DNA from: Adineta vaga
Taxonomy: Eukaryota > Animalia > Rotifera
Direction: 5' to 3'
Assembly (NCBI GenBank): GCA_021613535.1
Contig: CP075496.1
Coordinates: 620,001-684,000 of the forward strand
Length of the DNA: 64,000 nt
The translations under genes and the position numbers were made by a program. Positions 1 through 64,000 of the stretch are shown here, in pieces (position 1 is the first letter of the stretch; each line of letters opens with the position of its first letter). Under the pieces are notes generated by a model. The model was given only the letters and a program-made list of their open reading frames with translations, was not told where the DNA came from and searched no databases.

Positions 1-1
1 G

Positions 2-2047
2 AAACGATTACAAAATCAACGGCTTCGGTTGGAGCGTTTGAAAAGCACAAATTTGAAAAATACCATCGTAGAAACATTATGTGAAGACGTACCCATAATA
101 AACTCACGTCCAATAACAACCACAGCAAAAAAACTGCAGTTAGCTCGTGCTCAACTTCGTTCTGAATCGAATTCATCAAAACAATCCATCATTAAAGACG
201 AATTTGGAGTACATGATATTTCATATGATAATGTTAATATTGTTGTTAGTATTGAGATGATACTTAATTTGGTAAATAAAATGAGTTGTCCTTTATGTAA
301 TTGTATTGGTGAGATGTCTCAAAAAGTTACACAACGTCGTGGTCTTGTCTATCATATTACATTTTCATGTACTTGTTCGTTCGAAACATCATTTACAAAT
401 TCAACACAATTGGTTCGTTCAACTCCCACACGTATGGATGAACTGAACATGATGGCATGTGCGGCTGCTAATGTTGCTGGAATTAAACGAACAGGCTTGA
501 CTACAATTTTAGGCATGTTGAATATTTTACCACCAATTCAGATTGAAAACTGGAATAAATATCAAAAAGTGTATTCAAATGCTTTGGATGTGGTGAAAGA
601 TGAGTCTCTCGCAAGAGCCGGTAAAATTGAATAGTTTTTTAAATTTATTTCTTCTATACTATTTTTTTCATATACTTATATTTGTAGCTGAAGAAGCAGC
701 AGAACAATCATCGGAACCTGCTGATCACGAGGGAATTACAAATATTAAAGTATCAATTGATGGTACATGGCTAACTCGGCATGGTCATTCTAGTTTACAT
801 GGAATTTCAACTGTTTGTTCAACAGCAGATCCTTCAAAAGTCTTAGATTTCGAATGTCTAAGTCGACACTGTACTACTTGTTCGGGCTTATTAGGAATTA
901 AAGAACACAGTCCTGAACTGTATCAACAACGTTTAGCAGAACATCTCAAGAATGGTTGTGAGCAAAATCATTTAGGTTCATCAGGTGGAATGGAAGCTGC
1001 AGGTTAGAAGACGTTATTTCAAAAGAGTTTAATTAATAGGTTTGGAGCTTTTTAGGTGTTGTTAAAATATTTTGTCGATCAGAAGCTAAACATCTATTAC
1101 GATATACTACATTTATTGCTGATGGTGATGCTAACAATGAACGTGCGCTTCTTGATGCTGCACCATACAGCGAAATTCCTATTCAACGTCTTCAATGTAT
1201 AAATCATTTTTCCAAACGGTAATATTGTTATCTCTGTAATAATAGTACTTCAACTTTTTATATTTTATACAGAATGCGTACTGCTTTGGAAGCAGTCAAA
1301 AAAGATTATAGCAATAGAAAATTAGAAGATGGTTTAGCAATTGGAGGTCGAAATGGACGATTGACTGATGATAAAATCCATCAATTAACTGTTTACTATG
1401 GTTCAGCTATTCGATCTCATGTCAATGATTTGGAATCAATGAAAGCTGCTTGTTGGGGTATGTATTATTGATATATTAATATCTGTAATAAATATTTCTA
1501 TATTTTAGCTGCTTTTCATCATCATAATACTACACGTGAAAATCGTAGTCATGATTGTGGTGATCCAACAAAGTGTTATTTCTGCAAAAATAAATCATTT
1601 GATCCTAAAAAACGTACTTTAGCACCTGCAGTCTTGAATGTGATTCGTCCTGTGTATGAAAAGATGTGTTCAACTGAAGTCTTGTCAAAAGTGGTCGATG
1701 GAGGAACTACAAATCCAAATGAATCTTTTCACAGTTATATTTGGTCTCTATGTCCTAAAACAAGATTTCATTCAGCTCATCAGGTACGTGATGCTGCTTC
1801 ACTTGCTACTATGCTTTATAATGATGGTCATCAACTATCAATCATGAATCTACTTCGTCAATGTGGTATTCAAAGTGCGATTCCTGCATGTATTCGAATG
1901 CTACAATTAACTGATGATCAACGAATAAAAGAAAATAGATCGAAAACTAAAGGAAATAAACAAAAACAACGACATCAACGATTAATAACTGAACAACGTC
2001 TAAATAAACAAGAAAAATATACCTATGCAACAGGAGCATTTGATTAA
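2..2047 (+). mobile_element. Mutator-like (MULE) DDE transposase gene, 5' end outside window; introns 621-687, 1003-1055, 1219-1272, about 1459-1508
   Basis: The spliced frame is continuous. It shows N-terminal CPLC...CTC, then SIDGTWLTRHGHSSLHG (first D), FIADGD (second D), QCINHFSKR (CxxH) and GGTTNPNESFHS (E), the motif order of animal Mutator-like transposases. AATAAA follows at about 2068. No right TIR recognised. Confidence 0.85.
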
Positions 2048-2084
2048 TTGTATTAGTACATTTTTTAAATAAATATACTTAGAA

Positions 2085-3400
2085 CGAATTGTAGATTTTG
2101 AATGGCATTATTAATCTGGATGTTCTTAATGAATAATTCGATTGAATAAATTCAAATAGTTTTTGTGTCATTTAATTAATAGATGAATTTTCATAAAGAA
2201 AATTTTTAGGTATTGGATAAATATCTTGACAAATTAAATTTCTCAATTCAACAATTTGTAAGGAATTATTTTTAAGATAATTTTCAATTGTTTCTTTTGT
2301 TCATTTCATTTCTTCACAATATGTTTTCTTCTTTTATTCTTTTTCATATTTTTCGTTTAAAAAGCTATCATAAATTTGCGAAATTCAATTTAAATATAAT
2401 TGATTGATTCTTTGTCGTTGAAGATTTTCTTTATATGTAACAGGTAATATTTCATTATCAGATAAAATATGAATTAATTGTTTAACAAGACGTGAATGCG
2501 CTGGAGCATCTTTATTTGGTTCTTCGACATATTTCCAAATTTCATATTCAAGTTGTTTTTATCTAAATTTTTAATTTTATCTTTATCCAATTCAATTAAA
2601 GCACATGTACAAAATTGATTACGTCCAATAATGACAACACGTTTAGCTAATGGACAAGATTGAATTGTATTTTTGTATTGTAATTGTATTTGTTTTTCCC
2701 CCACTTATATGAACTAATGTATCATTTTGTTTTCCCAAAACTCGATAAAAACCGAAATTTGGTGGATCTTCAAGAAGAATATCTTCAACAATATAAGAAC
2801 CATCGGATTTAAGGTTTTTGACTTGATGGTAACTCCATATATTTCCATCGTTTATCATAAGGATGAAAATTATTCACAAGAACAAGACCAGTTTCTATTC
2901 AGTTCAACTATTTTATATTTATAGACGAAGGAAAGGAAATTAAATACCTGTTGAACCATAAACACTAAGTAAAACAATATTATTTTCTACTAAAATTTTA
3001 CATAAATCATCTGGACAACCAGCTCCACCATACATAACAAATTTGAGTTTTTGTAAAGGTTTTAAACCAATATGTTGATTTTTTTCTAAAAGTACTTCAC
3101 GAATTAGTTGTTCAAGTAAACTTGGTACTGTAATAAGTGCAGTTATTCGATTATCTATTTGTATATTATGTAATAATTCATCAGGTTTTGGTGGAAATGT
3201 TACACATAATGGTAATGCATAAGCACAACCTGTTCCATTAAATGCTAAGAGATGAAATCTCAATAGAAAATATTTTTTGAAATGAAAAGAAAAAGAAAAA
3301 GAAAAAAGAAAATCTTACAAAGCAGCCCATGTAACAACAATATCATTTTCATTCCAAAAATGTTTATTAATTGATATTCCAATGTGTCAGATATTGAAGA
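2085..3400 (-). pseudogene. Degenerate NRPS-like adenylation + carrier (A-T) gene of the carboxylic-acid-reductase type, with frameshifts, stops and no C-terminal domain
   Basis: Minus-strand fragments in order: WAALFHL, VPSLLEQL, YGGAGCP, YGST|ETG, RVLGKQNDTLVHISGG/GEK, NKDAPAHSRL...LPVTYKENLQR and NSLQIVELRNLI...FLYENSSI (PCP-like). There are several in-frame stops and frame changes. Confidence 0.7.
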
Positions 3401-3674
3401 ATATGGAAAATTTTCTAAATAATCCATTAATGTATTTTATCCAAAATAAAAATAGTTTTTCTATTTTTTTAATGATAAAGCACATGATTGACATACTTTT
3501 GTCTTATCTTTATATATTGTAAATAAGAACGAACGAAAAAGAGGGGAAAAAAGATATATCAAGGTATGAAGGTTAATATTCTTTATTAAAAATAAAGATT
3601 TTTTGAATAAATAAAAAAGATAAAAGTTTTATTGTTTAAAAAGAAGATAAGATTTTTAGTTTTTATTAAGAAAA

Positions 3675-5823
3675 ATGAAAATACAATATAAGTTCTTTTT
3701 TAGTTTAGTATTCATAATTGTTCATTCAAGTCAATCAACTCCATTAGATGATTATGTTCGTGCTGCAGATCCTCATTTTGGTTGGACATTAATTCAAACG
3801 TATGAAGAAATTGATTATAAATTATATGTTCTTAATTTTACATCACAAAAATGGCTTGATGGTAAAGAAAAAGAAAATAATATTTTAAATCATAAAAAGA
3901 AATCTTTTTTTTTAAAAGAAACCTATTCATCACGATCTATTTGGTGGCATTATTTATGTATAACAGTACCAAATAAATTAACTCGACCTAATAGTGCATT
4001 TATGCTTATTGATCAAGGAAGTAATAATGATCGGTATATATTCTATCTTCTTATAAATATAATCATACTTATTATTTGTTTGAATATAGTATTCCTCAAC
4101 CTCAAGATGATTTTGTTGCTTTAACAGCAATGGTTGCTGTTGGTATTGGAAGTATTGCTGTTGATCTTCAAGATATTCCAAATGGACCAATTCGTTTTAT
4201 GGTAAAGATTTTTTTCTTGAAATAAAATCAAACATTTGTTTAATAAATGTAAAGAATGATCGAACAAATCGAACACGTGGTGATGATGCATCAATTGCTT
4301 GGACATGGAGAAGTTTTATTGAAAATACTTCAAATATCTATGTACCTTTAAATTTACCAATGACAAAAGTTTGTTTTCTTTTTCTTTTTCTTAATTTTAT
4401 TGAATTAAATTAGGCTGCATATCGTGCAATGGATGCTGTTCAACAATTTACTGGTCAACAAAATCTAACAACACCAAAAACATTTGTTGTTGCTGGTGCA
4501 TCAAAAGTAAATAATTGATTTTCTCAAAATAAAATTTCTTTTCTATTTTCCAAATAAATCATTTCTAGCGTGGATGGGCAAGTAAGTTTATTTGAAGTTT
4601 ATTCGACTTATTTTTCAATCGAAAAACTATTCTTTAGCATGGTTAACAGCTGCTGTTGATAATGAACGAGTCATTGGTGCAATACCAATTGTTATGGATA
4701 TATTGAATTTTCGAACAGTATAATGAAATAATATCTTTGAAATTTATCTTTTACTGTTTTTTTTTCTTATTTAGAATTTGCATCATATGTATCGAGTAAA
4801 TGAACATATTGATCAAGATTTGAAATCTTTAGTTTTTTATTTAGTCATTATTTGGTTGGACATTTGCATTTAAAGATTATTATGAATTAAATATAACACA
4901 AGATGTTGATAATGATAATTTAACAAAATTAACAGCTATTATTGATCCATTAAGTAAGAAAATGATTTGCAAATAATTGAATAAGATTCGTTTTTATAAT
5001 TAAAATAGATTATATTGATCGATTTTCTAAAATGAAAATTTTACAAATTCAAGCAACTGGTGATGAATTTTTTCTTCTTGATAATGAAGTAATAAAGCAA
5101 TTCAATTTGTATTAAGTAAATTTCATAAATTTTGATTTAGAATGCTTTTTGGAAAGATCTTCAAGATGCAACCGGTGGTTCATTTCTTCGGTAAAAGTCT
5201 CTTTGTTTTTCTTCTTTAAAAGAAAAATTTTTATCTTTAAATGAAAAAAGTCGAATGCCAAATGCTGATCATGTTTGTGTTGGTCATATTATTAGTTTAT
5301 TTTTTACAATGAGAAGTTTTTATATGAGTGTTTATGATGAACGACCATTACCTAAACTTCAATGGATAAAATCTTCGAATAATACTCATGGTTATATTCG
5401 TGCAACTGTTGATTTTAGTAGTGGACCAAAACCAATAAGTGCAATTGGTTATCGTGCTCGTACTCTTGATGATAAACGACGTGATTTTCGTCTTCTTATT
5501 GGAAACCCAAGTGATCCAAAAAAAGCCATGGCTAATCCTGTCTTTTGGTTTTCAACAAATCTTGTTACTGAAGTAAAACTTTTCAATAATAAATGAAATT
5601 TGTTTCCCTAATAAAACTATTTTAGGAAGAAACAAAATCAACAATTGTTTATTCGTTGACAATTGAAAATCCAACAAGTGGTTGGGAAGGTTTCCTTATT
5701 CAAGTCAATTTTCCTGGTCCAGATGGATCTGTTTTAGAATTAACAACAGAAACACAAATCATTCCTGATACTTATCCAACTGGTGATTGTCATGATGAAC
5801 AATGTTTAGGTACACTTGTATAA
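3675..5823 (+). CDS. Secreted PqaA/AprA-family protein (PhoPQ-activated pathogenicity-related / autocrine proliferation repressor A-like, alpha/beta-hydrolase-like), highly intron-split
   Basis: Signal peptide, then TPLDDYV, LNFTSQKW, WWHYLCITVP, DDASIAWTW, LPMTKAAYRAMD, VAGASKRGWATW, IIDPL, GDEFF, MPNADH. Stop at 5821-5823. Confidence 0.85.
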
Positions 5824-5898
5824 CTTTTATTCCAAAAAAATTTATCTAACACACGTGAAACTACGACACAGAACTAGCAAATGAACTAAGAGCCATAT

Positions 5899-6706
5899 CT
5901 ACTTTCGCTCACTCATACCAACTCGCTTTATTCGTTTCACGAATTTTTGTCGATTTTGACTGTAATACAAAATAAATACGATTTCACTTTGATGTATTCT
6001 TTTTCTGTTTACTTACCTTTTATTTTTTGTTGTGCATTTATAATCATTTAACAAATGATAATATTCATTTTGTTTCTGTTCCTTTTCAAATATTAATTGT
6101 GTCAAATCGTGATTCATCTGTTTGATTTCTTGAGTAATTGTCTTAAGTTCTTGAGTAGTTTTCTTGATTTTTGTTTGAAATTTTTCGATTCGATGATCGA
6201 ATTGTTTCATTAAATTATCATTTTCGTTTTTCAAATTAATCAGATAACTATCTTCAGGATCATTTTCATTCGATTCATCTTTTATATCTTTATCATTGCT
6301 CAGCTTCATACTGAAACGAATAAAAGCATTTAGTATTAATTGTTTTATTCAATTAAAGTTTACTCTGTCATTTGATCATGTAACTGTTTTGTATTTTGTT
6401 GCCGATTGATGACGATCTCTAAACAAATAAAAGATTTTTATTTAATGAAAAAAACAGATTGATAATTTTTGATTCTTGCCACTTTGTTCGAAGAAGAATA
6501 ATATAACAAGTAGTGCATGTACATTTGAGTTGGTCGAGCAGGTGGTATGATTTGATGGTTGCTTTTTTGCCAAAACGCAGCTCAATTGTTTCCCAAGAGA
6601 GTTAGTCGCAGGTGGCTTTGTTCCATTAGTGACTACATGTTTCCATTCTGTAAGTTTATTTGAGAGAGTCTGTTCCATATTTGGAAAAAACGTTACTGTA
6701 TGTTTT
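5899..6706 (-). CDS. Hypothetical coiled-coil protein (multi-exon, 5' end uncertain)
   Basis: Exons at about 6706-6522, 6418-6363, 6310-6017 and 5959-5899 join in frame via GT-AG introns. The segment LKNENDNLMKQF...IKQMNHDLTQL is heptad-rich. Confidence 0.4.
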
Positions 6707-7766
6707 CTATTCAAAAAGTGTATAACGAATGATCAGCAGACAATAATGGGACAGGCATAAATATTTATTCTGTTTCTGGTTCGTCTAAGATAACGACCTC
6801 TGTCTATTTATTTTTCAGTTGTTGTGAGCTGTATCGACTGATTATAGTCAGTCCATACGATCAGTGAATAGAAAATAACAACGAATGTTGTCATTGGAAA
6901 AGTATACTACGATTATATGGAAGACTTGTAAAGCGAATAGATCAAACATGCAAATTGAAAGGTTGTTACTCATATCATGTAAAAGTTACCAACCAATTTA
7001 TCTATAAATTCTTATTTTGTCCTAATCTAATCACTTTTCATTTTTGTACAATTGATTTGATATAAGTCAAGCAAAGAAATTATGAGAGAAACAAGATCAG
7101 TAATTTTTCAATTTTAAAAAGCTTTGAAATAAATTTCTTAACCTATATCTGATTATCTTTTCATAGAATCTAAATTTTGCATATTTTCTCAAACAGAATA
7201 TTTGAAATACTTGTCATTTTTTGTTGTATGGCATGCCTCTTTATTATTATGAAAAACAATCATTCGTCACATGATATTTTTAGACGTATACGACAAACGC
7301 ATGTATTTAATTGCCATACCTATTGACATATTCATTTATATCTTTCAATGAAATAGTTGATATGATTGAAAGTAAATTGCAATGATGATTTTGCATTATT
7401 ATCTATTCGATGACAATCTTGAGAAGTAAATCAAAAATACATCGTTATTTTTTTTGGTATTTCATTATTTTAATTCGTAAAAAAAACTCACTCTATATAA
7501 AAAAATAAACTCTTATATATAATGTAAATGTTTGATATGTAAGAGATATCAATTATATCAAGTTGTTCGATTACGTACATTAAAAATCTCAAACATATTT
7601 TACATGAACGCACTTACTCAAAAAAAAAGAAAGGATTGAATTCTATACTTACTAAATCGAAATTCTTTTGTACTTAATCTTATCTAAGGAAACTGAATTG
7701 AAAAAAATCTATCAGGAAAAGGTTAAAAGAAAGAATTGAGTCAAATTTTTGTTATAGAGGATTAAG

Positions 7767-8108
7767 TTAAAGAAGACCCAATTTATGGTGAATTGAACTT
7801 GAAGAAGCTGAAGCTTGACTTGCTTTAACTTGTGTACTTCTTTCAGCTCTTTTAACTTGACTTGTTTTAACTTTAATTGGACCAAAACATGTTGGAACTT
7901 GATATGATGATTTATGTTCACAACTTTTAGCATCAGCTGAATTGACTTGATATTTGGATCCATTTGCATGATTTGAATGAGATTTGACTAATTTTTGAAT
8001 TGGTAATATATCACAAGATTCAAGACAAACGAGTGGATTGCTTGAAACAGTTGCTGTAATGGCATTTGTTAAGGCTGTAGCTGTGGCTGAAGCTGATGAA
8101 GATGTCAT
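7767..8108 (-). CDS. Small Ser/Ala/Lys-rich protein of unknown function (113 aa)
   Basis: Single ORF from the ATG at 8108, with codon usage like neighbouring genes and a TATAAA about 80 nt upstream on the minus strand. Confidence 0.5.
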   Translation of the reverse strand: MTSSSASATATALTNAITATVSSNPLVCLESCDILPIQKLVKSHSNHANGSKYQVNSADAKSCEHKSSYQVPTCFGPIKVKTSQVKRAERSTQVKASQASASSSSIHHKLGLL

Positions 8109-8978
8109 TTTGATTGAAATATTCAAATAGAATAAAATCAAATAGGAATTGATGAATTGGTGAAAATATTGAGAAAATCTAGTCGTATTTATATCCAAAC
8201 AAAATTATGCAAATTTCAATTGAGAAAAACAACCAATTAATGACAAAAACCATGACAATATGTAATATCAGAAGAAAAAGCCATATTACCCCATTCCCTT
8301 TTCACTTTTTTTCACGCATTACATCAGATATAATTAATATTCTGTCGTACACTCCTCAAACCATGAAATTAAACGTACAAAAAATGAATGCTTATTAACA
8401 TTTTTTTAATGTTTTTCTTTCTTTCTTCCTCTGTATCTATTCAGATATTTTATAATATGCAAGCAATATGAACTTTGTTGCGTTAAAAAACGTCATTTTC
8501 ACACATACAAACCGTTTTATGACAATTTCAAAAAGAAAAAACATCGATCGATATAAATATTAATTTTACCCTCAAGTGCAATATATGACTAATGTTAACA
8601 ATATTTGTACAACAGCGTAACACAAAAACAACTTCCATACAAAATATCATGTATGTTATAACTTTTAGAAAAAGAAGAATATCTGGAGAGTCAAAAACAA
8701 TTGCTACAAACTTTACGAGCGTTCTTTTTCGGAGTATTAGATTATGGTCTTGGGGACCTATCGGATTGATTGACTTGGGTATATATGTTTTCAAAATAAT
8801 AATTAAACTTCTAACGAAAAAATTGTAAAGATATTTACAAAGTAACATTATCATTGTTGTGATGAAGTAATGTTTTTAAAAGAAATGAAATTACTAGAGA
8901 AAGATAAGGATATATATATGAAAGTAGAACAGTGAGATAAGAAAAAAAGAACGACGAGAATTCGAAGTAAATTGAAAG

Positions 8979-10328
8979 ATGTATTTGAGAATATTATTTC
9001 TTTATTTTATTTTAATTATTATTGAATTAATTTCTGGAAAAGAAAACGAATATGGATGGATTCATTCCATGGGTAATCCTTCGAATACACGAAGAATAAT
9101 TCCATCAATTCCGACAAATTTTACGGGAAAATCTTGGACAATGTCTTTTAACAGTTCATCACAAGATAAAACAATTCAAGGAACAGCAGCTGGATTAAAT
9201 GGAGATTTATATTTTTTTGTTCGAGAAAATTCTTCTCATTTAGTTGATAATCTTATTTGTTTAACAATTAATGGTTTAATTCGATGGAAAATTTCTCTTC
9301 CATCGAATGATAATATGATTAATATAGGTGTTTCAAATATCATTGCACCACATAATAGTTTCATTTATTTTACATCATCATGGACTAATGGAATAAATTC
9401 TTTAGGAAAAATTTGTCAAATATCAAATGGACAAACAAATAATCCAAATATAACTTGTGTTGAAAATGAACAACTTTTTTCTCCATTTAAACAAAGTCCC
9501 TTATCGATAAATGATTATTTTATTCATTTATATACAACTGTTTTAAATCAATCATTAGCTGTTATTAATACATCAAATCTTGAAATTATATGGATTGATC
9601 ATCAGATAATTGGATGTTCATCTGAATCAATTTATAATAGTGATGGAACGGGAATTTATTGGATTGGAAATGATAATCATTTCAAAAATGTTAATGGCAA
9701 AGATACACATTTATTTGATGTTGAAATTAATCCTGGTGGAAATCATTTTTATTCATTTGATCGATATCAAGCTATTATTATTCAAGTTTGGCAAAATTTT
9801 AATAATAAATCAATAGCTATTTCAGCATGGGATGCTCTTGCAAGTAGTTATTTTCATGTTATTTGGCAATGGAATGAACCTTATGGAATATCGAAACAAT
9901 CAACACAACCGATTATTGATGAACAATCAACTATAACATATATATCGATTTTACCATATACTTATGCAATTAATTCAACGGGATCAACTTTATGGAAAAC
10001 AGAAATTGTTTCTCAAACTGAAATAAATCGTTTTAATCTTATTGCAAATTGTTTAACTTTAAATAGTGATACGAATATTATTTATGTTCTTGTATCTTCA
10101 TTATTCAATGATCAAATAAAACCATTTGTATCAATTTTTATTGTTCCTATTAATAGTACAAATGGACAATTATTTGATAGAATTTATTTTGATGTTTCAA
10201 TAAATACACAAATTAATGCATATTGTCCAATACTTATTGGAAATGAAACTCTTTATATGTCATGGACAAAAGGAAAATATCCTGATTTAGTATCATTAAA
10301 TATAATGACAATTGAACAAATAAAATAA
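8979..10328 (+). CDS. Intronless secreted protein, probable PQQ/BamB-like beta-propeller
   Basis: 449-aa ORF with a signal peptide, GWIHSMGNPSNTRR N-terminal motif and repeated G...W blade ends (INGLIRWKI, NLEIIW, YAINSTGSTLWKT, INSTNGQLF). Confidence 0.6.
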   Translation: MYLRILFLYFILIIIELISGKENEYGWIHSMGNPSNTRRIIPSIPTNFTGKSWTMSFNSSSQDKTIQGTAAGLNGDLYFFVRENSSHLVDNLICLTINGLIRWKISLPSNDNMINIGVSNIIAPHNSFIYFTSSWTNGINSLGKICQISNGQTNNPNITCVENEQLFSPFKQSPLSINDYFIHLYTTVLNQSLAVINTSNLEIIWIDHQIIGCSSESIYNSDGTGIYWIGNDNHFKNVNGKDTHLFDVEINPGGNHFYSFDRYQAIIIQVWQNFNNKSIAISAWDALASSYFHVIWQWNEPYGISKQSTQPIIDEQSTITYISILPYTYAINSTGSTLWKTEIVSQTEINRFNLIANCLTLNSDTNIIYVLVSSLFNDQIKPFVSIFIVPINSTNGQLFDRIYFDVSINTQINAYCPILIGNETLYMSWTKGKYPDLVSLNIMTIEQIK

Positions 10329-11362
10329 GATTATTAATAGACTCAATTCATTTATAATTCTTTTCTATGTTATTCTAATTAACTTTTTTTTAAAGTAAAA
10401 CAAAGTTCGAACATCATATATAAATATATTTATACACGATGAAATGAGAAAATTTCTCGCATAAATTTGTTTCTATTTGAATATGAAACAAAGAATACAG
10501 AAGGGCAATAATTACCGTCAATATTATTTTATGATCAGATAATAATAGAATTTATTTAGATATGATATAGAGGGTTATCACTTCTAAAGCTGTTGTGTAG
10601 TAAAAACAATAATAGAATTTTATAATAACGTCCCATAGGCTTAACGCCCGTTCGGACAAGCCACGGTTTTTATTATTATTTATCTCCCATGCAGTCGGAT
10701 TCTTTCGTCTTTTTCTTTTTTACGCATGCCCGTATCTGCACCCTCTTCCACCCAACATACTGATTAAACATGTAATCAGTACGAACGAATCATGTTGCGT
10801 GAGCCATTTTAGACAACTTACGACGGAACCTCTCGGGGTGATAAAAATCTTTTGGATTCGAATTACTTTTATCTTGTAGATCATAGTGAGATATTGAAAT
10901 AGATCTAAAACATAACGAAGAGAAAACGAAAGGGGAAAAATGTGTGTCAAGGTCATATATCAGAGTATGTAAAACAAAGAAAAGAAGACGTGTACTATAT
11001 TTTAGGATGTCACAGTGACTATCTTTCTAGAGTATGTTCTCGCCATCATACCCACACTCTACTTTTCCTAATCAATAAACTATTTTGAATATAATTTTAC
11101 CCTCAAGATGTCATCTTCTCATTCGATAACGGATAATCTAAAAGCATATGTCTGATTATTTTTGTATGCATTGAATCTTGTTGTCGATACGTCATGTAAA
11201 AACAAGCTTTTTATCCCATTTCCCTATCTATACATCTCCCAACCTATATCATGTATCAATATTAGTCATAGATGATGAAAGTAAAAAAGTAACCTATATA
11301 AGTACAAGATTATAACACAAAAGAGAAAAATATTACAAGTTGTCTTCATATTATTTGCAAAG

Positions 11363-13719
11363 ATGAAAATAACACTGTGGGTATCCTTTGTATTTCTGTT
11401 GAATTTGATTGCTTCACACAAAATCTTAACAATACCGGTTGATGAATTGGAACAAGAATCATTCACAATATCGACTGACAATACAACTATAGGTATTTTA
11501 ATTGAACTGTTTTCAAAATTGAATAATGAATTGTTTTATTTAGTGCTTCCAGATGCGACTACTGATGACTGTTTTTTTAGCTGATTCAAAAAATTCAAAG
11601 CAATCCAGTATTGATAAAGGCACGTCACATACTATTTCACTATATTCCGAAATGGAATATGTTTGATGATTATCTCAGTCTAAATATATAAATAATATTG
11701 TTTTATTGAATAGAAGTGAGGACAACAACATTAGATCAGTCAAGTCCTATTGATCAAGGTGTTTTGCGAATTGTTGTCAGTCATAGTACACTCCAAGTAC
11801 AGTTTGGACAAACTTATCAACTTAATTGTACTGTTTATGGCGCTGATCCAAAAAACACATATTTATTGGGCTCAAACAAAACCATATCGAGTAAAATTTT
11901 CAAATAATATTCTCTCTTGTTTTCATTAAATGTTTGCTTCTTTCATGTTAGCGTTATGCCCTTACTAATACCCAGCATAAAGTGTTTAACTCTATATATG
12001 ATAAGAATAATAAACATATTTCAACATTACCAGTGACGCTTAGAGCAAGTATTACATTTGATCATTCAAACAAAATCGGTACATATGCATGTATGGCACA
12101 AGATGCAGAAGGAAATAAGGCTTCAGCGAATGTTGAAATTTCACGACTACGATTTTGGGTAGTGTACCGTCTAGAAAATCAAAATTTAATTAATTCTTAC
12201 TTTATTTTACAGTATGGTGCTAAACATTTAAGTATTGTGGTACCGGATGTAAATGATGAAGATCATGTAGAGATTATGTGTACAGGTGCACTGTTAGATC
12301 ATGAAGACAAAATTCAATGGTATTTCAATAATCGAGTATGTATTTGCTTCTGACTTGGACGAAGGCATTGGCTTTAACACTAAACAAAGTTTCTGTCGCA
12401 AGTTGCATTTTCATTCGTTGACTTCAAAATATTTTTTTAGCTTCTTACTGATGAACATCCATTTCAACCACGCGGAGAAATACTTCGTATTGATCCAGTT
12501 TCAAAATTGCAATCAGGAAATTATCGTTGTTCAATTAATGATCCTATGTATAGACCGGCTTCTAGTAATTTGACATTAGGAGGTAATTATATCTAATGAA
12601 ATAAAACGAAAAAACAAACTACTGAATTTATTTTTCTATAAGAGAAATCATATGAACATGTCCTTCCATTATTCAAACCATTAAGTCCATTATCTATCAA
12701 TGAAGGTGAAAGTCAATTAATTCGATCTCCACCTGGATATTTTTTTGTTTATTAGTCATTTGGTAATAAGCAACCACTCCCATCGGGTACTTATCAAGAT
12801 CGCGACGGTTTACGAATTACGAACGCACGTTATTCTGATCATTCGGGAACTTATAACTGCCAGTTAATAGGATTTGGTGTTAAAACTGTTAATGTCCCAT
12901 ATGAAATTCAAGTGCGACGCAACGGAATACATGTTTCATCTAGTGGTATGTTTAGAATAGAAATAAACTTCAATTTCATATGTCGTTTTTGTTATTCTTT
13001 TCTATGTGGTGCACCAAAAATAATTATTCATCCGCAGACAATAGATTTAAAAGAAGACCAACGAATGATCATGCAATATACAATTAATGTATGTAAAGAA
13101 TAAAAAACAAATAATAGATAAATTTAGTTATTTAATTATTTGTAGTCAAAAGAACCGGTTGAAGTCATTTGGAATAAATATATTGATCAGAGCTATCAAC
13201 CAATATCGTCTCCTTTTACAGTCGAATCAAATCGAATTATTCTTAAACGTGCTGCACCCAAGGTAGCTGGTGCTTATCAGGTTATTGTACGCAACTCACA
13301 TGGCGAAAATCGACAAAATTTACGCATTAATATCAAACCACGACGTCGTCAACAACGAAAATCTGTTAAAATAACTATCGAACCAAATGAAGTAACAATT
13401 GAACCTGGTGAAAAAACAGTTGTTAAATGTCATGTGAAAGGTGCTCGAAAATATCGATTAACATGGAAAAACGATGCAAATGATACAAGTCTTTCGCATT
13501 ATGTATATGTATGTATTGAGAATTAAAGACAAAAAAGATCATGATCTGTTTGTTTCTCTTTAATAAAAATAGCAACAAGGAAATGATCTTATAATTGCAC
13601 CAATTGATGATACACCTGGTGGAACAATGAACTTCAAATGTCAAGTTGATGTATCAGGTCAATCTAAGTCACATCATGCTTCTGTACCAATTACTATTCG
13701 TGATGGGAAAAAGAAATGA
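11363..13719 (+). pseudogene. Secreted multi-Ig-domain protein (perlecan/hemicentin-like Ig repeats), probably pseudogenised
   Basis: Signal peptide and about 5 Ig domains (LNCTVYG...GTYACMA; IMCTG..IQWYF...SGNYRC; SGTYNCQ; AGAYQV; VKCHV...ITWK...FKCQV). Lesions: frameshift near 11861 hiding YWAQ, TAG at 12753-12755 at the core Trp position, and no AG acceptor near 13005. Confidence 0.7.
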
Positions 13720-14653
13720 AGAGATGCTGATAAATAGATACCGATGCGAAAAGGGTGTAACTTATTTAGGCTTATTTTTCTTGTCATTTGTGTTCAAAAT
13801 TGCGGTATAGTAGAGTAACTACTTTTTCCTATGCTTTCTAGTTATTTCATTTATTTTGCTTTATGAATTTGTAACCATGATCTTGAGAATGTGGATGCGA
13901 TTTTGGTGCATTCTCCTCACTCAGATTTATGCATACATTCTTACAGATCCTAATTGAAATATATGAAAGTATTTAATTCAATTATCCGTATAAATTCTAC
14001 ATAATTCATTTCAATGACAATTTTGTGTAAATATGTCTGAATACTACGAGTGGATGTGGATATATCTTCTTCCTCTACACTCTCAATTTTGAACTGATGA
14101 ACAAAGTAAAGAGAAAGAGTGATAATGTTTGTGTTCTCTCTCTCGTCCTCTGATTACCCATACACTCTCAAGAATTAATGAAATGAGTGTGTGTTAGGCA
14201 GTGTCTCTATCTATCTTCATCCACACATTTGAAACTTGAATTGAAATCAGCTTTCAAGTTTAACACTACTGAAAAATATCGAAACAAATTCGAATTTGCC
14301 GCAATATCAAAATTCCCATAAACTCAAGTCTTCACAGTTCAATTGGACCAGGATCATTCGATAAAATCGATTGAAACTTTTATGTGGCTGTATATATTGA
14401 ATATAGATGTCGCTTTGTTTTCTTTTTGATTTAGTAAAACAAAATTTAAATAGAAAAAAAATGAAGAATTCAAATGAAAATTTATTGAAAAAAATCAAAA
14501 ATTAATTTTACATGAATATGAAAACATGTGAGGGTTCGACTAGTACATTGTTAAGTTATAATAATCGATATATGGTAACATAATCGACGAGACGATGAAG
14601 ATTTGAAAATAAATCAAAAGAGGTTTGAAAATAGAAAAAAAAGGAAGAAATTG

Positions 14654-17600
14654 ATGGCATCATTAGTTGAAAATACTGGTAATTCAGATGAAATAGTACC
14701 ACGTTCATCCAGTGTTGATTCAGCTATATGTGAGGGTGGAGACGATTCACCGGATGAAATTTTTGAATGTGATGAAGAAAGTTTAGACGAACTTCATGAG
14801 GAAAATCAACAAAACGGACAGTGTAAAGCACTTATTCCACGTTTAATTCGTTATGGTTCAAAACGTACTCCAATTATACAATTTTCACCGAAAGTTGCCT
14901 ATGGTCGATGTCCAGAGGCAAGAAAAATCGGAGAAAAACATGCATTAACATTTAAATTCATTAAAAATGATACAAAATTAATTCGAAATATTCTCGAAGG
15001 ACATGGATTTCGTGAAGTTCATCCAGCAAGTTCAGAATTTAATATAATGTGGACTGGTGGTGGAATGAAACCATTTTCATTAAGAACATTAAATCCATTT
15101 CAACGTGTTAATCATTTTCCTCGATCATATGAAATGACACGAAAAGATCGTCTGTATAAAAATGTTCAAAAAATGCAACAAGAAAAAGGCGTGAAAAATT
15201 TTAATTTCATTCCAACTACTTTTCTTCTACCATATGAATTCGAAGATTTTTCTGGTAAAATAAAAGACGAAAATTTCTTGGAATTTTAAAAGAATAAAGT
15301 TATTTTATTTTAGCTGCATTTCAACGTGAAAAAGGTGTGTGGATTATTAAACCAGTTGCTTCATCACAAGGCAAAGGAATCTTTTTAATAAATCATGTAA
15401 ATTTATAATTGAATGAAAAAGAAATCTCTTTTTTTTTCTTTTTCTTTAGCCTGATCAAGTTCCATTAGATGAAAATCTTGTTATCAGTCGATATATTGAT
15501 AATCCACTTCTAATTGACGGTAATTTATCATCAAAAAATTTCAATATCTTTTCATTGTCTATTTCCTCCCTCTAAAGGATATAAATTTGATGTTCGAATT
15601 TATGTTGCTGTTACTTCTTATGATCCACTTGTTGCTTATCTTTATGAAGAAGGATTAACCAGGTAAACAAATCATTTCATTTCATTGAATAATTTAAATA
15701 TTTTTCTTTTTCTAAACAAAAGATTTGCAACAGTAAAATATGATTCAAATAGTCGAAGTATTAAAAATGCATTTATGCATTTAACAAATTATAGTGTCAA
15801 TAAACGAAGTCATCGATATGTTAGGTAAGAAAGAAAGAAAGAAAGTATAAGATTTTAATTTTGAATTAATCAAATATTTATATAGATGTGATGATCCAGA
15901 TATTGAAGATTTTGGTAATAAATGGTCAATGTCTGCAATGTTACGTTTATTAAAATCTGAAGGAAAAGATACATTTAGTTTAATGATGGCTATTGAAGAT
16001 GTTATTATTAAAACTTTACTCACTGTTGAATCTCAAATATCAGCTGCTTGTAGAATGTTTCTTCCAACTCGTGGAAATTGTTTTGGTAAAATTAAACAAA
16101 ATTAAATAATTCAAATAATATTTTTCTTTTCTCTAGAGGTTTATGGTTTTGATATATTAATCGATGAAGATTTAAAACCTTGGGTACTTGAAGTAAATCT
16201 CTCTCCATCATTAGCTTGGTATAGAACTTTCTTTTTAAATTTTATTTTGAATGAAATTGTTTTGTTTTACAATAGTGATGCACCAATTGATATAAAAATC
16301 AAAACTCATATGATATGTGATTTATTTAATTTAACTTCAATGCCTTGTGTTGATCCAGCAGTTTATTCAAATAAATTAAAACAACAAAAAACAGAATCGA
16401 ATTTACAAACTGATCAATATAAACGAGTTAGTTTTCTTTTTAAGATTTCATCAAATATTGAATTTCTTTTATAGCGTCGTCCAATATCCGCTGGTTATTC
16501 TTTATCGACATCATTAGGAAATAATTCTCGTAATGGACGTGCAACAACAGCAAATCGTCCAAGTCGTTTAGGAAACGAAAATCTTCGTAATGAATATCTC
16601 GGTTTATCACCTGATGAAATTCGAATTTTACGAACAGTTAAAGAAGAATCTCGTCAACGTGGTGGTTTTGTTCGAATATTTCCAACAAGTGATACATATG
16701 AATATTTTTCAAGTTTTTTTGAACAACGAACAACATCATTTAATCAAATGATACATCAACGTCTTTATTCATCACGATGGTCATCAGTTGCATTGAATTC
16801 TCATCAAAATGGTGGACAAATTCGTCGTACAACAATTCCACGATGTAAACAACTTTCATCTGCATTTAATTATGGACATTCATCAGAGAAAGATTTAACA
16901 CCAAAATTAAATGGTTGTGATCTTGATGAAGCTTTAGAAAGATATAGAATTTATGAAAGAAGATTAATTGATATTGTTCCTCCGTCATTTCCTCATTCAT
17001 CATCATCAACTATAACAACAACAACAACAACAACGACGACAACAACAACAAAATCTGCAGAGAATTTATCAAAATCACACACAAATGGAGAAAGTTTTGA
17101 ACAAAATAATTTATCTCGACAAACTAATCTTCATCGAACAGTATCAGTTCCAACTAATAATCTCATATCAAAACAAAATCCTAAAAATGATTCTCCACCA
17201 AAACGTTCGACAACTATTGTACAATTAGTTAAACCACAATTAAATACAAATGCAGCTCCAGGTGAAAGTCGACATTCTATCTATGCAAAAAATGATATTC
17301 TACAAATGCTTAATCAAGGTTTAACACTTAAGTAAATTAAATTCTTAATCATTATTTTCAAAGAATAAAATTCATCTTTTTGTCTCTTTCTCTTAAGTCC
17401 TCTTCAAGCTCGAACAGCATTTGGAACATATCTTCAACGAATACAATTTCGTTTAATGCTTGATTCAGAATATAAAGAAGAAGTAACATCAAGTCAACAT
17501 ATGGATTTAGTAATACGATTTTTAAAACGAGCAGGTCAAAATTTAATACCACCATTTCGTGTGGAAATTCCATCACGTCGTTTATCTCCATCAGATCAAA

Positions 17601-18837
17601 AACGAATTTTAGCAAAAGAATTATGTGATTTTCTTCATTTATATAACAAAGAAACAGGTTCACAAAATACAACAATTAATTCTCTTCCATATCAAATTGA
17701 TAATCATTTATTTGAAAATTTTCTTCGTTCAGCATCTGAAGCTGATTTAGAAGAAATGATGACTGCATATATGAAAACAAATAAAGAATCTGCTATACAT
17801 TTAGGTGTTAATCCTAAAGTTAACAAACAAAATTCCGATATACTTGGAGCTGATCAACAAGCACAAACAATTTTACCTAAACAAAGTTATGAAGAAAAAA
17901 CGATCACAATTATTCAAACAATTCCAACGAATGAACAATCATGGGCAATGTCATCATCAAATGATAATCAATCAAATAAACGTTTATCAAGAACATCAAG
18001 TGCATCAAGACAAAGATCAAATCAAAAAAAAGAAGAACAAATTTATAAACTTTATGGAGTTGCACGACCTGTTTCAGCTCTTGTTCAACAGAAAAAACGT
18101 TCGTTTTTTTTTCTGATTATTTATTCAAATTTTTCAAAATTAATTTTCATTTAGAATTAACTGCAAATGGTTCATCTGTTCCCGGAACAAAATTCTATTC
18201 ACGTGATCGTCCAAATTCTGCAAATGTTCCTGTTGAACAACAAAGTATAACGAATATTTTATTTCTTCATCATAGAATTTAATGTATCTTCTAGAAGATA
18301 AACGAGATTTTGTTGAACAATTAAATGAATTATCAACAAAACAACATCGTCGTCAATATTCTGGTAAAAGGAAAAAAATCTTTTTCTAAATAAAATTTAA
18401 ATCTATTTTTGAAGGTGTTCATCGTTTAAATGCATTTCATAGTCGTTCACCATCAAATGAACGTCATCAAGAGATAAATTCAAATGAAAATCCTCAATCA
18501 ACAAGTAAAGAAAAAGAAGTTCTTGAAAAAAGTCGACAAATGCTTGAAGAAAGTAAAGTTAAAAATGAACAATTAGCTGAACAAGTTTGTTTCTTTTCTT
18601 TATTTGAAATTCAAATATAAAAATTCGTTGTTCTTTTGTCTTCAGGCAAAAGTCTTTCAAAGAACATTACAACGTCAAGAAATCTATTCTGCATTAAATC
18701 GTTTTGGACATCGTCCACCAATCTATCCCAATGTTATTAAAGAAACGCGAACATCATCAAATAAAATTCAACAAGTAAAATTCACTTTTGTTTTTCTTCT
18801 TCTTTTCATTTCTTCTTTTTTTACCTTTTAGAATTAA
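14654..18837 (+). CDS. TTLL5: Tubulin polyglutamylase TTLL5-like (multi-exon)
   Basis: [88 protein letters not shown] and [14 protein letters not shown], followed by a long C-terminal tail. Confidence 0.9.
17013..17050 (+). repeat. (ACA)n coding microsatellite, poly-Thr in the TTLL5 tail
   Basis: Direct reading of the sequence. Confidence 0.8.
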
Positions 18838-19178
18838 TCATCGAAATGATCTGTTCTGTTTTTTTTCGCTTTAAATTAGTTGGCTTTTTTTTAATTTTAT
18901 TTTTTATGTAAATAATAATCGATTATTTCTTTTTTCAAAATTTCTATTGGATATTCATAAAAAAAAAGGGCAGAGCCATCTTTTCTTTACTTTATCAAAT
19001 AAACAAATCAACGATACAGGTTTTTTTTCCTCTCCTTCCTTCCTTTGAATGACAGAACGAACGACATCGTTTATTATATCTTTGTTTTTTTTCTCTATGG
19101 TATAGGTTAATGGTTTTGCCTTGGTAAATGAATATATGTCGTTTTTTTTTCGTTTATAGATTAAGTTTTTCTTGAAAA

Positions 19179-20597
19179 ATGAGTACAGATTCGAAAGAAA
19201 AAGAAAAGATCTTTCCATCATTTACTGAATTACGAATTTATCCATCATTTACAGAAATTCGTGAGAAATTCAATGCACCACAAGTAATTTAGTTTGAAAA
19301 TCTTTTCTTAAGAAATCATTTCAATTGAATTTAGAATTTTAAAATGTATTTTCCACGTGAAGTTTATGATCAAATAGTTAATGGAAGTCTTTGTGTTGAA
19401 GGAACTGATGTTTTAAGTCAAAATAGTGTTACAAAAGCAAATAATTTAGAAAATCAAACAGTTTTTCTTCGTCGACCACGTGAAGAACCAATTCAATGTC
19501 TTGTTATTCGTCCAAATGATTTATTATTAAAAGAAATTAAAACAGGAAGATTTATTCGAGCAACTCAAGATCAATTAGAATATGTTAATATTCCTGAAGA
19601 AGAAGGACAAGAAGTAACATTTGCTTTAAAAGAAGCTGGTGAAGCAACACTTTCATATCTTATTCATGGTAAAACAATTTGTTTTTTTTTTTAAATCAAA
19701 ACTAATTTTTATTTCTAAAAAGGAATAACATGGAAACCACGATATAATCTTAAAGTTGAATCTGATAATCATCAATTTGATGCTTGGGCTGATATGACAA
19801 ATAATACAAAACGAGATTATAAAATAAAACATACAGAATTATTTGGTGGTGATGTTCATCTTCAAGATTCTCCAGTTCATTCACGAGGATATGGTGGACA
19901 ATGTTATTGTGCTCAAGAATGTTGTTGTCTTCGAAGTGCACCAGCTGCACCTCAAATAGAATCACAAGGTGAATTAGCTGGAATTTATTGGTATTCAATT
20001 GATCAACCATTTGTTCTTATTCAACAATCAACATTTTCACTTCCATTTGTAAAACCAACGATAACAATCGAAAAATATTCTGGATTAGAAAATCAATTTC
20101 AAGAACGAACACAAAAAGGAAAATTTCAAAGAAAATATCGAATTGAATCGGATAAATTTCTTCCTAAAGGTACAATTACAATTCGAGAAGAAGGAAGAAT
20201 TGTTGGACAAGCACATCTATGTGATTTAAGTCAAGGAGAAAAACAAGATTTAGATTGTGGTGATGATCCAGATGTTAGTTTTATTCGAAATGTTAAAACT
20301 TTATCACAAAAACGTGATTCAGCTTTATATTCAATTCGTTTAATTATTAAAAATTCCAAATCTAAATCAATTAAATTTGAATATAAAGAAATTATTTCAA
20401 CAGCAAAATTTACAATAACACCAAAAGGTGAAAATGCTCTTAATGATGATAAAATTCAATTAATTAATGAAGGTTTACAAATATTTCATGAAGAATTAAA
20501 ATCAAATAATGAATTGATTTATCAATATGAAATTTTACTTGAATATCCAAATCAACAAGATCAATGTCAAATACCACAAACTTATTCTTATAATTAA
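19179..20597 (+). CDS. DUF4139-like protein (3 exons: 19179-19283, 19335-19668, about 19723-20597), bacterial-like, no signal peptide
   Basis: LRIYPSFTEIRE; ATLSYLIHGITWKPRYNL; FDAWADMTNNT...TELFGGDV; GELAGIYWYSI; FLPKGTITIREEGRIVGQA...DPDV. This motif series resembles DUF4139 proteins as recalled, not searched. Confidence 0.6.
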
Positions 20598-21420
20598 TTG
20601 ACAATTATTATCAATAGAAAACGAAAAAAAGATTATTTTTTAGCTTTTATTTTAGACAAAACAATACTAATCGACTATTTTCTTTCCTTCCGCTTTAGAT
20701 AGCCTTTTTTTTCTTTTGACTTTATGTGATTTTTTTTTAATGAGAAAATAAAAATATGATTCGACAGAAAGAATAAATCTTCTCAAATAACTTTTATTAA
20801 TCAATCAATATTTATTTTTCTTCTTCCAAAGAAACATCTTGCACAAATAGACGAGTTCTGTTCGTAATTCACTGATTGGTCCAATATATATCATAAGGTA
20901 AAAGTATAAAAATTTCCTTTCTGTAAAAGTTGACCGAAAGATGAACTCGAGTTTGATATTAGTTTTTTAAATTGTATTAATCAATAGTTTAGAAATACAA
21001 TTATTCAAGAAAAGAACATCATTGATCTAATATTCTATATGTCAAAGAAAATTCTTCAATTAATGTTGTCATAAATTTGACTCATTTTATCTCAATGTAA
21101 TATTTGTTTTTCTCTGTTCTATCTTTCGAATATTCTCGTCTATGATTGGACTGAATTGAGTAACATTTCTTTATGATATTCATTTTCAATACTCATAAAT
21201 TCAGACGTGTGGATTTGATAGTGGAATGATATTATGATTAAAATAGGTAGGAATTTTCATATTTTAGTAAAAGAAAACAAAAGAATTTATTATTTTTTCT
21301 CCTAATTCGTTTTTAAACAAGGAAAAACAATATCTTTTCGCATCATTAATTAATAAAAAAACTTTTATTTATTTCTAGCAGATGTGACATTTTTATTCGA
21401 AAGAAAAATCTGTTTCTATT

Positions 21421-21645
21421 CAATTTTCAAAAAAAGCGTTCCTATAGTCATTATTTTTGATAGATAAAGGTTTAGACTTTCTTATTCATAAATCCAATTT
21501 ATAAGCAGAGTCATATTTGTGAATAATTTTGAATCATAATCAAAATAAAACTATTCCTATACCATAGAAAAGCTGTAATTCAAGTTTCGTGATATGAAAT
21601 AGGTGAATGTGCATTTATATTCGAATTCGAATTCGACAGACCATG
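21421..21645. mobile_element. MITE family 1, copy a (end motif CTGTCTAATTCGAATTCGAAT)
   Basis: 21500-21645 is the reverse complement of about 23825-23962, and 21421-21490 matches 39864-39930. Confidence 0.7.
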
Positions 21646-22421
21646 TTGATTTTGTTTCCTTAACAACTTTTAAGTAAAAAAATATTTGTTTATTTTAAAA
21701 ACAAACTTGAAAGTTCATTTTAAGTTGTGAGATCATTGTTTGAATAAATCATTTTAATGAAATGTGAAAGAAAAAAAAAAGAATCTTTTCTCTCTTTTTT
21801 TTTCCTCTTCAATTAGAAATAGTAACGAACATATAATGTGTCACCACGATTTTAAATTACTTGATAAGAGAGAAAAAAAAAACGAGTTTTTCTTTCTCTT
21901 GAATCTATAAATATTTTACATAAGAATTGTTCATTGAAACGTTTTTATCGATAAAAAGAATGTGAATCTTCAAATATTTTATAGAAGAAGAAAAAAAAGG
22001 TAACGTTGTGTTTTTTTTTAATATTACGAGTAAATCAAACAGAAAATCGACCAATTCGTTGCTATTTTTTTAATGAGTAATGTATATTTATGTGCGTAAC
22101 CATCACACGTTCAAGGGCATTTTTTCTTTTATAAAGAATATTTACACAGTTCGTTCGAGATATTCACTCGTTTGAGAGAAAGAGAAAAGTAAACTGAGGT
22201 ATTTTTTATTCTTTACAATAGAACAGATCAATCTTCGAGAATTCAAATAAAATGATCCTCTAGAAGAAGAAGAAAAAGAAAAAGAACGAGCATGCCATTA
22301 GTGATGTACAGAACTAATAAATGAATCAGTTCTGTTTCTTTTGTCATACCTTAGAAACGTTTCTTTGATATATAAATTTGTTACATACGTCAGACATACA
22401 ATCTAGAAAATATTATTCAAA

Positions 22422-23695
22422 ATGGTAAGTTGATCATGTTTGAAGGATAAGAATTCATTCAACTTTTTTTTCTATTACTTATGCTTTGTATTAGATAGAA
22501 AGAATCATTTCTGTCAATAAATACTCATTATCAATATGTTTTCTTTTTATTCAAATTATACCATAGATTTAGTTTGACGTCAAACTTGTGAAAATATTGA
22601 TTCACTTTGTTTTTTTATTATATAGAACGAATAGAATAAAGATAAGGATAGTATGATAGATCTATAAGATATTACGATGAAGATTGATAAGAGAATATTT
22701 GATTTTTCTGTATAATTATTTATTTTTATTTTATTTAGTCGAACAGTCAATTGTTTAATATGAAAATATGGAAATATATTTTGAAATTTCTTATTATAAT
22801 TTTATTAATTTTTTTAATTTGGCAAATAATTTTAATAATTTTAACAATAAAAGAAAATTTTCGAAAGATTGAATATAATCCATGTGATTATAAAGAAAAT
22901 CTATTAAATCAACGTAATAGAACAATACCTCGAATAATTCATCAAATGTGGAAAACAAAAGATTTATCAACATATCCAATAAATAATTCTCAAAGTGAAT
23001 GGATAAAATATTATCCAAATTATGAAATTCGTTTATGGACAGATAAAGATATTGAAGAATTATTTTTAAAATCAGAATATAAACATTTATCAAATGTTTA
23101 TTATTCATATATATATTCAATTCAACGATCTGATTTAGCTCGTTTAATAATTCTTCATTATTCTGGTGGAATTTATTCTGATTTAGATGTATTTCCATGT
23201 TCAAAACAAGTTGAAAAACTTATTTTAACAAATTATTCATTTATAATTCCACTTTCAACAACAAGTTCATCAGTTATTAATCATTTTCTTCTATCAGAAA
23301 AATCTTCTCCAATTCTTTATTATATTCTTGAACAAGTTAAACCAAAACGATTCTATGAGAAAATTATTCTTGTACCTTATTTAGAAGTATTTTCAACTGG
23401 AGCTTTTTTTTTAACTCGTATATTAAATCAATATATTCATTTATCAACAGATTCAAAAACTTCTTTAGGAATTTTATCAGATATTGATGTTACTAAATAT
23501 GTTACGCATGAAATGGGAAGATCATGGCATTTAATTGATGGATGGATTCTTAATTTAATCAACGATCGACCATTTCTTACTTTTTCTCTATTTTCTCTTT
23601 TCATTCTTTTTCTCTATTTTATTTATAAATATTCATTTTTGTTAACAAATATTTCAAAACAACTATTAGTTAATAAATATGTACAATATGATTAA
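22422..23695 (+). CDS. GT32 DxD glycosyltransferase (Sur1/Csh1/Och1-like mannosyltransferase), membrane-anchored; probable ATG-only first coding exon (22422-22424) and intron 22425-22738
   Basis: IPRIIHQMWKT, LWTD, QRSDLARLIILHYSGGIYSDLD, STGAFFLT, HEMGRSWH..DG, with N- and C-terminal hydrophobic helices. ATG|GTAAGT splices in frame to TTTAG|TCG; the alternative start is 22760. Confidence 0.85.
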
Positions 23696-23827
23696 AAAGA
23701 ATATCTTTAGACTTCATATATGTAATGAACTTCCAGTAGTGTGTGTTGAACTTGAATTCGATTGAAATCCAAAATGTCAACAGGAACGTTAGTCAGATGG
23801 CAGAGCAAGAGGGGGGGCGGGGACATG

Positions 23828-24017
23828 AGCTGTCTAATTCGAATTCGAATATAAATGCACATTCACCTATTTGATATCACGAAACTTGACCTAGAGTCTT
23901 TCCTATTTTGTTTATCATTGATTATAATTCAAAATTCTTTACAAATTTGACTCTGCTTATAACTAGGAGAGGTTTTTGAAAATCGTCATTTACTATATTC
24001 GAAGTCGTATTATACAA
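23828..24017. mobile_element. MITE family 1, copy b (both ends present)
   Basis: The left end CTGTCTAATTCGAATTCGAATATA and the right end TATATTCGAAGTCGTATTATACA are imperfect inverted repeats. Confidence 0.7.
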
Positions 24018-24137
24018 TTATTCATTTTCTCTTTTTCTCTGTAAAAATGAATATTAACAAGTTTTTGAATAATTGTGATATTTGATTGAAATCATATTTT
24101 AAAATATCTGAATAAAATTTTTTCGAAAAAAAAAAGG

Positions 24138-25115
24138 TTAAACAATATCAATAAATTGTGTTAATGACATTTCTTGTTCATTATTTTGAATAATCATATT
24201 ATCTTTATAAATAATTGTTGAAGATTGATCTTGAAAATTTGATTCTTGTCTTCTTTTTAATAATGAATAAACATTAATTGATAATTTCTCTTTCATATCT
24301 TTAATAAAATTTGATTTTTCAATAATTTTTGGAAAATTTTCAATTGAAACCGAAGCAATTCCAATCATATTCACAAAATCATTTGAACGATATGTTAAAA
24401 AATTCTGTTGACCAAAAATTGAAATAATTGTTTGACGAACATTTAAATATGATTCATAAATACAAACTAAATTAAAAATAACTAAACCACCATTTGGATG
24501 AATTGAATTTTTTAATTGATTAAAAAATTCTTGTGTTTTCATATGAGAAGGTAAACCTGAATTGAAATCATATGCATCAAAAAAGATTAAATCATAAAAC
24601 ATTGTTTTAGATAAATTCGTTAAAAATTTTCTTCCATCAGTAAGAAATATTTTCATATTTAAATCTTGTTGAAAATCAAAATATTTCTGTGCGATTTCAT
24701 AAACTAATGGATCTATTTCAATAATTGTAAGAAATGCTTGAGGATAAAGTTTTCTTAATGCTCGTGGAAGTGTTCCACCACCTAAACCAATAATTAAAAT
24801 ATGTTTTTCATTTAAATTAAAAGGATAATGAATTAATGAAAGAATCATTAATTGAATATAATTAACACATGGATAATCTTTATGTTTTAAATCAATTTGT
24901 GCTTGTGAACCATTTGATAAACTATTAAAACGCATTAATCTTTTCGATCCACATTGACTAACGATAATTAAAGAATTATATTTTGATTTTTGTTGAAAAA
25001 GAATTTTTTCACGATGAAATGAAAAGAATAAATGAAATATTAAATAAAAACCAATTGAAAATATTCGAATAAACTTTCTAAACATATGACGAACGATATG
25101 CATCAATGATTTCAT
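24138..25115 (-). CDS. Intronless class I SAM-dependent methyltransferase of the spermidine-synthase-like type, with an N-terminal hydrophobic segment
   Basis: ILIIGLGGGTLP, IIEIDPLV..IAQKYF, DGRKFL, YDLIFFDAYD, PSHMKTQEFF, GGLVIFN. Confidence 0.8.
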   Translation of the reverse strand: MKSLMHIVRHMFRKFIRIFSIGFYLIFHLFFSFHREKILFQQKSKYNSLIIVSQCGSKRLMRFNSLSNGSQAQIDLKHKDYPCVNYIQLMILSLIHYPFNLNEKHILIIGLGGGTLPRALRKLYPQAFLTIIEIDPLVYEIAQKYFDFQQDLNMKIFLTDGRKFLTNLSKTMFYDLIFFDAYDFNSGLPSHMKTQEFFNQLKNSIHPNGGLVIFNLVCIYESYLNVRQTIISIFGQQNFLTYRSNDFVNMIGIASVSIENFPKIIEKSNFIKDMKEKLSINVYSLLKRRQESNFQDQSSTIIYKDNMIIQNNEQEMSLTQFIDIV

Positions 25116-26348
25116 TGCAATATTTTCATGTACCTTTAGATTCTTTTCATATCGAATGATTGAAAAGATTCTTTCTTCTTTCTTCTCTCTTTTCTTTTTC
25201 TTTTGTTTTTTTCATACGAAGAAAAATGGAAATTTAATTATACAGAAATTGTAAAACATAGGCAATGGAGAATGATAGAAGATTTATCTACAGAGAATGA
25301 AATAACGTTTTCATTAAAAAGTTTATTAAATTTTCAAATAATAAATGTTCTTTTTTATCCAATAGATTTAATAAAATAAGTTTGATTATATTATTTACAC
25401 GTTCAATAAATGATTTTTGTTTTATTTCATTAAAAAATCGTTTTAATTTTGATAAAAATATCTTGGAGAATCTTTATAGATAATTCAAATGTTATTCTTA
25501 AAAAATCTTTCTATAACAACATGTTGATTTACTTGGAAAGAAAATCTTTTTCAAATGTTTCTTATTGATTAAAAATCTTTTTTTGCGTAGAACAAAAACA
25601 AAGGTTGACATGAAATGTGAGAGAAAATGATTGTTTCCATTCGGAAATGAGGAATTCTAATAAAAGCACAATATAAATCCCAGAGGTAGTCTCTACTTTT
25701 TTTTGTTTTAGTAAAAAAACAACAATTGAAACGACTTTTTCTCTTCTATTCGATAATAAATGAATAAAAGAATCTTCTTTTGTTTTCTTCTCAATCCTAT
25801 AAATATGTATGTATTCATTAAACGATGAGTTCTATTTTATTAGTTTTCTTTTTGATCAAATGAATCAACAAAAGACAAAGTAAACGATGTCATTTTCTGT
25901 TTGATCATTTTATGTAAACAGATTTCTATTAGGAATATTGATTAATAATAGATATTAGTTTCGGAAAGAAATATCAGCAGGAATCTATTAATAAAGAAAA
26001 GTTCTGGCTATTATCTTTTGAAAATCTCTATAGAGTTGGAAGTGTTACTTTCTTTTGAATAATCTTTTTGTTTTTCATTATTTATGAAAATGAAAAAGAT
26101 ATTTATATTCTAATTGTCATGTCTTCAAGATTTTATTGTCTTATAACACGAACTCTATTGATTAAAAAGAAGAAAAAGAAAAAGAAAAACGGAAATGATT
26201 TGTACTTTTCTTCTTAATCAATAGAAAAGAAAATCTTGTTGTTTTCTTCTTCTTCTTATTTCTTTTATATTAAAACACGATCGAAATAAGAAGAAATATT
26301 TCTTCTGATAATCAATCTGAAATCATTTTCTTTTCCTTAAGACTTACA

Positions 26349-27216
26349 ATGATATACGGAGTGGGTTTTAATATTCTTTTCTTTCTTACATCAATTTTAA
26401 CTCTTGTTCTTGCTAATGGTAAGTTTAAATTAATTTCTTTTCAGAATAAAATATCTTCTCATTTTAATTTAGGTCAAAATTCTCTGAATGTAAAATGTGA
26501 CGAAGATACAATAAATATGCATATGCTTCAATGTTATAAAGAATTTATTGATGGAACAATTGATGTAACATCACCTGAAAATGCTTATTATATGGAAGGA
26601 GCATTACTTTGCCAGTTTGTTTTATTTTATATGAAAGAAAATGTCTTTGTTCGCTTTTTTTTAGAGCTTATAATAAAAGTTCACCGTATCGTCGATGTCT
26701 TTATTCAATATTTGAACCTGATGAAGTTTGTTCAGCTGATCGTTTTCCATTTTCATATGAATATTCAAAAATCTATTGGAAATTGGTTATGAGTTCATGT
26801 GGTGTTACAACTGGTACGAAAAGAATCATCTTTTCTCTTTTTTATTTAAAAAAGAAATCGTCTTTTTTTTTTCTAGGTGGATCTTGTCATCCATCACGAT
26901 TAAGTCAACAAGCATTGATTAAATGTCATTATTCATTTGATGATAAATATCCAACAAAATGTCGGTTAGTTAAAATGAATAAAAAAATGTTTTTCTTTTT
27001 CTTTTCGAAAAACTTCTTTTCTTTATCTTTTTAAGAGAATTTTTAAATTCAGTTCAATGTATGGAAAAACATGAAATGGATTTAATTCCATTAACATATG
27101 GATCTGAATGTTCAAGAAATAAAGCTTTTTATTATTATTATGGAGATCTTGCTGCACGTCTTCAATTAGCTGTCAATGTTTGCGAACAAGAATCAGCTTT
27201 GTCTCAAAAGAAATAA
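26349..27216 (+). CDS. Secreted Cys-rich protein of unknown function (5 exons)
   Basis: A signal-peptide exon and four further exons join in frame through GT-AG introns. About 12 Cys; stop at 27214-27216. Confidence 0.65.
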
Positions 27217-27916
27217 AACAATTCATTTGATTCCAAAGATTTTCTTCTTTAATTTCTTCATTAATAAAACATCTAACAATTCCTTCATCATTCAAAATAG
27301 TTTTTGTTTTGTTTATCGAATCATTTGTCTTCACATTTTCATCAAAGTGTTACATGATAAAGAGAAAGAAAATAGAGAACATTGATAAAAATAATCAACA
27401 AATAGAAAATAGATTCGAATGTTCTTGTTTGAAAATAAACTAAAGATTTATTTCAAAAGAATAGACAAGAAACTAGATAAATAAATATTTCGAATAGTTT
27501 TTCATTAAGTTAAATAATTTCAATTATTTGACTTTTGTAAATATTTTAAACGATAGATTATATTTGAAAGGAAGATAATTTTACTGATATATAAATGAAT
27601 GTTTATAAATTACAAAGTTGTGTTTGCAATTCATTGGAATCACAACAGACTTGATAATTGTTTCATTATTTGTATAATCATAGGATCATAACAGTGCGAG
27701 TTAACATTAAAAACGAAGAAAATACATGTGAATTTATCGCGAAGCAAGCGAAAGAAAAACAAAAAAACAACAGTTACAAATACGAAGAAAAAAATATATA
27801 TAGAAATAAAAGAACAAGTTATTTAGATGCGTCCATGTTACCTTGAAATTGGTGACGTGAATATTAGACTACTAACATCCTAATTTTCATAATATATTTG
27901 TGTTACATATACATGT

Positions 27917-28016
27917 CAAGCTTGAAATTTATATTCAATTGAAACTTCATGTTGACTATTTCGAATCAGGGCGGGCGCGGATGGGGAGGAGATTAAATCC
28001 AAGTTTCAAGCTTGAT
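27917..28016. repeat. Short inverted-repeat element (TCAAGCTTGAAA...TTTCAAGCTTGA) with a G-rich core
   Basis: Terminal inverted repeat read directly. Similar fragments occur at about 23747-23822 and about 14230-14260. Confidence 0.45.
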
Positions 28017-30054
28017 ACTACTGTTCATATGTTTCAATATTTATATCGAACGAAATTAAATGGATAATTATCATGATTTGATGGTTATTAGTTAATGAGT
28101 TCCTGTTTCAACTGAAAGTTATTCGTTTTTATTGTTAAGATTAATCATAATTCTTGAGTATGCAGATGAGAGTGGTAAGAGTGATTGAAAATATAAATCA
28201 AAATTATGAAAACACATTCAGTTATATTCTGATTCAAACGCGAAGAATTACACGTATAGATTTAATATAGATAAATACAATATTTTTGCAATCGAACGTC
28301 TGTGATAATATAAATAAGCCATACCTGATTACATCATTAGAAAAGAAATTCAAAAATCGTAGATAAGATATTTTTGAATTCGAAAAAACGGTCTCTTTAA
28401 AAGGGACACATTAATCATCAAATCATCAGTACAGAAGAAAGAGCTGACATCGATCGATTATATGGATACAAAGGTAAGAAAACATACGTGACCGATTTTG
28501 ATCAAAGGAACGTCGATTTGGACGTTTTCATAGTCGCTGATGATTTCAGTATAAACAAGTTAACTACAGAAAACATAAATTAATCGATGACTCGTTCGAG
28601 AAAATGCATGTATAAAGAAAATAAAAAACATTGCAATTCATTAGAATGACAAATAAAAATATGTATTCAAAGAAAAGGGATGATTCTTCAAATAATATTT
28701 AAGCGAGTATAATAGACTAATACATAGGCTTTTGATTGGCACAGGAAAATCACATGGTATAGAGAGAAAACTAATAAATGAAAATAAAAAACGGAGAAAA
28801 AAAACGCATTCACTACAGCCTTTATATAAATAAGATTCATAATTTGGATATTCATGTTATTATAACCAATCACCAGTTATACGGACGAAAAGGTAAGTCA
28901 ATGTTACCAATTTCCAATCATCAGAATAACAATTTAATTAAAACATAGTACATTGCTCTATTATTAACAATTGCAAAATGTCGTTTGATTGAAAATCATA
29001 CTGAAGTTTTCAAAAAACAAATCTTCTATTTATCCCGAGAAGTGAACACCAACAGAAAACTAATTTACCCTCATAAACCATCGTGTTTCTTTGCCGTTCC
29101 TTCATACTATTTTATTGGCTAGAATGATACTAATATCTCTATATTTAATAATAGAAATTGTATAAATTCTCTTTTCTGAAAAAAAGAGTTACAGGGCGTT
29201 AAAAATGCTTAAAGGTTTTTTGTTTGAATAATCCAATCAGAGTACAACAAAATGTTATCCTTGAAAATTCTTTGTATTTTACCTCAGAAAACATTGAAAC
29301 CGAGGTAATCGGAGTCGAGGAACACGAAACTGATTTTAGTTCTATAAAACTTTTTTGGATCAATTTTTTGTACTGGAGAAGTTCTCTTTTCATCAAAATA
29401 ACGATTTGTTTATGAGGATGGCTGAAGGATTAAATATTAAATAGATGCGTAATTTTATGCAATTGTCAACGGGAGAATTATTTCCTGAATTGCTATGCAT
29501 AGAATACATTATGGTGTGACTCCTCAAAGATTATCGTTCTTTGGAAATTTTATCATGAAATTTTTTCTTGTAAAGGCTCAACCAAAACTTAACAAGTCAC
29601 TGTTTAAACATATTTCTATACTAATCTTGTCAGAATATTAGACACGTAATAAAGAACAAAGAAAAATTCTTAAATTAGAACCGATCTCAAAAAGACATGC
29701 GTCAGGACAGTCCAACTGGGTTTCTAGCAAAAACTGTCAAATGATCTTCTAACTGAGATTGATCAATTTCACTAGGCCTCAGATCGATTGAATGGCGTCC
29801 AGTCTTAATTGGGTACATATAATGGTCTTTTAAATTTAAATATGTATTTAGAAAAAAAAATGGAATTTATTTCGAACTTGGATCAGGGAACATCTCCGAT
29901 CTGCGGCATATGTGACACCACTGTAAGGGGGATTTTGTGTGAAGTCATGATTTTTTTAAAGGATATGAATGTGCAGAATACTCTTCTGATTCTTTCAGAA
30001 AAAGGTTCACGAATCCACCGGATGATCTTTATTTATCTGTTTATTTCTAGTCAA

Positions 30055-33000
30055 ATGGCATCGAATTCATGGCCGTCATTAGTCGCTAGTTTATTCGTCT
30101 TATTTTGTATCGGCTTAGTGGGAGGTACTATTGTTATTGCTCTCATTCCAGTATATCTGCAACATTGGGGAGATGATATTGATATTAACACCAACACCAG
30201 TAAGAACTATTTCAATTCGTATTACATATGAATACAATTTCATTCTTTACTTATTCAGATGCACAAGTTTATGCTTTGAGTTATATTACAAATTCGAGAA
30301 ATCCAACTTCATACTCAATAAATAACATGAATGCATTAAGTTTACAGGTAATTTATGTCATTTTTCTTTAATATTTTCTAATTCTTCATATTTTGATTAC
30401 TAGTTAAATCAAGCCTTGAATCTTAAAGAATTGGTAACATTGACAGCTAAGTATGTTCCGCCGACGGATAGCAACAGAAAAAAAAGAGCGTACGTTCGTT
30501 AGTAAAGTTTTTATGAGATAAATTTTGTTTTATTGAAGAACAACTGAATGTGCAAGCGGACGAAAACCAACAAATGGCATGTTTGAAACTGAATTTCGAA
30601 TTGACTACTCGAAAGTATGTCGTACACAAGCATGTCAACAAAACCTGATCGATAAAGTTGTTTCACACATCACGACACTTTTTCCATCACTCCACATATC
30701 ACTTAATTTATCCAACGATACTACAATCAGTCTCTCATTGAATTACTGCTTGCTACAATCAGCAGTTAGCACAACTACAACTCAAAGTACGTATATGCAT
30801 AGTTTCAATAGTATCACAACAATTACTAATACCATCCTAGTTTTTCATACACTCTATATAACTATATCACTCTAACTAGTTTATAAAATATGTCGGAAAA
30901 AAATCAAATGAGGTTCTATATCAATGTTTATACATGTTTCATTCGGTTTTTAGAAACTTCAACAACAAAAACTGCCAATCAGCCAAACACAACTATATCA
31001 ACTACTACACCGACAATAGTTACAGCTACAACTACTACACTGACAATAGTTACAGCTACAACTACTACACCGACAATAATTACAGCTACAACTACTACAC
31101 CGACAATAATTACATCTACAACTACGACAGCAACCTCAACATCAACGTCGACAACAACAACCGGTAATTAATGATAGAATCACAATGACTTGCGCATTAG
31201 TTACCTTGTTTATTTATCATAAGTTGTTCAGGAAATACTTCGAAATGTACAGAAGTTCGACAGGAGGTACAGAGAGTACGAGATAATAATCGACACCAGC
31301 ATTCATATAATATTTTGAATTATTCATAAATAACGATCGTCGAGGAACACTTTCTCAGCGTTCGACTAATTTTAATATCATATTATATCTATCGAACCCC
31401 AATAATACGCTTTGAAAAAGGGTAAATTCGCATTAGGTTACAGCACCATCCGATTGCACCCAAATATTTCTACTTGAGACCGTAAACATAACGAATAGAA
31501 AGTTCGAAGACGAAAGCTCGTACTGAAGATTAAAGTAATATTTTTGGTCAATTTCATGGTCCTGAATTCCAATCGATCGATTTCATTTTCATCGAGTCTC
31601 ATTCGTCGATTTTTTTAAAATTATGATTTGACCTTTGATCCTATACGATGAGTCATACAAAAAACGTTTTCTTCATTTGGATGCCTTTGGCCTTTAACCG
31701 TAACACAGAAAGATAGATACATAAACTATTTTTTTCATATGATCTCCCTTTCAGCCAAGGGAGTAATTATAGTTTGTAAAAGCATTTGTTTTCATTTTTC
31801 TTAGTACCACTTTGTTCAAATGGAATTAAAGATCATGATGAAACTGATATTGATTGTGGTGGTGTGACCTGCAGTAAACCATGTGCGCTCACTCAAGTGT
31901 GCGCAACCAATGCAGATTGTGCCAATAACAACTGTCATACTATACAGAAAACATGTCAAGGTCGGTGAATATTTTCAATAGTATTTTTTCTTTGACCATT
32001 TACGCATAAAGAATACAGATGAATTTGATCACGGCATATTTAATAGAGAAACATATTACCCGAAGATATTCTTATCTCTACAAAAGTGGTACAAACGGTG
32101 TATCACTCGCCTTTAGGGATTTATGTTTAATTAAAACCTTTCTGAAATTATTACTATATTAATCTAAAACATGAGATACCTCTGGAAGTGCATCACAAAA
32201 GCTAGATCTTTGTATCTAGTTTGCGTATCAATTATTAGAGAAACGCCGATAAATAAAAGACAAAGTCTTATGTGAAAAAACTTGGATTATAGCTAAATTT
32301 CATACAATAAAATTCTTCTATGACAAACTTTGGTCAGGCGCAGAATGATTTCATATTATTTATCTCTAAGATTAGAATATTTTTTATGAATAGTGAAACA
32401 CCATGCAAAACAAACAGAATGAATTGTGGTATAGATTGAATTCTAACAAGCTAGACCTACTGATTACATACATCGATTTTCGATATAACATTTATGTACT
32501 ATCGGAGAGTAACTATTTTCATCTTTGCAAAGGGAAAATGGATACCGTCAGATTATTTATGGGATCTGAATTTTATTCACTTTCATCAAGGCGAAGAGAT
32601 CTGAATTTATTTTTTCGTTGCAAATCCATATCTATATATATATATACATGTATATATAATGTTCAATGCGTGTTTCTCTGTGTCGAGTCAATGGTTAGGA
32701 GTGAAAGATGAAGAATGAAAGAGCCTAAAATAGTAAAGGTGCGAGTATTTGTGCTTAAAACACAAAAAGATATTTGAATGAGAAATGTAGGATATTGTAA
32801 GAGTATATCATAGGATACATCTATGGAATTGACGTGCATGTACATAGTAAATTCTTGATTGTCTCTACTCCATTAAAGTTTTAAAACAAATTTAAAAGTT
32901 TCAAAGAAAAATAGCCCTGCAGTTTGCACCGGAACTCGCGAGTATTCTATACTGCGAAGAACGATTGTAAGTTTTTATCAACTTTATTAGAGTTTTGTGT

Positions 33001-34099
33001 AATTGAAAACCTTCTAATGAGTTTACTGCGCCTTAATAACCATACTCTGATATTCATCAGGATCTTAAGATGGATAGTATGATTGAAGTTCACGAATCAA
33101 GGGATATCATAATTATTGATGATATATATATATATATATATATTGATTAAATAATGCGTAATTATGTTAATTATTTTTAGAACCATCATGTAGTGATGGA
33201 AATACTAATAACGGTGAAACAGGTGTGGACTGTGGTGGAACACAATCACCACCATGTGTTAGATGTCCAAACAATCAGGGTTGCCTGCTGGATTCAGATT
33301 GTTTTGACGATGATTGCGACTCGACGAATTACATATGTATTTGTTTTTCGGGTGATGAAATAGTGACATTAGCAGATGGTACCAATAAATGGCTAAAAGA
33401 CACTAAAGTCGGTGAGTTCATCTTGAGTGTATCATATGATGGAACACAAATATATTCAACCGAAGTGATGATGATAGCAAATACTCAGCCAAATTCAACA
33501 GGTTGGTATATTTCAATAGATAATTATTATTTGATGAATTATTTCTTCATTTAGCACTTTTCTATACAATTGAAACAGAAAGTGGTCATAAACTGAGTCT
33601 TTCGCCTGACCATTACATGCGTGTTGAGCATTTTGATTATTTGACAGCAGAACAATTAACTTTGAATCATTCTCTTTATATTGTGATGAATGATGGTTCG
33701 ATTCAATCATCTCGTATTCGTACAATAAATCAGGAATTGAAAACTGGTATTTATAATTTATTTACACTTGATGGAACATTACTCGTTAATAGTATTGCTG
33801 CTTCAACATATATTTCTAATGGATTTGGATCACACCATACAAAACATCGTATTTACACACCAATGCGTATTGGTTATCATTTATCAAAATATTTTGGATT
33901 TCTTCACAAGATCTATATAACAAATGAATATGGACTACATTGGATCGTCACTAAATATATTGAGTATCGTCGTGTTTTCGTCTTCATTGACCAAATCATG
34001 ATGCTCTTAATTAACTTTTTATCGATTGAATTCATTACCTTTTCATTTGGGATAATTTATATCAGTATTGCGAAAAAACGTTCTTATTCGAAATATTGA
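30055..34099 (+). CDS. Hedgehog-type Hint (Hog) domain protein, 599 aa: N-terminal TM, RKKR, Thr-rich stalk, 2 Cys-rich repeats, Hint, C-terminal TM. Exons 30055-30199, 30259-30347, 30404-30489, 30539-30786, 30954-31163, 31805-31960, 33181-33501, 33555-34099
   Basis: All eight exons join in phase (1800 nt). Hint motifs: CFSGDEIVTLADG..K.LKD.KVGE.ILSV, FYTIETESGHKLSLSPDH, GIYNLFTLDGTLLVNSIAASTY, then H..YTPMR...GLHW. Confidence 0.85.
31001..31120 (+). repeat. 30-bp coding tandem repeat, about 4 copies (TTTPTIVTAT)
   Basis: Unit ACTACTACACCGACAATAGTTACAGCTACA repeated with few substitutions. Confidence 0.9.
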
Positions 34100-34461
34100 T
34101 TAATTTTATAGAGCGACTGAACTTTTTTTTCCTATGTCTTTTACTTTCGTTATTTGATCCTTTTTGTTCACTAAAGAAAAACTAACAATGATCATATTTA
34201 TCATATATTATTAACATTTTTCTCAACCGAATACATCAAAAACTAACCTTTTCACTTGTCTACAGTTGTTTACATATGTGTAGTTATTTCATCAATAAAA
34301 TGTTTGATCAAAAATATGAATTGATTCATAGTGTGGTTGTGTGACAGAATGGTAGAAGTGATTGAACATGATAAACTAAATTATGAAGATAATCTAAATG
34401 AGATTTTGATTCAAATGATCATGTTTGATCATCTATGTGAATCTACAATAAACTATCAATC

Positions 34462-34522
34462 TTGAGGGTGTAGGTGTGGGTGCACAATAGACAAATACTC
34501 ACGCCCACACTCACACCCTCAA
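34462..34522. repeat. Short hairpin element TTGAGGGTGTAGGTGTGGGTG...CACGCCCACACTCACACCCTCAA (family 2)
   Basis: Inverted repeat read directly. A related copy lies at 38577-38644, and half-copies at about 35693, 35882 and 46148. Confidence 0.6.
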
Positions 34523-34760
34523 TTCACTACATGTCTTCTCTGATTTTTCTTTATAAACCAGTATCATTAAATACAGATCTTATTTTCTTCATCTACCTCA
34601 TCATACAATATAATTCACCTGCATAGAGATGAAAGAGTACATGTAAATAGTGCATTGAATATATATCATTCCAGCATTACCTATATATACAATCAATAAA
34701 AAAATTTGAATATTCTATACCGAATATTTGCACATTCATTTTTAGAAAAACATATTTCAA

Positions 34761-36878
34761 ATGGTTGAACAAGAAGAACAAAGAATTAGTAAAAACGATG
34801 GAAATATGAAAAAGAAAACGAAGCGTAATTTCATCATGATCTGTCTTGCTTACGTTTGTGCATATACATCATTGAATGCAGTTATTAGTTTACAATCGAG
34901 TATTAATTCTGATGCAGATATTGGTCTCTATTCATTGGCAACTCTATACGGTAGTTCATTGATCACATCACTATTCTTTACTACTCCTATAGGCTATATT
35001 TTCGGATATAAATGGTCAATTGTTGGTGGACAACTTGGTGCTATGATATATATTGCATGGAATATATATCCAAAACAATGGTTGATGTTTTTGAGTAAGT
35101 ACAAAAGAAAAATCGAATTAGAGAAAATATGTAACTATTTCTGTTCAGCTGCAGGAATATGTGGAATCTTTCGTGCTTGTATGTTCATGGCTCAAGAAGC
35201 TTATGTTTCTGTCCTTGCTGGTGGTGAGAATGAGAATAATGATGATGATAATGATATAAAAACCAAGAAATATTTTAGTATTTTCTTTTCTGCATATCAA
35301 TCAGGTAAATTGGATCGTAATAACTAATTCGATTTCATTTATATATTAACGTGTTAAATTGTAGCGGAAATCTGCGGTAATCTTATCTCATATCTTGTCT
35401 TACGGAACGTTTCAACAAGCACACAAGCAGATGTCAATCAATGTGGAGCAAATTTCTTAGAAAAAGAACATAAAGAACAAGAGACAACTACTAGTCATAT
35501 ATCTCCAACAATTGTATGTATCTTTCACAAATCATTCTTTTTATTGATTATTTAAGAGATACAAACTATTTTAGACATATATCCTCTTCAGCATATTCGC
35601 TGGAGTGACCTTGATATCAATAATATTGGTAATTTTTTTCCTCGATCAAAAACATGATACTAAAAGTTAATATTAATATTCAAGATTTTTTATTGAAGGG
35701 TGGGTGGTTCGAAGGGTGTGTAGCGCAAATCAATAGAATTTTCATCATTAACCTTGAAAACAATAATCAAACCTATTCATCTGATTATATTTCCACTTGA
35801 ATATTGGACAGAATCGTCACAGATCTTCTTCATGGGATCATTTACAAACGTAAGTTGTACATTATCTATTAGTCAAAAATATTGAGGGTGTACAATATAT
35901 GTATGTTGATGAAAGTACTTAATTTAATTATCTTGAATTGAACTGCTCTCGTACAAAATCTTGGATAAATTTCGATAACAATATCTTAGAACATAATAAA
36001 AGATATTGTATGTCTGAGATTTTAATCTAACAATGGTTACTTTCTTTTTTGTACAGAGTTTCATTACCTGTACTATTGGCGTGCAATACGTTGGTACGTA
36101 TATCATTCTACTTTAGTATAATCTTTCATCTAGTTTTCTCATGTATTTCTAGGACTAATTATGACAATGTATGGTGTGACTGTTACTCTCTCTTCGATAG
36201 TTGTCTCTTTTATAGTCAAACGAAAATACAGTCGTCCAGTATGTTTTGCGATCGCAGCACTGTTGAGTTATACAGTATTCATTGTCATGCTGATATAGAA
36301 ACCAACGTCGTCACAAACTTATGTACTCTTCATTCTTCCATGTTTATCAAGTATTTCAACTGGTATTACTGAATCATTTCAGAATAATGATCGTAATGTT
36401 CGAAAGAGCACTTAAATAAAATCTGTTTGAAATCGACGTAAATATCTGGAAGAAATACAAATTTATAATCACTTTATCTTATTAACAAAATTTAAATTCT
36501 TTTTCCAAGAGAAATTTTTCTTTACTCAATAGGCGTACATTTCTGTTAGATATCTTATTAAACATATAGTACGGAATGTTTTTTTCTTCTTTAGCTATGT
36601 ATAGTTCGGTGTTTCCTGACAAGAAAGATACAGCTTTCTCATTGCTGACGTTCGCTCAAACTACAAGCTGTTTGATACTTCTTCTATACACAACTGTATT
36701 ACGTGTTCGCATACAAATTATTCTCCAACTCATTTATCTCACTTTGGCTATGTCGTCTTATATTATCATTACAACTAAACAAAATAGATCTTCAAATAAC
36801 AATGACAATCAACAAACTTCTGTTCTGAACAATATTATCATGATTCCATCGATTAGTAAAACACTATACATTAAATGA
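34761..36878 (+). pseudogene. UNC-93-like MFS membrane protein with a premature TAG (36296-36298); pseudogene or null allele
   Basis: AVISLQSSINSDADIGLYSLATLYG, WNIYP, QS.EICGNLISY.VL, CGANF, FTNSFITCTIGVQYVG, YSSVFPDKKDTAFS. The sequence MLI*KP has a stop where W is expected. Confidence 0.75.
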
Positions 36879-37402
36879 ACATAACACATCGCAGGAGATT
36901 TATAATTTTTTCCTGTCATACCGATAAAAAGTGATTACTAAATCTCTTTTTTTCGATCATTGATTTATATACGAATCGAATTGATTAATAAATTAGAGAA
37001 AGAATTTGAAATTTTTACGAATCTTTAACTAGTATTTCATTGAATACTGTTTGTTCAATGAATTATAGAAAAATATTTCAAGTTTTGTTCTTTATATTTA
37101 AATTCGAATAAAGCAGTACATGTCTATATTTCAGAGTACAAAGGGTGTGATTATTTTTGTGAGACATTTTTGAAAATGCTTCGTGTCAATAATATTCGTT
37201 ATCATATTTATCAATAATAGATGCAAATATTTTTTCTCATCATACAATTACTTGTCTCTTTGTTTTGTTTGATAAGAATATTAAAGGAGAAAAGACAGTA
37301 CAGATGGTATTGAATCTCAATGATATTGTTCTTCTATTTAAATCTTTTAATTTCCAAATTTTCTTTAGAAAAATCTAATATTGTTGATCGTGAATATTCA
37401 TA

Positions 37403-38283
37403 ATGAAACAATTATTTATGTTTCTCTTGGCAATTTTTACAATATTATTACCTTCAATGATTATTGCACAATATGGTCATTGTGTCGCTCGAAATGGTCG
37501 TAGTGGAGAATGTATAAGTACAAGTCGATGTTCATCTCTTGGTGGAACATCTGATCCAGCAAATCTTTGTCCAGGTGATCAAACTATTCAAGTATATTGA
37601 TTTAAAAATGAGATTATTTTCTTTGTATTTTCTTTATTTTAGTGTTGTACATATCGTGATTGTCGAAATACTCAAGGTGTTGCTGGTATTTGTCAACCAA
37701 CAGCAACATGTTCAGGAAAATCTGATCCAGCAAATCTTTGTCCTGGTGGAAATAATATTCAATGTTGTACGGGTAGTAGTAGTAGTAGTGGTGGAAATCT
37801 TCCATATTTGGATGCTAAACAATCAAACTATGCACGTATTATTGGACGAGCTGCTCGTGATAATGGATTACCATTTCGTGCATGTGAAGTTGCTATTGTA
37901 ACTGCTATTGTTGAATCAAATATTCGTGTCTATGCAAATTCCAAACTTCCTGAATCATATAAATATCCACATGATGCTGTTGGTAAGAATTTCTCTTCTT
38001 TTTTTTTGTATCAACATATACTTATTTATATATATTAATCATAGGATCTGATCATGATAGTGTTGGAATCTTTCAACAACGACCAATCTATTGGGGAACT
38101 ATAAAAGATTGTATGGATCCTCGAACAAGTGCAAATAAATTTTATAATGCATTGAAAGGTGTTGCTGGATGGCAAAGTGTTAGTGTTGGAACAGCAGCAC
38201 AAAAAGTACAACGATCAGCTTATCCATTACGATATGATCAACATGTGGCAAAAGCTACTGCTATTTGTAATGGAGCTTATTAA
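37403..38283 (+). CDS. Secreted lysozyme/lytic-transglycosylase-like protein with two N-terminal Cys-rich repeats (255 aa; exons 37403-37591, 37643-37982, 38045-38283)
   Basis: Signal peptide; two copies of C...G.C....C...SDPANLCPG...IQCC; Ser/Gly linker; then TAIVES, HDAVGSDHDSVGIFQQR..WG...CMDP..SA.KFY..L..V.GWQ......AAQKVQRSAYP.RY. Confidence 0.8.
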
Positions 38284-38576
38284 AATATTTTCTCATCTTT
38301 TTCTTTTTTGAATACATTATTATTCAATTAATATTGAAATTAATAGTTGATGTATTTCTAAAAAAAAAGACAAAAGAAATATTACAAGAATTACAAGAAT
38401 ACGTGACTAGCATTCCTTTGACAAATCTTTTAAATATCAACAAGATGTTTATCGAAAGAGAAAGAAACTCAACGGGAGGTGTTAACACGCAAACGAATAT
38501 GAGATTGTTTAGAAATAGTTTTATCGATGAATAGATTTCCTGTGATTTCTCTTGACATTTTTTTGATTTTCTTGTC

Positions 38577-38644
38577 TTAAGGGTGGGTGGGTGTGGGTGT
38601 GGATCTGAATATAATACAGACACCCACACCAAGACCCACCTTAG
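38577..38644. repeat. Short hairpin element, family 2 (TTAAGGGTGGG...CCCACCTTAG)
   Basis: Inverted repeat read directly. The TTAA-like flanks followed by GG would fit a Kolobok-type MITE (inference). Confidence 0.55.
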
Positions 38645-38732
38645 TTACTGCTAAATCATTTTTTAATTATTGCTCAAATAAATACAAGCCATTCAATATG
38701 AAAAGTGAATAAACATAGAATTTTTATATAAA

Positions 38733-39146
38733 TTCAAAAATATATAAGATTAAATAACGAGATGAAATTGTATCTATTTAATCAAATCACGTAGTTGAAC
38801 TAGTTGTTATAGAACGATGAAATTAGTATATAACTAGAGCTTTCGACTCTTCTTGGAGTCATCATCAGTAAAGACATATTAATTCGTGTATTCGTAGTCA
38901 CATAGGTGAAGAGTTATACATATTTTTCATCTTAAAATCAACATCAAAGTCTTATAGATCGTGTTCGTGTTTATTTTCTATCTCTTGTTAATGTTTATGT
39001 TCTTCTACTGATGATAATGACTCGAAAAAGAGTCGAAAGCTCTAGTTATATGCTAATTTCGTCGTTCTATAACAACTAGTTCAACTACGTGATTTGATAA
39101 AATAAATACAGTTTCATCTCGTTATTTAATCTTATATATTTTTGAA
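38733..39146. mobile_element. Foldback/MITE with about 140-bp terminal inverted repeats
   Basis: 38733-38870 is the near-exact reverse complement of 39006-39146, e.g. ATCACGTAGTTGAACTAGTTGTTATAGAACG versus CGTTCTATAACAACTAGTTCAACTACGTGAT. Confidence 0.85.
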
Positions 39147-39834
39147 CAAACCATTTAAATATATGCTGTTCATTGATAGTTTTGATGATACAGAAAAATA
39201 ATTATGTTGATAGAGAACGAGTGAAATGATTAATGAGTAATCAAATTTCAATGGAACGAGAGTAAATCCTTCGAGAGAAAAATATAATTCATTTCTTGTG
39301 ATTAATCAACTTAATCGGTGGGAATGTTTATTGAAAAAATATTTCTGTTATATCTAGCGAGGATTGTTAGAACATAAATGGATCTTTATTTCAAGACAAA
39401 GTAAGATTGAAATGAAAGAATAGAAAAAGAGACACGATTGATTAGAATAGCACAGATAATAAGAAGAAGTAAAGATAGGGCAGATGTCATTTATAAAAGT
39501 GTACAAGTTTGACAGATAATAATATGAAAATGAGTTCTGTAAGAAAAGATTTTTTATTAATAGATTATTTTTTATCTTCATTGCCTTTAGAATAAATATA
39601 ACTATTCTTTCTATTCTTCCGACTAAATCTCATATATTATCAATAGTTACAAGGAAACCGGATGTCAACATTAATATCTGTACAAATAACTAATCTACGT
39701 GGCACAGATAGTCGATGGAAGAAACTGCAATATGGTATAAAAATTATCTTTTTTACCAAAGAAAAGATCAAACATGTCTATTAGATATTGAGCATATGTG
39801 AATGGCCAAGATAAAGACACGATGATAGAATAAC

Positions 39835-39950
39835 TGTCTAATTCGACTTCGAATAGAAATGACGATTTTCAAAAAGTGCTCCTGGTCATTAGTTTTGATA
39901 GATAAAGGTTTAGACTTTGTAACTCATATATATGTGAAGAATTTTGAATT
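39835..39950. mobile_element. MITE family 1, copy c (partial), immediately upstream of the three-module gene
   Basis: CTGTCTAATTCGACTTCGAATAG...GATAGATAAAGGTTTAGACTTT matches copies a and b. Confidence 0.65.
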
Positions 39951-39975
39951 TTAGATAAAATATTTTTGAAATGAA

Positions 39976-42900
39976 ATGATGACGAGTGAAATTGATGAAA
40001 ATTTATTTTATGTTGGAATAAAACGTTTTCGTTCGGTTTTATCAAATTTAAATTTATTTTCTTCAAATCCAATTTGGACATCAAATTTAACATATCGTGA
40101 ACAAATTGAAAGTACTCGTTTATTTTTACTTTTAACATTTATTTCTCTTTTAATAATAATTGGTTATTCATCTTTGAAAATTCATACAAATAAAATTCAT
40201 TTAGAACAATTTTCTTTATCTGATTTTGAAAAACTTGAAAAACTTTATTCTGAAACAATCAATGTTCCATGTAATGAAATTTCTATTCCATATTCGAAAT
40301 TTCTTTATTATTCTCCAGAATTTCATCAAATATGTCAAAGTGATTTCTTAAAATCAAATTATATTTCATCATTATTTCAAATGAATTCTACATCATATAA
40401 TTTATTAGATTTTCGTCGTTTTGGTTATTCATATTTTCGTTCATTAAAATTATTATGTCGAATTTCCCGTCAAGGAATCAAAGATATTTTACAAAGATTT
40501 CATTCAACACATTTTGTTCATGGATATCTTTATTCTCGAAAACAATTTAATGAAATAACTTCTGTTTTTTTCAATAATCTTCAAAAAAATATTTTAAATA
40601 ATGAAAAACGAACAATGAAAATTATTTCAATGATCATTGCACAAAATCGTTTTCTTTCCGCACTTCGTACAAATTATGTTATTCAATCAAAAGCAGGTTC
40701 AAGAATGTACAGTACTTTTAATGTTATGTATTACAATATAGATAATTCAACTTGTGATTGTAAACTTAGTGCTAATCAATGTTTTTATCCAGCGGGTATT
40801 TTTTATAATTGGACTTCACCTCAATTAGGAATACCAGCAAAAGATTTTCCACCACCTTTATATAAAGTATTGTTTTATATTAATTTATTTTTAAATAGTT
40901 GTCATGTTATTTAGATACCGGGTTTAATGGCTGGATGTTTACCACTTGATTCAATTCGTCAATCGACACTTGAATGTTTATATGATGAATTTTGTATAAA
41001 AATGATTTCATTTCAATCAAATAATTCCTTACCGAAAATTTTAAATCAAAATTTAACACGATATTCTCTTAATCGAACCATTGGATCAATATTTGATGAA
41101 TCATTATTTGTAGAATTTTGGAAAAATGAAACAAGTTATGAAAATTATTTTAATTCGTGTTCACCTCGATCATTATCTTATAGTTATCGACAAAGATTTC
41201 ATATTGGAACAATAATAACAATAACTCTCACTTCATTTGCTGGTTTAATTTTACTCTGGGAATTAATAACACCAATTTTTATTCAAATATATAAATTAAT
41301 AAAAAAAAAACGAAAATCTCAAACATCTTCACAACAAACACAAATCGAATCATCAATTATCAATGTCCCAACTAAACCAATTAATAAAGGTTAGAATCTT
41401 TTTCAAAATATCGTTTAGAGCTAAGAACACGTACAAGTACTATCACTTTTATTAGACTTCAACAGATTATTCGCTAGTCAGAAATGATATCATCTTCTTG
41501 TCTTGGAATTTAAAGTTGAATTAAAGTATTGTATTTTTTATTTTGTTACTTAGTTGTTGTAACTCATATTCATCGAACAATAGCTAATTTTAATTTATTT
41601 CCAATAACAAATTCGAAAAGTAAAGAAGAAGATGAATATATTGGTATAATAACAACACGTATTTATCTATTCTTAATAATAATATCTTTAATAATTCTTT
41701 CTTTTTATACAATAATAACAAAACATGAACAAATTCGTGTAATTAAAAATCCAAGTATAAAACAATTTGAAGAATTAACAAATTTAAATTTATCTTCATT
41801 AAATTGTCCTTGTTCACATTTTTCAATATCATATGGTCGTTTATTATCATTATCAGTTGATTATCATTCGATTTGTTCAAGTAAATTAATTGAAAATGAT
41901 TGGTTATCTTATTTTGGAAATATTGAAATTGATATTGAACTTGTTACGTTTTTAACAACAGATTTTCGTGTAAGTGGTCAATCATTTTTTGATTTAATTC
42001 GTCTTTTATGTAAAATGTCCAATGAAACAATAAATGATTCAATAAAATTATTTCAATCAAATCGTTTAATAACATTAAATACTTTATCATCAAAACAATT
42101 TTCAATTGAAATGGAAATTCATTTAAAACAATTTCAAGATAAAACAATTTCATCATTTATTGATTTAATACAATTAATACGTTTATTAATACAAACAAAT
42201 CAATTATCCGAAGAATTATGGACAAATCTTGGTCCATTTGCAACATTTAATAATCAAAGTCAACAATGGTTATTTGAATATCGTTCAAGAAATTTTTATG
42301 AAAATAATTGTTCATGTCAATATTCTAATCAATGTTTTCGTTCAGTTGGATTTTATTATCAAAATGATACAATTCGTTCAAAAACAAATCTTATTGTCCC
42401 AGGTTTAATTTTAAGTTGTTATCCAATTGATTCATTACTTTTATCAACATTTCAATGTTTTTATGATGAAAATTGTATGAAATTTTTAATGAAAAATTAT
42501 TATTTTGATGTGGAAAATTTAGTTAAACCATTAAATCAACGAATATATCAAATAAAATCTCTTGAAAATCACAATTCACGTTTTTATCCAAATACAACAA
42601 TAAATGAAATTTTTTCACAACTATTTATTGAAAAATGGATTAATCAAACAAATTTCTCATCATATTATCAACGATGTTCACCATCACAATGTACTTTTAT
42701 TGAAATTAAACGTTTTGATATTCCTTATATGTTAACAATTATGCTCGGATTTTATGGAAGTTTAACTGCAATTCTCGAAATTATCTTACCTACTTTTATT
42801 CAAATGATTTTTAAAAAATATTTTAAACACAAAACAAATCTCGGTTAGTTTTCAGATATTTTTCATCGACATTATTGTCATCTAGAAGTCCAAGTAGGCC

Positions 42901-44334
42901 TGTCTACATATTCTATTGAAATTCAAAAAAATGATGATGGACAAGAAACCAAACGTGTAGTTAGGTTACTAAGGCAGCGAAAGTGACAAGTTCTAAAAGA
43001 TTGTGACTTGTCTGAATCTTTGTTTTAGAGAATTGTTCACTTCAATAAAGATTATTTTCAAGAAAAATGATCACTTGAAAAATCGTATCAATCTTTTGAT
43101 TTACTTTGATGTTTTATTTAGATAATTCAACAAATGTTGCTTCTTCTCCTGAAAAAGCTCAAATTATTCGAAAAAAACTTAAATCGATTCATTCATTAAA
43201 TTTATTTAAAAGTGATTTATCATCAACAAATAAAGAATTTGAATATGAAGAAATTCTTTTAACACGTATTTATATAATTTTACTTGTGATAAGTATATTA
43301 ATAACAATAATCTATAATGGTCCATTATCTGAAATAAAAGAAACAATAACTATTAAATCTCCATCATTAGAAATAGTTAATCAATTACATAAACAAAATC
43401 TCATTGATTTATCATGTCCTTGTTCAAAATTTTCAATAAATTATTCGAATATTCTTTCAATAAATCCATCTTATAATAAAATATGTTCAAATAGATCTTT
43501 ATTACTAAATGAAATGAATTTAACTGATGATAAAAAACGATATATCAATGCACAAAAACGTTTATTATTTGAACTTTGTAATTTTACTAAAAGTTCAATA
43601 AATAATCAAAAAAAGAATTTTTTAACTCGAAAATTATTAAGTATTGAAACATTAACAAATTCATCATTTGTAATTGAAACTAATGGTTTTATTTCAAGAT
43701 TTATTTCTCAAATTTCTTCAGATTATTCACGAACTTTATCATTTATCATTGGTTCATTTCATGTTAATCAATTATTAAATTTATTTGAAAAAAATTGGAA
43801 ATTAGAATTTACAATCAATGAAAATGAACAAGATTTAATGAAAACAATTCCAAAACAATTTCAAAATTCGAATTGTTTTTGTTCAATATCACCAAATTGT
43901 AAAGAATATTTAATTGATCAAATCTTTTCTGGATGTTTTATTTCTGATAGTTTACGTTTATCAAAATATGAAAATATTTCATTTTATTCATTAAATCAAA
44001 ACTTATTTGTTAAACAATGGTTTAATCAAAGTTTTTATGAAAATTATTTTCATTTATGTCAACCTAAACAATGTCAATATACAATTAATCAAAAAAATAA
44101 TCTTATCTTTATCTTAACAACACTTCTCGGATTATATGGAGGTATTTTTATTCGATTGGCTTTTTTTTTATAATAACAATTTGATTTTCTCGATTAGGTT
44201 TAACATATTTTTTACAATTAATTCTGGGTCAATCTTTATTGATTTATCGTTGGTGGAGGAAAAAAAGACAAGAAAGACAATCGAAATGTGAATGTATTTC
44301 AAATCCATCAATACCATCGGAGATGAAATTATAA
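39976..44334 (+). CDS. 1270-aa membrane protein of three tandem [TM - Cys-rich ectodomain - TM] modules. Exons 39976-40866, 40915-41389, 41554-42843, 43122-44141, 44198-44334
   Basis: Exon phases are all compatible (3813 nt). Each module reads NLF...TR(L/I)(F/Y)+TM, (C/V)PC...SI.Y, IC, LC, CxC...C, (G/S)C...DS, LF(V/I)..W, Y...CxP, then a second TM. Confidence 0.85.
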
Positions 44335-45677
44335 TTCAACTTGAATAAACTAATTATGTATTGTATGATAAACTCATCGATATTTAATCATAAAGAATAA
44401 ATATTTAAATAAAAGTTTTTCTTTAATGATTTGGAGAGAGGTGAGTGTGGGTGATTAGAAAGAAGAGAAACCTTTACTTTTAAATTCGTAGATTTTCTTA
44501 TAGAAAAGAATGAGTAATGTTATTATTGTTGGTTTTCATCAAAGCTTAACATTAAAATAAAGATACAATGCACATCCTTTTCTTTTTCTTTTCTCCTTAT
44601 ATATTTGTAATACTTTACTAAACCATAACATACACGAGTAAACATCTCTCCATCAACACAACTTAAAAACTGTATAATCAATTTGAGTGATGCATATGAT
44701 ATCAATTCTTATGCTAATTGTATGTGGCGCTGTACATAATGTTAAAATGGTATGATCATATAACAGGTTGTTATTCGTTGTAGAGGATTGATAATCATTT
44801 TATGTCGGTAAAAAATGAGTAATCAGTCAGAGTGTTTTTATTTTGACGCTTTATAAAGATCGGTTACCCTTTATGTCAATAAATAGATTAAGTTTTTATA
44901 TACTCGAGAACAATAAAGTAATGTGGTTGAATTCATCAAAACAGATTTTTTTACGTGTTTAAAAGCTTCAAAATCTAGGAAACCTATAAAGGATCTGATC
45001 GCGAGTAAACGCTCCGAACCAAAAGGTGTAATATATAGAACAATTTCTTTGTATTTGTCGACAGATTTTGAAGCTTTTACACACATATACGAAACCTTTT
45101 TGATGGATTAAGTCATTTTACTTTATTTTTTTTTGTGTATCTCCATAGTTTTATTTTTATTCTTTTATGACTCAATCGAAAGTGTGTATGATCTATGATA
45201 TGAGAAATAAAATACTTTATTTCACATTTTGAAATTGATATCATTCAATAATTATTCCTCAGAAAATTGAAAGAAGCTTTGCTTTTTAATAGACAATCTT
45301 TTTTCACCGATTTTCCATTGGTTTTTAGAGCAAAAAGTTCATAAAACTGGTTAATGCAGCCGTTTTCTTATGCATAAATATTGTAGAAAGCAAAAAAGAA
45401 CTCACATAGTGATATAAATATTGCTTCAACATACATTACTCATATTTAAGTGAAACAAGATATAGATTACTCATGCCACGGATAAAAGAATGTGTTGATA
45501 TTATATCACCAGATCTTTCGATGTTTTTTTTTCTTTCTATCACATTCAGGCTGTTTATTGCCTCTATTCTCATCGAAACCCATTTTGCTCTTGTATAGCG
45601 ACTTTTTTTATTCATTTTATGACGAATTATGACATTTTCAAGTTTTTCTCATCTAATTGCAGCACAACGATAAAACA

Positions 45678-45998
45678 ATGGCATCTAAATCTACTTCAAC
45701 TAGTGATCCGATTAGTATCACAGTATCAGTTTCTACAAAGGGTGGCGATAAAGAAACTACTTTAAACAATATATCATTATCAACTACAGTTGGTGAAGTG
45801 AAATCAAAACTGAACGTGAAACCAAATTCACGATTTGGACGTTCCAATCAATTCGAAAATTGGGATAATCGACGTCCGTTATCTGACTATTTTGTTAAGA
45901 ACGGTGAATCATTTGATTGTGTTATACAATGTAATATGGAAGAGGGACAAAGTGCCTTTGATGATTACAATGAATGGTTATCAGCTAACAAGAATTGA
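45678..45998 (+). CDS. Small ubiquitin-like-domain protein (106 aa, no terminal GG)
   Basis: ISITVSVST...LSTTVGEVKSKL...WDNRRPLSDYFVKNGESFDCVI follows the beta-grasp/UBL pattern. Confidence 0.6.
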   Translation: MASKSTSTSDPISITVSVSTKGGDKETTLNNISLSTTVGEVKSKLNVKPNSRFGRSNQFENWDNRRPLSDYFVKNGESFDCVIQCNMEEGQSAFDDYNEWLSANKN

Positions 45999-46551
45999 AT
46001 AAATTGAAATATTCAATAGTGACTTTATTTGATAAAATATTTTTTTGTGTTTATTTATCCACACATCTTCTAATATATATTATTTTCGATTGCCTCTAAC
46101 AAACTAATTTGGGGAATTTATTGTATTTGTGTGCCTCGTTGAGTTTGGAGGTGAGGGTGAGTGTTTCATTTTTGTTTTTGTTTAGTTTGATACAAAAATA
46201 AGTCTGATAACGATTTTGTACAGAATTAGATGGCACATCTTTTCGAAAAACAATTCGTTCTAAAGAACAAAAATATTGAGAGAAACATTGATTCTGCATA
46301 GTAATCGTAATAGAATATGTTCCAAGACTCAATATCGGTCAGAATCATATTACGAAGCACAGATGTCTTCGATATAATTAAAAGTAAATTGTATTTTTTT
46401 GTCGACGTATTTCATTAAGCTTAGTCTTATATTGTTTTCGCTGAAAGACTTAATATTTTCGGCTTCAACTATATAATATCGAATGGCCACATATTTTGCA
46501 TCCTTTTTGGAAAAGTTACAGTAGACATATAGATTCTGCAAAAACAAAATT

Positions 46552-47643
46552 ATGATGCAGCGGTGTTGGATTTTTCTATGTATTAGTATTGCAATTTTGG
46601 TAGCAAATAGTCATGCCGAAGATCTACGTGTCAATGTGTTTCCAATTCAATCAAGATTTGCCTTTGTACAAAATGTCAGCGTCATCCTGAGATATAGCAA
46701 TACTGGTAGTGATACGATATCTATTCATAAATGGTTCTTACCCGAAAGAATGTTATCTGAGCAATTATTCGAAGTAACTCGAGATGGTCAAGCTGTCGAA
46801 TATGTCGGTCCAATAGTTAAACGAGGTGCACCCAACCCTGAAGATATCATCATCTTAACCCCAGGTATGGAAGTTAGTTCTGTTGTCGAGCTGTCATCAG
46901 TATACAACATGACTGAGAGTGGCAATTATGTTATTCAATACAAGATGGATGCTGACCAGGTACTGTTCACAACAGATAGTGCAACCAAGAACCGAATGGC
47001 GTTATTGAATGATGCTCGAGAGCATGTAATACAGTCGGATCCTGTAGTTGTTTTTGCTGTAGGACGTCGAAATCAGTTGATTGAAGAATCTGTTCGATAT
47101 AATACACAAGCAAGAGCACTCACACCGACTTTTATTGGATGTTCAGCTAGTAGATCCACGGCCATTAGTAGTGCTATGCGTGCAGCTGAAAGCTATAATA
47201 GCAACGCTCTCCAATATCTGAACACACTGTCATTGGGCACGACTCGTTATACTACTTGGTTTGGCACATTTTCACCCAACAATCGAGGCATCTTACAAAC
47301 ACACTTCACAAAAATTAGAAGTGCGTTGGGTACTAAGACGGTATCGTTTGATTGCACTTGTCCGGATAGCAGCCTCCAATCAGCTTACGCCTATGTTTAT
47401 CCTTCCCGGCCTTATACAGTCTATCTGTGTAATGCATACTGGAATGCGCCGGCAACTGGTACCGACAGTAAAAGTGGCACAATAATTCATGAATTAGCGC
47501 ATTTCACAGTTTTGGCCGGTACAGATGATTATGGTTATGGTCAAGCAAAATGCAAAACACTTGCTCAAAGTTCTCCAGCCAAGGCGATTATGAATTCCGA
47601 CAGTCTTCAATATTTCGCCGAAAATAATCCACACTTGAGTTAA
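46552..47643 (+). CDS. Intronless secreted M35 peptidyl-Lys metalloendopeptidase (aspzincin) prepro-enzyme
   Basis: Signal peptide, prodomain FEVTRDGQAVEYVGPIVKR, mature domain GCS...RYTTWFG, YAYVYP, LC.AYW.AP.TGTDSKSGTIIHELAHF...GTDD (HExxH + D), NSDSLQYFAENNP. Confidence 0.9.
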   Translation: MMQRCWIFLCISIAILVANSHAEDLRVNVFPIQSRFAFVQNVSVILRYSNTGSDTISIHKWFLPERMLSEQLFEVTRDGQAVEYVGPIVKRGAPNPEDIIILTPGMEVSSVVELSSVYNMTESGNYVIQYKMDADQVLFTTDSATKNRMALLNDAREHVIQSDPVVVFAVGRRNQLIEESVRYNTQARALTPTFIGCSASRSTAISSAMRAAESYNSNALQYLNTLSLGTTRYTTWFGTFSPNNRGILQTHFTKIRSALGTKTVSFDCTCPDSSLQSAYAYVYPSRPYTVYLCNAYWNAPATGTDSKSGTIIHELAHFTVLAGTDDYGYGQAKCKTLAQSSPAKAIMNSDSLQYFAENNPHLS

Positions 47644-48215
47644 TATTCTTTATTTAATCTTTTTTTTTTCGTTAGTTATAACTTATTCGTTTGTAATAAT
47701 TATTCGAAAATAAAGAAAGCACAATAAGAATTCCCATCGGAACATGTTTTAATCATAACTGCTGAAGACTATTTTCTAGTACTTACATATATGTCAGCTG
47801 ATAATAAACGTCTTATCTTGCATCAATCAATTGTAATCTTATTAATATATGTTATTTAAAAATGAATATTAATTACGACTAAACATTTCCCGTCTTATAA
47901 TATTTGAAGCACAATATTGTCTACTAAACATTTTTATATAATTTAATAGGATGAGAGTAGACATCTTCTCTTTCATTATTCTTACCTGAAATAAGTTTAA
48001 TTTCGAACGAGAACGTGTATATTTTAATCTATATTCTTCGGTAAAAAGAAGAATATTTATTTTTTGATAAAAAAAAGAAAACTTTTCATCGAGTTTATTC
48101 TTTTTATCTCATTTAAATAAAGAAGAAAAAAAAGGCGAGAAATTTAATGTTATCTAAACATATATAAATGATAACAAGTATCATTTCATTTTGTTTTATT
48201 TGTGAAATCTAAAAG

Positions 48216-49605
48216 ATGCATCTTCATATTTCTTTAATCATTTGTTTTGCATTATCGATTGTTTCAAGTCGTAATTTTGAACGAAAGAAAGGTTCCATTT
48301 TATCTGAAAGTTTTATCAATCGTATAAATCAAGCTCAAACAAAATGGGTAGCTGGACCAAATAAATTTCAAAATTGGTCAAAATCTTCAATTAAACGATT
48401 GATGGGTGTTCTTCCTGATCATTTTGTTCAAATAAAACATCTTGATCCATTGATTCATGAAGTTCCCAATGATTTACCAACAAATTTTGATGCACGAGAA
48501 CAATGGCCAAATTGTTCAACAATCAAAGAAGTTCGTGATCAAGGAAGGTTTGATAAAATACCAAAATGAGAAAAATTTTCAAGAAATAATCGAGTTTTTA
48601 CTTTAGTTGTGGAAGTTGTTGGGCATTTGGTGCTGTTGAAGCCATGTCTGATCGTATTTGTATTGCATCAAATGGTCAAAAAAATGCACATATATCAGCT
48701 GAAGATCTTGTTTGTATGTTTAAGTTTGAATATATATATAAATATACAAAATATTTTCTTTTCTTTTCTTCAGCATGTTGTTTATTATGTGGACAAGGTT
48801 GTAATGGAGGTTTTCCAACTGCTGCTTGGAATCATTATCGATTTACGGGATTAGTTACTGGTGGAAATTATAATTCGAAAGAAGGTTGTGAACCATATAC
48901 AATTGCTTCATGTGATCATCAGTAAGTTTAAAAATAAAAGTTGAAAATTAAACAAATTTATTTGTTATTTTAGTGTCAATGGAACTCTTCCACCAGTAAA
49001 TTTGTTTTATTTATCAAAAGAAAATATATTTTCTTTATTGTAGTGTCAAGGTGAAGAACCAACACCACATTGTAGTCGTAAATGTATTGATGGTTATCCA
49101 ACACCATTTGATCAAGATAAACATCACGGTAAAAGTGTTTACTCAGTAAAATCTCAACAAGAACAGATTCAAACTGAAATTATGAAAAATGGACCTGTTG
49201 AAGGAGCTTTTTCAGTTTATGCTGATTTTCTTGCTTATAAATCCGGTGTTTATCAACATACAGCTGGTTCGTTTCTTGGTGGTCATGGTATGTTCAACAT
49301 TTCTTTTTCTTTTTTCTGTTTGAATAAATCAGAAGAATTCAAAACAAAGACAAATTTTATTTGATTTTTATTTTTAGCAATTAAAATTCTTGGTTGGGGT
49401 GTTGAAAACTCCAGTCCATATTGGCTTGTTGCTAATTGTAAGTTGAGATATTTTCGAGAGAAACAAAAAAACCACGAAATTTATTTTTATTATTTTAAAA
49501 GCATGGAATGAAGATTGGGGTGATAAAGGTTTCTTTAAAATTCTTCGTGGTTCTGATGAATGTGGAATTGAAAGTGGTATTGTTGCTGGTGAACCCAAAC
49601 TTTAA
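48216..49605 (+). CDS. CTSB: Cathepsin B
   Basis: [45 protein letters not shown], occluding loop [40 protein letters not shown]. Confidence 0.95.
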
Positions 49606-49657
49606 TAAACGATTGAAATATTTTTCTTATTGAAAACTAATACTAAAGAAATAAATT

Positions 49658-51304
49658 TTAAAAATAATTTTCTAAAATTTCTCCATATTTTGCTGATAAA
49701 AACATAATAGCAGCACCACTAATAATTCCAAAATTTTGTGTTAATAAAATTTTAAATTTTAAGAATCTTGTAACTGGTTTTCTTTGCATTAAACAATCTT
49801 GTTCAATTTCATTTCCCATTGATATTAATTCTGGAATCTACAAGAGAGAAGAGATGAAAAAGAACTCAAGAAAAAATAAAGAAAATTTTTACCATATTTA
49901 CTAAACCAATATAAACAAACATTCCTCCAGCTAAAGCACAAATCCATGAATGAACATTTTCTAATTCTCCTAATTTCGCTCCAAGAAAAAATCCCGGATA
50001 AATTCCACAAGCCGACAAAAAATTCATGAAAAGAGCTTGTTTTATTGTCAGACCACTACTTAATAAAATCGCTGTATCACCTAAAATTCATTTTTTTTAA
50101 ACACAAAATCTTCTTCTCTTAAAATCTATTCTTACCAAGTTTATGAGAAAATTCTTCACAAATAATTGAAACAGTCATACGAAGACAATTACTAACTGAA
50201 ACCATTGCAATTGCACCAATTGTTAATCCATCAATAAGACCATGAAGTGAATCACTAACTAATATCATCCATCCAATTGGTTTCATTAATCGTAAATTTT
50301 CTCTTAAACTTCTCGTATTTTTTTGATGAAGAATTGGCTAAAATTGAAATAATCAATTCAATTAGCAAATCTTCGGGTTTTTTTTTCTTCAAAATTTACT
50401 GAAATATCTTCTGCATGATCATGTGTTGGAATTGTCTAAATTAAAAGAAAGAGTTGAATAGAAAAAAAAACGAAGAGAAATAACAAACCGTTTGAATATG
50501 AAAAAAGATATTTGATAATTGATCACGCATAAAATATAAATAAATAACAATTAAACCAATCAGACCTTTTGTTACAAATGAAGAATCTTTATCATAAGAT
50601 TCAACATCAAATGCCTTGAAAGAATAAACAATATAATTCAATGAAAAGAATCAAAATATTTTACCATTGGAATAAGATGAAATATTCCTGTTCCAAGAAG
50701 TGTTCCAACCGCTAATTAATTTTCAATATTTTATCATAAATTACATCAAATCTTTCTTACCTAAACCAATAAATGTTGATAAAATCCATTTAAAAGTTGT
50801 TTTATTTCGAAATGGTAAAATAATTGCACCAAATAAAGCTGTTAAATTGATAATTACGACCGAAATTAAACCAATAAAAAAATCTTTGAAAAATAAAAAC
50901 AAAATTTTTCTCTTCTTTTTCAAATTCTAATAAAAACAAAACAAACGTTTCCATTTTGATGTTTCTTTTGATTTGTGACATGATTGATTAAATTTCATTG
51001 TTGCTAAGATTGGCATGAAATGTTGAACATCTTCTTCTGTTATATCAGAAGTTGAATTTAATTTCTCAAGAATTTCATTTGATGGAGAAAAACACTAAAA
51101 TTCAATTTAATTTTCAAAGAAATCAAAAACAAAACAAAGTTTTACTTGATTATTATTTAATTTATCATAAAGAGTTTTTAAATTTGAATGATTTTTCAAA
51201 TATGAATAGAGAAGATTTTCTTCATAATGAATTAATTTTGTATTTTTTGTTAAAACGCAATTCCATCCAATAAGAATAATTAATAAAACAATCGTTTTCA
51301 TCAT
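49658..51304 (-). CDS. ZIP (SLC39, LIV-1 subfamily, ZIP8/14-like) metal transporter, multi-exon
   Basis: Signal peptide, GTLLGTGIFHLIP.AF, IGWMILVSDSLHGLIDGLTIGA, CEEFSHKLGDTAILLSSG, ALAGGMFVYIGL, QNFGIISG. Confidence 0.88.
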
Positions 51305-51365
51305 CTAAAATATTCATTCGTTTGAAATTTTTCATTTTTTAATAAAAAGTAAAAAAAAAAGACGA

Positions 51366-51515
51366 CGAAGGTGTCGAGATATCTAAATGAAGATTGAATG
51401 AATCGATAATAAGCATAACATTTATATATAACATTTGATCATTATTATATCAACGTTCGTTTCATTTCGATTTTTTTTCTCTCATCGGATCTCATGCGTG
51501 AAAAACACGAGTGAC
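51366..51515 (+). repeat. Left copy of a diverged direct repeat bracketing the 51.5-59.3 kb island
   Basis: TTGAATGAATCGATAATAAGCAT...TATTATATCAACGTTCGT...GATCTCATG(C/T)GTGAA(A/G)AACACGAG occurs here and again at 59506-59620 in the same orientation. Confidence 0.8.
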
Positions 51516-51619
51516 AAATACATTTGGAATATTTAACCAGAATATGATAAGAATATGAAATAATATGATTTTATTTTCGAGTTTAGAAAAAAAACACTTT
51601 TTGTTCATTTCAGATACAT

Positions 51620-52565
51620 CTATTGAGTATTATTAGAAATGACTTTTTGATTTATGTTTTGGATAAAATCATCAGCGCTATCAAAAACAGGTTTCCAATA
51701 TTGATTCATATTTTGATTCAGCGATTCATTGAATTGTCTTCGTATAGGTTCTACATCTTGTTTGTCACGAATAGCTGTCCAGATATTTTCAATATATTGT
51801 TCATATTTCGTTAATATATCATCCAATGATTCTTCCATGCGCTTGGCAATTTCCGTACTTAATCTCAATAATTCTCTATAATTTTCTGAACGAATTCGAT
51901 AAGTCTCTGGATCTTCCTGTTCCATTGCAGGATTTGGTCTTGCTGAAAGTATTGTTTGTTGAAAGTTCTCAATGTTTTCCAATAGCTCACGTTTAAAATT
52001 CTCCAAATTATTCGTGACATATTGTTCAATATCCTTGTCTGCTACTTCAGATGTTGAATTTTTACTTCGAATCCAATTCATGATTTTATTACCACCAGAT
52101 GATGCTCGTTCTTGTAATCTGAGAATTAATGTTGGAAGTTTTTTCTCATTTTGATCTTGAACTATTGTTAGAGTCCTCTACAAGAAAAAACACATTTAGA
52201 AAAATACCTTGTTAATAACGACAGTTTTATTGTCTTACGATTTTCAACAGAATTTTGGTAGCCTTTCCTCTTACATCACGCATAAGAATATTATATGAAT
52301 AGGACTCCGATATTATTTAGATTAACTTGTGAGAATCGGAAAAAACTTAAGATGGGATTAGAGATCTTTTTTAAATTAAATCTATTAACATTTACTCACG
52401 AAGTACAAAAGAACACTAGAAAACAACTTACGCTAGCGTAGTTTTGATTAGTAGCTTGATTTGACGATGACGGTTCTTTCTACAAAAAAATATATCAATA
52501 TTAAGAATGAACAATAAAATGCTTCTTAATACCTGAGAATCTCCAGCTGAATTTTGAGAAGCCAT
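51620..52565 (-). CDS. Gene B: unknown all-helical protein (exons 52565-52533, 52479-52432, 52177-51620)
   Basis: Phase-0 GT-AG introns and a clear paralog at 57936-58721 with the same exon structure (NLENF.REL..NIE.FQQ..LSARPNPAM...RMEESL.DILT.YEQYIE.IW.AI). Confidence 0.85.
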
Positions 52566-52664
52566 TTTGTCAATAAAATCGATCTGAAACACAAAAGTAA
52601 TTAAGCCTAGAAGCATAGAATCTGGTTTTATTTATGTGGAATAATGTTTATAGAAATGAATCAA

Positions 52665-53102
52665 TTAGAAAAAAAGTCTAATGACAGTTCTGAAAGCATT
52701 TTGAATTTTTTCAAGAATGCGATCAACTTCTTCACAGATCCATTCGATAATTTCTCGAACAATATCGAGTACTTTATCAAATATATTTCGAATCCAACCT
52801 CGAAGTCTCTCCATGCCTTCGTCTGCATATCGAAGAAGTTCACGGTAATCATCCTTTTCTTTTTGTGAAGCATTTGAATCAGGTCGTCTACTAAGAATTC
52901 GACTTTTAATCCCGTCAAGACGATCGAGGGTAGCATTTTTTGTTTCATTCACTGGCCGGATAAATTCAGCTTCTTCATCGCTGAATCGGTTTCTAGTCTT
53001 TGCTTGTTGCGCCATCGATGTCATTGTATTCTGCAGTCTATCAATACTCTCTGAAGTATTGCTTTTGAAATCTGCTGTTGCTTCATCAAATATTGAGGCC
53101 AT
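52665..53102 (-). CDS. Gene A: 145-aa unknown helical protein with a long amphipathic C-terminus
   Basis: Single coding exon, ungapped paralog at 57392-57829, and a 5'UTR intron (GTAAGT at 53152, AG|ACCATG). Confidence 0.85.
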   Translation of the reverse strand: MASIFDEATADFKSNTSESIDRLQNTMTSMAQQAKTRNRFSDEEAEFIRPVNETKNATLDRLDGIKSRILSRRPDSNASQKEKDDYRELLRYADEGMERLRGWIRNIFDKVLDIVREIIEWICEEVDRILEKIQNAFRTVIRLFF

Positions 53103-53199
53103 GGTCTTAAAATATATATACTATATTGTACATTCAAAAGTTCCAAACTTACTTTGTATCGTAGAATAAAATTCAATTGGAAAATGTTGGTTGACAAGA

Positions 53200-53230
53200 T
53201 TAATGATTTGAAGAACGTGTTTTTTTATAT
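53200..53230 (-). promoter_or_regulatory. Candidate core promoter of the A-B unit (TATAAAA followed by TCATT)
   Basis: The minus strand reads TATAAAAAAACACGTTCTTCAAATCATT, about 50 nt before the 5'UTR donor. Confidence 0.4.
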
Positions 53231-53405
53231 CACAATAAATAAATAACAAAAGTTTTCGTGGATTCAGTTGAATGGAAAAATCTGTAATAGAGATTTTCAA
53301 CAGACATCTGTGCCATCAAAATCTGTTATCTGACGTGAATATTTCAAAATAACACAGTCAAGATATACTATTTAATGCTTCTAACGAATAATAATTCGTC
53401 ATTTC

Positions 53406-53899
53406 TAGGAGTACACATAGTTCAGTTCACGAACCGGTTCAAATGAGCTGAAGAACTGGTCACAACAGTTCAGTTCGCATGAACTGAACTTTGCAAACAG
53501 ATCACCAGAAAGAGCTGAACCTACTTCAACGGTTCAGTTTAAGTGAACTAAACTAAATTGACAGTTCAGGTGAACGAACTGAACCTTTTGAACAGTTCGC
53601 CTCATACGAACCGAATTTTATCAAGAATTCTTTTCGTAAAAACTCTTCGAAATTATTCCCAAAACCGAACAATATTACTCAATACCCGGACGTACAGTTC
53701 CCAAAATAGAATAAAACTGTTCTGTTCTGGGAATTATACTTCCGGGTATTAAGCAGTATTGTTCTGTTTCAGAAATAGCTTCGCAGAGCTCTTACGAAAA
53801 GAATTCTTGATAGAATTTCGTTCGTATGAGCTGAACTGTTCAAAAGGTTCAGTTCGTTCAGACGAGCTGTTTGCGCAGTTCAGTTTATGTGTACTCCTA
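53406..53899. mobile_element. hAT-like MITE
   Basis: TIR TAGGAGTACACATA / TATGTGTACTCCTA, 8-bp TSD GTCATTTC / GTCATTTA, many GTTCAGTTC/GAACTGAAC subterminal repeats and a long internal palindrome (about 53570-53860). Confidence 0.85.
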
Positions 53900-54254
53900 G
53901 TCATTTACTAATATTTGCTTTTTTCTTCTTGTATTTTGTATAATCATTATAAATTACACTATTCTCTAATGAGTAACCACGTAGGATATCCTAGTATAAG
54001 ATTCGTGTTTTTTCTACTGAGATTCATCTGACGACCGATTCGAAGTAGATCTCGACGAGCTCTATTGATTTCAAATATTGCTTTTCTCAATACCTCTTTC
54101 TAGACTCCTGAAAAACTCAACATCTTCCAGAATACTTAAAGATGTGGATGAGTGCGAAGGAGCCATAGATATACTTACACACACCTTATCTGGAAATGAA
54201 GCTGATTCAGAGCATTACAGTCGACTGCGTGTTATATAGGGACAACGAGTGATT

Positions 54255-54550
54255 GTATATTATGTAAGTTAAGAAAGGAAAATACCAGACTTCGCCCAAG
54301 GCTAATGTGAAATTACCTATCATATTGCAACACACAAAGAAATGAATACAGGAAGAAAACATAAAAGAGCAACCTGGACGGCATCATTAATAACTATGTT
54401 TTTTCCCCTTGTATCACATATTTTTCGACATAATTATTTTATGTTACTTCTGTATTTATTTATCTGTCTATGAGTAACACGGTAGTAATTTCCTAATGAT
54501 TTTGTGTCGAAGATTATGGTATTTTCTTTTCTTAGTTCACGTCATATATA
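54255..54550. repeat. Old degenerate foldback element
   Basis: TAAGAAAGGAAAATACCA...GAAATTAC...AATACAG...AACATAAAA is mirrored by TTTTATGTT...CTGTATT...GTAATTTC...TGGTATTTTCTTTTCTTA. Confidence 0.55.
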
Positions 54551-54810
54551 ATAACGCGATGTTTCTATTTAAAATGTCGTTGATTTTAACATTTCGAATA
54601 ACCAAGGAAACAGTATCCATACATTGACATATTCCGCAAAATCTAACGATGAAAATCAAAATGGAAACAAGCAATCAGGACAATAAACAATGTCCAAATC
54701 TATTCATAATTAAACTGGCAGTGGTAATGCCACTAATGGACAAACTGTAAGTAAAAGTAAATTACTCTTTTCTGCCGAATTTTTCTCATGATTTAAAATA
54801 ACTACTACTA

Positions 54811-56600
54811 CCCATAACGGAAAAATATTTAAGTCGCTACCGCTGAAGGACGCGATTGTGTCTTGAAAGATCGCGGTCCGCAAAATAAACCGCACTTGAC
54901 CGCGGTGTTTTTTATCGCAATATCGATTTAGCACCGTAAACTAGAACGAAACCGCGATGTTCACACCGTTGAATATCGCGGTTTCAGAAAAGCTTGATAA
55001 GACATAGATTAGTTGCGGTATTTGAGAATCACCATACATTACGATATTAAATTTTGCGAACTTTCTATTACAAACCGCTATCTCCTCATTATGTACGAAG
55101 ATATCATTGTTCTAAATGATTTCGTGTTAGTAATATGGTCATATTTTTTATGTGATTTTTGTCATAATGATATATCACAACAATTTCCATTCATATAATC
55201 ACAGTTAAATTTAAAAAAAGATATTTCTGATTGAAGTTAGACTCAGCTTTTTTCCATTGACTAATGAAATGAGATGAGATAAAAAGACTAGTTCTGTAAG
55301 TCAAATTGTGAAGAAATTATTAAACTAAATTCAAATAGACGTTATAGATTAATCTAATATTATATTGAGTGAAAATAGACATGAATACATCTTAAAGATA
55401 CTCAGGCAGACAAAATCGATAAAAAAAACGCGATTCACGAGAAAAAAACAACGTTCTTATGTTGGTTTTTTCTAACGAAACCTTTATTGACCACGTTACA
55501 AAATACACTTTCGTGTGCGTTCAAACGTTGTTATTACCTATTTTCTGTCGGGAAGAAAAAACATCGTTTATACAGGTACAAAAGTGTATTTTTTAGCACG
55601 GTAAATATACGTTTTGTTGGAAAAAAAACAATATAAGAACGTGGTTTTTTTCTCGCGAATCGTGTTTTTTTATCGATTTTGTCTGTCTGGGTATTAGTCA
55701 TATTTCGTTAAGATGATCATTTGTGACAATATGGTTATGAGATAGTAAAAGTTCAGAGATAAAAATAGACACAAATCTGTTTTTTCGACTGATGGAATCA
55801 AGATAAGTCTACCAAATAGTATTCTCATGCGTTCTGACGTACAAACCTACATATAGGCAGAACTGTAATAATATTTAAAATAGTTAGACTTTGTCGTAAC
55901 ACATGATAATGCAGTTCATCAACTAAAGATACTCATGAATGTACATTTGTCTCCAGAAATGATTCTATTTGAATAGATTGTGTTTATAGTTTAATCATCA
56001 TGACTATGAGTGATAAATAAGATTTTATATATATCCCGTATAGCACATCATCAACATGAATATCTCAGAAAATTTAATAAAATTATAAATGAGATATAAA
56101 TTATTAGGAATTATAAGATTCTTATAAATCCACTAATAAATGAAAAATATCAATCTAAATGAGAAGATATTTTATCGCTGATGAGATAAGGCTATCATAT
56201 CTGATATTAGTATGAACATCACCGGACGGTTAAATGGAATTAGTGGATTGCAATCACTCGATAAGAAGTTCGAATCTAATCAGAAGAAAATAAATAAAAA
56301 ATAGATAATGGTATTTAATGAATTGATCGAAGTGTTAAAGTATCATCTTAAGATAATGAATAGGTTACAAACATAGAAAAGTTAAAGATTACCACATAGA
56401 TGTCAGAAATAATATACCATCAATATGATGAATGTTTTTTTAAAAACCGTTAATAACCACGGTTTGAACATACGACGGTTTCGGGCGGTGTAGAAAAACC
56501 TAATAAAAGGTCTGCCTTTTTCGGTACAAAATCACGGTTCAAAACCGCAAGTAATAAACCGTTAATTACCGCGGTATTTATTGAAAAAATTTCCCGTGGG
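54811..56600. mobile_element. Possible non-autonomous CMC/EnSpm-like element in the intron of gene C
   Basis: Ends CCCATAACGGAAAAAT and ATTTCCCGTGGG, with clusters of ACCGCGG/AACCG subterminal repeats at 54835-54985 and 56445-56580. Confidence 0.4.
55401..55691. mobile_element. MITE with about 110-bp TIRs and TA flanks (C(T/C)CAG.CAGAC ends), nested in the previous element
   Basis: TA|CTCAGGCAGACAAAATCGATAAAAAAA versus TTTTTTATCGATTTTGTCTGTCTGGG|TA. Confidence 0.8.
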
Positions 56601-57391
56601 ACATTATGTATTCTTGTTTTATTGCAAAAAAGAATCGAATACACATAGAACGGTGTTTATGAACGAATTATTAAATACAACTTTATTCTAGCAAGTTTTG
56701 AAACTCATTGAACAAGTTAAACAACATTTACCAACTCTAATCTTTACATTAAAAAAGAAATCGATAGAAGAACAAGAAACATATATACTTCAAAATGTGG
56801 ATTCATTTCGTGACATGATTCTGAAACTTATTGAAGAGTTAAAAGAGCTTGTTTTGAGTGTACGTCCATCATCTGATACTATCAATGAACCCAACTACGA
56901 AGAACACAAAACAGCATATGGAGAATTACTCAAACTTGGAACAGCACTAATGGTCAGAATGGAAGATATTCTTAATAAAGTATTCGATGAATATATAAAG
57001 TTTCTTAATGAAGTAAGCCAAACAATTCGTGCTGATAATGATTCAACAGCTATTCTCGATGATTTTAATTGCAATATAGAAATGCATTTGAAACAATGCT
57101 GGGATCCTGTGTTTACTATGGCTAAAAGCTGAAAGACGATACTAACCAATTTAAAAAATCTAGTCAGGATAAACAGTAAACTTAGATTCGTATTATCGAT
57201 TAAACAAATGAAAAACATTTCCTTTCTCTGAAGTTAACTCTGTTTTAATAATCATTAATTTGTTTTATTCTAGATTAATTTATTGCTGGTGATCAAATAA
57301 AACTTAATTTTTCTCAACAGTTTCATTAAAGAAACTATTAAGTGAGTTCGGACTTCTTGAATACACTTTATAATAGTTATATTTTAGAATA

Positions 57392-57829
57392 ATGAACTTA
57401 ACATTCGACCAAGCAGAATCAGAACTGAAAAGTTCTATCCAAAGTGATATCAAAAAATTGCAGAACAAAGTGATATCCATGGCACAGAGAGGAAGGACAA
57501 ACAACGAGTTTGCTGCCGAAGAAGCGGCCTTTATACGACAAGTTAAGCGAACGAAAGACGCTGCATCCCAACGTTGCGACGATGCGCAAAAAATAGTTAC
57601 CAGTAAACGACCTTCTCCGAATGCTCCAGAAAGAGAAAAGGAGGATTATCGTACACTTCTTCGATATGCAAATGAAGGAATGAGCAGATTACAAGTTTGG
57701 ATTACAAATATTTTTAATCAACTCATTAATATTGTCAGACAGATCGTCGATTGGATCTGGGACAGTATTGTTGACATTGGAACAAGAATCGGAAGTGCTT
57801 TTAGAGATGTGATCGATCTTTTTTTCTAA
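57392..57829 (+). CDS. Gene A': paralog of gene A (145 aa)
   Basis: Same length as A, ungapped, about 70/145 identical by hand count. 5'UTR intron GTGAGT (57342)...TTTTAG|AATAATG. Confidence 0.85.
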   Translation: MNLTFDQAESELKSSIQSDIKKLQNKVISMAQRGRTNNEFAAEEAAFIRQVKRTKDAASQRCDDAQKIVTSKRPSPNAPEREKEDYRTLLRYANEGMSRLQVWITNIFNQLINIVRQIVDWIWDSIVDIGTRIGSAFRDVIDLFF

Positions 57830-57935
57830 AATATAAATAATTCGATACACATTTCACACGAATACAATGATCCCTTATTGTATTATTAAATTTTATTGTT
57901 TTGTCTTATATTCTAGATCGATTTTTATTTATAAT

Positions 57936-58721
57936 ATGGCTTCTCGAAATTATCAAGTAATAAAAATATATTATTTATTAGTTTTGACTTTTATTCTTGA
58001 AATCATTTGTTTAGAAAGAATTATCATCGACGAATCGACCTCAAACTACTAATCATCAAGGTTATGCCACTGTAAGTCATTTAACACGTTTACTGGATTA
58101 CAAAGAATGACATTATACTTACATTTTATTCACAAATACTTTGATATCGTTTTTATTTTCTTTTAGAAAACTTTAACAATAATCGAAGAGCAAAATCAAA
58201 AAAAAATTCCAACATTGATTCTAAAATTACAAAAAGAAACACCATCTAGTGGCAGTAGGATCAAGAATTTCTTTCAACGTAGACGAGTAAAATCTACTGG
58301 ATTCTCAGAAAACGAACTTGAAGAACATATCCATGCTAATCTGGAAAATTTTAATAGAGAACTATCGAGAAATATAGAAGACTTTCAACAAATTGTTCTT
58401 TCGGCACGACCAAATCCGGCAATGCAAGATCGAGATCCAGAAGGATATCGAATTCATGCCGACAATTACAAACAGTTTTTAAACTTAGCTACTGAAATTA
58501 TCAAGCGTATGGAGGAATCATTGAATGATATATTAACACAATATGAGCAATATATCGAAAGTATCTGGATAGCTATTTGTCAAAAACAAGATATACGAGT
58601 CGTTCAAAGACAGTTTGATCAAGCTATAAAGGACAATATGAATCGACACTGGAACCCGGTTTTTAATCGTGCTGATCGTTTGATTGAAGACATCAATTCA
58701 ACAACTAATTCGAAGTATTAA
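57936..58721 (+). CDS. Gene B': paralog of gene B (exons 57936-57956, 58015-58071, 58167-58721)
   Basis: Same three-exon, phase-0 structure and the same motifs as B. Confidence 0.85.
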
Positions 58722-59263
58722 ATAGATATGTTCTGATTGAAAGACATTGTTTCATTTTTAAACAGGAAAATAAAGCATATTGAACATATATCAGAAATCA
58801 CTACTGATTACTTAAAGATTTAGGAATGAGTCAGAAAGCACACAGTTATCACGATTTCGATATAGCGTGTGGGTACATCAGACGGCTTAGTGGAGTGTAT
58901 GACTTTGAAGTAAAAAGTAATAACCACTTTACCGTTCATACAAAATATCTAATGAAGAGCTTGAATTTTGTTTTTCGGCACTTGCGTCATGTAGAGTCAT
59001 GTGAATTTGTGTTATTTTTCGTTTCTATCATGTTATTGTCATAAGAAAAAATGTAATGAATAATATTTAAGTCTACTAGATTATATGTGTTTCTTCATTC
59101 ACTTTCGCGAAAGTAAAATGATAGATCTCATGTTTGTGGCAACCATGTTAGCTAATCGTGTTGTGAAAAAATATTATTTATAACATACTTCATTAATTCA
59201 GAGGAAAAATTTGTTTTTTAAATTTCATCTTTTTTTCTTGATAATCAGTTGACGTAAAAGAAC

Positions 59264-59626
59264 AAAAGTATCGAAATATATTGATGAAGCGAGAATACTT
59301 CCTATTCCGCGATGTTGCACATTCCGGAATCAGTTCCAACCAATTCTCGGCATTCCCGTTCTGCTCCAATTACCAAATAAACTGAGTACCGACCAAATTC
59401 CGGAACTGGAATTAGACGGAATTCCATGGCGGAATCACTCCGCCAGTTAGAAGGAATTCCGGAATGTTCAACATCGCGGAATAGGATATGGCTGCTCGAT
59501 GAAGCTTGAATGAATCGATAATAAGCATGTCTGTCATACATAATATTTAATCACTATTATATCAACGTTCGTCTCGTTCCTTCTCGTTTTCTCATTAGAT
59601 CTCATGTGTGAAGAACACGAGAAACA
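59264..59626 (+). repeat. Right copy of the island-bracketing direct repeat (interrupted by the 59291-59497 MITE)
   Basis: After removing the MITE and one TSD, it aligns with 51366-51515. Confidence 0.75.
59291..59497. mobile_element. MITE with GAG...CTC ends and 8-bp TSD GATGAAGC (MULE-like, inferred)
   Basis: TCCTATTCCGCGATGTTG(C/A)ACATTCCGGAAT is inverted at both ends, and GATGAAGC lies at 59283-59290 and 59498-59505. Confidence 0.85.
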
Positions 59627-60013
59627 TATAGATTTCATTTATATATCAAATGATACAAATTGAATCTTTTCGTTTTTAAAACTCTTCAATCGATTAAAAT
59701 AATTATCAGAGTTAAAAAGATTAGATAGCATCAGAAATGCTTTTTGAACCTTTTGATATTTTACTGACTTTCGATAATCGATGGCATAGACAATAACCTT
59801 GGGATTTAAAATCAAAAAGGATTAGTAGATGATTGAGAAATTTATTTGAGAAAGTATTCATCTAGTTTTTAGAATTGATACTGAAGGTGAAATATCCTTT
59901 AGAAAAGATATTCGCAGCTTTTAAGAGTTAAAAATGATTCTTTGGATGATCGTTTCCGATCAAATGATTTATTGATTATTTTATTTTACAAATCTTTGTA
60001 AATAAAATGAATG

Positions 60014-60283
60014 TTATTGGGTATAATCATCGATTGATTGATCATAACGATAACTTTGATAATTTGGATCATTTGTTCTTTTATGAGCTGAAGTTATTCG
60101 ATGACATGAACAAACTCCAATGAGTGGTAATTGTTCATTAAATCGTGAACAATAAGTAATACAATAATGACTTAAATCCCAAACAAAACGACCTTCAACA
60201 ATTTCCATTTGGAGACATATTGAATATAAAGCAAGTACAAAGATAAATTTGTTAAATGAACAAGCAGAGAAGAAAATTGCCAT
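60014..60283 (-). CDS. Small secreted precursor with a 4-Cys peptide (CxxxC...GxCxC) and a KR site
   Basis: Signal-like N-terminus ending IVEG, then RFVWDLSHYCITYCSRFNEQLPLIGVCSCHRITSAHKR and an acidic tail. TATAAAA lies upstream on the minus strand (about 60368-60374). Confidence 0.65.
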   Translation of the reverse strand: MAIFFSACSFNKFIFVLALYSICLQMEIVEGRFVWDLSHYCITYCSRFNEQLPLIGVCSCHRITSAHKRTNDPNYQSYRYDQSIDDYTQ

Positions 60284-60627
60284 TTTTAATTGTAGAAAAT
60301 CCAATGAAATATTTACTCAGTTTTGATGTTGAATAATAATGAGAAGAATAAGAAAACTAATCTATGGTTTTATATAGAAATCGTGTCTTTCTTCATTTTC
60401 AAAGAAAATTAATCAAAGATGATAAAGATTTCCTCTATTTAAAAAAAGAAGAAAAAGAATCATCTCATTGATCTTTTCTTTTCTTTTCTTTTAAATAAAT
60501 GATCCTAAAATGACAAATCATTTAGATATAAAAATAGATTTTTAATTAATCCTCATTGAAATAGATAAGTACATCATCTTATTCTTTTCTTTTTTCACAA
60601 ATCAATTAATTATCAATTTCCTCATGA

Positions 60628-60785
60628 GTTGTCTAATTCGAATATATATACGATTATAATTCCAAATTCTTCACATCTATGATTCTACTTATGAATTAAA
60701 TTTATGAGTAATAAAATCTAAATCTTTATCCATGAAAAATAATGACTAGAAGCATTTTTTGATAATCGTCATTTATATTTGAATG
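60628..60785. mobile_element. MITE family 1, copy d (internally deleted)
   Basis: GTTGTCTAATTCGAATATA...TCTAAATCTTTATC...AAAAATAATGACTA...AATCGTCATTT matches copies a-c. Confidence 0.6.
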
Positions 60786-60941
60786 TTTACTTCGCACGTG
60801 TATGCATTCTAAAGAATAGTAGTTACTCATTGCATATGTAACATTCTAAATACAATTTGGAATGTTAAAGATAAGAAGAAGAAGAAGAAGAAGAAGAAAG
60901 TAGAAACTGAAATGATTTTAACATTGTTTTGTTTGTTGGAA

Positions 60942-61999
60942 ATGAAGCAAATCCATTTAATTCTTTTGATTATTTTATTTAAATATTCTTTATCAAATCA
61001 ATGTGTTTATTTAATTACAAAATCTGATAATACAACTGATATTTGTCGAAATATTGACTGTCATGAATATATTGATATCAAATCCTTAATAGTTCAACCA
61101 AAAACATGTAAAACGACCTATTTTTCTCTTTCATTTTCATCGTATAAAACATTTGTTTCATTTCGTAAACAAATTCAATGGCAAATTGGAGATTTATTTT
61201 CCACAAAATCCTCCACTCGTCAATTTATTTTATATATTAATCAACTTGATGAAGATGATCAACCATTTGATTATAATGAATTAATTTCATTAGGTATTCA
61301 TTTAGATTTTTATTTTATTTATATTAAAAATTATCAAAATAAAAATTATCTTCAAAATTCAATTCATTATGATTCACAATGGAAAATTCTCAAACTAAGA
61401 TTGTAAATTTATCTTAATAAAAGAAAATTTTATTCTTTTTTTTTTTCTTTAGTCGATGTCTTCAATTAAGTGCATTTGATAAATATCCATGTACAAGTCA
61501 AATTCTTTCTCCATCATCGTTTGTTTCTCAACAACGAATAACAATTACACAAACGATTCAGATAAAAAATTCAACAGAAAAATTACCGAAAAAATTTCAA
61601 GTAGAAAAAAAGAATTCATCAATTCATTTGATTTTCATTGTAAATGATAGAACGAATTCAATAAAATCAAATTTGATTTTCTATTTTCTTAGATTCTTCT
61701 TCCATTATTAATTTTATTCATTGGAATTCTCATATCTAAATATCTTCTTCATTATTTTAAACAAAATTCAACACATCAATCTTCAATAAATGATACAAAT
61801 GAAAAGTATTTTCAATTTCATTTATTTTTCTTCGAAAATTCTTCAATTAATTTCTTTTAGAATATCATCATTATCATTATCAATTCATGAACATAATCGA
61901 CAAAGAAATTCGATATACGAACCAATAAATTTCGATAGAATATCTCTTGAACGAGAACGACTACAACAATTTGTTCCAATGTCATTTTTAAATCGTTGA
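60942..61999 (+). CDS. Type I single-pass membrane protein of unknown function (4 exons)
   Basis: Signal peptide, Cys-containing ectodomain, TM ILLPLLILFIGILISKYLL and a cytoplasmic tail with IYEPI. An alternative start is 60912. Confidence 0.6.
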
Positions 62000-62110
62000 A
62001 TAATATAAAATCATCTTCTATCTGATCGGATATTTTCTTAACCAGTCAAATTTTCTCGATTCTTTTTCTTTGTATGAAAATTTCTTCATTCGAAATCTAT
62101 TCAAATAAAA

Positions 62111-64000
62111 ATGTTTCAGAAATTATTCAATTTACAAATAAATGAAAATATTCATGAAGAATTTGTTAAAGCATCAGCAAATAGTAATAAATTTATTCTT
62201 ATTTAAAGATTTCAAATTAAAAAAAATAATTCTCTTTTTTAGATAATTTAAAAAGAATCAAACAATTAGTCAAATATTCTAATGTTGATGTAAACTTATT
62301 TTTCGAAAAGAATTTCCATTTCATCTTTCTCTATTTCTTTTAGATAAATTGTATTTTTGCTGGTCATACACCATTACAAGCAGCGGCACAAAATGGTCAC
62401 ATTGAAATCGTTCGTTTTCTTCTTCAATGTCAAGTTAATTTAGAAATTGAAGTAAATGAAATTGATTTGAAATTGAAAATTGAAAAAGAATCTTCTTTAA
62501 GGATAAAGATGGTGATCGTGCTATACATCATGCGACTTTTGGTAATCAACCTGATATATTAGATTTACTTATCAAAACAGGTGTAGATTTAAATTCAAGA
62601 AATAAACGTCGACAAACAGCATTACATATTGGTTAAGATTGATCTTCTTTGTTTTCAAAAATCTTTTATTTATCAATTTTAGGTGTTTGTAAAGGTTATT
62701 TGAATATTTGTAAAATTCTTTTATTAAATGGTGTTCATCATGGAATTCAAGATTGTCAAGGTGATACACCATTACATGATGCAATTACAAATAAACATGA
62801 TGAATTAATTCATTTATTACTTGAATATAATGTTGATATTTCAATAAGAAATAAACATGGTTTTAATTCAATTCATCATTCAGCATTATGTGGAAATTTA
62901 ACTGCAATGGAATTCATTCTTTCGAAAATTCAAAATCGTCAATGGCTTGTAAATGAAAGAAAAGATGATGGATTTACAGCTTTACATTTAGCAACATTGA
63001 ATGGTCATTTCAATATTGTTGAATTACTTTTAAATAAAGGAAATGCATCAATTAATGAACAAAATCTTAATTTACAAACAGCACTTCATTTAGCTGTTAA
63101 TCGACAAGATTTACAAATTGTTAATGTAAGAGAAGAAAAAAGAAAGAGAGAGAGAGAGAGAGAGAATTCTTTTCATTATTTTTCGATTTAGTTTTTATGT
63201 CATAACAATGCAAATGTGAATTTAATTGATAAAGATGGTGATACATGTTTACATGAAGCATTAAGACATCATTCATTTGAACAATTAAAAGAAATTGGAG
63301 AAAAAGGAAAAGTTTGTTTTTAGTTCTTCTATTGAAAATCTTTCGATAAGTTATTCTTTTTCAAATTAGATCATAAAAAAGTTCTTGAAAATAAATGATT
63401 ATTATAAAAAAACAAGTGTTCAAATTAGTTGTACATTAATTATGTTTGGAGCAGATTTAACAATTAAAAATCAACAAAATCAAACACCATTGGATCTTTG
63501 TTCAGATTTAGATTTATCGCGAATTTTAACACAAAAAAATATGTAAATTTTTATTTGAGTATTCGGGTTTTTTTTTATTTCATTGTTTTTAGAGAATATA
63601 ATCAAAAGAATAAGAAGCAAACAGAAAGTTCTATTGAATGTTTGATTTGTTCAGATAATAAACGTGAGATAATATTTCATCCATGTTTACATATTGTTAC
63701 ATGTCAATCATGTGCCAAACGAATGAAAAAATGTTTATTATGTAAAGAAAATATTCAAACAAAGACAAAAGTAAAAATATTTCTTTTCTATTGAAATGAA
63801 AATTCTTCTTCGTTTATTGTTTTTTTTGTAGATTGAACAATGTCAAATTTGTTCGAAAAGAAAAGCAACAATCGTTTATAAATCATGTAATCATCTTATT
63901 GTTTGTCAAGGTAAACAAATAAAGAATATTTGATTATTAAGAAATTAGTTTTGTTTTTTATAGAATGTTTCGATTTGAATAAATCATGTTCGATATGTGA
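62111..64000 (+). CDS. Mind bomb (MIB1)-like ankyrin-RING E3 ligase lacking the N-terminal domains; runs off the window
   Basis: EEFVKASAN, AGHTPLQAAAQNGH, EDKDGDRAIHHA.FG, RNKRRQTALHI, GDTPLHDAI, KDDGFTALHLA, DKDGDTCLHEALRHH and two RING fingers follow the MIB1 order. Confidence 0.85.

Follow-up and report, generated by a model that had tools for sequence, protein, structure and literature searches.

The DNA analysed here, a 64-kb window of the Adineta vaga genome, contains five members of one gene family, namely A, B, C, A' and B' (Table 1). A sequence-only reading of this window had described two cassettes, A followed by B on the minus strand and A' followed by B' on the plus strand; this arrangement was confirmed, the corresponding open reading frames being present at the positions listed. 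The same reading took A and A' to be ungapped proteins of 145 aa with about 48% identity, which was reproduced by alignment (70 of 145 residues, E 3e-49), and its starts for B (52565) and B' (57936) proved correct, the former from spliced RNA and the latter from a public model (P0012). The putative intron in the 5'-UTR of A stops 3 nt short of the ATG, so that a short leader exon is to be expected upstream of 53153; ahead of A' there is a comparable GT..AG interval of 46 nt.

Table 1. Genes and other features of the A/B locus, in window coordinates
Feature	Position	Strand	Description	Basis
Gene B	51620..52578	-	212 aa, B-type, three exons	RNA contigs, ortholog length
Exons of B	at least 52578 to 52533 (ATG 52565); 52479-52432; 52177-51620	-		RNA contigs
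A-to-B spacer	52566..52664	-	99 nt; AATAAA at about 52627-52632; pyrimidine tract and AG at 52585-52584, then ATCGATTTT	
Gene A	52665..53102	-	One coding exon, 145 aa, A-type	ORF, 48% identity to A', AF2 model, orthologs
Putative 5'-UTR intron of A	53106..53152	-	47 nt, GTAAGT...AG	Sequence alone
Gene C	54661..57132	+	Third B-type gene; main exon 56692-57132	
First exon of C	54661-54723	+		Added by public model P0017
Non-coding repeat	54817..56600	.	About 1.8 kb, transposable-element-like, between A and the main exon of C	
Putative 5'-UTR intron of A'	57342-57387	+	46 nt	Sequence
Gene A'	57392..57829	+	145 aa, A-type	ORF, ortholog in genome L017
A'-to-B' spacer	57830..57935	+	106 nt; acceptor AG at 57915-57916, then ATCGATTTTT	Spacer alignment, sequence
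Gene B'	57936..58721	+	210 aa, B-type, three exons	Splice sites from sequence; equals public model P0012
Exons of B'	57936-57956, 58015-58071, 58167-58721	+		

Gene B is transcribed and spliced. RNA contigs from runs X1 and X2 contain both of its introns as GT-AG joints (52177/52432 and 52479/52533), spliced B RNA is present in two studies, and the length of the product equals that of the 212-aa orthologs P0002 and P0004. The three-exon structure of B' is the same as that of B and is identical to the 210-aa public model. The two proteins share 55% identity over 140 aa with no gaps, and C is 31% identical to B (E 6e-19). The RNA evidence comes from assembled Logan contigs, which show presence and not absence; searches for B used its last exon and the full-length public models P0004 and P0012. 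Across four runs the contigs covered B at a depth of only about 5, and none was found on A, on C or on the start of A'. Matches of 18-24 nt between a 3.8-kb RNA contig and the A-C spacer were rejected as spurious, because their coordinates are incompatible with the strand.

Both A and B are under purifying selection: orthologs of A are 79-83% identical with dN/dS of 0.26-0.33, and the ratio for B is 0.32-0.52. For A' it is 0.68, calculated with the ortholog in the Adineta genome L017, and for C it reaches 0.77-0.87. C had been taken for a decaying B-like gene; its frame, however, is open in three Adineta genomes, L017 and the A. steineri genome L016 among them, the public model P0017 gives a protein of 167 aa, and the open frames together with the dN/dS values fit weak constraint and not visible decay. 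The repeat that separates A from the main exon of C lies outside the gene family. Copies with about 73-94% identity occupy at least 20 distinct loci on other chromosomes; in L017 the corresponding A-C spacer has only about 2 kb, and in L016 about 0.7 kb.

As the sequence-only reading had proposed, the A and B proteins are distantly homologous. Their pairwise similarity is weak (27% over 67 aa, E 2e-5), while comparison of their profiles by hhalign gave 96.8% with E 2.7e-10 over 87 columns; the outgroup profile matched that of A at 98.1% over 105 columns and that of B at 98.8% over 155 columns, N-terminal motif included. The family core consists of a helix, an Arg/Lys-Pro loop, an aromatic residue and a long helix, and profile similarity across it is significant. 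In the merged alignment RP is invariant and Tyr nearly so; no enzyme motif was found, the invariant residues being only the loop and one aromatic residue. The A type (about 145 aa) has lost the ancestral N-terminal motif and kept one long amphipathic helix rich in Trp, Ile and Phe. The B type (about 210 aa) has kept the motif, 'PTL(I/V)LRLQ', and has hydrophilic C-terminal helices where the hydrophobic one stood, A and B having lost complementary ancestral features.

No match above threshold was obtained in Pfam, PDB sequence or fold searches, and the family is therefore unnamed, in line with the earlier failure to recognise a named family from the sequence. A Pfam scan of all five proteins gave nothing near threshold, the PDB sequence search with three profiles returned only sub-threshold matches to apolipoproteins and designed bundles, and Foldseek against the PDB with the A model reached a best E of 0.086 (spectrin repeats and designed three-helix bundles). 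In a wide VIA-align search the best Z was 11.8, all hits being generic helical bundles below the caution level of about 13 that the tool sets for such proteins. The ESM Atlas shape search with the B model gave TM scores of 0.47 or less, and the top rows of the feature search were unnamed 'hypothetical protein' clusters, along with one chance-level IL-32 row. A 194-aa cluster in this resource, which ranks second for A and first for the snail protein P0110, may be P0110's own cluster. Literature searches by accession number and by topic found no paper on these proteins.

A profile search of the whole library retrieved 217 clusters at E<=1e-3 and 102 at E<=1e-10. The family is expanded in bdelloid rotifers, its clusters spanning Adineta, Rotaria and Didymodactylos; the snails Pomacea and Batillaria and three Glomeromycotina fungi have only a single type, which looks ancestral. 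Viral contigs searched with the outgroup profile yielded no relative. A. vaga has 13 family loci, five in the window and six in a 5.5-kb cluster on C1, where three A-type and three B-type genes are interleaved in varying orientations; in all, 12 of the 13 members are counted to two clusters with interleaved types. An A-type gene on C2 is unpaired within about 1.5 kb of examined flank, as is a B-type gene at C1:14.032 Mb within about 4 kb. L017 shares the five-gene layout B'-A'-C / A-B; L016 has it in a less complete form, with A and A' fragmentary at an assembly gap and no B' located. Rotaria magnacalcarata has A-B-A on one strand within 1.9 kb, and Didymodactylos has A and B on one 17-kb contig, the two types being interleaved in three bdelloid families. 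In a quick tree the A type forms a clade of 62 rows (SH-aLRT 97) and the B type one of 56 rows (96); A is sister to A' and B to B', hence the pair was duplicated as a unit. The recurrence of the layout and the linkage in other genera bear out the claim that the pairs are old and still linked.

Two neighbouring genes were recorded: in A. steineri one of the A-B pairs has an ART-like gene beside it, and the Pomacea homolog has a PARP-domain gene. An ART-B fusion protein (P0078) was considered as a functional clue and set aside. At its locus an ART-like ORF is followed by an assembly gap, a fragment of A type and a B-type gene; as the public model skips the intervening A-type gene and crosses the gap, it is probably a mis-joined annotation artefact.

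The spacer between the genes of a pair is itself conserved. An AATAAA-like signal and a YAG|ATCGATTTT acceptor are shared by five aligned spacers, two other Adineta contigs included, and are kept between paralogous cassettes whose proteins are only 48-55% identical. In the A-to-B spacer, ATCGATTTT lies 18 nt ahead of the ATG of B. Same-strand genes 99 and 106 nt apart, separated by a poly(A)-like signal and a 3' splice acceptor, have an operon-type layout, and the conservation of so short a spacer with its two signals suggests that A and B are co-transcribed in one unit. An RNA contig is collinear from exon 1 of B up to 52578 and ends there without additional letters, the predicted exon start lying 5 nt further upstream. 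B RNA was seen without A RNA, which is unlike simple co-transcription, at a B depth of only about 5.

The AF2 model of A (pLDDT 75) contains three helices (residues 2-33, 40-70 and 80-144), and the hydrophobic moment is 0.6-0.75 continuously over residues 91-145. This model and the hydropathy data agree with the sequence-only description of A as ending in a long, strongly amphipathic helix and of B as more hydrophilic; the hydrophilic N-termini of A, A', B and B', judged by eye and in hydropathy windows, likewise match the reported lack of a signal peptide. A and B are predicted to form a heterodimer. The A+B complex models have ipSAE values of 0.83, 0.83 and 0.82 against 0.02 for the best control, a mark that 39 out of 65 novel solved eukaryotic pairs reached, as did 2 out of 126 unrelated ones, in a test that passes close cousins of the true partner, does not show which family member binds and cannot separate a heterodimer from homodimers. 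The models have 174-176 confident contacts, contact agreement between runs of at least 76% and partner pLDDT of at least 79. In them the first two thirds of the long helix of A are buried against B, and residues 124-145 are free. Of the obligate heteromeric pair postulated earlier, the heteromer is supported by the complex model, while 'obligate' is too strong, as A. vaga has one A and one B gene with no partner in the examined flanks and snails and fungi have a single type.

The explanation that we favor, with even chances of being right, is a heterodimeric helical bundle born by duplication of a self-associating ancestor, in which A contributes the long amphipathic helix. The genes belong to an unnamed family of small, cytosolic and all-helical proteins that evolves fast and has split in bdelloid rotifers into paralogous A and B subtypes, which are encoded by adjoining same-strand genes and were duplicated as a pair. 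Helices 2 and 3 of each chain would pack into one shared bundle, the heterodimer having most likely arisen from a self-associating single-type ancestor like that in snails and Glomeromycotina, and both proteins could be produced from one transcription unit, via spliced-leader trans-splicing or a shared leader exon. It is possible, and we suggest it tentatively, that the amphipathic helix of A binds the pair reversibly to membrane or lipid surfaces and that B is the soluble partner. Amphipathic helices are expected in any bundle and do not point specifically to membrane or lipid binding. The scheme in its most far-reaching form, in which the two-gene module is one transcription unit, the heterodimer became obligate by complementary degeneration of the self-associating ancestor, A is membrane-active with B as its soluble keeper, and the scattered range results from horizontal transfer between eukaryotes, seems improbable to us.

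A rather doubtful alternative is that A and B are plain tandem paralogs acting independently, alone or as homo-oligomers, with their adjacency a by-product of local duplication. The three single-type tandem copies in Batillaria indicate that clustering alone can stem from tandem duplication, and the unpaired genes on C2 and C1, the mixed orientations in the C1 cluster, the contigs with B RNA and no A RNA, and the leniency of the complex test toward close cousins of the true partner are all in accord with independent action. Such a history, however, does not readily account for the near-equal sizes of the A and B clades (62 and 56 clusters), the interleaving in three bdelloid families, the sister relationships that indicate duplication of the pair, the loss of complementary ancestral features, or a non-coding spacer conserved across a deep duplication.

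The other alternatives assign the proteins a specific activity. That they are intracellular apolipoprotein-like or stress proteins, exchangeable bundles of amphipathic helices that would unfold on the surface of lipid droplets or membranes (in desiccation, for instance) with no need of a heterodimer, appears unlikely. All three profiles gave weak matches of this kind (ApoA-I, E 0.019; ApoA-IV, E 0.0044 and 5.6e-5), and several outgroup members matched the Pfam families Apolipoprotein, ApoLp-III and YtxH at E of about 2e-4; these matches, however, are far under the curated cut-offs (21.4 bits against 90 for PF01442, 17.8 against 36.3 for PF07464), and as they are confined to the charged N-terminal helices they probably reflect amphipathic periodicity. 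A secretion signal is lacking as well, and anhydrobiosis is not a trait of the snails and arbuscular mycorrhizal fungi in which the family also occurs. A two-component alpha-helical pore-forming toxin or immune effector, in which B would keep A soluble until it reaches the target membrane and the helix of A would line the pore, in the manner of YaxAB/XaxAB, is very unlikely despite the long Trp-rich amphipathic helix, the fast evolution (dN/dS 0.3-0.9), the lineage-specific expansion to more than 100 clusters, the patchy taxonomic range and a weak profile match of the A helix to a designed pentameric coiled coil (E 0.085). The N-termini are hydrophilic with no signal peptide, no segment comes near transmembrane hydrophobicity, the proteins have 145-212 aa compared with roughly 400 aa for YaxA and YaxB, and in the complex model most of the candidate pore-lining helix is buried against B. 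The least probable reading, to which we give hardly any credence, is an effector with its cognate inhibitor, A being harmful alone and neutralised by B. The tight linkage, the extensive predicted interface and the ART-like and PARP-domain neighbours in A. steineri and Pomacea would suit a toxin-antidote pair, but A and B are homologous to each other and to a single-type ancestor, which is unusual for such pairs, the family has no enzyme motif, and the ART fusion model is probably artefactual.

Although it comprises more than 200 sequence clusters, the family is unnamed and lacks a Pfam model, and we could find no paper on it. If the A-B heterodimer is real, it would be a clean natural case of the transition from a homomer to a paralogous heteromer, for which the single-type ancestor in other phyla serves for comparison, and the conserved spacer would offer a concrete instance of bdelloid genes that are co-transcribed. 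The odd range of rotifers, caenogastropod snails and Glomeromycotina is a question in itself, because all three groups inhabit soil and freshwater sediments. The practical value at present is a well-defined target for further work.

Among known systems, the pore formers YaxAB/XaxAB and the ClyA family are also all-helical, with two components in YaxAB and with amphipathic helices that serve for membrane insertion; their proteins, however, have about 350-400 aa and combine a head or foot domain with a long coiled-coil stalk. The analogy with YaxAB/XaxAB drawn in the sequence-only reading is not supported: at 145 and 212 aa the sizes are wrong, no sequence match was found in the Pfam or PDB profile searches, YaxB (Z 8.6, rmsd 5.1, 126 residues aligned) ranks 29 among generic bundles, and both it and ClyA (Z 9.3) fall within the noise of hundreds of unrelated helical chains, below the caution level. 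Exchangeable apolipoproteins (ApoA-I/A-IV, apolipophorin III) gave the best sequence-profile matches obtained, though sub-threshold, and resemble the family in their proline-punctuated amphipathic helices and in resting as a helix bundle; they are secreted and consist of 11/22-mer repeats, whereas the rotifer family has neither signal peptide nor repeat, and neither PF01442 nor PF07464 is among the matches of the five proteins at E<=10. Rotifers reportedly use spliced-leader trans-splicing. Nematode-type spliced-leader operons resemble the locus in having same-strand genes about 100 nt apart, with a poly(A) signal and then a conserved acceptor before the downstream ATG; they differ in that the assembled RNA contigs used here showed neither a spliced leader nor polycistronic RNA, and a shared cis-spliced leader exon explains the acceptor equally well. 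The likeness to EsxA/EsxB (WXG100) and PE/PPE is one of analogy and not of membership. Those proteins are bacterial, are exported by type VII secretion and have a WxG turn and a YxxxD/E signal, in place of which the rotifer family has only its Arg/Lys-Pro loop; PF06013 gave no Pfam match at E<=10 (YwqH-like, E 0.18, and DUF5344, E 0.24, being at chance level), and the only structural row related to this secretion system was EspA/EspE (TM 0.41, ESM Atlas shape search with the B model). As an analogy, they nevertheless offer small all-helical paralogs that are encoded by adjacent genes, form a heterodimeric hairpin bundle and duplicate as pairs.

The reading best supported by our analysis is a paralogous heterodimeric helical bundle that descends from a single-type ancestor and whose genes are linked and possibly co-transcribed. 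All open reading frames (ORFs) proposed in the sequence-only reading were found at their positions in this region of about 28-33% G+C. As it had claimed, A and A' have the same length and align end to end without gaps at 48% identity. Over 140 residues, B and B' share 55% identity in their last exons, and C is 31% identical to B. Three phase-0 exons were read from the sequence of B. Contigs from four runs, listed as probable RNA, were available as RNA evidence; both expected B joints occur in them exactly, in contigs from two studies, and the presence of these spliced joints identifies the material as RNA. One contig passes the ATG of B and reaches 52578. The B product is as long as its orthologs P0002 and P0004 (public proteins), and B' has the same three-exon structure, its product being identical to the public model. 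The last exon or full-length public proteins served as queries in B searches. Over A, C and the start of A', none of the four runs gave a contig, which is weak evidence of absence because the depth on B is only about 5. Inside the last exon of B, 57 nt are skipped in frame by an RNA contig of run X4 (95-99% alike), which could come from a divergent allele or from alternative splicing.

Features of the cluster and of related loci, with NG86 dN/dS between orthologs
Feature	Position	Strand	Content	dN/dS
A	window 52665-53102	minus	145-aa ORF	0.26-0.33
A'	window 57392-57829	plus	145-aa ORF	0.68
B	window, ATG at 52565	minus	212 aa	0.32-0.52
B joints	window 52177/52432, 52479/52533	minus	GT-AG	
B last-exon skip	window 51688-51746			
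B'		plus	210 aa, P0012	0.49
C	window, first exon from 54661, 2 kb upstream of main exon		167 aa, public model P0017	0.77-0.87
Repeat	window 54817-56600		non-coding	
Palindrome	window 53546-53885			
Protease-like fragment	window 49182-49364			
Protease-like ORF	L005 2069-2725 (G000:C2, ~898.3 kb)		218 aa	
ART-like ORF, A-type fragment, B-type gene	L019 6001-8747 (A. steineri)			
PARP-domain gene, family member	L022 1-5528 (Pomacea canaliculata)			

The annotated intron of C contains a repeat of about 1.8 kb, which looks like a non-autonomous transposable element; it occurs at no fewer than 20 separate loci on other chromosomes (contigs C1, C3 and C5; ~73-94% identity) and widens the A-C spacer relative to other Adineta genomes. 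The near-perfect palindrome (two 166-nt arms, 80% complementary, 8 nt between) is MITE-like, since a related copy lies on C3. Upstream of the cluster, an ORF fragment resembles by eye a papain-family (cathepsin-like) cysteine protease.

Pairwise, A and B share only 27% identity over 67 residues; the distant homology proposed for them is borne out by profiles of the two types, which match at 96.8% probability (E 2.7e-10, 87 columns). Arg-Pro is invariant and a Tyr nearly so in the merged alignment. No Pfam family came near its threshold for the members in the window, and a word-indexed search matched close Adineta-like relatives only. HMMER with the merged profile, run in full over 1.84 billion representatives, retrieved 217 clusters at E<=1e-3 and 102 at E<=1e-10. 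Named members come from three bdelloid families (A. vaga, A. steineri, Rotaria magnacalcarata, Rotaria sp. Silwood, Didymodactylos carnosus), snails (Pomacea canaliculata, Batillaria attramentaria), Glomeromycotina (Funneliformis mosseae, Ambispora gerdemannii, Diversispora epigaea) and one Coleochaete transcriptome record that might be a contaminant. The snail genes lack introns and lie on megabase scaffolds, with three tandem copies in Batillaria. No relative was found in the viral contigs searched. A gene-dense metagenome contig (L020, 11 kb, 47% G+C) carries a single-type member, P0125, beside ankyrin-repeat, trypsin-like and 3CxxC zinc-ribbon genes and many family-less ORFs.

The non-bdelloid proteins are of a single, well-conserved type (motifs APKKP, FFxxLWNWIK and C-terminal LF). 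In a quick maximum-likelihood tree of 139 sequences, B (56 rows, SH-aLRT 96) and A (62 rows, SH-aLRT 97) form clades, with some 21 rows, non-bdelloid or unassigned, next to the A clade. Against the outgroup profile, B aligns over 155 columns, among them the N-terminal PTL(I/V)LRLQ motif, and A over 105 columns, among them the hydrophobic Trp-rich helix; thus, each type retains a different ancestral feature. Since A groups with A' as its sister, and B with B', the tree indicates that the A-B pair was duplicated as one unit; other subclades contain C and the C1 copies. A and B are under constraint, yet fast-evolving, and C is nearly unconstrained, though its frame is open in three genomes.

When the whole A. 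vaga assembly (100.8 Mb, six contigs) was searched with profiles, 13 family loci were located. The window (C4, 620001-684000) accounts for five of them; C1 has six clustered within 5.5 kb and, 20 kb further along, a single B-type gene; the last, an A-type gene, is on C2. The C1 cluster holds three A-type genes, two of them identical, and three B-type genes in mixed orientations; proteins encoded on C1 are public Adineta vaga hypothetical proteins (e.g., UJR17705.1). The layout B'-A'-C / A-B is complete in an Adineta contig (L017) and partial in A. steineri (L016): there, A and A' are present as fragments at a gap in the assembly, and no B' was located. One A-B pair was found in a bioreactor metagenome contig, a same-strand A-B-A series fits within 1.9 kb in Rotaria magnacalcarata, and A and B lie 7.5 kb apart in Didymodactylos.

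Directly after the unpaired C2 gene, an ORF carries an HExxHxxGxxH zinc-protease-like motif, with no Pfam match at E<=0.01. Two ADP-ribosyl-transferase neighbours were seen in all, which may be coincidence: the snail PARP-domain gene, and the A. steineri ART-like ORF (PF01129, 22.0 bits, cut-off 22.3) upstream of an A-type fragment and a B-type gene. A public 418-aa A. steineri model in which this ART is fused to B over an assembly gap, with A skipped, is probably an annotation artefact. Another ORF there (L019, 7752) resembles at its start, by eye, an ADP-ribosylglycohydrolase N-terminus.

The distance from stop to ATG is 99 nt between A and B and 106 nt between A' and B'. An AATAAA-like signal is common to five aligned spacers, as is a pyrimidine tract with AG, then ATCGATTTT, 18-20 nt before the ATG; this non-coding motif is retained between cassettes with dS of ~0.7-0.8. 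Directly before the ATG of both A and A', a putative GT..AG interval of 46-47 nt was read, which would mean that a leader exon exists. The B acceptor would be accounted for by trans-splicing or else by alternative use of that exon.

In AF2 models, A (pLDDT 75) forms helices 2-33 and 40-70 and a long one at 80-144; in B (pLDDT 72), an N-terminal helix, weakly predicted, is followed by helices 47-77, 90-137, 143-160 and 162-184. The hydrophobic moment is 0.6-0.75 throughout A residues 91-145 and B is less hydrophobic, in agreement with the amphipathic A helix and more hydrophilic B described earlier. ESMFold2 scored B against A at ipSAE 0.83, 0.83 and 0.82 (best of three controls, 0.02), with 174-176 confident contacts, contact agreement between runs of at least 76% and partner pLDDT of at least 79; among eukaryotes, 39 of 65 novel solved pairs reach the mark of this test, as do 2 of 126 unrelated ones. 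The modelled interface joins A 39-73 and 85-123 to B 50-83, 96-137 and 142-175, leaving the last 22 residues of A free. The model supports A-B binding as a prediction and does not distinguish a heterodimer from homodimers of related chains.

As to activity, the YaxAB-like toxin once suggested gained no support, since fold searches with the predicted structures returned generic helical bundles only; nothing tested supports a toxin-antidote pair or a desiccation protectant either. Surface binding to membranes or lipids, a tentative prediction from sequence, would be the likeliest activity, because of the long amphipathic helix and the recurrent, though uniformly sub-threshold, matches to exchangeable apolipoproteins.
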